The position numbers and the translations under genes are program-made. A stretch of DNA of 63,995 nt, the filler included, from Malassezia furfur (taxonomy: Eukaryota), in assembly GCA_052055015.1 (NCBI GenBank). It is 15 parts of 15 records of this genome, joined end to end, with 100 filler letters (N's around TTAATTAATTAA, not from the genome) between each part and the next. Parts side by side here need not be neighbours in the genome. Positions count along the whole stretch, not along the records: positions 61,109 to 63,995 come from JBQJIT010000836.1; 14 more parts are not named here. One strand, given 5' to 3'. This document shows, piece after piece, positions 1 to 63,995 of this stretch; positions within the stretch are counted from its first letter, which is position 1; every line of letters starts with the position of its first letter. Under the pieces are notes generated by a model. The model was not told where the DNA came from and ran no database searches. It saw only the letters and a program-made list of their open reading frames with translations.

Positions 1-64
1 GAACGAACGAAGCGCCCACGAGCAGGAAGCCCAGCAGCGCGGCGAGGCGCCCGGCAGTGCCCAT
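1..64 (-). CDS. 5' fragment of a probable secreted or membrane protein (runs off the window)
   Basis: ATG at 64 on the minus strand reads MGTAGRLAALLGFLLVGASFVR, a signal-peptide-like hydrophobic N-terminus; only 21 codons are visible. Confidence 0.35.
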   Translation of the reverse strand, partial: MGTAGRLAALLGFLLVGASFV

Positions 65-352
65 CGCGGCCAAAGGAGTGTGGTGGTGAGTTGGGGAGAA
101 CGGGGGTGGGCGATCAATTCACACGCGGCGTCGATCCTGCGAGTGCTGTAGCGCAAGAAGAGGAAGACGCTGCCGCCGCTTTCGTGCTGGGGTCCACTAG
201 CTCGCATGGTCAGGCCGCCCCTCCCAAAAAACTGCAAGGGAGCGCTCCGGCGGACTGGCATGTGGAGGTGGTGCAGCGAGGTGCAGCTCCGCCCCTCCCC
301 CCGCACGGGGCGCGCATCTCTGGGCCTGGGCCGATCGGATCGCCTACGGCAG

Positions 353-3300
353 CTACTCCTCCACATTGTAGAACGCGAACGACGGCGCGCCGGGCTCGGC
401 GCCCTCGACGATGGTGCGGTCAAAGCCGTGCTTGCCCTGCAGCTCGTCGGCACGCGCGAGCGCCTCCTTGGCGCTCTCGATGTGCACGTCGCGGAAGTTG
501 AGCGTCTTCTTCAGGTAGCCGCTCGACGCCGCAAGCGTCTCCTTCTCGTTGAACGGCAGCTGGCGGTTGAACGCCATCTCCGGGCCAAACTCGGCGATGC
601 GCTTCTTGAACGCCATCACGAAGGGCATCGCCTTCTTGTCCTTGAGCAGGCCGGCCTTGGCGATCTCCTCGCGCACCTTGGCGTCGTCGACCTGGCCCGT
701 CTTGGGGTCGTAGTGCTGCTGCACCGCGTTCACACACACGTCCTGCCACGCGGGGAAGGCGTCGGCAACAAAGATGCACACCTCCTTGGGCTTGCGCTCG
801 TTGTACTTCTCCGAGGGCGCCTGGCCCTTGACCTTGCGGCGCGTCACGGCGATCTCGGCGTCGCGGATCGTCTTGATCGTGCCGCGGACGTAGGCGGCGG
901 CGGCGGTGAGCGCCGCGTCCTCCGGCTGCGCCTCGGGGAAGCGCGCGTCGTGCACGGTGGTCGTGTGGCCCAGCACGCCCTTCCAGATGTGTTCGGCAAA
1001 GTGCGGTGCGATGGGCGCAATGAGCAGCGCCTGCGTCTCGATCCAGAGGCGCACGAGGTCGGCATGCATGCCGATGTCGGCCGTCGCCTCGCGGTACAGG
1101 TCGCGCGACGACTGCAGCTCATAGAAGCCCATCTTCGTCACCTCCTTGTACGCCGCGCGCTCGTACGCGTCCTTCGTCGCGGCGATCGCCGCCTGGATCT
1201 CGTTGGCAAACGTGCGGTCCCAGAACGCGTCACGTGCGCCCGTGCGCAGCTCGCCGGCGTTCGCCTTGGCGATCATCTCGGTGCACCAGTCGATCAGCGT
1301 GTGGAAGCGGAGGATGTTGGCGTTCGCCGTCTTTTCCTCGAAGTTGGCGTCCTCGATGCCGTCGCCCGCGTCGGCGAGCGACACACGCGAGGCGTCCGCG
1401 CCGAACTTCTCGACGGACTGGCGCAGGGAGAGCGTGTTGCCGGTGCTCTTGGACATCTTGGCGCCGTTGAGCATCAGGTGGCCGTTGGCGCGCATCGCCC
1501 GCGGCCAGTGCTTCTCGGGGAAGATGGCGGCGTGGTTGTAGATGCAGAACGTCAGGTGGTTGTTGATCAGGTCCTTGCCCGAGGAGCGCAGGTCCATCGG
1601 GTAGAAGTACTCAAACTCACGGCGCAGCTTGTCCGCCTTTTCGCGCGGGAGCGGCGCGTCGGTAGGCCACGGGCCGCCGGTCAGGATGTAGTCCCACACG
1701 TCGTCCGTGAGCTGGTCGGGCGTCACGCCGAGCGGGCCCGTCTTGCTGCCGTCCGCAACGCCGCCCTGCAGCTGGTAGGCGACGGTGTAGTACGCCATGT
1801 AGATCGTCGAGTCGCTCAAGCTCTCCACCAGGAACTGCGGGTCCCACGGCAGCTTCGAGCCGAGGCCGTACGAGCGCGCGCACGCCCACTGGTGCAGCCA
1901 GGCGAGTACGCCCTCGAACGAGTTGCGCGTCTCGGTCTGGTAGGTGTTCATCTGCGCCAGGAGCTTCTCCGCCTGCGCCTTCCACGTCGGCTCGCCGTAG
2001 TCCAGGTACCACTGGTCGCACAGCGCCACCACACAGTCGTCGCCGCTGCGCGACACGATGCGCCCCTCGGGCTCCGCGTACGCAAACGCAAGCTGGTCGG
2101 CGATCAAGTCGCGCTGCACCTTGGGCTTCGCCTCCTGCACGCTCTCGCCCTTGTACTTGCCGACGAGCATCGTGCCGTTGTAGAAGCCCTGCTTGTACGC
2201 CACCTCCTTGGCCTCGGCGAGCGCGTTGCGGTCCTTGGGGCTCTGCACCTTGAACTGCTTCACGAGGTCCTCGGCGATCATCTCGCTGTACCCGGGCGCC
2301 TGGATCACCGGCACCGGGTCAAACGTCAGCCACTGCGGGTCGACGTGGTAGAACTCGGCCTTCTTGCGCAGCTCCATCAGGTTCGCGTAGTCGTCCGGCG
2401 AGTCGCTCGGCACGCTCGTCACCACACCCGTGCCCTTGGTGGCCAGCACCGAGTCCATCGGCAGCACATACACCTCGTTGTGCACCGCGTACGGCGCCTT
2501 GATGCGCGTCCCGACGAGGTCTGCGCCGTGCACCTTGGCGAGGCACTCGACCTTGCCGCGCGTGTCGACAATGCCCTGGTACGCAAAGTTGCGCGCCGCG
2601 CGCTCCGTGCAGACGTACACGTCGGTGTCGTTCACCGCATACGCGCCGTACTCGAGCTTCGGGCCGACGTAGCAGTTCGTCTGGCCGTACATCGTCTCGG
2701 GGCGCAGCGTCGCGGCGACCAAAAAGACGCGCTTGCCCTGCAGCTGGGCGTCGAGGAGCGGCGCAGCGTCCTTGCCCCACTGCACCACCTCCATCTTCAG
2801 GCCGGTGTACTCCTGCGGGCCGAGGCCCTCGCCCTCGGAGCGGTCGTGGTCCATGCACGGCTGCCCGTCCTTCGGCGAGAAGATGGTGTAGCGCTCGCCG
2901 AACTTAATCTTGTCCATGGCACGCAGCTTGTTCACCTGCCAGCGCACGAACGAGTCATAGTACGGGTTCACGTCCGTGGTGATGAACGCACGGCGCCAGT
3001 CGATGCGCAGACCAAACTCGGTCGTGTCGCGCTGCGCGATCGGCGGGAAGTAGTGCAGCCAGTACAGCGGGTCGGCGAAGCGCTTGATCTCCTCGCGCGG
3101 CACACCGCTGTTCTCCATGATCTGGAACTGGTACTTGAGCCCGGTGTTCTTCCCGGCGAGCTTGCCCTTGGTCGCCTTGTCGACGCGCTGCGCGTCGCCG
3201 CCGCCGGACGCCTTGACCTCGGCCTCGGCCTCGGCCTTGGCCTCCGCCTCGACCTGCGCGTCGTACTTGGCAAAGTCCTCGCCAAACAGCTCAATCTCGC

Positions 3301-3710
3301 GGATCAGCTTGTCGGCCGCGGCGCGGATCGGCATGCCCGTGCAGTGGAACGCCCACGGGAACAGGGCGCGCTTGCCGAGCATCCGCTCGTAGCCCGTGGC
3401 GAACTCGACCTTGGACAGCGTAAACGCGTGGCCGAGGTGCAGCGAGCCGTTCATGTACGCGTACGGGATCGTCGCAAAAAACTTGGGGTACTTGGCGCGG
3501 ATCTCCTCGGGGGAGAGGTCCTGCAGCGCCGCATCGTTCGTCGGCGAGTCGACGTCAAAGACGTGCGCCTCGCGCCACTCTTGCTGGTACTTTTGCTCGA
3601 GCGAGCGCAGAAAGTCGCGCTTCGCGGTCTGGGGTCAGCACACGCCGCACACGCACATTCTCCAGTTTGATGGGGCCCGCGGCTGGAGCCGCTGCTGGTT
3701 TCGCACTCAT
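353..3710 (-). CDS. CDC60: Cytoplasmic leucyl-tRNA synthetase
   Basis: PYAYMNGSLHLGH (HIGH) and KMSKS motifs plus the editing domain (KGTGVVTSVPSDSPDD). True start MSAKPAAA at 3710, with a 28-nt intron at 3629-3656 (GTGCGT..CTGAC..CAG). Confidence 0.97.
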
Positions 3711-3804
3711 CACAGCCCGCGTGCAAAAGAGTCGCTGGATCAAACGCACCGTCCTGCTAGCGGCGCTCCGCGCTGGAAGAAAGGAAAGAAGCCGGTCACG
3801 TGCG

Positions 3805-4353
3805 ATGCCCACCATGCCGCCCGACCGGGGGGGCCTCGAGGCGTACGCGCTCGCGGCGCCCGCGTGGCGCCCGCCGCTTCACGACGCCGCGGAGCTCGGC
3901 TGGCCGGGGCTGAACGTCCCGCAGCCCACCGAGCTCACTTCCGGCGCCGTGCGCCACGGATGGACCGTGCCGCCGTGCGTCGCGAACGAGGGCGCTTCCG
4001 TCCACGAGCAGATCCACGATCGCCTCGTGCGGCCCGCGACGCTCGGCCTCCTCAATGCGCTGCTCGACGGCGTGCAGCGCCAGCGCCGCGCCGCGCACCC
4101 ACACACGCTCGATGCGCACGCGTTTGCCGTGCCGGGGCGCGTCACGCTCAACGAGGCCAAGCGCGCGCTCTACGTCCGTGCGCTCGTCGACCCGGGCGCG
4201 CCGCTCGCGCACCTCGCGCGCCATGTCCCGCACGGGTACCGCGGCGAAACGCTCCTCGAGATGCTCTGGCACGGCGACGGCACGCGCCCGGTGCCCGTGC
4301 CGCGCGCCGTGTGGTTCGTGCAGGCGTGCGGCGCCAGCGACGTCCACGCCGCG
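3805..4353 (+). CDS. MED12: Mediator kinase-module subunit Med12/Srb8, N-terminal fragment
   Basis: VPGRVTLNEAKRALYVRALVDPGAPLAHLARHVPHGYRG...PVPRAVWFV matches the Med12 N-terminal domain. Start at 3805 or 3814; truncated by contig end. Confidence 0.75.
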
Positions 4354-4453
4354 NNNNNNNNNNNNNNNNNNNNNNNNNNNNNNNNNNNNNNNNNNNNTTA
4401 ATTAATTAANNNNNNNNNNNNNNNNNNNNNNNNNNNNNNNNNNNNNNNNNNNN
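4354..4453. other. Artificial contig linker (N-run, TTAATTAATTAA, N-run); first of 14
   Basis: The same 100-nt spacer with stops in all six frames recurs at 8792, 13219, 17635, 22009, 26381, 30749, 35097, 39439, 43778, 48111, 52428, 56726 and 61009. Contig lengths fall monotonically from 4338 to 4183 bp. Confidence 0.99.
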
Positions 4454-4606
4454 TGGCGCGGGCGCGGGCGCCGGTGTCGCCGCGGGCGCCGGTGCGGGCG
4501 CGTCCTCCTTGGGCGGCGCCGGGTCGTCGTCCTCGGCAAAGTCGCCCAGGTAGTTGCCAAACGCGTCGTACCGCGGCACTTTTTTGCGCTTGCGCGCCTC
4601 GGCCAT
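4454..4606 (-). CDS. SNU114: Probable U5 snRNP GTPase Snu114/EFTUD2, N-terminal fragment
   Basis: YDAFGNYLG followed by acidic residues resembles the Snu114 N-terminal YDEFGNYIG motif; truncated at contig end. Confidence 0.55.
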
Positions 4607-4646
4607 GGCGTGGAGGAAGAATAGCTTACTAAGCATTGGTATCGAG

Positions 4647-5789
4647 CTACGGCGCCAGCGCGTCGGCGATGGCGAACGACGCGGCGTCCGTGGCCGCGCC
4701 GGTGGCCGACGACGGCGGCGCCGAGGCGTCCGCCGCATCGGTTTTCGGGGGCTGCTTGTCGCCCTGCGGCGCTTGCGGCTCGGTGGCCGCGAGCGTGCGC
4801 ATCTCCTCGGCGTACAGCTCCTGGATCAGCGCGCCGCCCAGCTTCTCTTCGAGCCACTCGAGCGCGCCCAGGTCCATCACCACCTTGGGGTACTGCAGCA
4901 CCTGGTACGCGTGCAGCTCACCGGGTTGCTTGGCGTGCTCGGGGCGCGGGCGGGCGTGCGGCGGAAGCGTATGCAGCGCCAGCACCTCGACGTTGGGCAG
5001 GTTGCGCGCGGCCAACGTAAAGTTGCGCGCGTAGCGCGCGTGGCGCGCCACCTGCTCCGCGTCGTACGCCATGTCGGCCGCCGACGGACGTGCCTCGGCC
5101 GCACGGTCGCTCGCGGGGTTCGTCGGCCGCCGCGGCGCGGTGAGGAACACGGCGTGGTCCCACGCCTTGTCGCGCAGCAGGCGCGCAAGCTTGTTCGTCG
5201 ACACAGGCGGGCGCTGCCACTGCAGGCTCGGCACAATGTGCAGGTTGCCCTCACGCAGGCGCGCACTGAGCGCCGAGCGCAGCGCCAGTTCGCGGACCTT
5301 GCGCGGGAGGTCCGTCGCAAAGTCGCGCGGGTGCGGGCCGTGCGCGACACCACCCTTGCGGAGCATCGGGTTGCCCGCGTCGCTCAGGCGGGCGTGGCCG
5401 GTGCCCTTCTGCGGGCGCAGACGCTTGCCCGAGAAGGCGACGTCGGAGCGCGTCTTCGTGCTCGCCGTGCCGCTGCGCAGCGCATCCAAATAGTACACGG
5501 TGGCGAGGTGCATGGCATGCTGGTGCGGCGACGTGTTGAACACGTGTGACGAGAGCGGCACGTACTGGCGCGCCGCGCGGTCGTTGCCCGCCGGCCGCGT
5601 CGCCGGATCGAGGTAGGCGAGGCGCGCGTGCACCACGGGCGCGGTGCGCTCCAGCGCGAAAAACTCGGGCGTCGGAGCGGGAACCGCGTCCTCGCCCGCG
5701 GCGTGGGTGCGCGAGGCGCTCGTGTGCACCGGGCGCGCGGCGTGCGTGCCCAGCCATCCGCGCGCGCTTCGCACGGCGCGGCTCAGCAT
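4647..5789 (-). CDS. YML6: Mitochondrial ribosomal protein uL4m (YmL6)
   Basis: TASTKTRSDVAFSGKRLRPQKGTGHAR...GGVAHGPHPRD L4 signature; Arg-rich mitochondrial presequence. Confidence 0.92.
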   Translation of the reverse strand: MLSRAVRSARGWLGTHAARPVHTSASRTHAAGEDAVPAPTPEFFALERTAPVVHARLAYLDPATRPAGNDRAARQYVPLSSHVFNTSPHQHAMHLATVYYLDALRSGTASTKTRSDVAFSGKRLRPQKGTGHARLSDAGNPMLRKGGVAHGPHPRDFATDLPRKVRELALRSALSARLREGNLHIVPSLQWQRPPVSTNKLARLLRDKAWDHAVFLTAPRRPTNPASDRAAEARPSAADMAYDAEQVARHARYARNFTLAARNLPNVEVLALHTLPPHARPRPEHAKQPGELHAYQVLQYPKVVMDLGALEWLEEKLGGALIQELYAEEMRTLAATEPQAPQGDKQPPKTDAADASAPPSSATGAATDAASFAIADALAP

Positions 5790-5962
5790 GGTCGTTTCGG
5801 CGGACGACGTGGTCTTCGGCCGAGATATTAGTCAGCGATGAAACTGTATGGTTCCGCGCGCATCACGTGGATGTACGCGAAAAGCAGCGCCGCGCCGACG
5901 GCGTCCCATTGTTCCCTCACATCAAGGTGGGTGCGCTGCACGACCGCCCGTACTGACCACAG

Positions 5963-6432
5963 ATGTCTGAGTCGAAGGGTGCTACGCCGTTCGTTTCGTG
6001 CTTCGGCAAGAAGAAGACCGCGACGGCTGTCGCCCACGCTCGCGAGGGCAAGGGCCTCATCCGCCTCAACGGCCAGCCGCTCAGCCTCGTGACCCCCGAG
6101 ACGCTCCGCATCAAGGCGTTTGAGCCGGTGCTCGTCGTCGGCGAGGACAAGTTCGCGTACGTTTCTCCGCGCTGACCAGCAGCAACGTCGACATCCGCAT
6201 CAAGGTCTCGGGTGGTGGCCACGTCTCGCAGATCTACGCGATCCGCCAGGCGATTGCCAAGGCGCTCGTCGCTTACTACGCCAAGTACTACGACGCCGCC
6301 TCGGCGCTCGAGCTCCGCCAGCTCTTCATCTCGTACGACCGCACGCTCCTCATTGCCGACCCGCGCCGCTGCGAGCCCAAGAAGTTCGGTGGTCGTGGTG
6401 CGCGCGCGCGCCGCCAGAAGTCGTACCGTTAA
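5963..6432 (+). CDS. RPS16: 40S ribosomal protein uS9 (S16)
   Basis: [12 protein letters not shown]...[17 protein letters not shown]...[17 protein letters not shown]. Intron 6157-6179 or 6157-6182; a 5'UTR intron at 5927-5962 abuts the ATG. Confidence 0.97.
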
Positions 6433-6793
6433 GGTGCACTGTGCACAGGACCTTGTGTGGATCGTTTGCCGGATCCTGCCGGGCCTGGGCTGGATGGAGC
6501 GCGGTGCTCTGTAACCTACGCATGCGGCCTGGGTGGGCCGCGTCGCGAAAACCTCGTGTATCCAGAGGAATATATGCCTTTACCCCCATGTGTGTGTGTG
6601 TTGGAAGAGCCGCTGGATCTTCCCGTACGTAGTTGTGTGTGTGTGCGTGCATTGGGTGCGCCGGTGCGGCGCTGGCGGGGCGCTGTGGGTGTTCGGCGGC
6701 AGGCACGCCGCCTGATCGCCTTATTGGCCCTTCGGCCGCCCCCTCTCCGCCCCCTCGTCCGTCGCTCAATCCGTCGTCGCTGGCTCTGTCTAA

Positions 6794-8374
6794 CTACTTG
6801 GCCTCGGCACGCGGGCGCGACTGCAGCTCCTGTAGCCGCTGGGCCAGGCGCTGCGACTCGGTGACAATCACCGCCTCGTTCACCCACGCGCCCTGGAAGG
6901 TCTCGGCGTGCCGCATCTCCTCCGCGCCAAAGTCGGCCACGCCGCCTGCCCCGTCGCCCCGCCCGCCGTGCACGGTGCCGAGCAGGGTATCCAAGTCGCG
7001 TGCCTGGCTCGCGATCCACGTGTGCAGGTGCTGCTGCGGGTCCTGCGCAAACGACGTAAAGAACTGGCGCGCCGCGGCGCGGTTCCGAATCGTCATGGCG
7101 GTCTGGGCAATCTGCTCGTCGAGCGCTGCAATCTCGTTGCTCGTCGCGCTGTTGGCATCGAAGCGCGCCAGCACGTTGTGCTGCCGCGTGCGCACCGCCC
7201 AGTCGTCCATCTCGAGCTCGATGTCAAACGCAAACGGGTGCTTGTGCTCCGCCTTGTCGGTGTGCACGACGTACTCGAGCACGATCGGCTGCGGAGGGTG
7301 CAAGAACCGGTGCAGCACCTCGGGTATGTGGTGGAAGTTGATCGTGGGCGTGCGGAAGAGCGCCTGGAGCGGTGCATCCAGCCGCACGACGCGGTGGTCG
7401 TTGTCGTCGAGCAGGCGGCGGCTCTTGATGTAGCCCCACAGCGCACTCAGCACGCCCGCACGCGTGTCCTCCTGCACGTCGAGCAGCTGCGCCAGCGGCT
7501 GGGCCACCGAGTAGCGCTCGGGCACATACAGGGGATACAGCACAATCTTGGCTTTGACCGGCACACTGCCCGTGCGCTTGATCTCGAAGCCGTCCAGCGC
7601 GGGCTCCGCCGAGTGGATCAGCGGGTGCTCCGTCGCGGTGCTCCCGCCCGTGCCGGGCACCGGCGGCTGCGGCGCCACGGCCGGCGCCGGGCGGTGCCAT
7701 TCCACCACATCGCCCTGGCCGCCGTCGGGGTACAGCGCCGGGTCGCGCTCGAGCTCCACGACGCACGACTTGATCAGGTTGCTGAACTTGTGGGCGCCGA
7801 TCCGGCTCGCGGTCGCCTGCGCGGACAGCGCTGCCCCCGCGCGCGACCGGAAACTCGGGTCGAGCAGGCGGCCCTCGATGCGCAGCGTCCACGAGGGGAC
7901 CTCTTGCGCGGCCTTCTCCTTCGTGCGCGCATCGAGCTCGTCGCCGTCCAGCTCCTCGGCGGCGCCGCCGTCCTTTTGCTCGAGCTGGAACGGCTGGTTC
8001 GCACACGTGTTGCTCACAAACACGCGCAGCGTCCGCTTCACCCGCGGCGGCTTGCCCATCGAGTCCATCAGCTCGGCACGCTTGCGCGCAATCGTCCAGT
8101 CGAGCTTGCGCTCCATGCGCTGCAGGTCCGCGTACACCGCGCTCTCCTTCACCTGCCGCTTGAGCGAGGGCGGCAGACTGCGGTCCGTCGGCCGGTCGCG
8201 CTTCGTGCCGCGGAAGCCCTCGCCGACAAGGATATCGTAGTGGTTGCGCACGCGGATCCGCTGCGCCTGCTGCTGCGCCTGCTGCTGCGCCTGCTGGGCA
8301 GGCTGCGCGGCGGCTTGTGCGCCCGCCCCGCGCGCGTACGTGCTCTGCGCCCCGGTCGCGCCCGCCGAATACAT
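6794..8374 (-). CDS. SNF12: SWI/SNF-RSC subunit Snf12/Rsc6 (BAF60/SMARCD family)
   Basis: [24 protein letters not shown] and the SWIB domain ([10 protein letters not shown]), plus WIASQARDL. Confidence 0.9.
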
Positions 8375-8446
8375 CGCGGCTCCACGCAAGGCGCGCGCGC
8401 AGATGGGGAATTATGGGCACCGCACATCCCCGCCCCTTGCAACGCC

Positions 8447-8791
8447 ATGGCCCCCGCCGAGACGCCTGCCCGGCGCGAACTGGACGCCGCGTCGCCGGAC
8501 GCGGCCACCCGCCCGATCCAGACCAAGCTTGTGCTGCTCGGCGAGGCGGCGGTCGGCAAGACCTCGGTCGTCCACCGCTTCGTCCAGGACGATTTCCAGG
8601 AGAACCGCGAGCCGACGATCGGCGCCGCCTTCCTCACGGTACGTCGGCCCCGCGCCACGGCTGACGCGCGCAGCAGCGGTGCCGCCTCGAGGACCGCCTG
8701 ATCAAGTTCGAGATCTGGGACACCGCCGGCCAGGAGCGCTTCCACAGCCTCGCGCCGATGTACTATCGCAATGCACAGGCCAGCGCCGTCG
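8447..8791 (+). CDS. Rab5-family GTPase (Vps21/Ypt5-like), 5' fragment
   Basis: [42 protein letters not shown]; 35-nt intron 8639-8673. Confidence 0.93.
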
Positions 8792-8955
8792 NNNNNNNNN
8801 NNNNNNNNNNNNNNNNNNNNNNNNNNNNNNNNNNNTTAATTAATTAANNNNNNNNNNNNNNNNNNNNNNNNNNNNNNNNNNNNNNNNNNNNCACACGCTC
8901 GCCCCACGCCCCCCAGCCTGGCGCGCACGCGCGCACCTCCGCTCGCCCCGGCGCC

Positions 8956-9970
8956 ATGTCCGACGTACAGCAGCTCGCAGTGCTCGGCTGCGGCCAGATG
9001 GGCATCGGCATCGCGTTTGTCGCCGCCGTCCAGGCCCGTGTCCCGCGCATCGTTCTCGTCGACGTCAGCGCGGAGCAGGCCGAGCGCGGACGCGCCTCGC
9101 TCGCGGAACAGGTACGCAAGGCCGCCAAGTACCGCCGCATCGAGCCGCGCCTCGTTGACCCGATCCTCGACAGCGTGCACGTCGTCCATAGCATCGAGGA
9201 CCTCGCGTCCGCACACACGCCCGATCTCGTCATCGAGGCCGCCTCGGAGGACATGCACGTCAAGAAGCGCATCTTTCACACGCTGGCCAAGCACCTGCCG
9301 CTGCACGCGCTCCTCGCATCCAACACGTCCTCCCTCAGCATCACCACGCTCGCACGCGCCGCCGCCGACGCGTACACCGACGCCGCCAAGGCCGCCGCGA
9401 GCGCCGCCCGCGTACGTTGTGCCCCTTCTCACCCCAGGTGGTCGGCATCCACTTTTTCAACCCGGTGCAGGTGATGCGCCTCGTCGAGATCGTGCGTGCG
9501 CTGCAGACCAGCGACGAGGTCGTGCAGCGCGCCACGGCCTTCGCCGTCGCGTGCCGCAAGCGCACGGTGCTGTGCGTCGACACGCCGGGCTTCATCGTAA
9601 ACCGCATCAACATTGTCGGCATGCGCGAGGCAGTGCGCATGGCCGAGGCCAAGGAGGCTACGTACGAAGACATCGACAAGGCCATGATGCTCGGCATGCG
9701 CCACCCCATGGGCCCGCTGCGCCTCGCGGACTTTGTCGGACTGGTACGTCCACGCGGCTCACACAGGATATCTGTCTGCAGTACGTCGCCACGCGCCTCA
9801 CACAGCGTCATGGAGTCGATCTACGAAGCCACCGGCGAGCCACAGTACGCGCCGCCCGGCCTCCTGCGCCGCTTGGTGCAGGCCGGCTGGCTCGGCGTCA
9901 AGTCGGGCAAGGTACGTGCGCCGCCTCCACTCACGCGCAGGGCTTCTACGACTACCGCGCGAAGGCATAG
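8956..9970 (+). CDS. 3-hydroxybutyryl/3-hydroxyacyl-CoA dehydrogenase
   Basis: GCGQMG Rossmann motif, ASNTSSLSI, GIHFFNP, PGFIVNR, PMGPL. Introns 9412-9437, 9744-9766, 9781-9805 and 9912-9940 give one continuous ORF. Confidence 0.92.
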
Positions 9971-10075
9971 TGTGTTTAGTCAGCCCCAGCCCAGCCAACG
10001 AGCGGCGCCCGTTGACAAAGCCGCGCCGGCGATTTTGCCTCCCGGATCGATTGCCCGTCGCGCGCGTAGAGAGCC

Positions 10076-10539
10076 ATGTCTATTGCCCGCACCGTGGACT
10101 ACATCCGCAAGGGTGGTTTCGCCAAGTACTGGCGCGACATGCAGTACATCGACGATGCCAAGTGGGGCCGCATGGTCGGCATCGACTGGTACGTCGCGCG
10201 CGCACTCACACAGCAACGGCAACAAATACTGGGAAAACCTCGAGGAACAGCCGGGGCGCACGCGCTGGGTGGACTATGCGTCGCACGACGCCGACACCAC
10301 GCAGCTCGAGCCTATTTGGCACGCATGGCTCGTTCATACCCGCAAGGACCCTCCGAGCGAGGACCGCTCGCTCCAGCACTTTATGCACTCCTGGGAAGGC
10401 GTACGTACCCGGCCTACTCACCGCGCAGCCCATGAACGAGAACTTTACCGGCACGCGCGGCTCCTTCCGCACATACAACACGACCAAGCCCAAGCTGTAC
10501 GAGTGGGAGCCCAAGATCGCCCAGCGCGGCGGCCCATAG
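10076..10539 (+). CDS. NDUFA12: Complex I accessory subunit NDUFA12 (B17.2/N7BM)
   Basis: VGID-x-NGNKYWEN...RTRWVDY...EPIWHAWL...NFTGT..YNTTKPKL; introns 10189-10213 and 10401-10428. Confidence 0.9.
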
Positions 10540-10639
10540 TGGGGTAGACACGCGCGATTGCACCTTTTTTTTGGGTTCGGACAGGACAGCGCGTACACCG
10601 TATCCACACTACGGAGGCAACGGCGCAGGTGCGCCACGT

Positions 10640-11179
10640 CTACTTGCCCTGCGTCAGTCGCGCGACGCACCTCCTTCGCCTTGAGCGCCTGCTCGTGCAC
10701 CCAGTCGTTCATCCCGCGGCGGCAGCGCGCGATCTCAAACACGTAGAACTGGAACCGCGTCACTGGGTCAGCTTCGGCACGTACGGAAAATCGTGTTGGT
10801 CTGTGTGTACTCGTCCGAGGCATTGGTCCGGATCAGCGTGCCGAAGTTGAAGTCGGCGACTGCGTCAGCGCACGTCCGACACACCCTTCTTTTCGTACTT
10901 GGCGATAAACTCGCGCCACTTGGTCTTGCCGTGCGCGCTCTTCATCTCGTCCTCGTTGATCACACGCACGGCCTGGTCGTCGCCAAACACGTCCGGGAGG
11001 ATCGCCTCAAACTCGGCCATAATCTCGTCATCGTACTTGGTCAGGCGCAGCTTCGAGCCCTTGATCCGCTCCAGCAGGTTCCAGTAGGTCTGCGCATGCT
11101 CCACGCAGCGCACCGCGATCTGCTTCTCGATCTCGGGCAGGTTCTCGGCCTGGTTCGGGTCAAACGTGTCCATCGACAT
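10640..11179 (-). CDS. PBDC1: PBDC1/Ypl225w (Chp1) family eEF1A chaperone
   Basis: NLPEIEKQIAV..HAQTYWNLL..LRLTKYDDEI..KTKWREF..DFNFGTLIR..RFQFYVFEIAR; introns 10860-10884, 10763-10784 and 10649-10670. Confidence 0.88.
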
Positions 11180-11208
11180 GGCGGTAGAGAGCGCCACGTG
11201 ACGCCTCC

Positions 11209-12801
11209 ATGTGCGGCATCGCCCTGGTCGGCGGACCGTGCGCGGCGCACGACGGCGTCGCGGCGTCGCTCGTGCGCGCGATCGCGCGGCGGGGTACGTC
11301 GCCCGCTCACCCAGGCCCGGACGCCCTCACGCACACCACCGTCCCGCTCGCCGCCCACACGGCGCACGTCGCCGCCTCCGTGCTCGGCCTGCGCGGCACC
11401 GGCCTCACACGGCAGCCGCTCCACCACGAGGCCGCGCACCTGCTCTTTGCGTGGAACGGCGAGGTGTTTGAAGGCGACCACGACCCCATCCCCCTGGCCG
11501 AGAACGACGCGGCGGCGCTCTTTTCGCGCATCCTCGCACACGGGCCCGACTGGGAGGCGGCACTCGTCGCGACGCTCGCGCACGTCGAGGGGCCGTACGC
11601 CTTCCTCCTCCTGGATGTACGTGCACACGCGCTCACACAGACCCTGCGCGGCCACGTCTGGTACGGCCGCGACCCGCTCGGCCGCCGCTCGCTCCTGCGC
11701 ACGCCCGTGCCGGGCTGCATAGCCTCGGTCGCGACGCCCGAAGCGATCGCCGCCGGCCTCGCCTTCGAGGAAGTGCCGTGCGCGACGCTCTGGCGCACGG
11801 ACCTCGTCACACACACGCCTGTCGCGCGCCATGCGCCGCTGACCGCGCGCCTCGTCGTATCGCCGGCCGTGCACGCCGACGACGACGACGCCGCCCTCGA
11901 TACCTTTGCGGCGCTCCTGAGCGCGAGCGTCGCTCGCCGCGTGTCGCACATCCGCTCCGCGCCCACGCAGCGCGCGGACTATGCGCACGTCGCCGTGCTC
12001 TTTTCCGGCGGCCTCGACTGCACGGTGCTCGCGGCGCTCGCCGACGCCCACGTCCCGGCCGCGCAGGCGATCGACCTGGTGAACGTCGCGTTCGAGAACC
12101 CACGCACGCTCGCGGCGCATGCGCGCGAGACGTACGTGGTGCCCGACCGCCTCACGGCGCGCGCCAGCGCCGCAGAGCTGCGCACGCGCGCGCCGCACCG
12201 CCGGTGGCGCCTCGTCGAGGTCGACGTGCCGTACGCGACGTACACAGCGCACCTCGACCACATCCGCACGCTCCTTGCGCCGTGCACGAGCGTGATGGAC
12301 CTGAGCATCGCCGCGGCGCTCTACTTTGCCGCGCGTGCCGAGGGGCACGCCGATGGCGCGGCGTACACGTCGCCCGCGCGCGTCTTCCTCTCGGGCCTCG
12401 GGGCCGACGAGCTTTTGGGCGGCTACGCGCGGCACCGGCAGGCGTTCCGCAGGGGGCACTGGGACGCCCTCTGCGCCGAGCTGCAGCTCGACCTCGACCG
12501 CCTGCCGACGCGCAACCTCGGGCGCGACGACCGCGTGATCAGCGACCATGGGCGTGAGGCGCGCTTCCCGTACCTCGCGCGGCCTGTCCTGGAGGCGGTG
12601 TGTGCGATGCCGCTCGCGACCAAGGCGGACCTCGCGCCGGGCACCGAGGGCACTGGCGACAAGCGCCTGCTCCGCCGCCTCGCGCGCCGCCTCGACATAG
12701 AGAGTGCCGCGCGCCTGCCGAAGCGCGCGATCCAGTTTGGCGCGCGCAGTGCCAAGCTGGACGCGGCCTCGGCGCGGCGCAAGGGCTCCGATGCCCTGTA
12801 G
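11209..12801 (+). CDS. ASNSD1: Asparagine synthetase domain-containing protein (ASNSD1/YML096W-like)
   Basis: MCGI start, WNGEVF, GRDPLGRRSLL, LFSGGLDC, SGLGADELLGGY, RNLGRDDR, KRAIQFGAR. Probable in-frame introns 11294-11314 (splicing restores RRGPD) and 11617-11640. Confidence 0.9.
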   Translation: MCGIALVGGPCAAHDGVAASLVRAIARRGTSPAHPGPDALTHTTVPLAAHTAHVAASVLGLRGTGLTRQPLHHEAAHLLFAWNGEVFEGDHDPIPLAENDAAALFSRILAHGPDWEAALVATLAHVEGPYAFLLLDVRAHALTQTLRGHVWYGRDPLGRRSLLRTPVPGCIASVATPEAIAAGLAFEEVPCATLWRTDLVTHTPVARHAPLTARLVVSPAVHADDDDAALDTFAALLSASVARRVSHIRSAPTQRADYAHVAVLFSGGLDCTVLAALADAHVPAAQAIDLVNVAFENPRTLAAHARETYVVPDRLTARASAAELRTRAPHRRWRLVEVDVPYATYTAHLDHIRTLLAPCTSVMDLSIAAALYFAARAEGHADGAAYTSPARVFLSGLGADELLGGYARHRQAFRRGHWDALCAELQLDLDRLPTRNLGRDDRVISDHGREARFPYLARPVLEAVCAMPLATKADLAPGTEGTGDKRLLRRLARRLDIESAARLPKRAIQFGARSAKLDAASARRKGSDAL

Positions 12802-12839
12802 CGCCGTGGTCTGTGCGGCTTCTTATTTCCCCTCCACCC

Positions 12840-13218
12840 ATGCTCCTCGGAAGAACCGCCGGCTGCCTGCGCACGCCGTGGGCCGCGCGCCGCACCGCCG
12901 CGCTGCCGCCGCGCACGCCGTGGGCGTGTGTGCCGCGCGCGCTCGTGCCGCGCGCCTACTCGACCCCCCCGGCCCGCTCGAGCAGCATCGCCGCGCAGTA
13001 CATCGGCCCGATGCGCACGGCCTACTACCGCCTCAAACTCTTCTCGCTGTCGTCGCTGAGTGTCGCCGCGATCTTTGCGCCGATCTTTGTCCTGTATCCG
13101 AGCAAGCTCGAGATGGCCGCGCGCCTCGGCATCAGCCTCACGACGCTCGGGGCGAGCTCGGCCAGCACGGCGCTGATCTCGTGGATCGGCTCGCCGTACG
13201 TCGGGCACATGACGCTCC
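12840..13218 (+). CDS. TMEM70-family mitochondrial inner-membrane protein, 5' fragment
   Basis: Arg-rich presequence, then YIGPM..LKLFSLSS, two hydrophobic helices and PYV. Confidence 0.6.
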
Positions 13219-13318
13219 NNNNNNNNNNNNNNNNNNNNNNNNNNNNNNNNNNNNNNNNNNNNTTAATTAATTAANNNNNNNNNNNNNNNNNNNNNNNNNN
13301 NNNNNNNNNNNNNNNNNN

Positions 13319-14112
13319 GCGCCCCGCGCCCGCGCATGCCGCCGCGCGCGCCCCGCACCGCAAGCATCGGCGGCATCGGCGGCAGGGGGGGCATCGGCAG
13401 CCCCTCGGGCAGCTGCCCCGAGGCGATCATCTGCTGCATGTGCTCCATGGCCATGGCCATCTGCTCCGGCGCCCACGGCACGTCGGGCGGCGGCAGGCCG
13501 GGGATCGGCGGCATGGGCGCCGTGATGCGGTCGTCCGAGTGGACAAACTTGCACTGGTTGCCGCGCGAGCAATAGCCCATGGCTGGGTGAGCGGTCCAAG
13601 ACGTACTGTGGTAGTCGCGGCACCAGCCCTTCGGCACGGCCTGGCGCGCGTTGCGCCGCGGGCGCGCGTGCACGGGCGGTGCGTTGCTCATCGGCATGCC
13701 CTCGGGGTTGTCGGGCAGCTCGTCGGCCATGCGGTCGTCGGCGTGCGCACTGGGTTCGTACGCCTGGCGCTTGGGCACCGCGCCGGCCTCCTCCACCTCG
13801 ACGTCCGCGGCGTCGTCGGTGGCCGCGCGCTTGCGCGCGTCGGTGCGGTACGCGCCGGACTTGAGCGTGTGGTACGCCTTGTTGACGAACGCCTCGGTTT
13901 CTGCGTGAGCTTAGGGGCACAGACGTACGGTCTTCGAGAAAGTCGACGAGCTGCTCGTTCATCATCGTGAGCAGCTCCTGCTCGCTGGTATCGTACTTGA
14001 ACAGCGCAAGCACATAGTCTGCGAGCACATCGGGGTCCGCGTCGCTGAGCGGCTCGAGCTCGGTGAGGAGCCACTGCTTGACCGCCTCCGCGTCCTCCTG
14101 TGGAAACAGCAT
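13319..14112 (-). CDS. RBM26/27 (Rmn1)-like PWI + CCCH zinc-finger RNA-binding protein, 5' fragment
   Basis: PWI domain (LEPLSDADPDVLADYVLAL). Splicing 13583-13606 restores C-x8-C-x5-C-x3-H; a further intron lies at 13901-13928. Confidence 0.85.
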
Positions 14113-14286
14113 CGCTCCCGCCAAGGTCCGCGCGCGCGTCGCGCGTTAGTCAGCATCCCGCCACGTGGTCAATGCACGTGATGTGATACAGTTTTGGCGG
14201 CGCCGTTTTGCGCGTGCGCACCGCTCGTTCCTTCGTCACGCCCTCTAGCAACGTACGTGGGACGGGCACGTTCTTACCGCAGAGTC

Positions 14287-14868
14287 ATGGGTCGCTACTC
14301 CGAGTTTATGGTCATCGGTCGGCACCTGCCCACGGAGCGGGAGCCGAACCCCACGCTGTACCGCATGCGCCTCTTTGCGCAGAACGAGACGGTCGCCAAG
14401 TCGCGTTTCTGGTACTTCGTGCGCCGCCTGCGCAAGATGAAGAAGGCCACCGGTGAGATTGTCACGGTGAACAAGGTACGTCGCCGCCGCGCCGCTCACA
14501 CCGCAGATCGAGGAGAAGAAGCCCATGAAGGTCAAGAACTTTGCCATCTGGCTCCGCTACAACTCGCGCTCGGGCACGCACAACATGTACAAGGAGTACC
14601 GCGCGCTCAGCCGTGCCGAGGCCGTGGAGTCGATGTACCAGGACATGGCCGCGCGCCACCGTGCCCGCTTCGGCTCGATCCACGTACGTATTGCCGAGCC
14701 CCGCTGACCCTCCAGATCCTCAAGGTGGCCGAGATCGAGAAGACGGCCGACATCCGCCGCCCTTACATCAAGCAGCTCACCGCCAAGAACCTGCGCTTCC
14801 CGCTGCCGCACCGCCGCAGCCGCGCCGCGGGCATCTACGCCGGCAAGCGCCCCGCCACGTTCTACTAA
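14287..14868 (+). CDS. RPL20: 60S ribosomal protein eL20
   Basis: [38 protein letters not shown]; introns 14476-14506 and 14684-14715, plus 5'UTR intron 14253-14282. Confidence 0.97.
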
Positions 14869-15119
14869 GCGTGGGCGTTGGTTTCTTCTTGGTGTCGTGG
14901 ACATCGCGTCCAGACGTCGGGTGGGCCTTGTTTGCAGCCTGACATGTACCTAGCGTCTGGTGAAAAACAGCATTGACTTGCTTGTATCTGAATAGGAGAG
15001 AGTGAGCACGCCGTGCAGCGAGGCGAGCGAGGGACTCGGGGGTGCGCTACGGTCGAAGACTTGACGGCGCTGGCCGAGTGGAGCTTTGGGATACCAGGGC
15101 ACCTAGGTAGGACACGTGG

Positions 15120-15375
15120 GGGAGCCTGGCTGGGGGTCTGGCTGGGAGCCTGGCTGGGAACCTGGCAGAGGGTCTGGCTGAGGGCCTGACTGAGGGCCTG
15201 ACTAGGACCCTGGCTGAGGCCCTGGCTGGGGCCGTGGTTGGGGGCCTGAGGCTCTGGCTGGGGATCTGGCTGAGGCCCTGGCTGAGGCCCTGGCTGAGGG
15301 TCTGGCTATAGGTCTGGCTGGGAGTCTGGCTAGGAACCTGGCTGAGGGTCTGGCTGAGGGTCTGGCTGGGAGCCT
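15120..15375. repeat. Degenerate 12-bp tandem repeat (consensus about CTGGCTGAGGGT), roughly 20 units
   Basis: Directly visible 12-bp periodicity. Nearby are further short repeats: GAGGAGCCTAGCACGGGG x2 near 15465-15500, GGCACTG/GGCTGG runs at 15595-15670, and CCTG/CCTGC runs at 15810-15910. Confidence 0.85.
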
Positions 15376-15975
15376 CTGGGTCTTCCAGGCGGCCAGGTAG
15401 TAGGGCAGGCGCTGGGGCACTTGGACGGGCACTGGCACCTGGATCGACCTTGGGTAGCCTGGGAGAGGAGCCTAGCACGGGGGAGGAGCCTAGCACGGGG
15501 GAGAGGGAGTTTGGCACACCAGAGGACCTATGTAGGCTGCTAGGGACGGCACAGAAGCCGAGGCAGGTGCCGAACCTGGCACCCGCTGCGCTCGCACTGC
15601 GCTGGCACTGGGTTGGCACTGGCTGGCACTTGGCTTTGGGCTGGCACCAGGCTGGCTTGGGGCTGGCACCAGGCCTAGTAGGGCCTGACTCAGGAGGCGT
15701 CCGACGCAGGTCCTGGATGGGCGCCGTAGGTCCTAGAGCAGGCGAGAGGCCGGCCGCCTGGCTGGTGCTGCTGACGGGTCGGTCTTGGCGAGCGAGAGCA
15801 AGTAGCCCCGGCCTGCCCTGCCTAGCTGGGGCCTGCCTGCCCTGCCTGCTCTGCCTGCCTGCCCTGCCTGCTCTGCCTGCCTGCCTGCCCTCCCCCTGCC
15901 CTCCCCTGCCCAAGCACCTGCGCTACCCTTCCGGTCCCTGGCCTCCACTCCTATGCTCCTCAGTCTCACCCTGCT

Positions 15976-17634
15976 CTACACCTCTACGTCGCTACGCATC
16001 TTGGCCAGCGCGCCCCGGATCTCGAGACTTGCCCAGTCCGGCCCCGTGGCCGGCCCGTCGGCGAGGCGCTCGAGCGCCGCGCGCCGCTTTTCCTGGATGT
16101 AGGCCAGCTGATTCCGAAAATGCTGCTGCACGGCGTCCGGCGCGGCCGGCACGTCGTCGGGCGCGGCGTGCGCCTTGCGGTGCTCGCGCGCGAGCGTCTT
16201 GAGCCCCTCGGCAATGAGGTCCACGAGCGAGTTGATGTAGCGCGTCGTGACGGCCTCGACGCCCTGCTCAAAGTAGTACAGGTACTTGCTGAGCGCATGG
16301 CAAAAGATCTCGAGGGTCGCGTGCTCGTCGATGCACCCGTTCGCGATGCGCAGCGTCTTTTGCAGGCACTCGAGCACGCGGCGCCCGTCGTGGACGAGCG
16401 GGTGCGTCGGCGGCGCCGCAGCGTCCTTGGGCAGCGGCACCTGCCACCACAGGTGGCTCGCCATCATCACGGCGGCCGCCTGGTGCGGGCGCTTGAGCAG
16501 CTTCGCGCTGTACAGCGCGGCCTTGGTGATGAGCGTGTCGTAGTTGTCCGGCCCAAACACGCGCGACTTGTACAGCGTGCCGATGATCAGGCCGATCGCC
16601 TGCAGCTGGGCGCGCGAGTCGGAGATGGACTCCTCGTAGATCGTGAAGCTCTGCACGTAGAACTCGTACGCCTGCTCCTCGCACCCCGCGTCCGACGCCA
16701 CCTCGGCCGCGAGCAGGCACAGGCGCAGGCTCAGCTCGGCGGCCTCCACCTGGTGGTACAGCGTCGCGGTGAGCTGGTGCACGAACGCGAGCAGCGTCGC
16801 CATGTGCGCGGCGCCGTCCGCGGTGCGGTGCTGCGTGCGCTGGTAGCGCCGCGCGAGCGCCAGCGCGTCGGTGATCAGCGGCGGGAAGGTGAAGCGCACG
16901 CCGTCCGCGCCCTGCGCGAGGTGGCGGCGCAGGATGTGGAGGAGGCACAGCTGCGTCGCGGGCGCCGGGTGGCGGAAGAGGTGCACGAGGCGCGCGAGGG
17001 CGCCCTGGCGCTCCGCGACCTCGTCCATGTGGGAGGCGAGCGCGGGCGGGTACAGGCCCTGCTGCGCGTGGGCGAGCGCCTGCGCGGGCGGCAGCCCTGC
17101 CTGCAGCGCCGCCTGCTGCGCGGCGGTCGCCAGCCCGGCGGCCGAGACGTCGGGCGCGTCGCGGATCAGCGTCGCGCACAGCGCGAGGATGCCCTCGGCG
17201 TCGGCCGGCGACGCAATCACCGTGTGGTTGCGCAGCATCGAGCGCACGATCGCCTGGGCGATCGCGTGCTGCGTCAGCGGCGGCTGCTCGGCCCAGAGCG
17301 TGTGGAAGTGCGGCAGGGCGAGCAGGGTGCGTGCGCCGGCGTACGAGTGAAGCGGCGCGAGGAGCAGGGCCTGGAAGTGTGCGTGGCTCGCGACAAAGTG
17401 GGCGTTGGTCTCGCTGGCGGCCTCGACAAAGAGCTCGTGGGCGAACTGGAGCACCTGGTCGACGTACGTCAGGCGGTCCGGGTAGCAGTTGAGCGACAGG
17501 TCGAGGAGCGCGAGGAGCAGCGCCGACTTGTCGTGGATCGACAGGTCGGGGCGGGCGCGCATCAGGAGGACGATCTGTTCCCAGAAGACCTCGAAGAGGG
17601 GGACGTCTTCGGGGATGCCGCGGAAGGTGCGGGG
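15976..17634 (-). CDS. VPS35: Retromer subunit Vps35, 3' part
   Basis: YPDRLTYVDQVL, AYEFYVQSFTIYEESISDSRAQ, NYDTLITKAALYSAKLLKRPHQ, RVLECLQK. Confidence 0.95.
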   Translation of the reverse strand, partial: PRTFRGIPEDVPLFEVFWEQIVLLMRARPDLSIHDKSALLLALLDLSLNCYPDRLTYVDQVLQFAHELFVEAASETNAHFVASHAHFQALLLAPLHSYAGARTLLALPHFHTLWAEQPPLTQHAIAQAIVRSMLRNHTVIASPADAEGILALCATLIRDAPDVSAAGLATAAQQAALQAGLPPAQALAHAQQGLYPPALASHMDEVAERQGALARLVHLFRHPAPATQLCLLHILRRHLAQGADGVRFTFPPLITDALALARRYQRTQHRTADGAAHMATLLAFVHQLTATLYHQVEAAELSLRLCLLAAEVASDAGCEEQAYEFYVQSFTIYEESISDSRAQLQAIGLIIGTLYKSRVFGPDNYDTLITKAALYSAKLLKRPHQAAAVMMASHLWWQVPLPKDAAAPPTHPLVHDGRRVLECLQKTLRIANGCIDEHATLEIFCHALSKYLYYFEQGVEAVTTRYINSLVDLIAEGLKTLAREHRKAHAAPDDVPAAPDAVQQHFRNQLAYIQEKRRAALERLADGPATGPDWASLEIRGALAKMRSDVEV

Positions 17635-17734
17635 NNNNNNNNNNNNNNNNNNNNNNNNNNNNNNNNNNNNNNNNNNNNTTAATTAATTAANNNNNNNNNN
17701 NNNNNNNNNNNNNNNNNNNNNNNNNNNNNNNNNN

Positions 17735-18612
17735 CCACGCCTCGCGCAGCGCCGCGCCCGGCGCGCCGCGGAACGCGTCGAGGTCGAGGTACGCCGCGGC
17801 GCACGAGCGCTCGCCGCTCGCGCCGCGCACCATGTGCTTCAGCACGGTCCACGCCTCGAGCAGCGCGCGCTTGCGGCTCGCGTCCTGCACCATGCTCTCG
17901 ACCGTCTCCATGAACGCGTGCACGACGGGCGTCGGCTCGTGCTCGGCGCGCGCGCGGTTCATGCGCGCGACGACCGTGTCGTAGCGCACCATGCGGCCGT
18001 GCAGCAGCGCGGCGTTCGGCGTGTCGTCGGCGATGCTTGCCTGCGTCGCGGCGGCGCCGGCCGAGCGGCGCAGCAGCGCGCTCGCCTCGTGTGCGTCCGG
18101 CTGGTGCTCGCCGAGCTCCTCGACGAGGCGCCGCTTTTGCCGCTGCCAGTCGTGGTGGAGCGTGTCGCCCAGGCGGCGCTGGAAGTCGTCGAGCGTCTCG
18201 CGGCGGCTCTCCTCGATCATGCTCAGGATGACTTGCTCGTGCTCGTGCCGGTTGAAGCCGTCCAGGTCCGTGTCGTACACGGGCTGCAGCGGCTCAAACG
18301 TGTTGGCGATGTTGGTGTGCTCGATCGCATTGGTGAGCTGCACCGCATCGATGCCGCCGCTGGCGAGCAGATAGTGCCTGGCGTCAGTGGCGGGGGTACG
18401 TACGCGCGCGCGTCCGCGGCCGGCGTGCCGTTGCGCACGCTCTTGCTCGCGAGCTTGCGGCTCTGGCTCTCGATCTGGTCGATGCCGAGCTGGATCGACG
18501 GCAGGTCCGAGTCGCGGCCCAGCTGGTTCGTCAGCTTGCGCGACTGCTGCAGAATCTCGGAGAGCGACAGGCCCGCGGGGCCCGCGCCGCTCGGCCCAGC
18601 AAATCCCTCCAT
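17735..18612 (-). CDS. NIC96: Nucleoporin Nic96/Nup93, 5' fragment
   Basis: DLPSIQLGIDQIESQSRKL..AHYLLASGGID..TFEPLQP..DTDLDG; 26-nt intron 18378-18403. Confidence 0.88.
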
Positions 18613-18656
18613 GCTCGCCGCGACCAACGTCCGTTCGTCGCCCGTTCTGCACGTGA

Positions 18657-19483
18657 CTATGAACGATTCCACGCGACGAGCGCGTCGAGCGTCACGCCGT
18701 GCCCGCCAAAGATGTCGAGCGCGCTGCCAAACGTCAGGTCGACCTTGCCGTGCGACAGCCGGTTGACGAGCTCGAGGTCCTCGATATCTGCGTGCGTCAG
18801 TCGTCGCGCATACGTACGCCGTGCGCCGCCCGCATACGTCGTCGGGATCGACACCCACTCGCCGAGGCGCGTCACAAGCTGCTCGTCGATGCCCTGGCAC
18901 AGGCCCTCGACGTCCGCCGCATGGATCAGTAGCTCGCTGTGTAAGTAGAACGCGGCACGCACCTGCAGTGCGCCGACACGAGGTCGAGCGTCTCCTGGCT
19001 CAGCACCATGTCCGTCAGGTCCTGCCACCGGTTCATCGCGACGACCCACTCGTCGCCCCGCCGCCGGCAGCTGATGTCCACCACGAGACGCTCCTTGCCC
19101 ACTGCCGCCTCGAGCTCCAGCAGCCGCTCGAGCGAGAAACGGCACGCAGGGAACAGGTACGAGGTGACAATCACCTTTTCTGCGCCGCGCTCGATCCACG
19201 CGCGCGCATTCTCGCCCGTGATCCCACCGCCAACGTGCAGGCCGTTGGGCCACGCGGCCAGCGCCTCCTCGGCCGCGGCGTCGTTGCCCGGGCCGAGCTT
19301 GATGACGTGCCCGCCGCGCAACGCATGGTCCGCGTACAATTTGGCGTAGTACGCGGGCGGGTGCTTCGCGACAAAGTTGGTGCGCAGCGTCGACTCGTCC
19401 TGCTGGAGCGTGCCGCCCACAATCTGCTTCACCTCGCCGCCATGCAGGTCAATGCACGGCCTAAACTGGCTCCGTGACCCCAT
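18657..19483 (-). CDS. HIS6: ProFAR isomerase (histidine biosynthesis)
   Basis: [46 protein letters not shown]; introns 18937-18962 and 18788-18817. Confidence 0.95.
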
Positions 19484-19519
19484 CGCGCCGGCGGGTGGTG
19501 TCACGTGTTCACTCTCGCG

Positions 19520-20557
19520 ATGACCCCTTGGACGCTGGCGGTCCGGCCGCGCGCCGTGCCGCGCGCCGCGCTTGGCGTGCGTGCGAGCACGTCGGGCGCC
19601 GAGAAGCGTGCCGGACGTACGCGCGAGTCGCTGCTACGCCGCTCACTCGCGCCCCTGTCCCCTCCGACCCCGCCACCGTCGAAAAAGACGTACAGCCCGT
19701 GGGCCGTGTCGCTCATCAAGGGCACGGGCCGTCTGCTGGGCTACAACTTTGTGCGCAGCAAGGCCATCAAGGTCACGGGCGATCTGTACGACCGTGCCGC
19801 GCAACGCGCGCACGCAGAGGCACACTTCTGGTACAAGGAGTGTGCGTTGCCCGTTTCCTTCCAGACGTGGTTCCAGCTGACCAACCTGCACGTCTTCCTG
19901 CTGCTCAGCCGCTTCCGTGCGCTGCCCAAGGCCGAGGCGCGCACCTATGCGCAGGAGCTCATCAACCACTTTTTCATCGACACCGAGTCGCGCATGCGCG
20001 AGCGCTTCGGCGTGCAGACGTCGCGCCTCGTCAAGGGCTACTTGAAAGACCTGCACATGCAGCACCGCGGCTCCATGATTGCCTACGACGAGGGGCTTGC
20101 AACCGACGACGTGCGCCTCTCGGGTGCCGTGTGGCGCAACGTGTGGGGCGGTGGCTGGGGCACCATCGCGGGCGTCAAGCGCAAGACGTCGATCGACCGC
20201 AAGCGCCGCGGCGAGGACCCTAACGAAGAGGGTCTCCCCGAGCTCGCCGTGGACAAGGAAGACCCCGGCTTGGCGCCCGCACCGCTCAACAGCGAGATGG
20301 AGGAAGACCGCGCAATCCGTGCCGAGATCCTCTTTCCCCAGCACCTCGAGCGCGTGACGCGCTGGCTGCGCCGCGAGATTTACCGCCTCGGCCACCTGCC
20401 CGACCAGGCGATCCTCGACGGCGACGTGCACGCGGTACGCAACGTGCCGATCGAGAACCAGCCATCGATGGCGACGCCCGTCGACGCGGCGTCTACGCGC
20501 GGCGCCGCCGGCAGCGGGCAATCGATGCCGGTCGTCTCGGCATACACACGTATCTAG
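19520..20557 (+). CDS. CBP3: Ubiquinol-cytochrome c reductase assembly chaperone Cbp3/UQCC1
   Basis: SFQTWFQLTNLHVFLLLSRFR, AYDEGL..DDVRLSGAVWRN. Confidence 0.9.
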   Translation: MTPWTLAVRPRAVPRAALGVRASTSGAEKRAGRTRESLLRRSLAPLSPPTPPPSKKTYSPWAVSLIKGTGRLLGYNFVRSKAIKVTGDLYDRAAQRAHAEAHFWYKECALPVSFQTWFQLTNLHVFLLLSRFRALPKAEARTYAQELINHFFIDTESRMRERFGVQTSRLVKGYLKDLHMQHRGSMIAYDEGLATDDVRLSGAVWRNVWGGGWGTIAGVKRKTSIDRKRRGEDPNEEGLPELAVDKEDPGLAPAPLNSEMEEDRAIRAEILFPQHLERVTRWLRREIYRLGHLPDQAILDGDVHAVRNVPIENQPSMATPVDAASTRGAAGSGQSMPVVSAYTRI

Positions 20558-20573
20558 ACTTAGTTGCTATCCG

Positions 20574-21995
20574 CTAGGGATGCGCGGATGGCTCCGGCGC
20601 CGTGCTTGGCTCGGTGGCCGGAATGGACTCCCCCACCGTGGGCAGCACGGCGTTGGAGAGCGGCGAGGGCACCGGTGGCTGCGCCTGTGCGGTGGGGTTG
20701 CCAATGATGTAGCGCAAAATATCCGACAGGCACAGCAGCCCCACGAGTTTGCCCTTGGGCCGCGTACGCAGCCCCTCCTCCTCCATCGAGGTGGTCGAGT
20801 CACGCCGCGATGGCGCGGGCAACGAGGCGCTCGAGCTGTGCGACGAGTCCGGCTCGTCGTCGAGCACCAGCATACGGTGCATGCGCCGCGTCTTGAGCTG
20901 CGCAAAGACGTCCGCCAACGAGTCCTGCGACGAGCAGCACGACACGCCGACGTAGTCGGCGGGCCGCCGCTCGAGCGCCTGCTGGATGGTCAGGTCGAGC
21001 TGGTAGTATGCGCCGGTGCGCACGAGCGTAATGACGTCGACCGACTCGTAGATGTCGACCACGTCGCCGTCCTCGTCGAGGATCGGCACCGCGCTGATCC
21101 CCTTCTCGGAGAAGATGTGCACAATGTCCGACACGGGCGTGTTGAGCGACGCGGTTTGGATCGGCCAATAGGGCCCCGCGTCCGGCGGCGGCGGAGCGCC
21201 CATCTTGAGGCGCGCAAGCGGCGTCCGCTGCCGCCGCTTTCGTATGTGCTCGTAGGTGTACGTGCCGATACCAAGTGATCCGATGCTTGCACGCAGCCCG
21301 CTTGTCTCGTGGCAGTTCATCGCGATAAACTTGAGCAGGCGGTACTGCGTCAGGACGCTCACCACTGTCTCCACGCCGAGGTCCTCGTCGTAGTCGAGCA
21401 GCGGGATGCGCCGCGCATGCGTGCGCACAAGCAGCTCGCCGGCCTCGGCCAGCGAGCGCAGCGGGGCGATCCACAGCAGCGGCGGGGGTGGCACTTTGAG
21501 CGTCTCTTCGATCTCGCGCAACCGCTCGAGCCGCAGCGTCTCGACGTCGAGACTCGCAGAGACGTAGTTTGATGCGGTAAGGTAGTAGTACTGAATGAGA
21601 TGGATGATATCGTGCACCGTGATCATCCCGGAGAAGCCCGGGCGCCCATCGGCGCGACTCGAGTACGCCTCGTTCCGCGGCCGCTCCGTCTGTTCGTCGT
21701 CCGACAGCGTCGACCGCCATAGCGGCGCGGAAACCACACCTGACTGGAACATGACATCGAGTGCCGACTTGATCGTGAGCTTCGTGTCGAGCACCACCAG
21801 GCGAAACGACACGGGCAGCACGTCGTAGCTGCTGCGCGTGCGCAGAAAGTGCCGAATCGCGTGCAGCGCGTGCAGATGGTGGTTTTTCATCTGTGCGATG
21901 CGCCGATCATTGCGGCGACTGGGCCACGACGAGAATGCGGGGCTGCCTGATGGCGTGCTCGCACCCGCGTCGCTCTTCCGACGCTCGCCCAGCAT
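20574..21995 (-). CDS. SNF4: AMPK/Snf1 gamma subunit (CBS domains)
   Basis: SYDVLPVSFRLVVLDT, VSAPLW, VSVLTQYRLLKFI, ISAVPI, LSDILRYI. Confidence 0.93.
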   Translation of the reverse strand: MLGERRKSDAGASTPSGSPAFSSWPSRRNDRRIAQMKNHHLHALHAIRHFLRTRSSYDVLPVSFRLVVLDTKLTIKSALDVMFQSGVVSAPLWRSTLSDDEQTERPRNEAYSSRADGRPGFSGMITVHDIIHLIQYYYLTASNYVSASLDVETLRLERLREIEETLKVPPPPLLWIAPLRSLAEAGELLVRTHARRIPLLDYDEDLGVETVVSVLTQYRLLKFIAMNCHETSGLRASIGSLGIGTYTYEHIRKRRQRTPLARLKMGAPPPPDAGPYWPIQTASLNTPVSDIVHIFSEKGISAVPILDEDGDVVDIYESVDVITLVRTGAYYQLDLTIQQALERRPADYVGVSCCSSQDSLADVFAQLKTRRMHRMLVLDDEPDSSHSSSASLPAPSRRDSTTSMEEEGLRTRPKGKLVGLLCLSDILRYIIGNPTAQAQPPVPSPLSNAVLPTVGESIPATEPSTAPEPSAHP

Positions 21996-22108
21996 GGCTC
22001 CCCGACCCNNNNNNNNNNNNNNNNNNNNNNNNNNNNNNNNNNNNNNNNNNNNTTAATTAATTAANNNNNNNNNNNNNNNNNNNNNNNNNNNNNNNNNNNN
22101 NNNNNNNN

Positions 22109-23118
22109 TGATGGAGGTCGAGACGATGCCCGGTGTGGTGTGCACGCGCTTCCCCCGGCCGATTGAGCGTGTGGGTGTGTATGTACCCGGCGGCAGTGCC
22201 GTGCTGCCGAGCACGGCGCTGATGCTCGGTGTGCCCGCGCAGGTGGCCGGGTGCAAGACCATTGTGCTGGCGACGCCGCCGCGCGCGGACGGCAGCATTG
22301 CGCCCGAGGTGCTGTACGTTGCGGACAAGGTGGGTGTGTCGTGCATCGTGTGTGCCGGCGGCGCCCAGGCGGTGGCTGCAATGGCGTACGGCACCGAGTC
22401 CGTGCCCAAGGTGGACAAGATCGCCGGGCCGGGCAACCAGTACGTGACCGCGGCCAAGATGGTGGTGCAGAACGAGGTGGATGCGCTGGTGTCGATCGAC
22501 ATGCCGGCAGGCCCGTCCGAGGTGCTCGTGGTCGCCGACGAACAGGCGGAGCCCGCGTTTGTGGCCTCGGACCTCTTGTCGCAGGCCGAGCACGGCCCTG
22601 ATTCGCAGGTGGTGCTGGTCGGCATTGCGCTCTCGTCCGAGAAGCTCGCGGCGATCGAGGAGGCGGTCGACACGCAGGCGCGCGCCCTGCCGCGCGTCGA
22701 CGTGGTGCGCCAGGCGATCGACAAGAGCGTCACGGTGCTGGTCGCCAGCCGCGAGGAGGCGATGCAGTGGAGCAACCGGTATGCGCCCGAGCACCTCATC
22801 CTGCACGCCGTCGAGCCCGAGGCGCTTGTGCCGCTCGTCGAGAACGCGGGGAGCGTGTTTGTGGGCGCATGGAGCCCCGAGAGCTGCGGCGACTACGCAT
22901 CTGGCACGAACCATACGCTGCCGACGTACGGGTACGCGCGGCAGTACTCGGGCGTCTCGACGTCCACCTTCCAAAAGCACATCACCGCGCAGATGCTCGA
23001 TGCGCCTGGTCTCCAAAAGCTGGGCCCGCACGTCGTGGCGCTCGCCGAGTGCGAGGGGCTTGAGGCCCACGCGAATGCGGTGCGCGTGCGTCTGCAGCAC
23101 CTCGCAAGCCGCTCATAG
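22109..23118 (+). CDS. HIS4: Histidinol dehydrogenase domain of trifunctional His4, 3' part
   Basis: [48 protein letters not shown]. Confidence 0.95.
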
Positions 23119-23178
23119 ACAGACCCCTGCGGTAGACCCTTGTGGACATCCCCCCACACTTGGCTTGTACCCCCCACC

Positions 23179-23993
23179 ATGTCCGCCTATCCGCCTGTGC
23201 CGCCCGACCGCGCGCCCCACGCCGCGGACGAGTCGCCACTCGAGGCGAGTGCGACACTGTACGCCAACTCGCCGTACGCCGAGGCGGACGCCGCGCGGCG
23301 CAAGCGGCGCGCCGACGCCGACGCCCGGCGCCGGCGGTACGGCGAACGGCACCCGCTCTTCTTCGGCACCGCGCGCAAGATCCGCAACCCCAACGTGCTC
23401 ACGCTGTTTATCGTACTGCTCGGTATTGCATACGTGTTTGTCCCGCTGTCGACGCTCCGGGCCCTCGTCCCCACTAGGTCGCGTGGCCCGCGCGCGGGTG
23501 GGGGTGTCTCTTACCCCTCCATCATGCCCGCGCAAAAGACGTTTACGCTCAACGCACGCACCAAGGGCTGCCATCTCGTGCAGAGCGAGGTCGAGAGCGA
23601 GCTGCGCGACATCCTGCGCCCAGTCAAGGCCGGGATCCTCACGCTGTTCATCCAGCACACGAGCGCGGCGCTCTCGCTCAACGAAAACTTCGACCGCGAC
23701 GTGCGCACTGACATGGACATGGTACGTCGTGCTCGACTCACGCAGGCGCTCGACCACGTCGTCCCCGAGTCGCTCCCGTGGCGCCACACGGACGAGGGCC
23801 CCGATGACTCGGCGTCGCATACCAAAGCGTCGATCATTGGCCCGTCGGTCACCATCCCCATCACCGACGGCCGCCTGAACCTCGGGACGTGGCAGGGCGT
23901 GGTGCGTACCTTGCCTATGGCTGACCACAGTACCTGTGTGAGTTCCGCCGCGCCAAGCACTCGCGCCGCATCGTTGCGACCGTGCTCCCGTAG
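23179..23993 (+). CDS. YjbQ/UPF0047 family protein with an N-terminal extension
   Basis: QHTSAALSLNEN.D.DVR.D, HTDEGPDD..SH.K, LGTWQG. Introns 23722-23745 and 23902-23930; an alternative ATG at 23524 starts the core domain. Confidence 0.88.
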
Positions 23994-24103
23994 AAGGGTG
24001 GCGCACACTCCTCGTGCATCGCGCGACTCCCGCCGCACCGTAGCGCTGGGTGGACAAGTGCCCTGTAGGTCCTGTGTGGCTATGAAATAGGTACCGCGCG
24101 CGC

Positions 24104-26215
24104 CTACAGCTTGGCCTTCTCCGGCTCCTCCGGGCGACCCTGCTCGACGATTGTGCGCAGCTTGCGGAGCGCCTCGACGATCGCCTGCTTGTACATCTCG
24201 ACCGGGTTGCCGTTGCCCTTGGGGTTGTTCCGCTTGGACTCCAGGCCGAACTTGAGCACCTTGCCGCCGGCCAGGTAGTTCACACCGAAGCCGTCGGGGA
24301 AGCCGGAGCCGAAGCCCGTGCCGACGAACCGGTCGCCAGCACTCAGGCCCGAGGTGCTGAGCTTCCAGCCGCTCGACTCCGCAAAGAGCGGGTCGGAGAA
24401 GAGCTTGGGGAACTCGCCGTCGTCCTCGGCGCGGTACACGAGCTGCAGGCCGGCCATGTGGCGGTCAAAGCCCTTGCCGAACGAGTGGTCGCGCGTCTGG
24501 CGCGTGTGGGCGCCGGTCGCGGCGGAGAGCAGCTTGTACAGCTCGTTGGCCGGCTTGTTCGCGCGGATCGCCTTGACGAGCGCGTAAGCCTCGTTCGAGA
24601 AGGAGCGGATGACGTCGGTGCGCCCGTGCTTGAACAGGCGCGTGCTCGCCGTCTCGTACGTGGCCGTCTGGCGGTCGTGCACCGAGGCGTAGGCGATCTG
24701 CAGCGCCATCTGCAGGTACGCATCGGGCGCCTGGCGCGCCACCTTCTTGATCCAGTCCGCACCGTACTCGTTGTACCACAGCACGCCGATGTCGGAGCCG
24801 GCCACGATCTCCTTGGCGTGCTCCTCGGCCTGGACAATCGTCTGCTTCGTCTTGTCGTCCACGACGAACTCGAGCTTCTTCCACTCCACGGGCGCATCAA
24901 TGAGCGACACGCCCTCGAGCTCCTCGGGGTACGGCGTGTCGGGCCGCGGCGCGGGGTGCGCGATGAGGTACTCGCCGATGATCGACGGGATCAGCGCATC
25001 CACGGGCGAGTGCTCGCCCATGAAGCCCGCGCGCCCGTTCGGCTCGATGCTCAGGTTGATCGACTTGTCGAACCAGCGGTTGTGCGCCCAGCGGCCACCG
25101 CCCGACGTGTTGATCGCATGCACGTCCGCCGTCGGCGGCTCGCAGCCGATCTGCGTGCCGCGGTGCTCGGTCGGGGTGCTCAGCACGCTGCTGTCGAGCG
25201 CCAGCACAAACAGACTGCTCTGCACCGAGTCGAGGCTCGCGCGGTTCTTGGGCGAGAGCGTCAGGAGGTGCTCGCGCGCAAGCGCCCACGTGTCGCGCTG
25301 CTCCGAGGTGAGCACGCCAACGGCGGTGCCGCGCTGCTTGGACGCATCGGCGATGATGGCACGCAGCGCCTTCTCGAGCTCGGGCAGGGGCACAATGTCG
25401 TTCTGCTCGTTGAACACGGGCAGCTCGTACAGGTTGTCGTCGACCATGACGGTGACGTGCTTCGCATCCTGCTCACGCGACGCCGTGTTCCAGTCGTGCG
25501 GGCGCGCCGGAATACGCGTCACGTTGAACACGCGCTGGTACTGGTACATGCAAAACGCACCGGCGCGCGACGCGTCGGGCTTGATCGTCTCCTTGTCGAG
25601 CGCCAGCTTGTACAGCGCCATGCGGTACGTGAGCCACGTCGCACGGCGGATGCCCCACTCGGCGTACGTCCAGGGTTGCGCCGTGACCGCGTCGGGCGTA
25701 TAGGCCGGCACATCGCCGAGGTACTCGGCGACGTCCTCGGGCGTGCCGTCGTCCGCGCGGAACATGAGCCACCAGTTCGAGTTGATGAGGAGCGGTGCAC
25801 GCCACTCGTGGTACGCCTTCTGCAGCCAGAAGCGGTCATCGAACCAGTTGTTGTCGGTCGTCTGATCGATGTCGAGCAGGCGCTGGTTGAGCAGGGGCCC
25901 AATTCCGCTCAGGAGCTCATCCGCCCACTTGCGGCGCTGCGCGAGCTCCGACGCGGCCGTTGCGCCAGCCGGAAGCTCTCTAAGGTCCTCCTTCTGCTGC
26001 AGGATTGGCTCGATACTGCGCAGGTAGCGCTCAAGCGACTGCTCAAGCGGGGGAACTGGCAACCGCGGCAGCGTCGCCTGGTTCGCGAGCATGCGCGGCA
26101 TCTCGTTGAGGAGCAGCTTCGAGGAGGACATGGACGCCATCGCGCTTGTGGTCAAAGAACGACGAGGAAGGATCGATGAGCGAGACAGAGTGCGCACGGC
26201 AGCAAACACGGCCAT
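24104..26215 (-). CDS. CAT2: Carnitine O-acetyltransferase (mitochondrial/peroxisomal)
   Basis: LPRLPVPPL, NRWFDK, GEHSPVDA, TYETASTRLFKHGRT, GFDRH, LSTS; C-terminal AKL. Confidence 0.92.
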   Translation of the reverse strand: MAVFAAVRTLSRSSILPRRSLTTSAMASMSSSKLLLNEMPRMLANQATLPRLPVPPLEQSLERYLRSIEPILQQKEDLRELPAGATAASELAQRRKWADELLSGIGPLLNQRLLDIDQTTDNNWFDDRFWLQKAYHEWRAPLLINSNWWLMFRADDGTPEDVAEYLGDVPAYTPDAVTAQPWTYAEWGIRRATWLTYRMALYKLALDKETIKPDASRAGAFCMYQYQRVFNVTRIPARPHDWNTASREQDAKHVTVMVDDNLYELPVFNEQNDIVPLPELEKALRAIIADASKQRGTAVGVLTSEQRDTWALAREHLLTLSPKNRASLDSVQSSLFVLALDSSVLSTPTEHRGTQIGCEPPTADVHAINTSGGGRWAHNRWFDKSINLSIEPNGRAGFMGEHSPVDALIPSIIGEYLIAHPAPRPDTPYPEELEGVSLIDAPVEWKKLEFVVDDKTKQTIVQAEEHAKEIVAGSDIGVLWYNEYGADWIKKVARQAPDAYLQMALQIAYASVHDRQTATYETASTRLFKHGRTDVIRSFSNEAYALVKAIRANKPANELYKLLSAATGAHTRQTRDHSFGKGFDRHMAGLQLVYRAEDDGEFPKLFSDPLFAESSGWKLSTSGLSAGDRFVGTGFGSGFPDGFGVNYLAGGKVLKFGLESKRNNPKGNGNPVEMYKQAIVEALRKLRTIVEQGRPEEPEKAKL

Positions 26216-26480
26216 TACTCGCAAAGCGGTAAACCCCGCACAACCGGTCCGAAGTGTCCCCCACTGCGCACGCGAGACCACGTGGCCAGAGCGACCACGC
26301 GGCAGCATGGAGGATCGTGGGGGGCCGCGGCCGTTGCGCCAGCCGGAAGCTCTCTAAGGTCCTCCTTCTGCTGCAGGATTNNNNNNNNNNNNNNNNNNNN
26401 NNNNNNNNNNNNNNNNNNNNNNNNTTAATTAATTAANNNNNNNNNNNNNNNNNNNNNNNNNNNNNNNNNNNNNNNNNNNN

Positions 26481-26937
26481 CGACCCGCTGGATGCCGCCG
26501 AAGTCGCGCGCTTCCCGCTGCGCACGGGCGAGACGTTTGTGGCGCGCACGCCACCGACGGCCCCGACGAGCCGCGCTACGCTGTTCGGTGCCGACGAGCT
26601 GTTCGCGCGCGCCGAGCCCGTGAGCGACGCCGAGCTCGCCGCGCTCCCGCCCAAGCTGCGCAAGCACCACCGCCAGGCGCGCGACGCCCGCAGCGTGCTT
26701 TCCGCGGAGCAGATCGCCGAGGTGCAGCAGCTGCGTGCGCAGGACCCGTTTGTGAACACGGCGGGCGCGCTCGCCAAGCGCTTCGGGTGCTCGCCGACGT
26801 TCATTAGCATGGTCGCCCCGGCGCCCAAGGAGGTGCGCAGCGCACGCAACGCCGAGACGCAGCTCCGCCGCGCGACGTGGGGAATGAACAAGCGCATTGC
26901 GCAGGAGCAGCGCCGCGAACGCCGCGCACTCTGGTAA
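26481..26937 (+). CDS. Mitochondrial ribosomal protein mL58 (MrpL20)-like, 3' part
   Basis: LSAEQIAEVQQLRAQDP..LAKRFGCS..WG..R..R..RRALW pattern. Confidence 0.7.
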
Positions 26938-27110
26938 TTAGCACCACGTACGCACCGATCTTGACCACATACCACGCCGTCCCTTGCCGGGCCCACCGCG
27001 ACGAACGCAGCGCACGCGCGCGCGAAGAGGCAAGCACTGCGGCCGCGCCGCGCCTTTGGATTCGTGTGTGAGTAAAATACGGCCACTGCTCCTGGCCCAC
27101 CAGGAGCAGC

Positions 27111-27213
27111 GGCCTAATAGTATAGTCGTATTATACTCCCTTCGGGAAAAACGAAACCCTCAGGGGAGCCCTGAGTCTGGGAGAGGTCCCGGGTTCAATT
27201 CCCGGTTGGGCCC
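27111..27213 (+). tRNA. tRNA-Pro(CGG) with a 31-nt intron (27147-27177)
   Basis: Acceptor stem GGCCTAA/TTGGGCC, anticodon stem CTCCC/GGGAG, anticodon CGG at 27143-27145, T-arm CCGGG-TTCAATT-CCCGG. Confidence 0.92.
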
Positions 27214-27215
27214 AA

Positions 27216-27221
27216 TTTTTT
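27216..27221 (+). terminator. RNA polymerase III terminator (T6)
   Basis: TTTTTT two nucleotides after the tRNA discriminator base. Confidence 0.75.
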
Positions 27222-27465
27222 GCATGTGAAAGAACCGATATTGGGGTCGGGGCCTAGCTCGCTTATGCAGCGTGAGTCACAAAAAAAAACAGCGCAGTCC
27301 CAAATTTTTTTAAGCCGCGCACTGCCAAGCCGGACCTAAACGGAGCAAATCGAGAGGGAGAAAATGACACCCAAAAATTGGCGCCCCCACGCCGGGGCCA
27401 GCCGTATGGGAAGAACCGGGTGACGTGAATCTACACAAGAAAAAACAAAGGAAAAGCAAACTACT

Positions 27466-28476
27466 CTATACAGGTCGTGACAGGCTCAGGTACGACGAGG
27501 GCGCCGTAGATGCCGGTGAGCCGCGCGGCATGGACTCAGACGAGATCCAGCGATCGACCGAGGGGATGCCTGAGGGATTCCGTAGCTGAATATCGCACGC
27601 AACGCACGAATTACAGTCACGCATCCGCTCGTTCGGCCGCTCAGCCAGCGCAGCAGTATACGGCCGGCCCTGCGTGTGTTTCAAACACCCCGCACACCGG
27701 CACACCGGACCACATGTGCACGGCGGCACGTATGGGCGGGACATGTCCGCGGCCTGGGCCAGGAGGTTCATGGTGTCCTCGCGCCGGCGCTTGTTGGGAA
27801 CGTAAGCCTCGTCTGCAGCCTCGCGGCGGGCGCAGCAGCTGCCCGACACCGATGCGGTCTGGGGAAACTGCAGCGGCGGCAGTGTCGTGCGTACAGGCGA
27901 CTCGGGCTCCGCCTTGGGTTCCGGCTTGGGTGCAATTGGCGGCAGCGGGAGTTTGCTCGCGTGTGCCTGAACGATCGGTTTTTTGCACTCGGCGCTGGGT
28001 CCGCACGAGTTGCAGGCGGAGCCGCATTCGTCCTTGGAGCACACCGAGTAGAAGGCGTTGGTGTCGCAGCACGTACAGATACCTGTGCGCTTACACCGGC
28101 AGGGGTTGAGCAGGTTGGCGAACGAGAGCGGCGACGATGCGGAGCGTGCGGAGCTGTCCGGGACGTCGGCGGTGGGTGCCTTGGTGGTGGTGGTGGTGGT
28201 GGATGCGTTGGATGCGTTGGTGGTGGCAGTGGCGTTGCTGCGTTGGGAGCGTGGTTTCGCATCGCAGATGCAGCGGGTGTGCCGGCCGGTCTTGAAGCGC
28301 TTTTCGCGGCACGCTTGGCACTGCGACAGGGGCCGACCGCGCCGCTTGACGACGAGCAGGGGTCCCTTGGATCCGTCCTGGTGCTTGCACGTCGACGCGC
28401 GGTGGCCCTGGATGCAGGTGGCGCACGCGAGCTTTACGGGCGGCTCGGTGGGCGGCGGTGGCTCCGGCGTAGGCAT
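27466..28476 (-). CDS. Copper-fist transcription factor (Ace1/Mac1/Cuf1/Haa1 family)
   Basis: KLACATCIQGHRASTCKH..KRRGRPLSQC copper-fist domain; Cys clusters CRCKRTGICTCC and CTCGPVCRCAGC. Confidence 0.88.
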   Translation of the reverse strand: MPTPEPPPPTEPPVKLACATCIQGHRASTCKHQDGSKGPLLVVKRRGRPLSQCQACREKRFKTGRHTRCICDAKPRSQRSNATATTNASNASTTTTTTKAPTADVPDSSARSASSPLSFANLLNPCRCKRTGICTCCDTNAFYSVCSKDECGSACNSCGPSAECKKPIVQAHASKLPLPPIAPKPEPKAEPESPVRTTLPPLQFPQTASVSGSCCARREAADEAYVPNKRRREDTMNLLAQAADMSRPYVPPCTCGPVCRCAGCLKHTQGRPYTAALAERPNERMRDCNSCVACDIQLRNPSGIPSVDRWISSESMPRGSPASTAPSSYLSLSRPV

Positions 28477-28725
28477 GAGGCGAAAGGCAAGGGACGGCGC
28501 CGGCCCTGACTCCACGCCGACCCAAGGGCCAGTGAAGCAGGCTGAAATTGTGCTTGGCTGCTGCAGACCGGCCTGCGTTGTGCCAATCATGCATCGGTGC
28601 CAAGATTTCCGGTGGCTATATCCCCGCGACCGACCGATTGGCGCGCCGCCAGGCCCGATACACGTCACGTGCCCGTCACGCCACCCTGCTGGCCGGCGGC
28701 GGCGCGCGCGGCGAGGCGACGCGCG

Positions 28726-30748
28726 ATGAGCAGCATGGCGGCCGAGGGCCATGCGCCCAAGATCAAGAACCGTGCGCCGGCGCCGGTGCAGATCACGGCG
28801 GAGCAGCTGCTGCGCGAGGCACAGGAGAACCAGGAGAAGCCGAAACTCAAGAGCCAGCGGCACCGCATCGAGGACTTTGAGCAGCTCGAAGAATACCGCG
28901 CACGGAAGCGCACCGAGTTTGAGGATGCCGTGCGCCGGCTACGAGGCAATGTGCGTCGGCGAAACACTCACCACAGATGGTCGCGTGGATCCGGTATGCG
29001 ACGTGGGAGGCGAACCAGGGGCTGATGGACCGCTGCCGCTCGGTGTTTGAGCGCGCGCTGGACGTGAACCCCCACCATGTGCCGCTGTGGCTGCGGTACA
29101 CGGAGCAGGAGCTCAAGATGCGCAACGTCAACCACGCGCGCAACCTGTTCGACCGCGCGGTCGCGATCCTGCCGCGCATCGACCAGCTGTGGTACAAGTA
29201 CGTGCACGTCGAAGAGCTGCTGGGCAACGTTGCCGGCACGCGCGAGATCTTTGAGCGGTGGATGGGCTGGGAGCCGGACGAGCGCGCGTGGAACGCGTAC
29301 ATCGCGTTTGAGGTGCGCTACAAGGAGCTCGACCGCGCGAGCGCCGTGTGGGAGCGCGCCGTGACGTGCCACCCCGAGCCGCGGCAGTGGATCCGCTGGG
29401 CAAAATTCGAGGAGGAGCGCGACCGGCTCGACAAGGCGCGCGACGTCTTCCACATGGCGCTCGACTTCTTCGGCGAGGAGGAGGCGGCGCTCGAGCGCGC
29501 ACAGACCGTCTTCACCGCGTTCGCCAAGATGGAGACGCGCCAGGCCGAGTACGACCGCGCGCGGATGATCTACAAGTATGCGCTCGAGCGGCTGCCGCGC
29601 GCCAAGAGCGAGGGCATCTACGCGAGCTACACGCGCTTCGAGAAGCAGTTTGGCAACATCCAGGGCGTCGAGGATACCGTCACACAAAAGCGGCGCCTGC
29701 AGTACGAAGAGGAGCTCGACGCGGCACGCGAGGCGACGAACTACGACACGTGGTTCGACTACACGCGCCTCGAGGAGGACTCGTACCGCGCGCTCGCCGA
29801 GCAGGGCGCGCCCGCGTCGATGCTCGACGCGGCGCGCGACAAGGTGCGCGAGGTGTACGAGCGTGCGATTGCGCAGGCGCCGCCCGCCAGCGAGAAGCGG
29901 CTGTGGCGCCGCTACATCTACCTCTACCTGCGCTACGCGCTCTTCGAGGAGATCGACACGCGCGACCTCGAGCGCGCCAAGGCCGTGTACGCGTCGGCCG
30001 TCGCCGCGGTGCCGCACCGCGCGTTTACGTTCGCCAAGCTGTGGCTCGCCTACGCCTACTTCGAGATCCGGCGCCGCGACGTGCAGCTCGCGCGCAAGAT
30101 CCTCGGCACGGCGATCGGCCTCGCGCCGAAGCACAAGCTGTTCACGGGGTACATCCAGCTCGAGCTCGAGCTCAAGGAGTTCGACCGCGTGCGCAAGCTG
30201 TACGAAAAGGCGCTCGAGTGGGACGCCAGCAGCGCCGCGACGTGGGTGCAGTTCGCCGAGCTCGAGCAGAACCTGTTCGACCTCGAGCGCGCGCGCGCGA
30301 TCTACGAGCTCGCCATCGAGCAGGCCGAAGCCGAGGCCGGCGGGCTCGACATGCCCGAGGTCGTCTGGAAGGCGTACATCGACCTCGAGTTCGCCGAGCG
30401 CGAATGGGCGCGCGTCGACGCACTGTACGAGCGCCTCCTCGAGAAGACGGCGCACGTCAAGGTGTGGATTAGCTACGCCTTGAGCAAGATCTCGGCGGCC
30501 ATCGCACTCGAGGAGGACGCCGACGCAGACGCCGCCGAGCAGGCCGAGGCACAGGGCGCCACCTACACACCGAGCGCCGACGAGCTCGCCGCGCGGCACC
30601 AGGCGCGCGCCGAGGCCGCCGACGCGTCGCGCGCGCTGTTTGCGCGCGCCTACGACCGCCTGCGCGCCGACCAGCTCAAGGACGAGCGCGTGCTCCTCCT
30701 CGAGGCGTGGAAGGCGTTTGAGACCGAGCACGGCGACGAGGCGCACGT
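28726..30748 (+). CDS. CLF1: Pre-mRNA splicing factor Clf1/crooked neck (HAT repeats), 3'-truncated
   Basis: [41 protein letters not shown]; intron 28951-28976. Confidence 0.96.
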
Positions 30749-30903
30749 NNNNNNNNNNNNNNNNNNNNNNNNNNNNNNNNNNNNNNNNNNNNTTAATTAA
30801 TTAANNNNNNNNNNNNNNNNNNNNNNNNNNNNNNNNNNNNNNNNNNNNGGGCGGGTCGTACTGTACAAGGGGCCGTGCAGGCTACGGAACGAGGCACACA
30901 GAC

Positions 30904-31444
30904 TCATTCTGCCTCGTCGTCCTCGTGCATTGGTATAGGTGAGGTGCGCGGTTCGCATGGCGCGACCTCGAGCTCGTCCAGCGGCTCGTCGACTTCGCGC
31001 ACGGGCACAAACGCGACGCGCCGAGATGTCGTGCTGCTCGCGCCCGTAGCAGGCGCCCCAGCAGCGTTTGCGGGCGGCAGCGGACGGAGCCGTGTGCGCG
31101 CTGCGTCGTCCGACGCGTGCTCGTCGGCATCCTCCGCGTGCTCCTCGAGCACAATGGCGCTGCCAAACAGCTCGTCCCACGTGCCCTTCATGACGGTTCC
31201 ATCGACTTTGAGGAGCGGCGTATCGGTCTCGAGCCCCTGCGGTGAGTGTAGTAGCGCGTACCGTCACGACGACCTCGGTGCCGGGCTGCAGGCTGACGTC
31301 CATTTTGGCCGCCTGCGCAGCATCGGCGACGTCCAGCACGAGCAGCTCGTCTGACTCTTCGACGAGTTCCCACCCCGCACCGTCTGGGGCCTGGAATGTG
31401 TCGACGCGCGCCCACGACGCGTCCAGCGGTGCGCACCCCGCCAT
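30904..31444 (-). CDS. TFIIIC small subunit (TFIIIC_sub6/Sfc7/GTF3C6-like)
   Basis: After intron 31237-31261 the frame reads GLETDTPLLKVDGTVMKGTWDELFGSAIV, typical of the TFIIIC triple-barrel domain. Confidence 0.7.
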
Positions 31445-31617
31445 GTCTGCAGCACGCAGCGATCCGTCGCGGCGCGCGCCTCGGTGCGCACGTGTTGTGT
31501 GCGCACGTGGTGCCCTGTGCGTCGCGCGCGCGGCGCACGGCGCAGGTCGGTGCGAGGCCTTCATAAAGCCGTGCGCCGGGTCTCCCTTCGTTCTTCGCGC
31601 GCGTCGCTCTACCCCAC

Positions 31618-33160
31618 ATGCCCGCGCTCGACGAGCAGGATCTTGCGCTTCTTCCGCAAAAGATCACGCACATTTGCTGCATCGGTGCCGGCTATGTGGG
31701 CGGTCCTACCTGCACGGTGCTGGCGCAGCAGTGCCCCGACATTGTCGTGACGATCGTCGACGTGAACCCTGAGCGGATTGCCGCGTGGAACTCGGAGGAC
31801 CTGACGCAGCTGCCCGTGTTTGAGCCGGGCCTCGCGGCGATTGTGGGCGAGTGCCGTGGGCGCAACCTCTTCTTTACGACGGACATTGACAAGGCCATCG
31901 ACGAGGCGCAGATTGTGTTCGTGAGCGTCAACACGCCGACCAAGACGTCTGGCATCGGCAGCGGCTTCGCGGCGGACTTGCGCTACGTCGAGGCGTCCAC
32001 GCGGCGCATTGCGTCCATCGCGCAGACGCCCAAAATCATTGTGGAGAAGTCGACGGTGCCGTGCCGCACCGCGGCGTCGATGCGCGCGATTCTCGAGGCG
32101 AACAGCAAGCCCGGCACGCCCTTCCAGATCCTGTCGAACCCCGAGTTCCTGTCGGAGGGCACGGCGGTGCAAGACCTGCTCCACCCCGACCGTGTGCTGA
32201 TCGGCAGCCTCGACACCGCACAGGGCCACCGCGCTGCCGAGCTGCTCAGCGAGGTGTACGAGCGGTGGGTGCCCAAGGAGCGTGTGCTGCGCACGGGGCT
32301 GTGGAGCAGCGAGCTGACCAAGCTGGTACGTGCATCGACTGACGGCGCAGGCGGCGAATGCGCTCTTGGCGCAGCGTATTTCCTCGATCAATGCCATCTC
32401 GGCGATCTGCGAGGCGACGGGCGCCAACGTGTACGAGGTGGCCGATGCTTGCGGTGTCGACCGGCGCATTGGGCCGCACTTTTTGCGCGCGAGTGTGGGG
32501 TTCGGTGGGAGCTGCTTCCAAAAAGACATCCTGAACCTCGTGTACCTGAGCGGCTCGCTGGGCCTCCCCGAGGTCGCCGAGTACTGGCGTCAGGTGATTG
32601 TCATGAACGAGTTCTCCAAAGCGCGCTTCGCGAAAAAGGTCGTGCAGACGCTCTTCAACACGGTCACGGCCAAGCGCCTGGCGCTGCTCGGCTTTGCGTT
32701 CAAAAAAGACACGGGCGATACGGTACGTGGTCCTACTAACGCAGCGCGAGTCGCCAGCCATCACGCTGTGCAAGCACTTCCGCCAGGAGGGTGCGCACAT
32801 TGCGATCTACGACCCCAAGGTGAAGCGCGAGCAAATCTTCCTCGACCTCACCGAGCCGGGGGTCACGGACGACCGCAAGGCAGGTACGTACGCGCGCCAT
32901 GCTCACGCGCAGTCGAGGAGGCAGTCACGGTGTGTCCCAGCGTGCTCGACGCGTGCCACGACGCCGAAGCCGTCGTCATCGCGACGGACTGGGACGAATT
33001 CAGCGCCATTGACTGGTACAAGGTGTTCAACATCATGCGCAAGCCTGCGGTCGTCTTCGACGGCCGTCGCGTCGTCGACCCAGCCAAGCTGCGCGAAATC
33101 GGGTTCCGCGTGCACGCCGTGGGCGTCGGCCCCGAGATGCAGGACAACGTGTGGGTGTAA
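31618..33160 (+). CDS. UGD1: UDP-glucose 6-dehydrogenase
   Basis: [51 protein letters not shown]; introns 32326-32350, 32723-32744 and 32884-32912. Confidence 0.97.
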
Positions 33161-33326
33161 CCTTAGGCACATAGGATCACGTGCATGCGCACGGCCGCGA
33201 GGTGTGGGGCAGGCGCCCTCGCCGACTTCTTCGACGCTCGGGGCGCACGACGACGACGGCGACGAAAACGACGCACCGCGCTTCGTCGTTGTACTGACGT
33301 GTCGCACGTCCACCGAGCCTCTCTGT

Positions 33327-35096
33327 ATGAGCCCCAAACCCCGTGCCGATCCGCCGGGCGATCCGGCCGAGGCGGCGCCCAAGACTTTGTGGATCCCTTG
33401 GCGCACAGACCGCGGCGCGCCGCCGCCCGACGTGCCGCCCGCGCCTCGTGCCGACGAGGCAGCCAAGAACGAGCCTGCGCCTATTCCCAACCCTGCGCCA
33501 GCACCCGACGAGGTGCAGGGCGCCGGCGATGCGCCCAAGGCGCCGGAACCGGCGCCGGCGCGGCCGACCTGGCGCGCCGGTGTGCCTTTGCCGGCGCTGC
33601 CCAAGCTTGCGTGGCGCTCAGCACCGGCTGCGGATGCAGCGCCTGTACGCGGCACGAGCCAGGTGCTGCCGAGCTTTGACGAGACGTTTGCGCGACCCCC
33701 CCGCGTTTGGCCGCCGCATGCCAGCTGGTGGGAGCGTACGGTGGGCACCGTGCAAGCGTACCTCTTCCCCCCTCGCGACGGCGACGCGCGACGCCGTCCG
33801 CGGCTCACCACGTCGCTGCCACGCCAGTCGGAGCGTGGCTCGGCCGCACCGCATTTGCACGCCGAGCACGAGCAGGCGATGCCGCGTGCGTACCGCGTGC
33901 TGGGCGACGCGAACGCCGCGTCGCACGCCTATGCACGCGTGCGCAAGGTGGTGGTGATTGGCGTGCACGGGTGGTACGCGCAGGGCATCTTTAAGAATGT
34001 GATTGGCGCACCCGTCGGCACGTCGATGCGCTTTGCGACGATGATGGCCGCGAGTGTGCGCGAGCACTTTGCCGAGGCCGGGCATGCGCTGCCCGACGAC
34101 GCGCTGACCCTGATTGCGCCGCAGCACGACGGGCGCGTCGGGGACCGGACGCAGGCGTTCTTTGGCGAGATCGTCGGCAACGAGGCGTGGGTGCAGGCGC
34201 TGCGTGAGGCCGATGCGGTGCTTGTGGCGGCGCACAGCCAGGGCGCGGTGGTCTCGACGCTGCTCGTGCACCGCCTGCTGCGCGAGGGTGTGGTGGACGC
34301 GCGGCGCGCGCGCGTGTGTGTGCTGAGCATGTGCGGGATCTACCAAGGTCCGTTTGTGCACCTGCAAAGCAGCCTGGCGTCGTCGTACATCAACTACTTT
34401 GAGACGCGTGCGGCGCGCGAGCTGTTCGCCTTCCAGACGTCCGACTCATCCGTGTCGATGCAGCACCGGGACGCGTACGCGGCGAACCTCGCGGCAGGCG
34501 TCAAGATGGTGCACGTCGGGTCGATGGACGACAACGTTGTGCCGCTGTACAGTGCGCTGTACGCCTCGGCCGCGCATCCGAGCATCTTGCGCGCCGTGTA
34601 CGTGGACGGCGTGGCGTTCCCCCGCGCCGACTTCCTGACGAGCCTGCTGGTGCTGTGTGTTGCGGTGCGCAACGGCGGCTTCCACGACCACAATCTGCTG
34701 ACGCTGCTCAGTGCCTCGGTGGCCGGCTCGCTGCTCGGTGGCCTGGGCCACTCGCTCGTGTACGACGAGGCGGCCGTGTATGGACTGGCGACGCGCTACC
34801 TGTTTGAGACGAACTCGCCGCGGCGCTCGGGTGCGACGCATATACCCCTCACGACGACGCCGTTTGCGGCGCAGCGCTGGAACCCGTACGAGCTGCCGTG
34901 GGCGCTACGGGGTCTGCTTGACGACGAGACGATCCGCTACTTTTTCCGCGACGACATGGCCGAGGTGGTGCGCGACTATGCGAGCTGGCACCCCACGACG
35001 AAGCCGCTGCGCGACCTGCAGTGGCGCCTGTCGCCGGTGCGTGCGCTTGCGCCGCGCGGCGCGGACGACGCGGAAGCGCGACGCGGCGCGGCCGCG
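33327..35096 (+). CDS. YML020W-like fungal alpha/beta-hydrolase-fold protein, 3'-truncated
   Basis: VIGVHGW..IGAPVGTS..F, AHSQG nucleophile elbow, GSMDDNVVPLYS, HPSILRAVYVDG, NPYELPWALRG. Confidence 0.7.
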
Positions 35097-35196
35097 NNNN
35101 NNNNNNNNNNNNNNNNNNNNNNNNNNNNNNNNNNNNNNNNTTAATTAATTAANNNNNNNNNNNNNNNNNNNNNNNNNNNNNNNNNNNNNNNNNNNN

Positions 35197-36675
35197 GCGA
35201 CGCCGCGCGCCTCGCCGCCGCCGCCCGGCGCGCGCGCCGAGGAGATGGACCTCACCGAGCAGATGTACGGCGCGGACCTTGCGGCGTTTGGCGCGGAGCG
35301 CGACGCGGAGCGCGACGGGCTCGGCGAGACGAACCAGTCGCTGGACGCGGCGGCGTGGGCGTCGGCCGCGCAGGCGCAGGCGTCGCGCGCGGACGTCTCG
35401 CTCGAGGAGTATGCGCAGCGCATGCGCACGGCGGCGGTGATGCTGGCGCAGCTGAACTCGCGCACCGCGACGCAGCAGCCCATCATGACGCACACGCCCG
35501 CGACGCCCGCGCCGCAGGGGTGGGCGAGCTGGATCGTCGGCACGCCCGCGCCCGAGGCGGACGGCGCGCCGGCGGCGGTGAGCGCCGCCAAGGTGCTCTC
35601 GGCCGACACGCACACCATCCGGCAGCGGATCATGGACGAGATGGCGGCGCTCGAGGAGCAGCGCATGGCGCGCATGAAGCAGGGCGGCGCGTTCTTTGCG
35701 CGGCACCGGCCGAACCAGCTCGCGGCCGAGGACGAGACGGCGGTGCTGCGCGCGGTGAACAAGGACGACCCGTCCGCGGCGTACTTCCGCGAGTCGTGGA
35801 CCGCCAAGTGCGCGCGCATCCGCGCCTCGTCGCCGTACGGCCACCTGCCGCACTGGGACCTGTTCTCGGTGATCGTCAAGACGGGCGCGGACCTGCGGCA
35901 GGAGCAGTTCGCCGTGCAGCTCATCCGCGAGTTCCAGCGCGTCTGGGCGGACGGCGGCTCGCGGTGCTGGGTGCACTACTTCCGCATCGTCGTGCTCAAC
36001 GAGGACGCGGGCCTCATCGAGACCATCCGCGACGCGGTGTCGGTGCACTCGATCAAAAAGGACGCGTACGCGCGGCAGCTCGGCGGGCAGGCGATGGCCA
36101 CCTACACGCTCTACGACCACTTTGTGCAGACCTACGGCGAGCCGCACACGCCGCGCTTCCGCGCGGCGCGCCGCGCATTCACCGAGTCGCTCGCGGGCTA
36201 TGCGATCGTGACGTACCTGCTGCAGATCAAGGACCGGCACAACGGCAACATCCTCGTGGACGCCGCCGGGCACCTCATCCACATCGACTTTGGGTTCATG
36301 CTCGGCATCTCGCCGGGCGGCGTCGGCTTCGAGGCCGCGCCGTTCAAGCTGCCCAAGGACTACATCGAGATCCTCGGCGGGATGGACAGCGACGGCTTCC
36401 GCGCCTTCCAGCAGCTCATGCGCCAGGGCTTCCGCGACGTGCGCAAGCATGCCGAGCGCTTCATCATGCTCGTGGAGCTCATGCAGAAGGACTCCAAGCT
36501 CCCGTGCTTTGCGCTCGGCGACCTCGCCACCGCCAACCTGCGCGACCGCTTCCAGCTGACGCTCACCGCCGCGCAGTGCGACGAGTTCGTCGACCGGCTC
36601 ATCCTCAGCTCGGCCGGCAGCGCCTTTACGCGCCTGTACGACCAGTACCAAAACTTCACGCAGAACATCTTGTAA
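35197..36675 (+). CDS. PIK1: Phosphatidylinositol 4-kinase Pik1, 3' part
   Basis: VIVKTGADLRQE, IKDRHNGNIL, HIDFGFML, FEAAPFKL. Confidence 0.95.
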   Translation, partial: ATPRASPPPPGARAEEMDLTEQMYGADLAAFGAERDAERDGLGETNQSLDAAAWASAAQAQASRADVSLEEYAQRMRTAAVMLAQLNSRTATQQPIMTHTPATPAPQGWASWIVGTPAPEADGAPAAVSAAKVLSADTHTIRQRIMDEMAALEEQRMARMKQGGAFFARHRPNQLAAEDETAVLRAVNKDDPSAAYFRESWTAKCARIRASSPYGHLPHWDLFSVIVKTGADLRQEQFAVQLIREFQRVWADGGSRCWVHYFRIVVLNEDAGLIETIRDAVSVHSIKKDAYARQLGGQAMATYTLYDHFVQTYGEPHTPRFRAARRAFTESLAGYAIVTYLLQIKDRHNGNILVDAAGHLIHIDFGFMLGISPGGVGFEAAPFKLPKDYIEILGGMDSDGFRAFQQLMRQGFRDVRKHAERFIMLVELMQKDSKLPCFALGDLATANLRDRFQLTLTAAQCDEFVDRLILSSAGSAFTRLYDQYQNFTQNIL

Positions 36676-36827
36676 TCGGTAGGCGACCTGCAACGGTTTG
36701 TAAAGTACACGGCGGGCCGGGCATGCGCGCGGCCAGGAGGCGCCTATGGGACAGGGGCACGCGCCCGCCCCGGGCGCGCGTTTTTCGGGGGTTTTTTGGA
36801 CGGGGGCCCTGCGGCGGGCGGCGCCGC

Positions 36828-38942
36828 TCAGTGGTCGAGCGTGTGTGCGTGCTTCGACATGCCACGCAGCTTCTTGCCGTAGCGCGTCAGCACAAAGGGG
36901 ATCGGCAGCATCAGCAGCGCAATAAAGCCGAGCAGCGTCGACGCCCAGCGCGGGTCGAGCTTGTGGTACATCTGCGAGCCAAACATCGGGAAGCCCACAC
37001 CGAACGCGGACCGCACCACGGTGTTGGCCGCGATCGCACTCGCGGCGCTGAACAGGTACACCTCGGTGATGTACACCATCAGCCCCAGGAAGATGAGGTA
37101 CTGCGCCATGCCAAACACGCCGCCGGCCACGAGCGGCGCCCAGTAGCTCACCGACGGCCACGACGTCCAGGCGAACCAGAACAGCGAGATGACGAGCAGC
37201 GGCCCGCCGATGCTGGCCATGTGCAGGCGCACCTCGGGCGACGGCGGCTTGCCGCCGTTCTCCTCCATCTTGCGGATGTAGCGCTTGTTGTCGTAAAAGA
37301 CGGCCCACAGCGCCGACAGCTGCGTCCCGACAAAGTAGCCCAGGAACGTCAGCCCGATCGAGCCGGCGCGCATGTGGTGCAGCTCGCCAAACACGATCGG
37401 GTACGCGTCAAACAGCAGGTACAGCGTGCCGTACACGAACGAAATGTACAGCGTCACGGCGATCAGCATGGGCTCCGCAAAGAACAGGCGCACGGGCTTG
37501 CCGACGATCGACGAGACGAGCTCGAGCGGCGCCTGCCGCTCGCGCACCTCGATCGGCGCCACATAGCGGTCATCGCCCGTCTCGCGGCGCAGGCGCTCCG
37601 CCTTGTACTTGAGGCGGATCGCGTCGAGCGTCTCGACCATGGTGAACGCCGCCGCAAAGATGAAGAAGCCCGACATGCACGACGTCACGCGGAAGATCCA
37701 GCGCCAGTGCGCGTGCGCCTGCTCGATGTAGCCACCGACAATCGGGCCCAGGCACGGGCCGGCCATGGGCGCCACGGCAAACATCGCAATGCTCACAATC
37801 AGGTACCGGATCGAGTACAGGCTCGCGACCATCGGCGCGACGTTCGACATCGGGCACGAGCCAAACGCACCCGCCAGCAGACGGAACACGATCAGCGCAC
37901 CAATGTTCGGCGCAAACGCACAGCCCAGGTTGAACGCGGTAAAGCCGGTCATCGACGCGACAAACGTCCACTTGTGGCCGTAGCGCTCCGCAATCGGCGC
38001 CCAGACGAGCGGCGCAAAGCAGAAGCCGCCGACAAACAAGAACGTCGACGCCTTGACCACCTCCTCGGTCGTGTTGAACTCGCGCATGATCTGCGGGATC
38101 AAAAACGAGGGACTCGACGAGGCAAACGCGGTCGTGAGCGTCATCAGACTGCCCAGCGCCGTGAGGTACATGCGGTAGACAAACGGCAGGTTGATCGCGT
38201 GCTCGGGATCCTTGTATCCGTCCCAGCGCACCATGATGCGGCCCTTCTCGTCGACCTGCGGCGCCGCCGCCGGCGCCAACCCCGCCTTGGTTACCTGCGC
38301 CATGTCGTCCTCCCCGTCGTCGCCGTCGCCCTGCTTCTCCACATCCTTGTCGGACGAGTTGCGCGCGCGGCCGGTGTCGGGCTGCGCCGTCCGGTCGCTG
38401 TCGTCGTCCACGACGGTAAAGCCCTGCGCCTTGGGGTCGCTCAGCCCGCCACGCACGGCATCGTGCGAGTACGCGCCCTGCGCCAAATCGCTCTTGCGCA
38501 CCGGCACATTGCCGTCGAGGCCCTCTGCCGGCTTCGGGCCGCGCGAGCCAAACAGCGACGACGATACCGAGCCGCGCTCACCGCCCACCGACACGGGCAC
38601 CTGCGAGTACGGCGCGCTGGGCAGGTGCTGGGGGGAGGCGCCCGTCGGCGCATACGCATCCGTAGGCGCACTGCCCCCGCTGGCGGTCGCCGGCGCGCCC
38701 GGCGCACCGCTGCCATACGCGACGCTGGTCGCGGGCACGCTGCCCGACAGGGATAAGCTCGTGATCGGTGGCGCGCCCGTGGTGGGTCCCGTGTGGACGG
38801 TCGGCGCGGTGCCAGCGTAGACCGTGGAGCCGGACGGCAGCGAGCTCAGGTCGCCGGCAGGCGTCTGCGGCGCATCATAGAACGGCTTGTCGCCGCCGGC
38901 CGTCGAGACCGATGCGGGCGTCTCACTTCGCGAGGCGCTCAT
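36828..38942 (-). CDS. MFS drug:H+ antiporter (DHA1 family) with a long disordered N-terminus
   Basis: WDGYKDPEH, WAPIAERYG, GPCLGPIVGG, WRWIF, PEVRL, ASAIAANTVVRS; about 12 hydrophobic helices. Confidence 0.92.
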   Translation of the reverse strand: MSASRSETPASVSTAGGDKPFYDAPQTPAGDLSSLPSGSTVYAGTAPTVHTGPTTGAPPITSLSLSGSVPATSVAYGSGAPGAPATASGGSAPTDAYAPTGASPQHLPSAPYSQVPVSVGGERGSVSSSLFGSRGPKPAEGLDGNVPVRKSDLAQGAYSHDAVRGGLSDPKAQGFTVVDDDSDRTAQPDTGRARNSSDKDVEKQGDGDDGEDDMAQVTKAGLAPAAAPQVDEKGRIMVRWDGYKDPEHAINLPFVYRMYLTALGSLMTLTTAFASSSPSFLIPQIMREFNTTEEVVKASTFLFVGGFCFAPLVWAPIAERYGHKWTFVASMTGFTAFNLGCAFAPNIGALIVFRLLAGAFGSCPMSNVAPMVASLYSIRYLIVSIAMFAVAPMAGPCLGPIVGGYIEQAHAHWRWIFRVTSCMSGFFIFAAAFTMVETLDAIRLKYKAERLRRETGDDRYVAPIEVRERQAPLELVSSIVGKPVRLFFAEPMLIAVTLYISFVYGTLYLLFDAYPIVFGELHHMRAGSIGLTFLGYFVGTQLSALWAVFYDNKRYIRKMEENGGKPPSPEVRLHMASIGGPLLVISLFWFAWTSWPSVSYWAPLVAGGVFGMAQYLIFLGLMVYITEVYLFSAASAIAANTVVRSAFGVGFPMFGSQMYHKLDPRWASTLLGFIALLMLPIPFVLTRYGKKLRGMSKHAHTLDH

Positions 38943-39094
38943 CGTATAGCGCAAGACAGAAGGAGGCGGCACAGAAATTTTTCGTGCGCTTCCTGTTGTT
39001 TTTGAGGCCCTACCTATCTCCGCGCTGGGCCCCGGGGCACCGTGCGTGGGCGGTTCCTCCACCGGCACCCCCCTCCTATTTTTAGACGCCGAAT

Positions 39095-39102
39095 TGACGT
39101 CA
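39095..39102. promoter_or_regulatory. CRE-like palindrome TGACGTCA overlapping an ATTGG (CCAAT box), upstream of the DHA1 transporter
   Basis: Perfect ATF/CREB site about 150 bp upstream of the transporter ATG. Confidence 0.35.
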
Positions 39103-39348
39103 TTGGAAAACGGGGCGGCGACGCCATTAAGGCCGCGCTTGCGCCCAGCGCGCGAGCCAGTCCGATGCGCGGCCGCCCGCGCGGCAGCGCGGACGCACGG
39201 CGCACGCATGCGACGCCGGTCTGAGCGCGCACGCCGTTCGCGGAGGCGCGGTCGCGCCAAGACAGGAACTGCACGGGGCAAAATAGGTATACAGGAAGGA
39301 GGCGTCTATGGACCACACACGCCAACAACGCCGCGCAACGTGCGTGGC

Positions 39349-39438
39349 CTACATGGCCAGCTCGGCCTGCAGCGCACGCAGCTCCTCGTCCTCGTCCAGG
39401 TCCGTGCGCGCGGCCTGCGGCGCGGCGGCGGTCGCCGG
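39349..39438 (-). CDS. SNF7: Probable ESCRT-III Snf7/Vps32 C-terminal fragment
   Basis: Reads ..DLDEDEELRALQAELAM-stop, resembling the Snf7 C-terminal helix. Confidence 0.6.
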   Translation of the reverse strand, partial: PATAAAPQAARTDLDEDEELRALQAELAM

Positions 39439-39538
39439 NNNNNNNNNNNNNNNNNNNNNNNNNNNNNNNNNNNNNNNNNNNNTTAATTAATTAANNNNNN
39501 NNNNNNNNNNNNNNNNNNNNNNNNNNNNNNNNNNNNNN

Positions 39539-40199
39539 TGGACGTCTCGTACGGGTTCGTCGACATGCCCGCGGTGAGATCCGCCAGAAGCGCGGCGTTG
39601 CGCGACGGCTGGCGCTCGCGGTTGCGTGCATTGCGCGACGGGCGTGCATCGGGGTCGTACAGCACCGGCGCCACCTTGGGCGGCTTGTATGTCGCGCCCT
39701 CTTCCTCTTCGTCCTCCTCCTCGTCGGCTGCACGTCCAGGTGCGCCGCCCGCAGACGCAAGCGCCTCTGGGTTCGGACGGAATGCCAGCGGGTCGATCTC
39801 TTCGTCCTCGGGCAGCGCCTTTTCGGCGGCGCTCGCGGCCTGAAGCAGCTTCTCGACCTGGTACTTGATACGCGTCTCCATCGGCCGCATTTTCTCCAGG
39901 ACCAGGCGCAGCTTCACAAGCCGCTCGACATACTCGGCGCCCACATTGTCTGTCAGAGACTTGCCCGACACGCGGTGCGCACACAGGAGCGCCATATGAT
40001 GCAAGTACGCGAGCAATGCGTCGACCTTGACGGTGAGCAACGAAAGGCCATCGGGGAACTCGAGCTGGTTGTTGTCCGAACTGCATGAGCGTGCCACGTA
40101 CGAGTCCTTTAGTTTGTCGACCTGCGGACGCACATCCTGGAGACTCTTGGCGATTGCCGCGCCAAGCGCCGCGACCTCGCTGCCGAGTGCACTCGCCAT
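39539..40199 (-). CDS. LCP5: Neuroguidin/Lcp5 (Sas10/Utp3/C1D family), 5' part
   Basis: GLSLLTVKVDALLAYL, RLVLEKMRPMETRIKYQVEKLL, LAFRPNP, YKPPK; probable 21-nt intron 40081-40101. Confidence 0.85.
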
Positions 40200-40290
40200 G
40201 GAGGATGCGAAGCCACAAAGGAAAAGTACGGGACACGTGATCTATGTATTGGGTCTCGCACGGACGTCGCGAAGAAAAGGTAAAGCCATG

Positions 40291-42097
40291 TTAAAAGACG
40301 AGGTAGGCAATGTTGAGCAGCGGGAAACCGATCATCATTCCAATCCAGAAGAGCAGATTGCCCAGCGTGGGATTGTTTTTGATGAACTTGGTTTGTGCAA
40401 GTATAATCAGCGGGTACTGCGACATTTGTGCCATGAAGAGATATCCGCGCACTTTGCCGCTCACGATGATCATCACAATCTCGTGCAGAATCGAGGAGAA
40501 GAAGAAGGTGAGAAGCGCCGCGTGGCGCTTCGACACGCCCCAATTGAAAATCAGTGTAACGTAGACGTGCTCCAGCAGGAAGTGGTGGACGGGCTGCGTG
40601 AGTGCGGCGACATACCCTGTTCCACTTGCGCGAGAACTCATCCATCGACCTCGAGTTCCACCAATCTTGGTAGAACTCGCGGTCTGCAAAGCGCGTCAGC
40701 TCCGCAAACCCGTTGCAGATGCATTCGAACATCAGGTAGAAAATCAGCAAATACTAACGTCAGCGCGGCACGTACGCAAAGCATCATGGGCGGGCCGAGA
40801 CGCAGAAACACCGTGATAAAATCGTTGTCTTCATCGATCGTTACCGGCATAATGAGGTTCACCGTAACCACGTAGAGCACGAAAAAGGTACCGAACAAGG
40901 CAAACGTGCGCTCCAGCACGTACTCGGGGCGCACGCGGTCCGTGCGCGGGTACTGCAGCTTGTATACCAGCGACGGCACGAGCTGGAAATCCCAAAAGTT
41001 GGCGACCGACACGTTGTATGGCCACATGGGTCCGAGGTTGTTGTGTTGATCCAGGTCAGGGTAAAGCAGCTCGCGCAGCTGCGCAATCTGCATCGCCAAC
41101 TGCTTGGTGGTTGGGTCGGGATGCCACGCGAACGGATGCGGATCGCGCACGTCGTGGCTCTTGAGCCCGACGTCCGACTTTTTCGGGTGCTCGGACAGCT
41201 TCTCGTGGTCGAGTGCCGCCACCAGGCGCTGGTGCTCGGGCATGGGCGAGCGCGCGCGGGGGATTTGACTGTGGAGGCGGGGTAGGCACTTGTGGGCGCG
41301 CTCCATGGAGCTGCCGGTCTGCATCGAGCGCGAGGACCACACCTCGAACGGGTCATCCTGGGGCATATCGTCGGACGCCGCAAGCGGTGATGGCGCTGGG
41401 CAGATGCTCGAGTCGCGCACCGCACGTGCCCATGCCTCGTTGACGTCGGTGTTGTAAAATTCGGCAAGGCGCTTGACGAGCTTGCCTTCGGCGACCTCCA
41501 TGTCGTTGTAAGCGTCGGACATGATGCCGTTGACCATCATGTAGCTGTGCACCTTCATCATCATGACGAACGAGTGCATCACGAAAAAGCCCGACTGCAC
41601 CCAGGGCCACTCGCTGCGTGAGTTGGGCCACGTACCGGACGCGTGTCCAGGCAATAACCATGCCGATCATCACGCAGTGCCAAAGCCAGAGGAAGATGAT
41701 CTGGCGTCCTTGGTACCGGAAGCGATACTTGTGCAGGATCTTTACGCACGGCACCGTGACAAAAGTGCCCGACACAAGGACGGCGTCGCTCAGTGCGAGC
41801 ATCATCGCGTCGCGGCTCATGAGTGACGCGAATGTCATGCTGAGCAGCTCGCCCGTGGAATGCCACGATTGCATGAACAGATTGAGCACTAGGATGGCCA
41901 CGCATAACCAGAAAAGGGTGTAAAAGCCGCGGAATCTGGTGAGCGTAGCGCGGTACGTACGTGTCCTTCGATGTGACGGCATTGTCTCGGTCTAGCATGG
42001 AGACGCGAGGCACATAGGTCACGGAGTTCGGCAGGCGTCTGCCTTCGAACCCGTTCTGCGCCACGGCAGCGCCTTTCTCAGGAGATGGTTGTGCCAT
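40291..42097 (-). CDS. ARE2: Sterol O-acyltransferase (MBOAT, Are1/Are2 family)
   Basis: FRGFYTLFW, MKVHSY, YPRT, AELTRFADREFYQDWWN, WNRPVH, SSILHE. Introns 41936-41960, 41614-41635, 40754-40775, 40594-40615; probable 5'UTR intron 42110-42136. Confidence 0.92.
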
Positions 42098-42298
42098 TCC
42101 AGGGCCGATCTGAAGAGGTGCGGGAATTAGACTTACCCTTTTTAGACGTCCGCACGGCCGCTCGCCGCGCGCTGCGGTCTGTAGATCCGCCACCTCCACT
42201 TACTAAGCCCCCGCGGGATTTACGTCACTTGTATGGCAACTCCGCGGAGCCGTCAAGGCCGTGTACGACGGCTTGCGCCGGATGTAGCACGCACGGTA

Positions 42299-43297
42299 AT
42301 GTCCGAATTTGGACTGATCCTCACCCTCATTTTTGGCGGGTGTTGCAGCAATGCGTGGGCGCTCGAGCTCACGACAAAGCTGCTACCCGCCTCGGGCACG
42401 CTGCTCACGCTCGTCCAGTTTGTCGCGACCGCGTTCGTCGCGTTGCTGGGCGAGCTGGAGTGGCGCACGGCGCACAACATACCCTATCCTAAGCTCAAGC
42501 GGCCGGCCGTCCCCCTGAGGCGGTGGGTGGTGCAGGTGGTGCTGTACTTTGCCACCAGCCTGCTGAACAATACGGCGTTTGCGTACGACATCCCCATGTC
42601 GGTGCACATCGTGTTCCGGAGCGGCGGCATGGTCGTCAATATGCTGCTCGGCTACGCCGTCGACCGCAAGCGGTACTCGGCGCTGCAGGTTTTGAGCGTC
42701 GCGCTCGTGACCGCGGGCGTCGTCGTCGCGACGCTGTCGGCGGCGCACCCTGCGCACACCGCGGTGGGGTCTGCGGAGCAGTACGCGACGGGCGTGCTGC
42801 TGCTGAGCCTTGCGCTGCTCTCGTCGGGCGTGATGGGCATCTTCCAGGAGCACACGTACGCTATGTACGGGCGCGAGCACTGGCACGAGGCGCTCTTCTA
42901 CTCGCACCTCTTTGCGCTGCCGCTCTTTCTTGTGAACGCGCGCGGCCTTGCAGCGCAGGTGCGCGAGGCGAATGCGACGCCGCTGCAGTGGGTGGGTGTC
43001 GGCGGGCTCGGCGTGCGCGTGCCGTCGTACTACGTTGTGCTTACGCTCAATGTCCTCACGCAGCTGCTGTGTGTCAACGGCGTCAACCGCTTGACCTCGC
43101 GCGTGTCGAGTTTGAGCGTGTCGCTCGTGCTCGTCGTGCGCAAGGCCGCGAGCCTGGTCATCTCCGTGGTGGTGCTCAACGGGCACGCGGGAAATGTAGC
43201 ATTATGGAGCGGTGCTGCAGCCGTCATGATCGGCACCGTGGGGTATACGTACGGCGGCCTGCAGCGCGCCCCCAAAATCCGCAGCAAGGAGGCATGA
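42299..43297 (+). CDS. YEA4: UDP-GlcNAc/UDP-xylose transporter (Yea4/SLC35B4)
   Basis: IFGGCCSN, HIVFRSGG, WHEALFYSH, NVLTQLLCVNGV, VRK. An alternative upstream ATG lies at 42233. Confidence 0.9.
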   Translation: MSEFGLILTLIFGGCCSNAWALELTTKLLPASGTLLTLVQFVATAFVALLGELEWRTAHNIPYPKLKRPAVPLRRWVVQVVLYFATSLLNNTAFAYDIPMSVHIVFRSGGMVVNMLLGYAVDRKRYSALQVLSVALVTAGVVVATLSAAHPAHTAVGSAEQYATGVLLLSLALLSSGVMGIFQEHTYAMYGREHWHEALFYSHLFALPLFLVNARGLAAQVREANATPLQWVGVGGLGVRVPSYYVVLTLNVLTQLLCVNGVNRLTSRVSSLSVSLVLVVRKAASLVISVVVLNGHAGNVALWSGAAAVMIGTVGYTYGGLQRAPKIRSKEA

Positions 43298-43307
43298 GCA
43301 TAGACCT

Positions 43308-43777
43308 TTACGTTTTCGGCGTGGCCTCTGCGCGCGCATTGTCTGCACACACCGCCTGCACCGTGTCGGGCGCCGCCTCGCCGAGCGCCGGGCACGACAG
43401 GGCCGCGGGCGCGCGGGTATACGCGAGGTGCACCACGTCGCGGTGGTCGCTGCACACCGCCTCGAAGGCCACGGGCGTCGCGGAGCCGTGCTCGATCGCG
43501 TACCATTGCGTGTCGTCGAGCACGTACGCGCCGTCGCCCGCGCCGCCCGCGACGAGCACCGCACACAGCGTGTACTGCGCGCGCGCGTCGTGCGCTTCGG
43601 GCACAGCCGCGACCAGCGCGCGGTGCGTCGCGCGTATCTCGTCGTGCAGCATGCGCAGCCGCGCGTCGAGCGCGTCGAGGTCGTGCGCGAGCGCCGCGTC
43701 GACGTCCGCAAGCCACGCGGCGAGCGGCGCATACGCCTCGCCCGCGTCGCGCACGACCTCGACGCGCTCGACGCGCG
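43308..43777 (-). CDS. C-terminal fragment of a USP-like (ubiquitin hydrolase fold) protein, catalytic residues apparently absent
   Basis: Coiled coil followed by YTLCAVLV..YV..WY..V..LAYTR..V.ADN, resembling the USP His-box region. Confidence 0.45.
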
Positions 43778-43894
43778 NNNNNNNNNNNNNNNNNNNNNNN
43801 NNNNNNNNNNNNNNNNNNNNNTTAATTAATTAANNNNNNNNNNNNNNNNNNNNNNNNNNNNNNNNNNNNNNNNNNNNTCCCCCCTCCCACGGCC

Positions 43895-45747
43895 ATGGAC
43901 GAAATTGACGAGCGGATCCTGCGCGACCCCGCGTGCCCCTACACGATCAAGCGGCGGACGAGCGGGCGCCCCGGCTTCCAGCTGGAGCACCCGTTCCTGA
44001 ACCTGGGCCACTTTTGGCTGCAGCAATCGGAGCAGTTTGCCGAGAACGACTATGTGATCAGCGAGACCCGCCGCGCGAGCTTCCGCGACGTGCGCCGCGC
44101 CTCGATCGTGCTCGCGTACGCCCTGCACGTGCGGTACAACATCCAGCGCGGCGACCGCGTCGCGATCGTGTCGCGCAACACGATCGAGTTTGTGACGGTG
44201 TTTTGGGCGCTGCACCTGCTGGGCGCGGTGCCCGCGGCGGTGAATGCGTTCCAGCGCGCAGATATGGTCGCGGCGTGCATCAACATGGTCGGTGCGCGCA
44301 TGGCGTTCCTCGACGAGGGCGCCTGGACGCAGCTGACGCCGCACCTCAACGCGCTGTTCCGCGGCACGGCGTACCCCGACAAGGACCCCGCACAGCCCGC
44401 GCTGCGGTATGCGATCGTGATGGGCGAGCGCGAGGCGCATCCGCTGCGTGCGCACGGCGAGCGGCCGTGGGTCGACGGCGAGCGCGTCGACTGCCGCGTG
44501 CACGACTGGGACGAGGTGATGCAGCTGTACCACTCGTACCGCGGTGCGGCGCCCCCGCCCGTGCACACCATCGGGCTCGACGACCACGCGCTGATCCTGT
44601 TCACGTCCGGGACGACGTCGGTGCCGAAGCCGGTGATCTCGACGCAGGACCAGGTGATCTCCTCGCCGCTCGTGTCGACATGGTACATTCTGCGCGGGAT
44701 CGTCGAGATGCTGGGCTCCATCCCGCCGGCCGACATGCTGCCGCGGCGGCGCACGCTGTGCACCGTGCCGCTCTTCCACGTGATGGGCCTCGAGAGCGTG
44801 CTGATGAGCAGCACGCTGTACGGCGACGCGTTTGCGCTGCTGCACAAGTATACGCTGCCTGCGGCGATCGCCATGATCCAGCGCGAGCAGATCACCAACC
44901 TGCTCAGCATCGGGTTCATGGTGCAGGAGATTCTGCGCAGCGACGCGGACCTGCCGTCGCTCTCGGGCTTCTTTGTGGGCGGCGCGACCTCGTCGGAGCG
45001 CCTGCCGGACGACGCGCAGAAGCGCGGCGTCGCGACGGGCGGCAACGGCTACGGACTCACCGAGACCAACTCGGGCGTGCTCGTGAACGTCGGCGCCGGC
45101 TACGTCGCGGCGCCCGCGTCGATCGGCGTGCCGGCGCCGATGGTCGAGGTGCGCATCCTCGACCCGGCGACGGGCGAGTTTCTGCCGGCGGGGCAGCCGG
45201 GCGAGCTGCTGATCCGTGCGCCGAACGTCGCCAAGGGCTACTACGGGCGGCGCGAGGCGACGCGCGCCGCGTTCCGCAGCGACGGCTTCTTCTGCACGGG
45301 CGACATTGCCGTCCAGCGCGCGGACGGCGCCGTGTTTATTGTGGATCGACGTACGTTGCCGACGCTCACGCAGTCAAGGACCTCATCATCCGCAAGGGCG
45401 AGAACATCAGCGGCCCGATGGTCGAGCAGGCGCTGCTCCGCCACGACTGCGTGCACGACTGTGCGGTCGTGGCGCTCGCGGACGCCGACGTCGGCGAGCG
45501 CGTCGCGGCGGTGTGTGTGGTGCGGCCGGGCGCGCGGCGCGTGTCGGAGAGCGAGCTGGTGCAGGCGGCGGCGGCGTCGCTGCCCGCGCACGCGGTGCCC
45601 GAGTACGTGTGGGTGCGTGCAGAGCCGCTGCCGCGCAACCCGACCGGCAAGGTGCTCAAGACGGAGCTGCGCGACGCGGTGCGCGCGCGCGTCGACGCCG
45701 AGCGCCGCCGCGGCGTCCTGCGGTGGCACCGCACCGCGCGGATGTAG
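43895..45747 (+). CDS. AMP-dependent acyl-CoA synthetase, probably peroxisomal
   Basis: FTSGTTSVPK, GYGLTET, FCTGD, DRLKDLIIRKGENI (after intron 45351-45373), NPTGKVLK; C-terminal ARM is PTS1-like. Confidence 0.9.
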
Positions 45748-45770
45748 TCACGTGATAGCGAAGAACGACG

Positions 45771-46306
45771 ATGCTCGCGGGCGTGGCGGGTCTCGTACGC
45801 GGCGCGCGGCTCGTGCCGCGCGCCCTTGCGGCGCCGCGGAGCGTGGCGGTGCCGCCAGTGCGCATGCTGCACACGACGCCGCCGGCGCTCGTCACCCTGC
45901 AGCAGGCGATGCGCGGCGCGCGCAAGCCGCACCGGCCGCCGGTGAACCGTGTGCCGGCGCTCGAAGGCTGCCCGTTTGTCAAGGGCGTGTGCACCAAGAT
46001 CTTCACGACGAAGCCCAAGAAGCCCAACTCGGCCATCCGCAAGATGGCGCGTGTGCGCCTGTCGAACGGGCGCACGGTCACGGCGTACATCCCCGGCGAG
46101 GGGCACAACCTGCAGGAACACAGCGTGGTGCTGATGCGCGGCGGGCGTGTGCAGGACGTGCCCGGTGTGCGCTACCGGCTGGTGCGTGGCGCGCTCGACT
46201 TTGGTGGCGTCGTGGGCCGCACTACGTCGCGGTCCAAGTATGGCGGTACGTCCCTCGCAACATAAAAATGCTAACTGCAGCCAAGCGGCCCAAGGCGGCG
46301 CTCTAG
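45771..46306 (+). CDS. MRPS12: Mitochondrial ribosomal protein uS12m
   Basis: [31 protein letters not shown]; intron 46246-46280. Confidence 0.95.
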
Positions 46307-46307
46307 T

Positions 46308-48110
46308 CTACACGATGTCGCCGCGCTCGCGGACGACGGCCTCGCGCTCGGGCTCGGTGCGCGCGAGGTGCTCGATCTCGACCTCGATCGCGCGGATCCA
46401 CAGGTCGCGGTCGACGACGGAGCGCGCGCGGAACAGAATCTCGCCATAGGTCTTTTCTGCCAGGCCCGGAATGTACTCGCCCGTGTCGAGCGGGCGGCGG
46501 TGGCGCAGGCGGAACAGGTTCTGCTGCGCGGAGAGCGCGTCGTTGCCCGTGCGGATGCGCAGCGCAAACAGGCAGTCGTCGTCGTCGTCGTAGCTGGTGA
46601 AGCCGTCCGGGTACAGGCGCGGCAGCAGTGGCGCTGAGCCCCCGGCGGGGTGCCCGTCGCGGCGCGCGGGCCCCGCGGCGTCGCCCGACGCGGACCGGGC
46701 GAGGCGGTCGCTGATGTTGCCCGTGTACACGTACGCGTCGCGCAGCACGATGGGCGGCTCGAGGCGGCGGTACAGCACGCCCTCGTTCTGCCGCGAGGAG
46801 GCCGTGCGCACCGAGTTGATCTGCTTGAACGGCACGAGCGCCCCGCCACACAGCGCAAAGAAGCGCATCGCGTAGTTGTGCGAGTGCTCCGTCTTCCAGA
46901 ACAGCCAGCCCGAGTGCCGCGCGGCGCGGCACCCGTCCATCACGCACCAGTTCCACAGCACGCCGAGCGAGTACAGACTGAGCTCGTCCGTGTACCGGTC
47001 GGCGTGCGGCACGCCGGTCGCGGCGCGCGGCTGCGTGTACGACTCGAGGTTCGACAAAAGCCACACGTCCGACTTGCGCCGGCACGCCCAGTACACCGCG
47101 AGCTGGTACAGCCGCACGATCCACTCGCGCGCCAGCGCCGCCGACGCGCACGCAAACGTCACGCGCCGCCCGTTGCTCATCAGCAAGTCGACCTGGCGCA
47201 GCGCGAGCGCACGCGCGCGGTCGGGCGCCGCGTGCAGGCCCTCGGCGCCGAGCCCGCCGTCGTCCTCGGGCAGGGCGAAGAGCGCGTCGAGGCGCGCGCG
47301 CGTCCCGTCGTAGTCGTACAGCACGTGCGTGTCCGGCGCCGCGCCGGGCGGCGCCGCGTCGCCGTACACCTGCGCGGCCATGTCGCGCGCGGTGGGCGTC
47401 AGCTCGGTCGAGACGGTGACGCCGGTGCCGACGCACCGGATCGCACACACCTCGCGCAGGTCGACGAAGCCGTCGCAGTAGCGCAGCTGCAGCTGCTGCC
47501 GCGCCTGCTCGCGCGCGTGGAACGCCGTGGCGTGCTGCGCGAGGCGCTCGGTGCGCGTCATCGACGGCGCGTCGAGCGCCGCGTCGAGCGGCACGCCGTC
47601 GAGCACGTCCGGCGCAAACGCGCGCGCGACGCGCGTCAGGTAGATGCGGCTCTCCTGCGTGAAGAAGTAGACGCGGCTCATCGCGCCGCCCACCGCCCGC
47701 ACGCGCCACACGACGCCCTCGAGCGCCGGCGGCTCCGCCAGGCGCCGCCCGTTGGGGTGCTTCGCCGTGGTGGGGTAGTGCTTGCTCGGGACCATCTCGA
47801 GCACCGGCTGCCGCCCGGGCCACGCAAACAGGCGCCCGACCAGCACCGACCAGAAGCGCGCGTGGCCCGCGGAGGTCGTCTCGTCGGGCACCCAGTTGTA
47901 CATCGCGCCGGAGCGCCACGCAAGCTTCGGCTGCACGCCCTGCGCGAGCATCTGCTCCGCGAGCTGCGCCCAGTTGGGCATCGCCCGCACGAGGCGCACC
48001 ACGCTGCGGATCACCTCGCCGCTCGACAAACTCGCCGCGGCCGCCCACTGCGTCGCGGCCTCCGCCGAGCCGCCCGGCGCGCCGCGCGCCGCATCCACCG
48101 CGTCGCACAC
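46308..48110 (-). CDS. Spo71/Mug56-like PH-domain protein, 3' part
   Basis: SGWLFWK..RDAYVYTG..PRLYPDG..DDDCLF..FRARS..RDLWIRAI.VEIE resembles the Spo71 C-terminal PH domain. Confidence 0.65.
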   Translation of the reverse strand: MCDAVDAARGAPGGSAEAATQWAAAASLSSGEVIRSVVRLVRAMPNWAQLAEQMLAQGVQPKLAWRSGAMYNWVPDETTSAGHARFWSVLVGRLFAWPGRQPVLEMVPSKHYPTTAKHPNGRRLAEPPALEGVVWRVRAVGGAMSRVYFFTQESRIYLTRVARAFAPDVLDGVPLDAALDAPSMTRTERLAQHATAFHAREQARQQLQLRYCDGFVDLREVCAIRCVGTGVTVSTELTPTARDMAAQVYGDAAPPGAAPDTHVLYDYDGTRARLDALFALPEDDGGLGAEGLHAAPDRARALALRQVDLLMSNGRRVTFACASAALAREWIVRLYQLAVYWACRRKSDVWLLSNLESYTQPRAATGVPHADRYTDELSLYSLGVLWNWCVMDGCRAARHSGWLFWKTEHSHNYAMRFFALCGGALVPFKQINSVRTASSRQNEGVLYRRLEPPIVLRDAYVYTGNISDRLARSASGDAAGPARRDGHPAGGSAPLLPRLYPDGFTSYDDDDDCLFALRIRTGNDALSAQQNLFRLRHRRPLDTGEYIPGLAEKTYGEILFRARSVVDRDLWIRAIEVEIEHLARTEPEREAVVRERGDIV

Positions 48111-48210
48111 NNNNNNNNNNNNNNNNNNNNNNNNNNNNNNNNNNNNNNNNNNNNTTAATTAATTAANNNNNNNNNNNNNNNNNNNNNNNNNNNNNNNNNN
48201 NNNNNNNNNN

Positions 48211-48626
48211 CGGACGGCTCGCCGGGCGCGGCGCTCGTCAAGCTCGAGCGCGAGCGCAGTCTGCGGCAGGCAGCGGCGGACCGCGTCGCGCAGGCGAACC
48301 GGGCGTGGGGCGTCGGCAAGGACGGTGCCGCGGCGGGCGGCGACGGCGACAGCGACGTGCCGCGCGTGCGCGAGCGTGTGCTGATGCCGACGGCGCGCGG
48401 CGGTGCGCCCATGCCAGGGCGCTTCTCGACGGCGTCGTCGCACACCTCGTCTGAGTCGGACTCGGTGAACACCGAGGAGGGCGCGACGCACCTCTCGCCG
48501 CTCGGCACGCCCGTGCTGGGCTCGCCGCTGCAGACGATCCAGGCGTACTTTAACCACGTCCCCGCCACCGGCGACAAGCTCGATGCGGTGCCGTTCTGGA
48601 CGGAAGATGGCGTGGTGTCTGCGTAG
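48211..48626 (+). CDS. C-terminal fragment of an unidentified protein
   Basis: Open frame from the contig start with typical codon usage, ending ..VPFWTEDGVVSA-stop. Confidence 0.5.
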
Positions 48627-48675
48627 TTGAGTTTCTATGGGGCATGGTACATTTTTTGTAGGCTTACACGATGTC

Positions 48676-50962
48676 TTAAACAAACCAGTGGGGGAACAGG
48701 GAGCTGAGCGTGCCGAGCACCGCGAGCACAAACGTCCCGCCCAGGATGCCCAGGTCGCGCCCGATGACGGCGGTGTGCATCTCGGTGTGCGCGAGCACCA
48801 GGTTGGCGAGTAGCGGCCCAAAGATGCACGAGTTGAACGTCAGGAACGCGCCGAGGAAGCCCATGATGCGCTCCAAACTCGGCACCGCCAGCGCCGTCAC
48901 CAGCACACTGAGCGCCATCCCCACGCGGATCCCCGCGACGGTCGCGCGCGCGCTGAGCGTCTTGGGCGCCGCCGGCGGCGCATCGGCATCCTGCGAGCGG
49001 TCGACGTCGCCCGCGGCCATCGCCTGCACGCCCGAGAGCGACTGGATGAAGCTCGTGTGCTCCTCGTCGTCGCGCGACGACGGCGCCGTGCTCGGCTGCA
49101 CGCCCTCCAGGACGCCGGCCCACTTTTCGAGCACGACCGTGACCGGCTTGAGCGCGAGCGCAAACTTGGTCATCGGGTTGATCGTGACAAGCACCACGGC
49201 CGCGACGGTGAGCGCGTGCGGGTAGCCGGGCGTGGCCGCCAGGTCGCGCGTCACCTCGTCCGACACGCTGCTGCCAAACATGAGGTAGCCGACGGTGGCC
49301 ATCAGCAGGTACATGGCCGCGGTCGTCAAGTAGGCCCAGTCGAGCATCTTGTCAAACTGACTCGGGTCGCGCATGTCCCGGTAGAGCGAGGGTATAACGG
49401 GGTGCGACGAGAACCCGGCCATGATCAGCCCAAAAGCGATCGGAATGCGCTTCCACTGCACCGCCAACACCGTCGCGCCGGGCTCCCACAGCGAGCCGGG
49501 CGCATGGCGCTTCACCAGCCCATCGGTGATGATCACCCAGAACAAGAAGAGGATGCTGACGATGCCCACGAGCGAGATGGGCGACAAAAACTTGAGCGGC
49601 AAAAAGAGCGTCGGCAGGACCACGACGAGGCCCACCACCTTGAGCACGGCGTTCGCCACGGGGTGCGCCGCCTGCTCCGTGCCGTACAGGAGCGCCGTCA
49701 TGCTGTCGCTCATGAGGATCAGCAGCGCGACGCTCACCATCCACATCTCGAAGCAGAACAGGAACGAGATGCACGTGCGCATCATCGGCCCAAACACGTA
49801 GCTACCAATGTCCGCGTAGGTGTGCAGGTGCGGCTCGCGCGCCAGGATGCGCGCAAGCACCTTGCCGCTGTAGTTGGTGAGCCAGCCACACAGCAGGAAG
49901 ACCACCGTGCCGCCCACCCAGCCCACACTCGCAAACGCCAGCGGCATCGACAGAATGCTCACACCCACAAGCACATTCACCGTATTGAACCACGTCTGCC
50001 AGAACGTGCTCTTGCCGTGCTCCACGTCGGGCACACTCGCCACGTCCGCCGAGCTCTGCCGCGCAGACGCCTGCGAGGGCGCCTGGTACAGCTGCTTGCC
50101 GCTCCGCCCACGCAGCAGCGGCGCACGCTCGTCCACATGGTACGGGTCGCGCAGATGCGGCGCGGCGGCGCGCAGTTGCGAGCGATAACGCGAGCCGGAG
50201 CGCGCACGCGACGTGTACGGCGACGTGTCGCGCGGCGGACGGCTCGGCGCGCGGTCCTTGCCCTGCGGCAGGAGCAGGCGCTGGTTCTTGGGCGTCTCGA
50301 TGCCGAGGCGCTTGGGGCTGCGGCTGCGGCTGCGGCTCGAGTCGTCCTGGTCGTCGTGCTGGTCGTCGCTCACGCCCTCGTCAAAGTCATTGTGCGAGCG
50401 CGGCGGGCGCTTGCTGCCGCTGCTGCTCGCGGATGCACGCGGCCACTTGGCCTTGGCCTTCGCCGGCGTGCGCGACGAATACATCCGCTCGCCGTACGCG
50501 GTCGGCGTGTGGTGGCTGCTCTCGGGCGCATCCAGATCGTGCGCCGTGTCCATCGCGTTCCAGTACTTTTGCGTCTCCAGCAGCGGCGCGCCGCGGTCGC
50601 GCACACGCCCTTGGTTGATCTCGGCGTCGTCGTCGGAGGACTCGAGGTTGTCCGCGGACGTGTCGTCCTCGGTCGCCGACTCGGTGCCCGTCATCTGCGT
50701 CGCATCGCTCTCTGTGTCCTCCTGCTCCTCCGGGATGTTGCCGCGCCAGCGCCGCTCCACAAAGCTCGGCGACGTGGTGATGTTATCGCCAAAGTACGCC
50801 TGCGAGCGCGAGTAGCTCCAGACGAGATCGCTGTTTCGGTCAGCCGCGCGCGCGCACGTACAGACTACTGCGCCATGGATGGCTTGTGTTGCTCTCGCGG
50901 CCGTGTGCCGTGCGGTGGGGCGTCCCCTGACCACGGACAGGAATCGCGTTCCTGCCTGGCAT
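48676..50962 (-). CDS. AVT1: Vacuolar amino-acid transporter Avt1 (AAAP family)
   Basis: STFWQTWFNTVNVLVGVSILSMPLAF, TYADIG, HPVIPSLYRDM, NPMTKFAL. Start MPGRNAIP at 50962, with intron 50831-50861. Confidence 0.9.
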
Positions 50963-51076
50963 CGGTCCTCGAGGGTGGAGCAGCAAAATTTCGCAGCGCG
51001 CAGCAAAAGATGAATCGCCCCGCCAAGCACACAGGTCACGTGGCACGCAGGCCCGGATCGTTTCTGTGCATCGGCG

Positions 51077-52427
51077 ATGTGTACGTCGGCAGCGCACTGA
51101 CAGACAGCGTTCGGCGGCGGCGGCGGGTTCTCGTTTGGCACGCCCGCACAGGGCGCAGGCGCACAGGGCACCAACACGCCCAAGCCTTTTTCGTTCGGCA
51201 CACAAAGTACGTCGCACGCCGCTCACACACCAGACAACACCACGCCGACCACCAACAACCCCCCGGGCGCTAGCACACCCGCGCCCAGCTTCGGCGGCGC
51301 ATCCACCACACCAGCAGCACAGCCACCGGCCAACCTGTTTGGCACCAAGGCACCGGAACAGAAGCCGGGCGGCTTCTCGTTCGGCGGCGCATCCGCTAAC
51401 GCACCCGCCCAAGGCGCGTTTGGTCAGACGGCACAGGCGCCCGCGGCGGGCGCCGGCACGGCGCAGTCGTCCGGATTCTCCTTCGGGAAGCCGGCGAACA
51501 GCAGCACACCCGCCCCTGCAGCGCCCGCACCCAGCACGGGCGGCGGCTTCTCGTTTGGGAAGCCCGCGGCCGCTCCAACGTCCGCGCCGGCGCCCTCGGC
51601 GCCTGCGGCGGGCTCGGGCACGAGCCTGTTTGGCAAGCCGGCCGATAAGCCGGCAGAGAGCGCGCCCAGCACGGGCGGCGGCTTCTCGTTCGGCAAGCCC
51701 GCCGACAAGCCCGCCGAGGCGCCCAAGGCGGGCGGCTTCTCGTTTGGGAAGCCCGCCGAGAGCGCGCCCAGTACGGGCGGCGGTTTCTCGTTCGGCAAGC
51801 CCGCAGACAAGCCCGCAGATAAGCCCGCAGAGGCGCCCAAGGCGGGCGGCTTCTCGTTCGGGCAGCCGGCCGCCAAACCTGTGGAGGCGCCCAAGGCGGG
51901 CGGCTTCTCGTTTGGCAAGCCGGCGGACAAGCCTGCGGAGGCGCCCAAGCCCGGCGGCTTTTCGTTCGGACAGCCCGCAGACAAGCCGGCAGACAAGCCC
52001 GCGGAGGCGCCCAAGCCTGGCGGCTTTTCGTTCGGGCAACCGGCCGACAAACCCGCCGACAAGCCTGCGGAGGCGCCGAAGCCCGGCGGCTTCTCGTTTG
52101 GCAAGCCGGCAGACAAGCCTGCCGAGACGCCCAAGGCGGGCGGTTTCTCGTTTGGCCAGCCTGCCGAGAAGCCTGCTGAGAAGCCCGCAGAGAAGCCCGC
52201 GGGGAAGCCTGCGGAGGCGCCGAAGCCCGGCGGCTTCTCGTTCGGACAGCCAGCGGCCAAGCCAGCCGACAAACCCGCCGAGGCGCCCAAGCCTGGTGGC
52301 GGCTTTTCGTTCGGCAAGCCTGCCGAGGACAAAAAAGAGGGCGCAGGCACGGGCTTTGCGTTCGGCAAGCCGGCCGACAAGCCCGAGGAGAAGAAGGACG
52401 GCGGAGCCGCCGGCGGCTTTGCGTTCG
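51077..52427 (+). CDS. NSP1: FG-repeat nucleoporin Nsp1, 5' part
   Basis: MSFGGGGGFSFG after a 4-nt coding first exon (introns 51081-51107 and 51207-51233); many GGFSFGKPA repeats with charged KPAD/KPAE spacers. Confidence 0.85.
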
Positions 52428-52527
52428 NNNNNNNNNNNNNNNNNNNNNNNNNNNNNNNNNNNNNNNNNNNNTTAATTAATTAANNNNNNNNNNNNNNNNN
52501 NNNNNNNNNNNNNNNNNNNNNNNNNNN

Positions 52528-55455
52528 GGCGCGGCCGGCGACCCGCTCGCGGGCGTCGCGCCGGTGCGCCCCGTGCTGAAGCGCGACGCGGCGGACGCGG
52601 AGGTGAAGCCGTTCAACCTCGCGACGCTGCAGGAGTCGCTCGCGATCATGCAGGACGCGCGCACGCGCGTGCCGGACGTGTACGAGCGGCAGCGGTGGCT
52701 CGAGCACTCGGCGCTGGATGCGGCGCGCAAGCGGCTGCAGCACGACCAGGCGAAGCTCGAGGAGCTCGGGCTGAGCGCGGGCGCGCTGCAGTCCAAGACG
52801 CTGCAGGCGTGGATGTGGGAGTGGTACCAGCGGCTGGAGGCGGCGCTGGCGCGCGACCTCGAGGCGCTGCGTGCGCAGAGCGAGGCGGGCGACACGTCGA
52901 TGGAGGCGCAGCTGTACCCGTTCCTGAGCCTGCTGCCGCCGTCGAAGCTCGCGATGATCGCGGTGCTGGAGCTGATGCGCATGCAGGGCGTCGGGGGCGT
53001 CGCGGACGGCGTCAAGACGACGCGCGCGCTGCTGCAGGTCGGCAAGGCGATCGAGGCGGAGCACCACGCGGCGGTGATCAGCCGGCACCCCGAGGTGTTT
53101 GTGCAGGCGCGCGCGGCGCAGGGCCTGCTGAAGGACCGCAACCTGGTGAACCTGGCGATGCGGCGCGACCTCAAGGCGTGGCAGGAGCGCTGCGACGAGG
53201 ACGCGCTCGAGACGCACGTGCCCAAGTGGACGCAGATGGTGCGCGTGCGTGTCGGGAGCTACCTCGTGCAGCGGCTCATGGACGTCGCCACCGTGCACCG
53301 CTCGGCGCGCGACCGCGACGGCGAGCTGTGGGAGGAGGAGCAGCCCGCGTTCTACGCGACGTACCAGTACATCTCGGGCAAGAAGCTCGGTGTGATCCGG
53401 CTGAACGAGGTCGTGAGCCGCCGCCTCGACAAGGAGTCGGTGCGCGAGACGCTGCACCCGCGGCACCTGCCGATGCTCGTGCCGCCGAAGCCGTGGCTGA
53501 CGCACGACTCGGGCGGGTACTTTTCGGTGAAGACGAGCGCGATGCGGTACAAGGACAGCATCGAGCAGAGCTCGTACCTGCGCGCCGCGTCGGAGAACAA
53601 CGGGCTCGAGGTGGTGCTCGCGGGCCTCGACGTGCTCGGCAACACCGCGTGGAACATCAACCGCGAGGTGTTTGACGTCGTGCTGCAGGTGTGGAACAGC
53701 GGCGAGGCGCTCGCGGACCTGCCCCGCGCCGAGACGCACGAGCCGGAGCCGGAGCGGCCGCCGCCGGACGACATCAAGGCGCGCGGCATCTACCTGCAGC
53801 GCATGCGCCAGTGGAACGCGAACCGCGCGTCGAACCACTCGCAGCGCTGCGACATCAACTACAAGCTCGAGATCGCGCGCAGCTTCCTCGGCGAGCGCTT
53901 CTACTTCCCGCACAACATGGACTTCCGCGGGCGCGCCTACCCGATCCCGCCGCACCTCAACCACATCGGCAACGACCTGTGCCGCGGGCTGCTCAAGTTT
54001 GCGGACGCGAAGCCGCTCGGCCACGTGGGTTTGCGCTGGCTGCGCATCCACCTCGCCAACGTGTTCGGCTACGACAAGGCGTCGTTCGCCGAGCGCGAGC
54101 AGTTCGCCATCGCGCACGAGCGCGAGGTGCGCGACGCCGCCACGCGCCCGCTCGACGGCGCGCGCTGGTGGCTGCGCGCCGACGACCCGTGGCAGTGCCT
54201 CGCCACCTGCATCGAGCTCACCAAGGCGCTCGACCACCCCGCGGGGCCCGAGCACTTCCCGTCGCAGCTCCCGGTGCACCAGGACGGGACGTGCAACGGC
54301 CTGCAGCACTACGCGGCGCTCGGCGGCGACCTGCACGGCGCCAAGCAGGTCAACCTCAGCGAGGGCGAGCGCCCCTCGGACGTCTACAGCGGCGTCGCCG
54401 ACCTCGTCATCTCGCAGCTCGACGAGCGCGCCGCGCAGGGCGACCACTACGCCCAGCTGCTCCAGGGCAAGGTCACGCGCAAGGTCGTCAAGCAGACCGT
54501 CATGACCACCGTGTACGGCGTCACGTTCGTCGGCGCCAAGAACCAGGTGCTCCGCCAGCTCGTCGACCGCGGCGACATCCCGGCCGAGGAGCTGTGGCAC
54601 GCCGCGTCGTACCTCGCCAAGTGCATCATGGGCTGCATCGGCGACCTGTTCAGCGGCGCGAACCTCATCCAGGAGTGGCTCTCGGTGTCCGCGCGCCTCA
54701 TCGCCAAGAGCATCCCCCCGGAGCGCCTCGAGGCCGCCACCAACACCTACAAGCCGCGCGCCAACGCACGCACCGGCGCCGTGCCCCTGTCGCGCCTCGG
54801 CAAGGAGCAGATGACCTCGGTCATCTGGACCACGGCGCTCGGCCTCCCGATCGTCCAGCCGTACCGCAAGGTGAAGAAGCACCAGATCGCCACCGCGATG
54901 CAGTCCGTCTACATCCGCGACCCCAACCAAAACTTCGAGGTGAACCCGAGCAAGCAGTCGAGCGCGTTCCCGCCCAACTTTATCCACTCGCTCGACGCGA
55001 CGCACATGATCCTCACCGCGCTCGAGTGCCAGGCGGCCGGCCTCGTGTTCGCGAGCGTGCACGACTCCTACTGGACGCACGCGTGCGACATCGAGACGAT
55101 GAGCGACGTGATTCGCGACACGTTCGTGCGCCTGCACTCGCAGGACATCCTCGTGCGCCTCCGCAACGAGTTCCTCGAGCGCTACAAGGGCTACAAAATC
55201 CCCGCGTCCTCCCTGACGAAGGCGTCGATGATGCGCTCCGAGCGCGAGCTGCGCGAGGCCGCTGCTGCGCACGACGACGCCGACGTCGATGCGGACGCGG
55301 ATGCGGACGCCGAGGTCGAGCGCAAGCCGCGCCGCCGCCGCACGCCCGGCGACGAGCACAAGTTCTACGACCTCGCCGACGTCCTCCCCCCGATCCCCGA
55401 AAAGGGCAACTTTGATGTGAACGAGATCAAGCGCTCTTTGTACTTCTTTAGCTGA
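52528..55455 (+). CDS. RPO41: Mitochondrial (T7-like) RNA polymerase, 3' part
   Basis: MDFRGRAYP, QDGTCNGLQHY, RKVVKQTVMTTVYG, PPNFIHSLDATH, SVHDSYWTH, YFFS C-terminus. Confidence 0.97.
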   Translation, partial: GAAGDPLAGVAPVRPVLKRDAADAEVKPFNLATLQESLAIMQDARTRVPDVYERQRWLEHSALDAARKRLQHDQAKLEELGLSAGALQSKTLQAWMWEWYQRLEAALARDLEALRAQSEAGDTSMEAQLYPFLSLLPPSKLAMIAVLELMRMQGVGGVADGVKTTRALLQVGKAIEAEHHAAVISRHPEVFVQARAAQGLLKDRNLVNLAMRRDLKAWQERCDEDALETHVPKWTQMVRVRVGSYLVQRLMDVATVHRSARDRDGELWEEEQPAFYATYQYISGKKLGVIRLNEVVSRRLDKESVRETLHPRHLPMLVPPKPWLTHDSGGYFSVKTSAMRYKDSIEQSSYLRAASENNGLEVVLAGLDVLGNTAWNINREVFDVVLQVWNSGEALADLPRAETHEPEPERPPPDDIKARGIYLQRMRQWNANRASNHSQRCDINYKLEIARSFLGERFYFPHNMDFRGRAYPIPPHLNHIGNDLCRGLLKFADAKPLGHVGLRWLRIHLANVFGYDKASFAEREQFAIAHEREVRDAATRPLDGARWWLRADDPWQCLATCIELTKALDHPAGPEHFPSQLPVHQDGTCNGLQHYAALGGDLHGAKQVNLSEGERPSDVYSGVADLVISQLDERAAQGDHYAQLLQGKVTRKVVKQTVMTTVYGVTFVGAKNQVLRQLVDRGDIPAEELWHAASYLAKCIMGCIGDLFSGANLIQEWLSVSARLIAKSIPPERLEAATNTYKPRANARTGAVPLSRLGKEQMTSVIWTTALGLPIVQPYRKVKKHQIATAMQSVYIRDPNQNFEVNPSKQSSAFPPNFIHSLDATHMILTALECQAAGLVFASVHDSYWTHACDIETMSDVIRDTFVRLHSQDILVRLRNEFLERYKGYKIPASSLTKASMMRSERELREAAAAHDDADVDADADADAEVERKPRRRRTPGDEHKFYDLADVLPPIPEKGNFDVNEIKRSLYFFS

Positions 55456-55493
55456 ACGGTAGTCGATCATGTATAGCCACGCCGCCGCCTCTG

Positions 55494-55965
55494 CCGCCGC
55501 CCCGTCGTTGTGTGTGCTCTGAGTGCTGCCGCTCGGTTGTGTGTGTGCACTGTGCGCCGCCACCTCGGTTGTGTGTGCTCCGGGCGCCGCCCCTCGGTTG
55601 TGTGTGCTCGGGTCGCCTGGCGCCGCCCCTCGGTTGTGTGTGCTCTGGTTGCCGCCCCTCGGTTGTGTGTGCTCGGGTCGCCTGGCGCCGCCTCTCGGTT
55701 GTGTGTGGTCTGAGCGCCGCCCCTCGGCTGCGTGTGCACTGGGCACCCGGTGCCTCCCCCTCGGTTATGTGTACTCTGTGCACCTGGCGCCTCCCCCTCG
55801 GTTATGTGTACTCNNNNNNNNNNNNNNNNNNNNNNNNNNNNNNNNNNNNNNNNNNNNNNNNNNNNNNNNNNNNNNNNNNNNNNNNNNNGCCTCCCCCTCG
55901 GTTATGTGTACTCTGTGCACCTGGCGCCTCCCCCTCGGTTATGTGTACTCCGTGCGCCCGGCGCC
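55494..55965. repeat. Minisatellite with a conserved 24-25 nt core (GCCGCCCCTCGGTTGTGTGTGCTC / GCCTCCCCCTCGGTTATGTGTACTC) and 5-12 nt variable linkers; at least 12 units, with an unresolved gap at 55814-55888
   Basis: Directly visible; followed by GCCTC pentamer repeats up to the next ATG. Confidence 0.92.
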
Positions 55966-56000
55966 TCCACCGCCTCGCCTCGCCTCGCCTCGCCTCCACT

Positions 56001-56359
56001 ATGCCGGCCGACACCCCCGACTCCAACACGCACAACTCGCCGCACACGGCGCCCACGGACGCCGCCGCCGCTCCTGCCGCCGCGCCACTCGCGCTCCCAT
56101 CCACCTCGGACGCGAGCCCCGTGGCGCTCGGCGAGCAGGTCAAGCTCGACAAGCTCGGGCCCGTCGTGATACGTGCGCCGCCGCCGCTCACCCCAGGTCA
56201 ACTCCGACGGCGTACGCACACTCCACACTCACCCAGACCCTCGCGCGCCTGCCCAACTGGGACAAGATGACGCCCGACGAGCAGGAGCGCACGGTGCGCA
56301 TCCTCGCGAAGCGCAACCAGGCGCGCCTCGAAAAACTCCGCCAGCCGCCGTCTTCGTAG
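56001..56359 (+). CDS. Small conserved-looking fungal protein (LGPxVVNxDGTL.R..NW motif)
   Basis: Splicing 56169-56196 (or 56166-56196) and 56212-56236 gives LGPVVVNSDGTLARLPNWDKMTPDEQERTVRILAKRNQARL. Confidence 0.75.
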
Positions 56360-56396
56360 TTCACACGCCGCCTCCACATCGATAAACACCCCGACG

Positions 56397-56725
56397 ATGC
56401 ACGCCGTGCACGCCGGGCCAGCGTCGCCGCGCTCGGCGAGCGCCGGCGAGGCTGCGTGGCACCGCGCCGAGTTCGTCGAGACGCCCGCGATGCGGTACGT
56501 CGCCCGCTCACGCAGCAGCATGCGCTGGTTCTACGACATGGTCGACGCCGAGTCTGCCGCGGCGCGCACCACCGCCGAGCCGGACCGCACGCCGATCCAC
56601 ACGTTCGACTACATGGTGCAGCAGCACTCGCGCGCATCGCCCGCGCTGCTGTACCCGCCGTCATCGTCGTCGCCGCCGCCGCCGCCGCCCCTGCCCGCGC
56701 GGCGCACGAGCGGCGCCGCACGCGC
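56397..56725 (+). CDS. 5' fragment of an unidentified protein
   Basis: ATG plus open frame to the contig end; consensus 21-nt intron 56495-56515. Confidence 0.5.
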
Positions 56726-56825
56726 NNNNNNNNNNNNNNNNNNNNNNNNNNNNNNNNNNNNNNNNNNNNTTAATTAATTAANNNNNNNNNNNNNNNNNNN
56801 NNNNNNNNNNNNNNNNNNNNNNNNN

Positions 56826-57560
56826 GACGCGCCGTTCGCCGCGTACGCGCGCGCCGTGCCGTGCTGGCTGCGCGACTCGTCGCGCGACGAGACGTTCGTG
56901 CAGACGCACACGCCGCTCGGCGCCGTACGCCGCGCGCTCGACACGCGCACCGCCGACCGCGTGGCGCTCTCCAGCGTGCTGCTCGCGAGCGTCGCCAACG
57001 TCCTGCACGAAGCGACGCAGTCGCCGCCCGTGCTGGGGGTGCTGCAGCACGCGCGCCTCGCGTCGATCGCCGACGTCGACCGCCTCGCGGCGCCGTGCCT
57101 GAACCTCGTGCCGCTCACGCCCGCGGTGCACACCTCGGTGTACGCCACGGCCCAGGCCATCGACGAGGAGCTGCGCACGCACCGCGCGTACGAGCAGGTG
57201 GCGCTCGACGCGCTGCACCGCGCGCTGAAGCTCCCGCCCACGCCGCGCTTCAACGTCGTGGTGAACGTGCTCCAGGACGACGCAGGGGCGCCGGCGGGCA
57301 AGGCGCCCAACGCGTGGGAGCCGATACACGGCGCAGGCCTCGACCTGCTCCGCACACGCACGCCGCTCGTCGAGCGCAGCCGCCTGGACGACTGGGACGG
57401 CGCACACTGCTACCCCGCCCACCCGGTCAACCTCGACCTGGCCATCCAGGGCGAGACCCTCGTGCTGGCGATGCGGTCCATGCTCAGCGAGGAGGACGCG
57501 CGCGTGCTTTTGGACGCCATTGCACAGGCGCTGCACACCGTCGCGGCGCCCGACCCGTAG
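56826..57560 (+). CDS. C-terminal condensation-domain fragment of an NRPS (siderophore-synthetase-like)
   Basis: VDRLAAPCLNLVPL, YEQVAL and PRFNVVVN match late C-domain motifs; the protein ends on this domain. Confidence 0.55.
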   Translation, partial: DAPFAAYARAVPCWLRDSSRDETFVQTHTPLGAVRRALDTRTADRVALSSVLLASVANVLHEATQSPPVLGVLQHARLASIADVDRLAAPCLNLVPLTPAVHTSVYATAQAIDEELRTHRAYEQVALDALHRALKLPPTPRFNVVVNVLQDDAGAPAGKAPNAWEPIHGAGLDLLRTRTPLVERSRLDDWDGAHCYPAHPVNLDLAIQGETLVLAMRSMLSEEDARVLLDAIAQALHTVAAPDP

Positions 57561-57699
57561 GAATCGCTGCGTAGCACGCCCAACCACCGACCGAGCCCAG
57601 CGGCCCCCGCGCCTTCGGAACGCGGCGCCGGACCTGAACGCCGGGCGCGCCGCCTCCACAAATCCGCCCATTTCCCCCATCACACACCTACGCGTCTAA

Positions 57700-58821
57700 T
57701 TAGCCGACGTGCGCAAACTGCTCCATGCGGCCCAGATTCATCCAGAACACAAGGAGCGCCGCAAAGTGCACACCGCGCGCGAGGCTCTCGTAGCCCTCCT
57801 CGGCAACCATCTTGCGCACACAGTCGACGATCCCGCGGTACGGCGCAACGGTCGCGGCGCCATAGAACGACTCGGCCTCGTTCAGCGGCTCGGTGCACGG
57901 GCGCAGCGAGATCACCGGCTCGGCCGTGGGGTCGACGGTGCGCGGCATAAACGTGTCCGGCGCATCGCTGCCGCTCACCGCGTACGGCGCGGCGCGCTGC
58001 GTCATGAGCCGCACCGACACCACATACACCGGCACCGTGCACACGACCGTCAGCAGCGACCACGCCACCACGAGCGCGACACGCACCGCCGTCACCTGCG
58101 CAACGCGCTCCGGCGCGCCGAGCAGCACCTGCGCCCAGTCGGTGCGGTACGAGGTCATCACCACCGACGGCGTCATCTGGAACACGTTCGTGAGCAGATC
58201 GCGCACGAGCATCGAGACAAACACGCCGGGCAGCGCATACAGCCGCCACGGCTTCGCGAGCTCGTCGCGCGTCAGCACCGCCCTGACCGCGCGCCGCGGC
58301 TCAAGCCAGTTGAGCCGGTGGGGGTACACCATCGTCCGCAGCAGCAGCACCTCGAGCGGCAGCGTGAGCACCACGGGGCCCACCCACGACACCACCACAA
58401 ACGCCGCATACAGCCACCCGGCCGCGGCAGGCGCAACGTGCACGTGCGACGAGAGCAGCACAATGCCCACCACCACGAGCAGACTCACCACCGCCAGCAG
58501 GTAATTCATCGCGATAGCAAGCGTCGTGCCTTGGTACAGCCCACGCCAGCCTTCCAGCTTGCGCGTGCGTGTAATCATCGCAAACACGCCAGGCACGTCA
58601 GGGCCAAGCTTCGGCGACGCACTTGCCTCGTCGTCGTCGTCGTCTCCACCCAGCGCCACCCCTTTGGGGCGGTAGTTCGCACACTGGCGCACATAGCCCA
58701 TCCACAGCCAGAACGAGGTCAAGACAGAGATCGAGGCATTCGCCAGGAGCAGCGCAAGCACCGCCACCACAAGGCCCACGACCTTGGCGGCGCGGATCGC
58801 CGCGTACTTGAGACTGCGCAT
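57700..58821 (-). CDS. Degenerate mitochondrial-carrier-like membrane protein
   Basis: GVFAMITRTRKLEGWRGLYQG, PLEV and YRGIVDCVRKMVAEEGYESLARG carrier-repeat remnants. Confidence 0.65.
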   Translation of the reverse strand: MRSLKYAAIRAAKVVGLVVAVLALLLANASISVLTSFWLWMGYVRQCANYRPKGVALGGDDDDDEASASPKLGPDVPGVFAMITRTRKLEGWRGLYQGTTLAIAMNYLLAVVSLLVVVGIVLLSSHVHVAPAAAGWLYAAFVVVSWVGPVVLTLPLEVLLLRTMVYPHRLNWLEPRRAVRAVLTRDELAKPWRLYALPGVFVSMLVRDLLTNVFQMTPSVVMTSYRTDWAQVLLGAPERVAQVTAVRVALVVAWSLLTVVCTVPVYVVSVRLMTQRAAPYAVSGSDAPDTFMPRTVDPTAEPVISLRPCTEPLNEAESFYGAATVAPYRGIVDCVRKMVAEEGYESLARGVHFAALLVFWMNLGRMEQFAHVG

Positions 58822-59225
58822 CACGGGAGTGTGAGGTGGAGGGGCACGGACCGCGTGGGGGGGCAGGAGGGCAACGACGGCCCACCCCCGCGCGCAGCCC
58901 TGCGAGCCCGACTACGACCGCATGCGCCCGCTACGTCGAGCTCAGGCACAACTAATTGCTAGGGCCTCCTGCGTGCGGCGCCACCGCTCGACGACGGGTT
59001 TGCACCGCCACCCCCCTGCACTCGCACGGCCACGGCTAGGACCGCATGCCGGCCTACCTCACTAGCCCACCACCGACTCCAATCCCCTTGCAATAGCTAC
59101 GTAGCAGAGATACGCCCGTCGGCAGTCTCGTGGACTGCCCGCGCGTCCCCCCGGGCCGCTCGTTCGCGCCCGTGGATCCACGCTGGTCAAGCAACACATC
59201 ACGTGCACAACAACATCCTGCGACC

Positions 59226-59849
59226 ATGGCCCAAGTGCTCGACTATGCGCTGCAAGGTACGTGCAAGCCTCACCCAGTGCGCGACCGGTTCAAGGATTTC
59301 CGCGAGACGCGCCTCTCGACGGTGCGGCCGCTGAACGAGTTTGTGGACTACCACCGCATCAGCCGCCCGCGGGATACCAACGAGGCCGTGCAGCGTCTCA
59401 CGTACAACACGCGGCACTTTTCGGGCAACTATGCGGTGGTGATCGTGCTGCTTGCCGTCTATGGCCTGTACGTGGTGCACCGACTCACACAGCATCATGG
59501 CGCCGCTCCTGATTGTCGCGGTCGGCATCCTCGTCGGCGGCTTCACGGCGATCAACCGCTTCGGTACGTCGTGCGCCTCACTGACGCAGCGCCGGAGCCG
59601 ATGCAGGTCGGCAACCACGTCGTGACGCAAAAGGGGCTGTACACCGCGCTGTTCGTCGTCGGTACGTATGCGCGCGTCTCACGGCAGGCATCGTGTTGCT
59701 CTGGTTCGCCAACCCCTTCTCGTTCGTGTTCTGGCTCGTGGGCAGCAGCGCGATCCTCATCCTGGGTCACGCGGCGTTCATCGAGCCGCCCGTCTCGAGC
59801 GAGTACGCGGGCGTCGAGGTACGTGCACGCGCTCACCCAGACCGTCTGA
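59226..59849 (+). CDS. YIP3: PRA1-family Rab acceptor Yip3
   Basis: RPLNEF..ISRP..RLTYN..F.GNY, ILGHAAF; introns 59257-59277, 59468-59492, 59564-59589, 59662-59687 and 59819-59840. Confidence 0.9.
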   Translation: MAQVLDYALQGTCKPHPVRDRFKDFRETRLSTVRPLNEFVDYHRISRPRDTNEAVQRLTYNTRHFSGNYAVVIVLLAVYGLYVVHRLTQHHGAAPDCRGRHPRRRLHGDQPLRYVVRLTDAAPEPMQVGNHVVTQKGLYTALFVVGTYARVSRQASCCSGSPTPSRSCSGSWAAARSSSWVTRRSSSRPSRASTRASRYVHALTQTV

Positions 59850-59919
59850 GCCCCGCCACGGCCCATGCACCTCCACGTGCCCCACGACCCTTCGTTTCCC
59901 TCCCCCGCAGCCGGCCGGG

Positions 59920-61008
59920 ATGGCACGGCGCGCGGCAGCGGCGCAGGCGACCGTGTTCCGTCATGTATTGCCACAGTACTATCATAGGGTCGTCCCGCTC
60001 CGCGCCTACGTGCAGGCCTGTGCGCCCGACGTGCTGGACGCTGTCGCGCACTGCGACGCGGCACGGGCGCTGCTCGACGGCCTCGTGGGCCTTGTGGCCG
60101 ACGCGCCGCCCGTCGACGGCGACGGCCTCGCGCGGGTCGAGGCCGAGGGCGGCGCATGGCCGCTGCTTGCCGTACGTGGCGCGACTGACCGCAGGCGTTG
60201 CAGCACACGCAGCGCGTCCTCTTCGATGCGCGCCGCACCGACGTCCTGACGCTCGGCTACCGCCGCGACCCGATCGACGGCACCGTCGTGCACACGCATC
60301 CAAATACCGTGCTCACCAGCATCGCGACCAGTCCGGCATGGCACACGCTCGTGCAGCACCTGGGCGTGCGCCGCTTTGTCGAGATGCTGCTCACCACGGC
60401 GTACTTTGCGCCGCTGCCGCACACGCACGACTGCTACGCGCAGCTGTGGGGCGAGCCGGTGGTCGACCGCGTGCCGCACAAAGGGGCCAAGCGGCCCGCC
60501 GACGCGCCCGATGCGCCGGCCAAGCGCGCACGCCGGCGCACGGCGCCGGCGACCTCGGTCGCGTTCCGGCGCACGCGCCTCTTTTCGGCGCGCCCAGCGA
60601 CCGTGTACGGCTACGGCATCGTGCTGGGCCTCCCGCCGCACCACGTCCTCAACACGCAGGGGCCGATGCACCGGCGCACCGCGTGCCTCGCACGCAGCAT
60701 CTTCCCCGGGGAGTTTGCGCCCCGCGGACCTCGATGCGCTCGACGATACCCCCGTAGGCCCCCGTGCCGATCCGCCCGTGCCGGCGAGCACGCAGGCGCC
60801 CGCAGCGCACGACAGTGCGCGTACGCGGGGGCTGCAGCAGCTTGCGCGCGCGCGCAGCCAGGGCGAGCCGCAGTTCTACCGGTACGCGACCCCGCACAGC
60901 CGCGTGGGCTTCTACGTGCGCACGGTGCTGCGCCGCGTCGTGCCGCTCGCGCTCGTCGGCTCGCGCGCCAACCGGCGTGCGGTGTGCCGGGCGGCGGCGC
61001 GCCTCGTC
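59920..61008 (+). CDS. TERT: Telomerase reverse transcriptase, 5' part (TEN domain to start of TRBD), with an apparent frameshift
   Basis: VLTLGY..HPNT..W..L...LG...F..LL..YAQLWGEP (TEN/GQ), IFPGEF, then YATP..VGFYVR..L..VVP...G...N (QFP-like) in another frame; intron 60172-60194. Confidence 0.82.
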
Positions 61009-61123
61009 NNNNNNNNNNNNNNNNNNNNNNNNNNNNNNNNNNNNNNNNNNNNTTAATTAATTAANNNNNNNNNNNNNNNNNNNNNNNNNNNNNNNNNNNN
61101 NNNNNNNNCCCTTCCCCCCTGGC

Positions 61124-62678
61124 ATGGCGTCCATGCTCCAGGGCCGCCTGGACGGCGTCCCGGCATCCGCCGAGGTGCGCGATGCCCAGCTCGTGGTACG
61201 CACCCACACCGATGTCGTCCGCCTCCCCGTCGAGCTCGTGCTGCACACCGCCCTCACCCCCGTACGCGACACGCTCGTCCTCGAGCTCGGTCTTCTTGCG
61301 CCGCGGCCCTCCCCGACGGCCGCACGCGCATGCACCGGCGCACGCGGCACCCGCGGGCCCTACATCCTCACGCGCGCACAGTGGCGCGCACGCGCCGCCG
61401 ACCGCGCAGCGGCGCGCCTGACCCCCGTCACGCTCCGCCTGACGCTCGCGCCGGCACAGGCCGCCGACGCCGACGCCTGGCGCCGCGACGTGCACACGCG
61501 CGCCTTCCCGCAGGAGCGCAAGCGCATCCTCGTCATAGCCAACCCCGTCGGCGGGCAGGGCAACGGGAAACGCGTGCTCGACACGCAGGTCGTCCCGCTG
61601 TTCCGCGCGGCGCACTGTGCGCTGACCGTGTTCGAGACGCGCGGGCGCAGCGACGCGTTCCGCTACGTGCACGCGATGGACGTGCTCGAGTTCGACGCGC
61701 TCGTGTGCGTCGGTGGCGACGGCACGCTGCACGAGATCGTCAACGGCCTCGCGGCACGCACGGATGCCGCCGCGGCGCTCGCGGCGCTCCCGCTCGTGCC
61801 CGTGCCGTGCGGCAGCGGCAACGGCGCCTACGTCAGCCTGCACGGCGCGCACCGCTTCAACGTCGCGCTCGCGTGCCTTAGCGCGCTCAAGGGCGCTACG
61901 CATGCACAGGAGCTGTGCGTCGTGACGCAGGACGCGGCGCTCTTCCGCACGCGGCCCATCTACCCCCTCACGGGCCACGCCCAGGACGGGCGCACCTATG
62001 TCCAGTACTACTCGTTCCTGTCGCAGGCGATCGGGCTCATGGCCGACATCGATCTCGGCACGGAGCGCTTCCGCTTCCTCGGCGACTTGCGCTTCTCGCT
62101 CGGGTACGTCGTCGGCGCGATCCGCAACAAGCGCTGCGACGTGACGATCGACGTCGTGATCGGCGAGCGCGGCACGACAGTCCGTCCCGAGATGCGCCGC
62201 CGCGCGCGCGGCGCCTGTGCCGCTGCGCCTCGATACGCCGCTACCCGCAGGCGACGAGGGCGCATGGCGCCGCGTCGATGAGCCCGTCTCCACGCTGTAT
62301 GGCGGCAAGATGCCCTATGTCGCCCGCTCGCTCATGGCCTTTCCGTACGCGTCGGCGGCGGACGGCGCGATGGAGATCCTGCTGCAGACGCAGTCGTCGT
62401 CGTTCGTGCAGAAGCTCGCGTCCGTCGTCGACGGCGAGCGCGGCGAGCACGTCGAGCACCCCGGCGTGCACTACTTCAAGGTCGAGGCGTTCCGTGTGAC
62501 GCCGCACGTCCCGACGCACGGACACTACCTGAGCATCGACGGCGAGATGGTGCCGTACGGCGCGTTCCAGGTGGAAGTCGCGCCGCTCCGTATGGTGCTT
62601 GCGTCGCTCGACGATGACGAATGGCATGCGCCGATCCTGCATCCGCCCGCGGCGCAGGACGACGTCGCAGCAACGTAG
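61124..62678 (+). CDS. Sphingoid long-chain-base kinase (Lcb4/Lcb5-like), copy 1
   Basis: NPVGGQG, GGDGTLHEIVNG, PCGSGN, DIDLGTERFRFLGDLRF, GKMPY, IDGE; frame change near 62210-62250. Confidence 0.88.
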
Positions 62679-62713
62679 GCGGAGCATTCGCATAGTCACC
62701 GCATCGCGCCGGC

Positions 62714-62792
62714 CGCCGCCGAGCCGCGCGCCGCAGATTGGGCGTGCAGTGCCGGGCGCCGCCGAGCCGCGCGCCGCAGATTGGGCGTGCAG
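62714..62792. repeat. 36-bp direct duplication (period 43) containing ATTGG, between the two kinase genes
   Basis: CGCCGCCGAGCCGCGCGCCGCAGATTGGGCGTGCAG at 62714-62749 and 62757-62792. Confidence 0.9.
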
Positions 62793-62931
62793 GCTGGGCC
62801 GCATCGGGCCGAGGCCGCCGATCCGAGCCAAGATCGCCCTATGCTTGTCCGCGCCGGAAATCTGTGACACCCGCAACACCTACGACACCCGTTGTGACAC
62901 CTCCACTCCGTCCTTCCGACGGACCCTGCGC

Positions 62932-63995
62932 ATGACCTTCGTCGGCACCGTGGACGGCGCGGCGACGCGCCTCGCGCTCACCGACGACGACCAGCTCACG
63001 CTCACCTCGGTCGCACACGGCGTGACGTGGGTCGACGTCCCCGCCGCCCTCGTCCTCGACGCACACTGCGACGCATGCACCGTCACATGGTCCTTCCTGA
63101 GCCCCCGCACGCGGCCGTACCGCGCGGCGCTCGGCCAGCGCGTGTGGCCCACGTACCCGTACACGCACTACCGCCTCGCGCGCGACGCATAGCGCACACG
63201 CGACGCGTCGGCGCTCGCCGCGCCGCTGCACTGCACGACGCTCACCGCCTCGCTCGCGACGCCTGCGGACGCCGAGCGCCTGTGCGCGGCGCTCCTTGCC
63301 GCCGCGTACCCCCATAGTGCCCCGCACCGCCGCGTCCTGGTGGTGTGCAACCCCGTAAGCGGGCGCGGGCGCGGGCGCGCGGCGCTCGACGACGCCGTGC
63401 GCCCCATCCTCCGCGCCGCGGGGTGTGCCGTGGAGGTGGTGCTCCTTGCGCAGCGCTTTGACGCGCTGCGCCAGCTCGCGACGCGCGACCTGCACGCGGT
63501 CGACGCGCTGGTCGTCGTCGGCGGCGACGGCACGATGCACGAGGTGCTCAACGCGCTCGCGGCACGCGCCGACGCCGCCGACGCGCTGCGTACGCCGCTG
63601 GTGCCCGTGCCGGCCGGCAGCGGGAATGCGCTCTACATCAACCTGCACGGCGACGGGCACGGCGCAAGTGCGCCGCTCGCGTGCCTCTCGGCCATCAAGG
63701 GCACGCCGTACGCGCACGAGCTGTGCGTCGTGACGCAGCCCGCGGCGCTCTTTGCCGCGCCGCCCTACCCCCTCGTGCACACCGACGCGCACGGCTCGTA
63801 CGTACAGTACTATGCGTTCCTCTCGGTAGCGCTCGGCGTGCTCGCGGACGTCGACCTCGGCACCGAGTGGATGCGCGCGCTCGGCGACGCGCGCTTCACG
63901 CTCGGCTACCTCGCGGGCATCTGGCGCAACGCGGCGTGCGACGTCGACGTCGACGTGTGCCTCGGCGCCCAGGGCACCGTCGACCGCGCGGCCAC
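62932..63995 (+). CDS. Sphingoid long-chain-base kinase, copy 2, with an in-frame TAG at codon 87 (recoded gene or young pseudogene); 3'-truncated
   Basis: The same frame continues past TAG 63190-63192 into NPVSGRG, GGDGTMHEVLN, PAGSGN and DVDLGTEWMRALGDARF. Confidence 0.8.

Follow-up and report, generated by a model that had tools for sequence, protein, structure and literature searches.

The stretch of DNA that was analysed (the window, 63,995 nt) consists of 15 short contigs of a Malassezia furfur assembly joined by spacers. The assembly is a fragmented draft of 13.68 Mb in 1,856 contigs. Tandem paralogues of an LCB4-type kinase gene, here termed copy 1 and copy 2, occupy positions 61124-63995 in the last contig of the window, G000:C836, and extend onto a separate contig (G000:C849:1-554). 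No tRNA genes were found in the window. The features of the locus are as follows.

61109..63995, no strand assigned: contig G000:C836, 2,887 nt, 72.7% GC, GC rank 5 among the 115 sampled pieces.
61124..62678, + strand: LCB4 kinase gene, copy 1, with 98% identity to both P0032 and P0033 (LCB4 of Malassezia furfur) and a frameshift called.
61382..61384, + strand: TGG, W87 of copy 1, from codon reading.
62207..62213, + strand: junction of a loss of ~80 nt in copy 1, by which P0032 residues 360-385, including the conserved LRYGSVLD, are gone and the frame is shifted.
62932..63995, + strand: codons 1-354 of copy 2, a putative LCB4-type sphingoid long-chain base (sphingosine) kinase; Pfam DAGK_cat at 134-257; 99% identical to the 545-aa P0003; the contig end cuts the gene and the rest lies on G000:C849.
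62932..63189, + strand: 86-codon frame that precedes the stop; it covers the N-terminal beta-rich domain incompletely and contains no kinase motif.
63190..63192, + strand: premature TAG, codon 87, Trp in orthologues, present once in the genome.
63349..63375, + strand: NPVSGRGRG, the first conserved kinase motif, aligned to SphK1 NPRGGKG.
63520..63537, + strand: GGDG motif followed by T201 and M202 (63535), from frame reading and SphK1 alignment.

The assignment of copy 2 as a putative LCB4-type sphingoid long-chain base kinase was made from sequence. The DAGK_cat domain (PF00781) scored 75.5 bits in Pfam against a cut-off of 23.6, and alignment to human SphK1 located the family motifs NPxxGxG, (S/G)GDG-HE, GSGN and D-D-(S/T)E-R-G-RF. 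The nearest Atlas cluster to copy 2 is labelled 'putative sphingosine kinase'. Human SphK1 was the best sequence match of P0003 (E 3e-23), and the model of P0003 (pLDDT 88), which depicts this orthologue and not the window allele, matched 3vzb with an E value of 3.5e-27 and a TM score of 0.81 by target. The LCB4-type orthologue P0003 is predicted accordingly to have the two-domain SphK1 fold. Strands within residues 2-108 and helices at 84-88 and 111-125 compose an N-terminal beta-rich domain (~residues 1-125) in the model, and W87 sits in the short helix 84-88 of this domain. LCB4/5 homologues are described as general in non-flagellated fungi in passages of PMC13161914 that leave Malassezia unmentioned. 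The genes in the window share domain, motifs and fold with the LCB4/LCB5 kinases, but differ in that two tandem paralogues (~46-52% identity) are present, both interrupted in the assembly, whereas loci L008 and L009 of other relatives possess one kinase copy in a different gene neighbourhood. Copy 2 was positioned on a long branch beside the outgroup in a tree that was a quick construction only.

The first-pass annotation identified the in-frame TAG of copy 2 and matched it to a Trp codon of copy 1. Both codons were confirmed, each being codon 87 from its ATG (62932 and 61124, respectively), and the stop column proved to be Trp in 16/16 other homologue rows of a multiple alignment and in at least 90% of 19 rows of a second. 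The correspondence between the two copies rests on these multiple alignments and not on pairwise BLASTP, which aligns the copies only from residue 125, short of codon 87. The shared number is a coincidence because the intervening indels cancel. The frame downstream is open as originally described, with 267 codons between the TAG and the contig end. The C-terminal part of copy 2 was located at C849:6-551, where the remaining ~183 codons (P0003 residues 364-545) also are open with no further stops or frameshifts. Thus, any loss of the gene would be very recent. The next in-frame ATGs after the TAG are at 63535 (M202, directly after GGDGT) and 63871 (M314). Restart at either codon was rejected as the first kinase motifs are lost; a product starting at M202 would be deprived of both NPVSGRGRG and GGDG, in agreement with the earlier assertion that re-initiation gives no enzyme. 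When the 86-residue product was sought as a database cluster of its own, none of seven candidates scored, although a short member could hide inside the P0003 cluster.

A single transition (G-to-A) converts TGG to TAG. From codon use in 214 long ORFs, TGG accounts for 29% of transition routes to TAG and for 5-11% of all single-base nonsense routes, so that a stop in a Trp column is an ordinary outcome and not beyond chance. A 19-nt direct repeat (63170-63188 and 63244-63262, 18/19 identical and 74 nt apart) leaves a single base between its first copy and the TAG codon. As its second copy is not followed by ATAG, the repeat does not explain the A.

The initial suggestion that the TAG be sought in relatives led to the opposite result: the stop is absent from all three copy-2 orthologues (P0003, P0004 and P0047), each of which has Trp. 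As far as these sequences show, the TAG is private to the strain, which goes most of the way to refuting the initial proposal, with W87 present in both the 99%-identical P0003 and the 88%-identical P0004. P0003 (545 aa) represents a cluster of 15 members on three contigs from Logan assemblies, which are DNA- or RNA-derived. It differs from copy 2 at 3/354 positions, W87 among them, and one of the two other differences in these 354 residues is common to P0004. The longest P0003 contig measures 4,663 nt compared to a coding sequence of 1.6 kb, which fits a DNA origin better. P0004 must be genomic because it resides on a contig of 449,468 nt. The longest contig for P0034, the copy-1 protein that matches P0004, also is 449,468 nt, and the tandem kinase pair probably is conserved in the P0004/P0034 lineage. 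P0004 has an off-frame tail after about residue 416, and copy 2 could be decaying repeatedly. P0047, the copy-2 orthologue from another organism, is 49% identical and retains both the Trp and the preceding VW..YPYT..RL..DAW peptide. A metagenome scan that returned 80 loci contained no same-species DNA, but included two close relatives (42% identity) whose loci carry TGG in DNA. The part of copy 2 on C849 differs from P0003 at 9/183 positions, which, by analogy, may reflect mosaic blocks such as those of 4-4.5% divergence described for hybrid M. furfur in passages of PMC9040865.

The source strain is a two-subgenome M. furfur hybrid. A second, homeologous contig at ~83-96% identity was recovered for 10 of the 15 contigs queried by DNA; no homeologous contig emerged in these queries for C687, C692, C696, C836 and C849. 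Passages of PMC9040865 describe hybrid M. furfur genomes of ~14 Mb with parental divergence of ~10% and loss of heterozygosity (LOH) across ~20% of the genome. The homeologous contigs and the assembly size fit with that description: 13.7 Mb in the present case, homeologous contigs ~10% apart and single-copy regions in 5/15 contigs. In contrast, the passages of that study treat LOH, and a word search of them revealed no mention of pseudogenes and no description of the present allele. Protein, DNA and pattern searches of the genome detected no second allele or homeologue of copy 2 or of C849. Elsewhere in the assembly, G000:C732:1-3745 (locus L208) yields identical gene calls on its two strands at matching offsets, with slightly different letters, and looks like an imperfect inverted duplication, whether artefact or real. 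Within the window, a gene at ~59960-61008, taken from its motifs to resemble telomerase reverse transcriptase, carries a frameshift call close to 60720, with the end of the contig ~290 nt away. A tandem-repeat stretch with an internal N gap (~55450-55900) lies just after a long ORF that presumably resembles mitochondrial RNA polymerase.

A total of 644,558 nt (115 pieces, ~4.7% of the genome) was scanned with a coding model and gene HMM. The scan called 353 starts, 417 introns, 12 frameshifts and one internal stop, which is the codon-87 TAG, and homeologous loci totalling 55,454 nt had no internal stops. When the stop was at a natural TGG position, recall was 78/150 (~52%), a value that probably is flattered because the tested ORFs trained the model. 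As one internal stop only was called, the assembly does not suffer from such stops in general. A window scan gave eight candidate stops in ~94,500 testable codons; manual inspection assigned seven of them to positions within or spanning short introns, and the codon-87 TAG was left. There is no family of internal TAGs among the ~353 gene starts at this recall, with zero others found. The genome of F. graminearum has some 13,000 genes, and approximately one other internal TAG would be expected in the present sample at a Fusarium-like rate. The absence of more therefore has low power. TAG is the commonest true stop, ending 120/214 long ORFs. The introns are very short, with a median of 25 nt and most of 21-36 nt (388/417 at most 36 nt); the donor is GTACGT in 249/417, and a branch motif (CTGAC or CTAAC, a few bases before the AG) is found in 402/417.

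Both kinase paralogues are interrupted within contig C836; the break in copy 1 was absent from the first-pass annotation. The ends of the deletion in copy 1 are joined at a short GC overlap (62207-62213). Copy 1 otherwise has eight substitutions in 515 residues, and the other substitutions in the contig are at the between-strain level without excess. The contig end cuts copy 2 in the linker that is homologous to the copy 1 deletion site, and P0033, an NCBI model that is without ~30 residues, departs from P0032 just before the same linker. The irregularities in P0004 and P0033 suggest either that other assemblies contain frame errors or that copy 2 is truly decaying in the sister lineage. The lesions and the irregular database models at a GC-rich locus favor a technical cause for at least the copy 1 deletion. 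No intact kinase of this family was evident in the assembly: copy 1 is broken, copy 2 is stopped and the homeologue was not found.

Overall the codon-87 TAG most likely reflects either a broken allele of ordinary kind, confined to this strain, or a sequencing error; RNA editing is the less likely reading. Editing, stop read-through and very recent pseudogenisation had been put forward at the outset, and the last of these is the best supported, whereas the first two gained no positive support in view of W87 in a 99%-identical orthologue and in a genomic sister-lineage copy, the lack of an internal-TAG family, and a context that is no known read-through signal. On balance, the evidence leans toward the TAG being a private nonsense allele that is recent and strain-specific. 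If the base is real, a strain-private G-to-A nonsense mutation would have arisen recently in one haplotype of the hybrid. Translation would end at codon 87 with the release of an 86-residue fragment devoid of kinase motifs, a product restarted at M202 would be missing GGDG as well as the first kinase motif, and the allele would be null, with no recoding involved. This null allele may be tolerated because the gene would be a dispensable second paralogue and the hybrid may hold another copy. LCB4 is deletable in S. cerevisiae according to the part of PMC11594620 consulted, and its dispensability in the present organism is proposed by analogy with that yeast. However, neither a homeologue of the locus nor one of C849 was found, so that the assembly gives no sign of the supposed backup copy. 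Moreover, the clustering of two lesions and a contig break in one GC-rich contig makes a technical cause simpler than a null allele.

A consensus base error, which was not among the three initial options, comes close behind recent pseudogenisation as a reading of the TAG. The strain then would have TGG and an intact copy 2, with the A miscalled in a poorly covered, GC-rich contig, a possibility that is to be taken seriously even if it is not the favored one. The high GC rank of C836 among the 115 pieces and the division of the assembly into 1,856 contigs are in keeping with such an error, as is the fact that copy 2 breaks off in the linker whose counterpart in copy 1 has lost 80 nt. The departure of P0033 from P0032 just before this linker suggests that there is trouble at this position in another assembly too. 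In addition, one of the 12 frameshift calls falls in the same 2.9-kb contig as the sole internal stop in 645 kb, and a short inverted repeat (63183-63210) includes the TAG codon in one of its arms. PMC3141275 counts inverted repeats among the triggers of Illumina errors, although the platform of this assembly may differ. Nevertheless, DNA of such high GC content is full of short inverted repeats (13 pairs in 201 nt), internal stops otherwise are rare (one in 644,558 nt and none in 55,454 nt of homeologous loci), and the other substitutions in C836 are at the between-strain level. G-to-A changes are more typical of mutation than of Illumina miscalls.

Restorative A-to-I editing has a very low probability. 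The lineage would need to have a fixed UAG in the DNA of a kinase paralogue which is repaired independently of ADAR by a Tad2/Tad3-type deaminase that makes UIG, read as Trp, in some life stage, perhaps in mating or hyphal growth only. P0003 then must be RNA-derived. Editing would restore exactly the conserved Trp, the frame downstream of the TAG is intact, and the Logan origin of P0003 would leave room for it if the assemblies derive from RNA. However, the size of the longest P0003 contig relative to the coding sequence fits DNA better. TAG does not appear to be fixed in the DNA of the species or lineage, as W87 is found in P0004 on its 449-kb contig as well as in P0003, although fixation in one sub-lineage would be conceivable were P0003 RNA-derived. 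The sister-lineage genomic copy opposes the editing scenario. Correctable premature stops usually arise in old genes in the account given in part of PMC10776026, so that Trp in relatives by itself is compatible with editing, and it is the 99%-identical orthologue that carries the argument.

G occupies +1 and +3 of the site and the A is predicted to be unpaired, in line with preferences set out in passages of PMC11156358. Nonetheless, every UAG necessarily has U at -1 and G at +1, 782/1,641 TGG codons have a purine at +3, and 207/293 control TAG triplets likewise have an unpaired A. The A at the TAG is placed in an internal loop and not in the favored hairpin loop, and the fold of the site does not exceed shuffled sequences in stability (z 0.17 to 1.66). 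Editing shows a preference for A or T at the position before the codon; A or T there together with a purine at +3 occurs at only 148/1,641 TGG codons, a point in favor of editing. A second internal TAG was not called among ~353 genes, although the power of that comparison is low. The PF02137 profile had two matches in the genome which probably are a homeologous Tad1 pair.

The closest precedent is the premature-stop-correction gene set of F. graminearum, which comprises PUK1 and 70 others (71 in total) edited by FgTad2-FgTad3 with Ame1, as given in sections of PMC11156358. Copy 2 resembles PUK1-type genes in having an in-frame UAG in a kinase-family gene in which Trp restores the ancestral protein. 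Editing of those genes takes place in the fruiting bodies of the sexual stage in Sordariomycetes (PMC11156358, in part), whereas the present case concerns a basidiomycete yeast whose closest orthologue has Trp and in which the site is known from DNA alone. The same sections confine established editing to the sexual stages of Pezizomycotina and ascribe earlier basidiomycete claims to errors. The Ame1-Tad3 interaction is placed in Sordariomycetes in passages of PMC11087585, where Ame1 is listed in ascomycetes, Agaricomycetes and Chytridiomycetes. Conversely, A-to-I sites were reported in 2026 in the basidiomycete Microbotryum (PMC13608869, in part), and M. furfur mates according to passages of PMC13405305. 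A literature search on A-to-I RNA editing and Malassezia produced nothing on editing in Malassezia as judged by titles and the start of abstracts, and a search on Malassezia and sphingosine kinase produced, among the matches listed and on the same basis, nothing on this locus.

Functional read-through, whereby a near-cognate tRNA would decode the UAG often enough to provide active kinase, similarly is highly improbable. The C after and the A before the stop are both weakly favorable in light of passages of PMC4615788, but the context GCA-TAG-CGCACA is not the leaky CAAUYA treated therein, and C follows 32/120 of the ordinary terminal TAGs of the genome. The other leaky context, UAG-G with downstream structure, does not occur at codon 87. 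Read-through of UAG in yeast inserts Gln, Tyr or Lys and not Trp in the part of PMC4150775 consulted, whereas the column is Trp in 16/16 homologues. Moreover, the stop is conserved in no orthologue that was seen, as all three copy-2 orthologues have Trp. Reassignment of TAG to sense was rejected: TAG at the ends of 120/214 long ORFs excludes it, and the internal case is the only one in 645 kb.

Removal of the stop by an intron, either 63142-63192 or a longer in-frame GT-AG pair, is the least credible explanation: in-frame GT...AG pairs of 51, 111, 135 and 141 nt span the stop, but these lengths contrast with the genome median of 25 nt, the limit of 36 nt for 388/417 introns and the branch motif in 402/417, and P0003, P0004 and P0047 conserve the spanned codons at the protein level. 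The 51-nt interval 63142..63192 (+ strand), considered implausible as an intron from the beginning, was rejected as coding sequence. It scores below all 417 called introns, its donor GTGTGG is found in 0/417, and its peptide VWPTYPYTHYRLARDAW is conserved in the 49%-identical P0047.

As most likely read, the codon-87 TAG represents one broken allele or a base error in a draft genome and is of little import. Were editing true, it would be the first restorative mRNA editing site in Malassezia, in a fungal group where such editing is not established, and long-chain-base phosphate signalling would be gated by life stage. If instead both lesions at the locus are real and there is no other copy, this lipid-dependent skin yeast would include a strain that is naturally null for long-chain-base kinase, which would be of modest interest.
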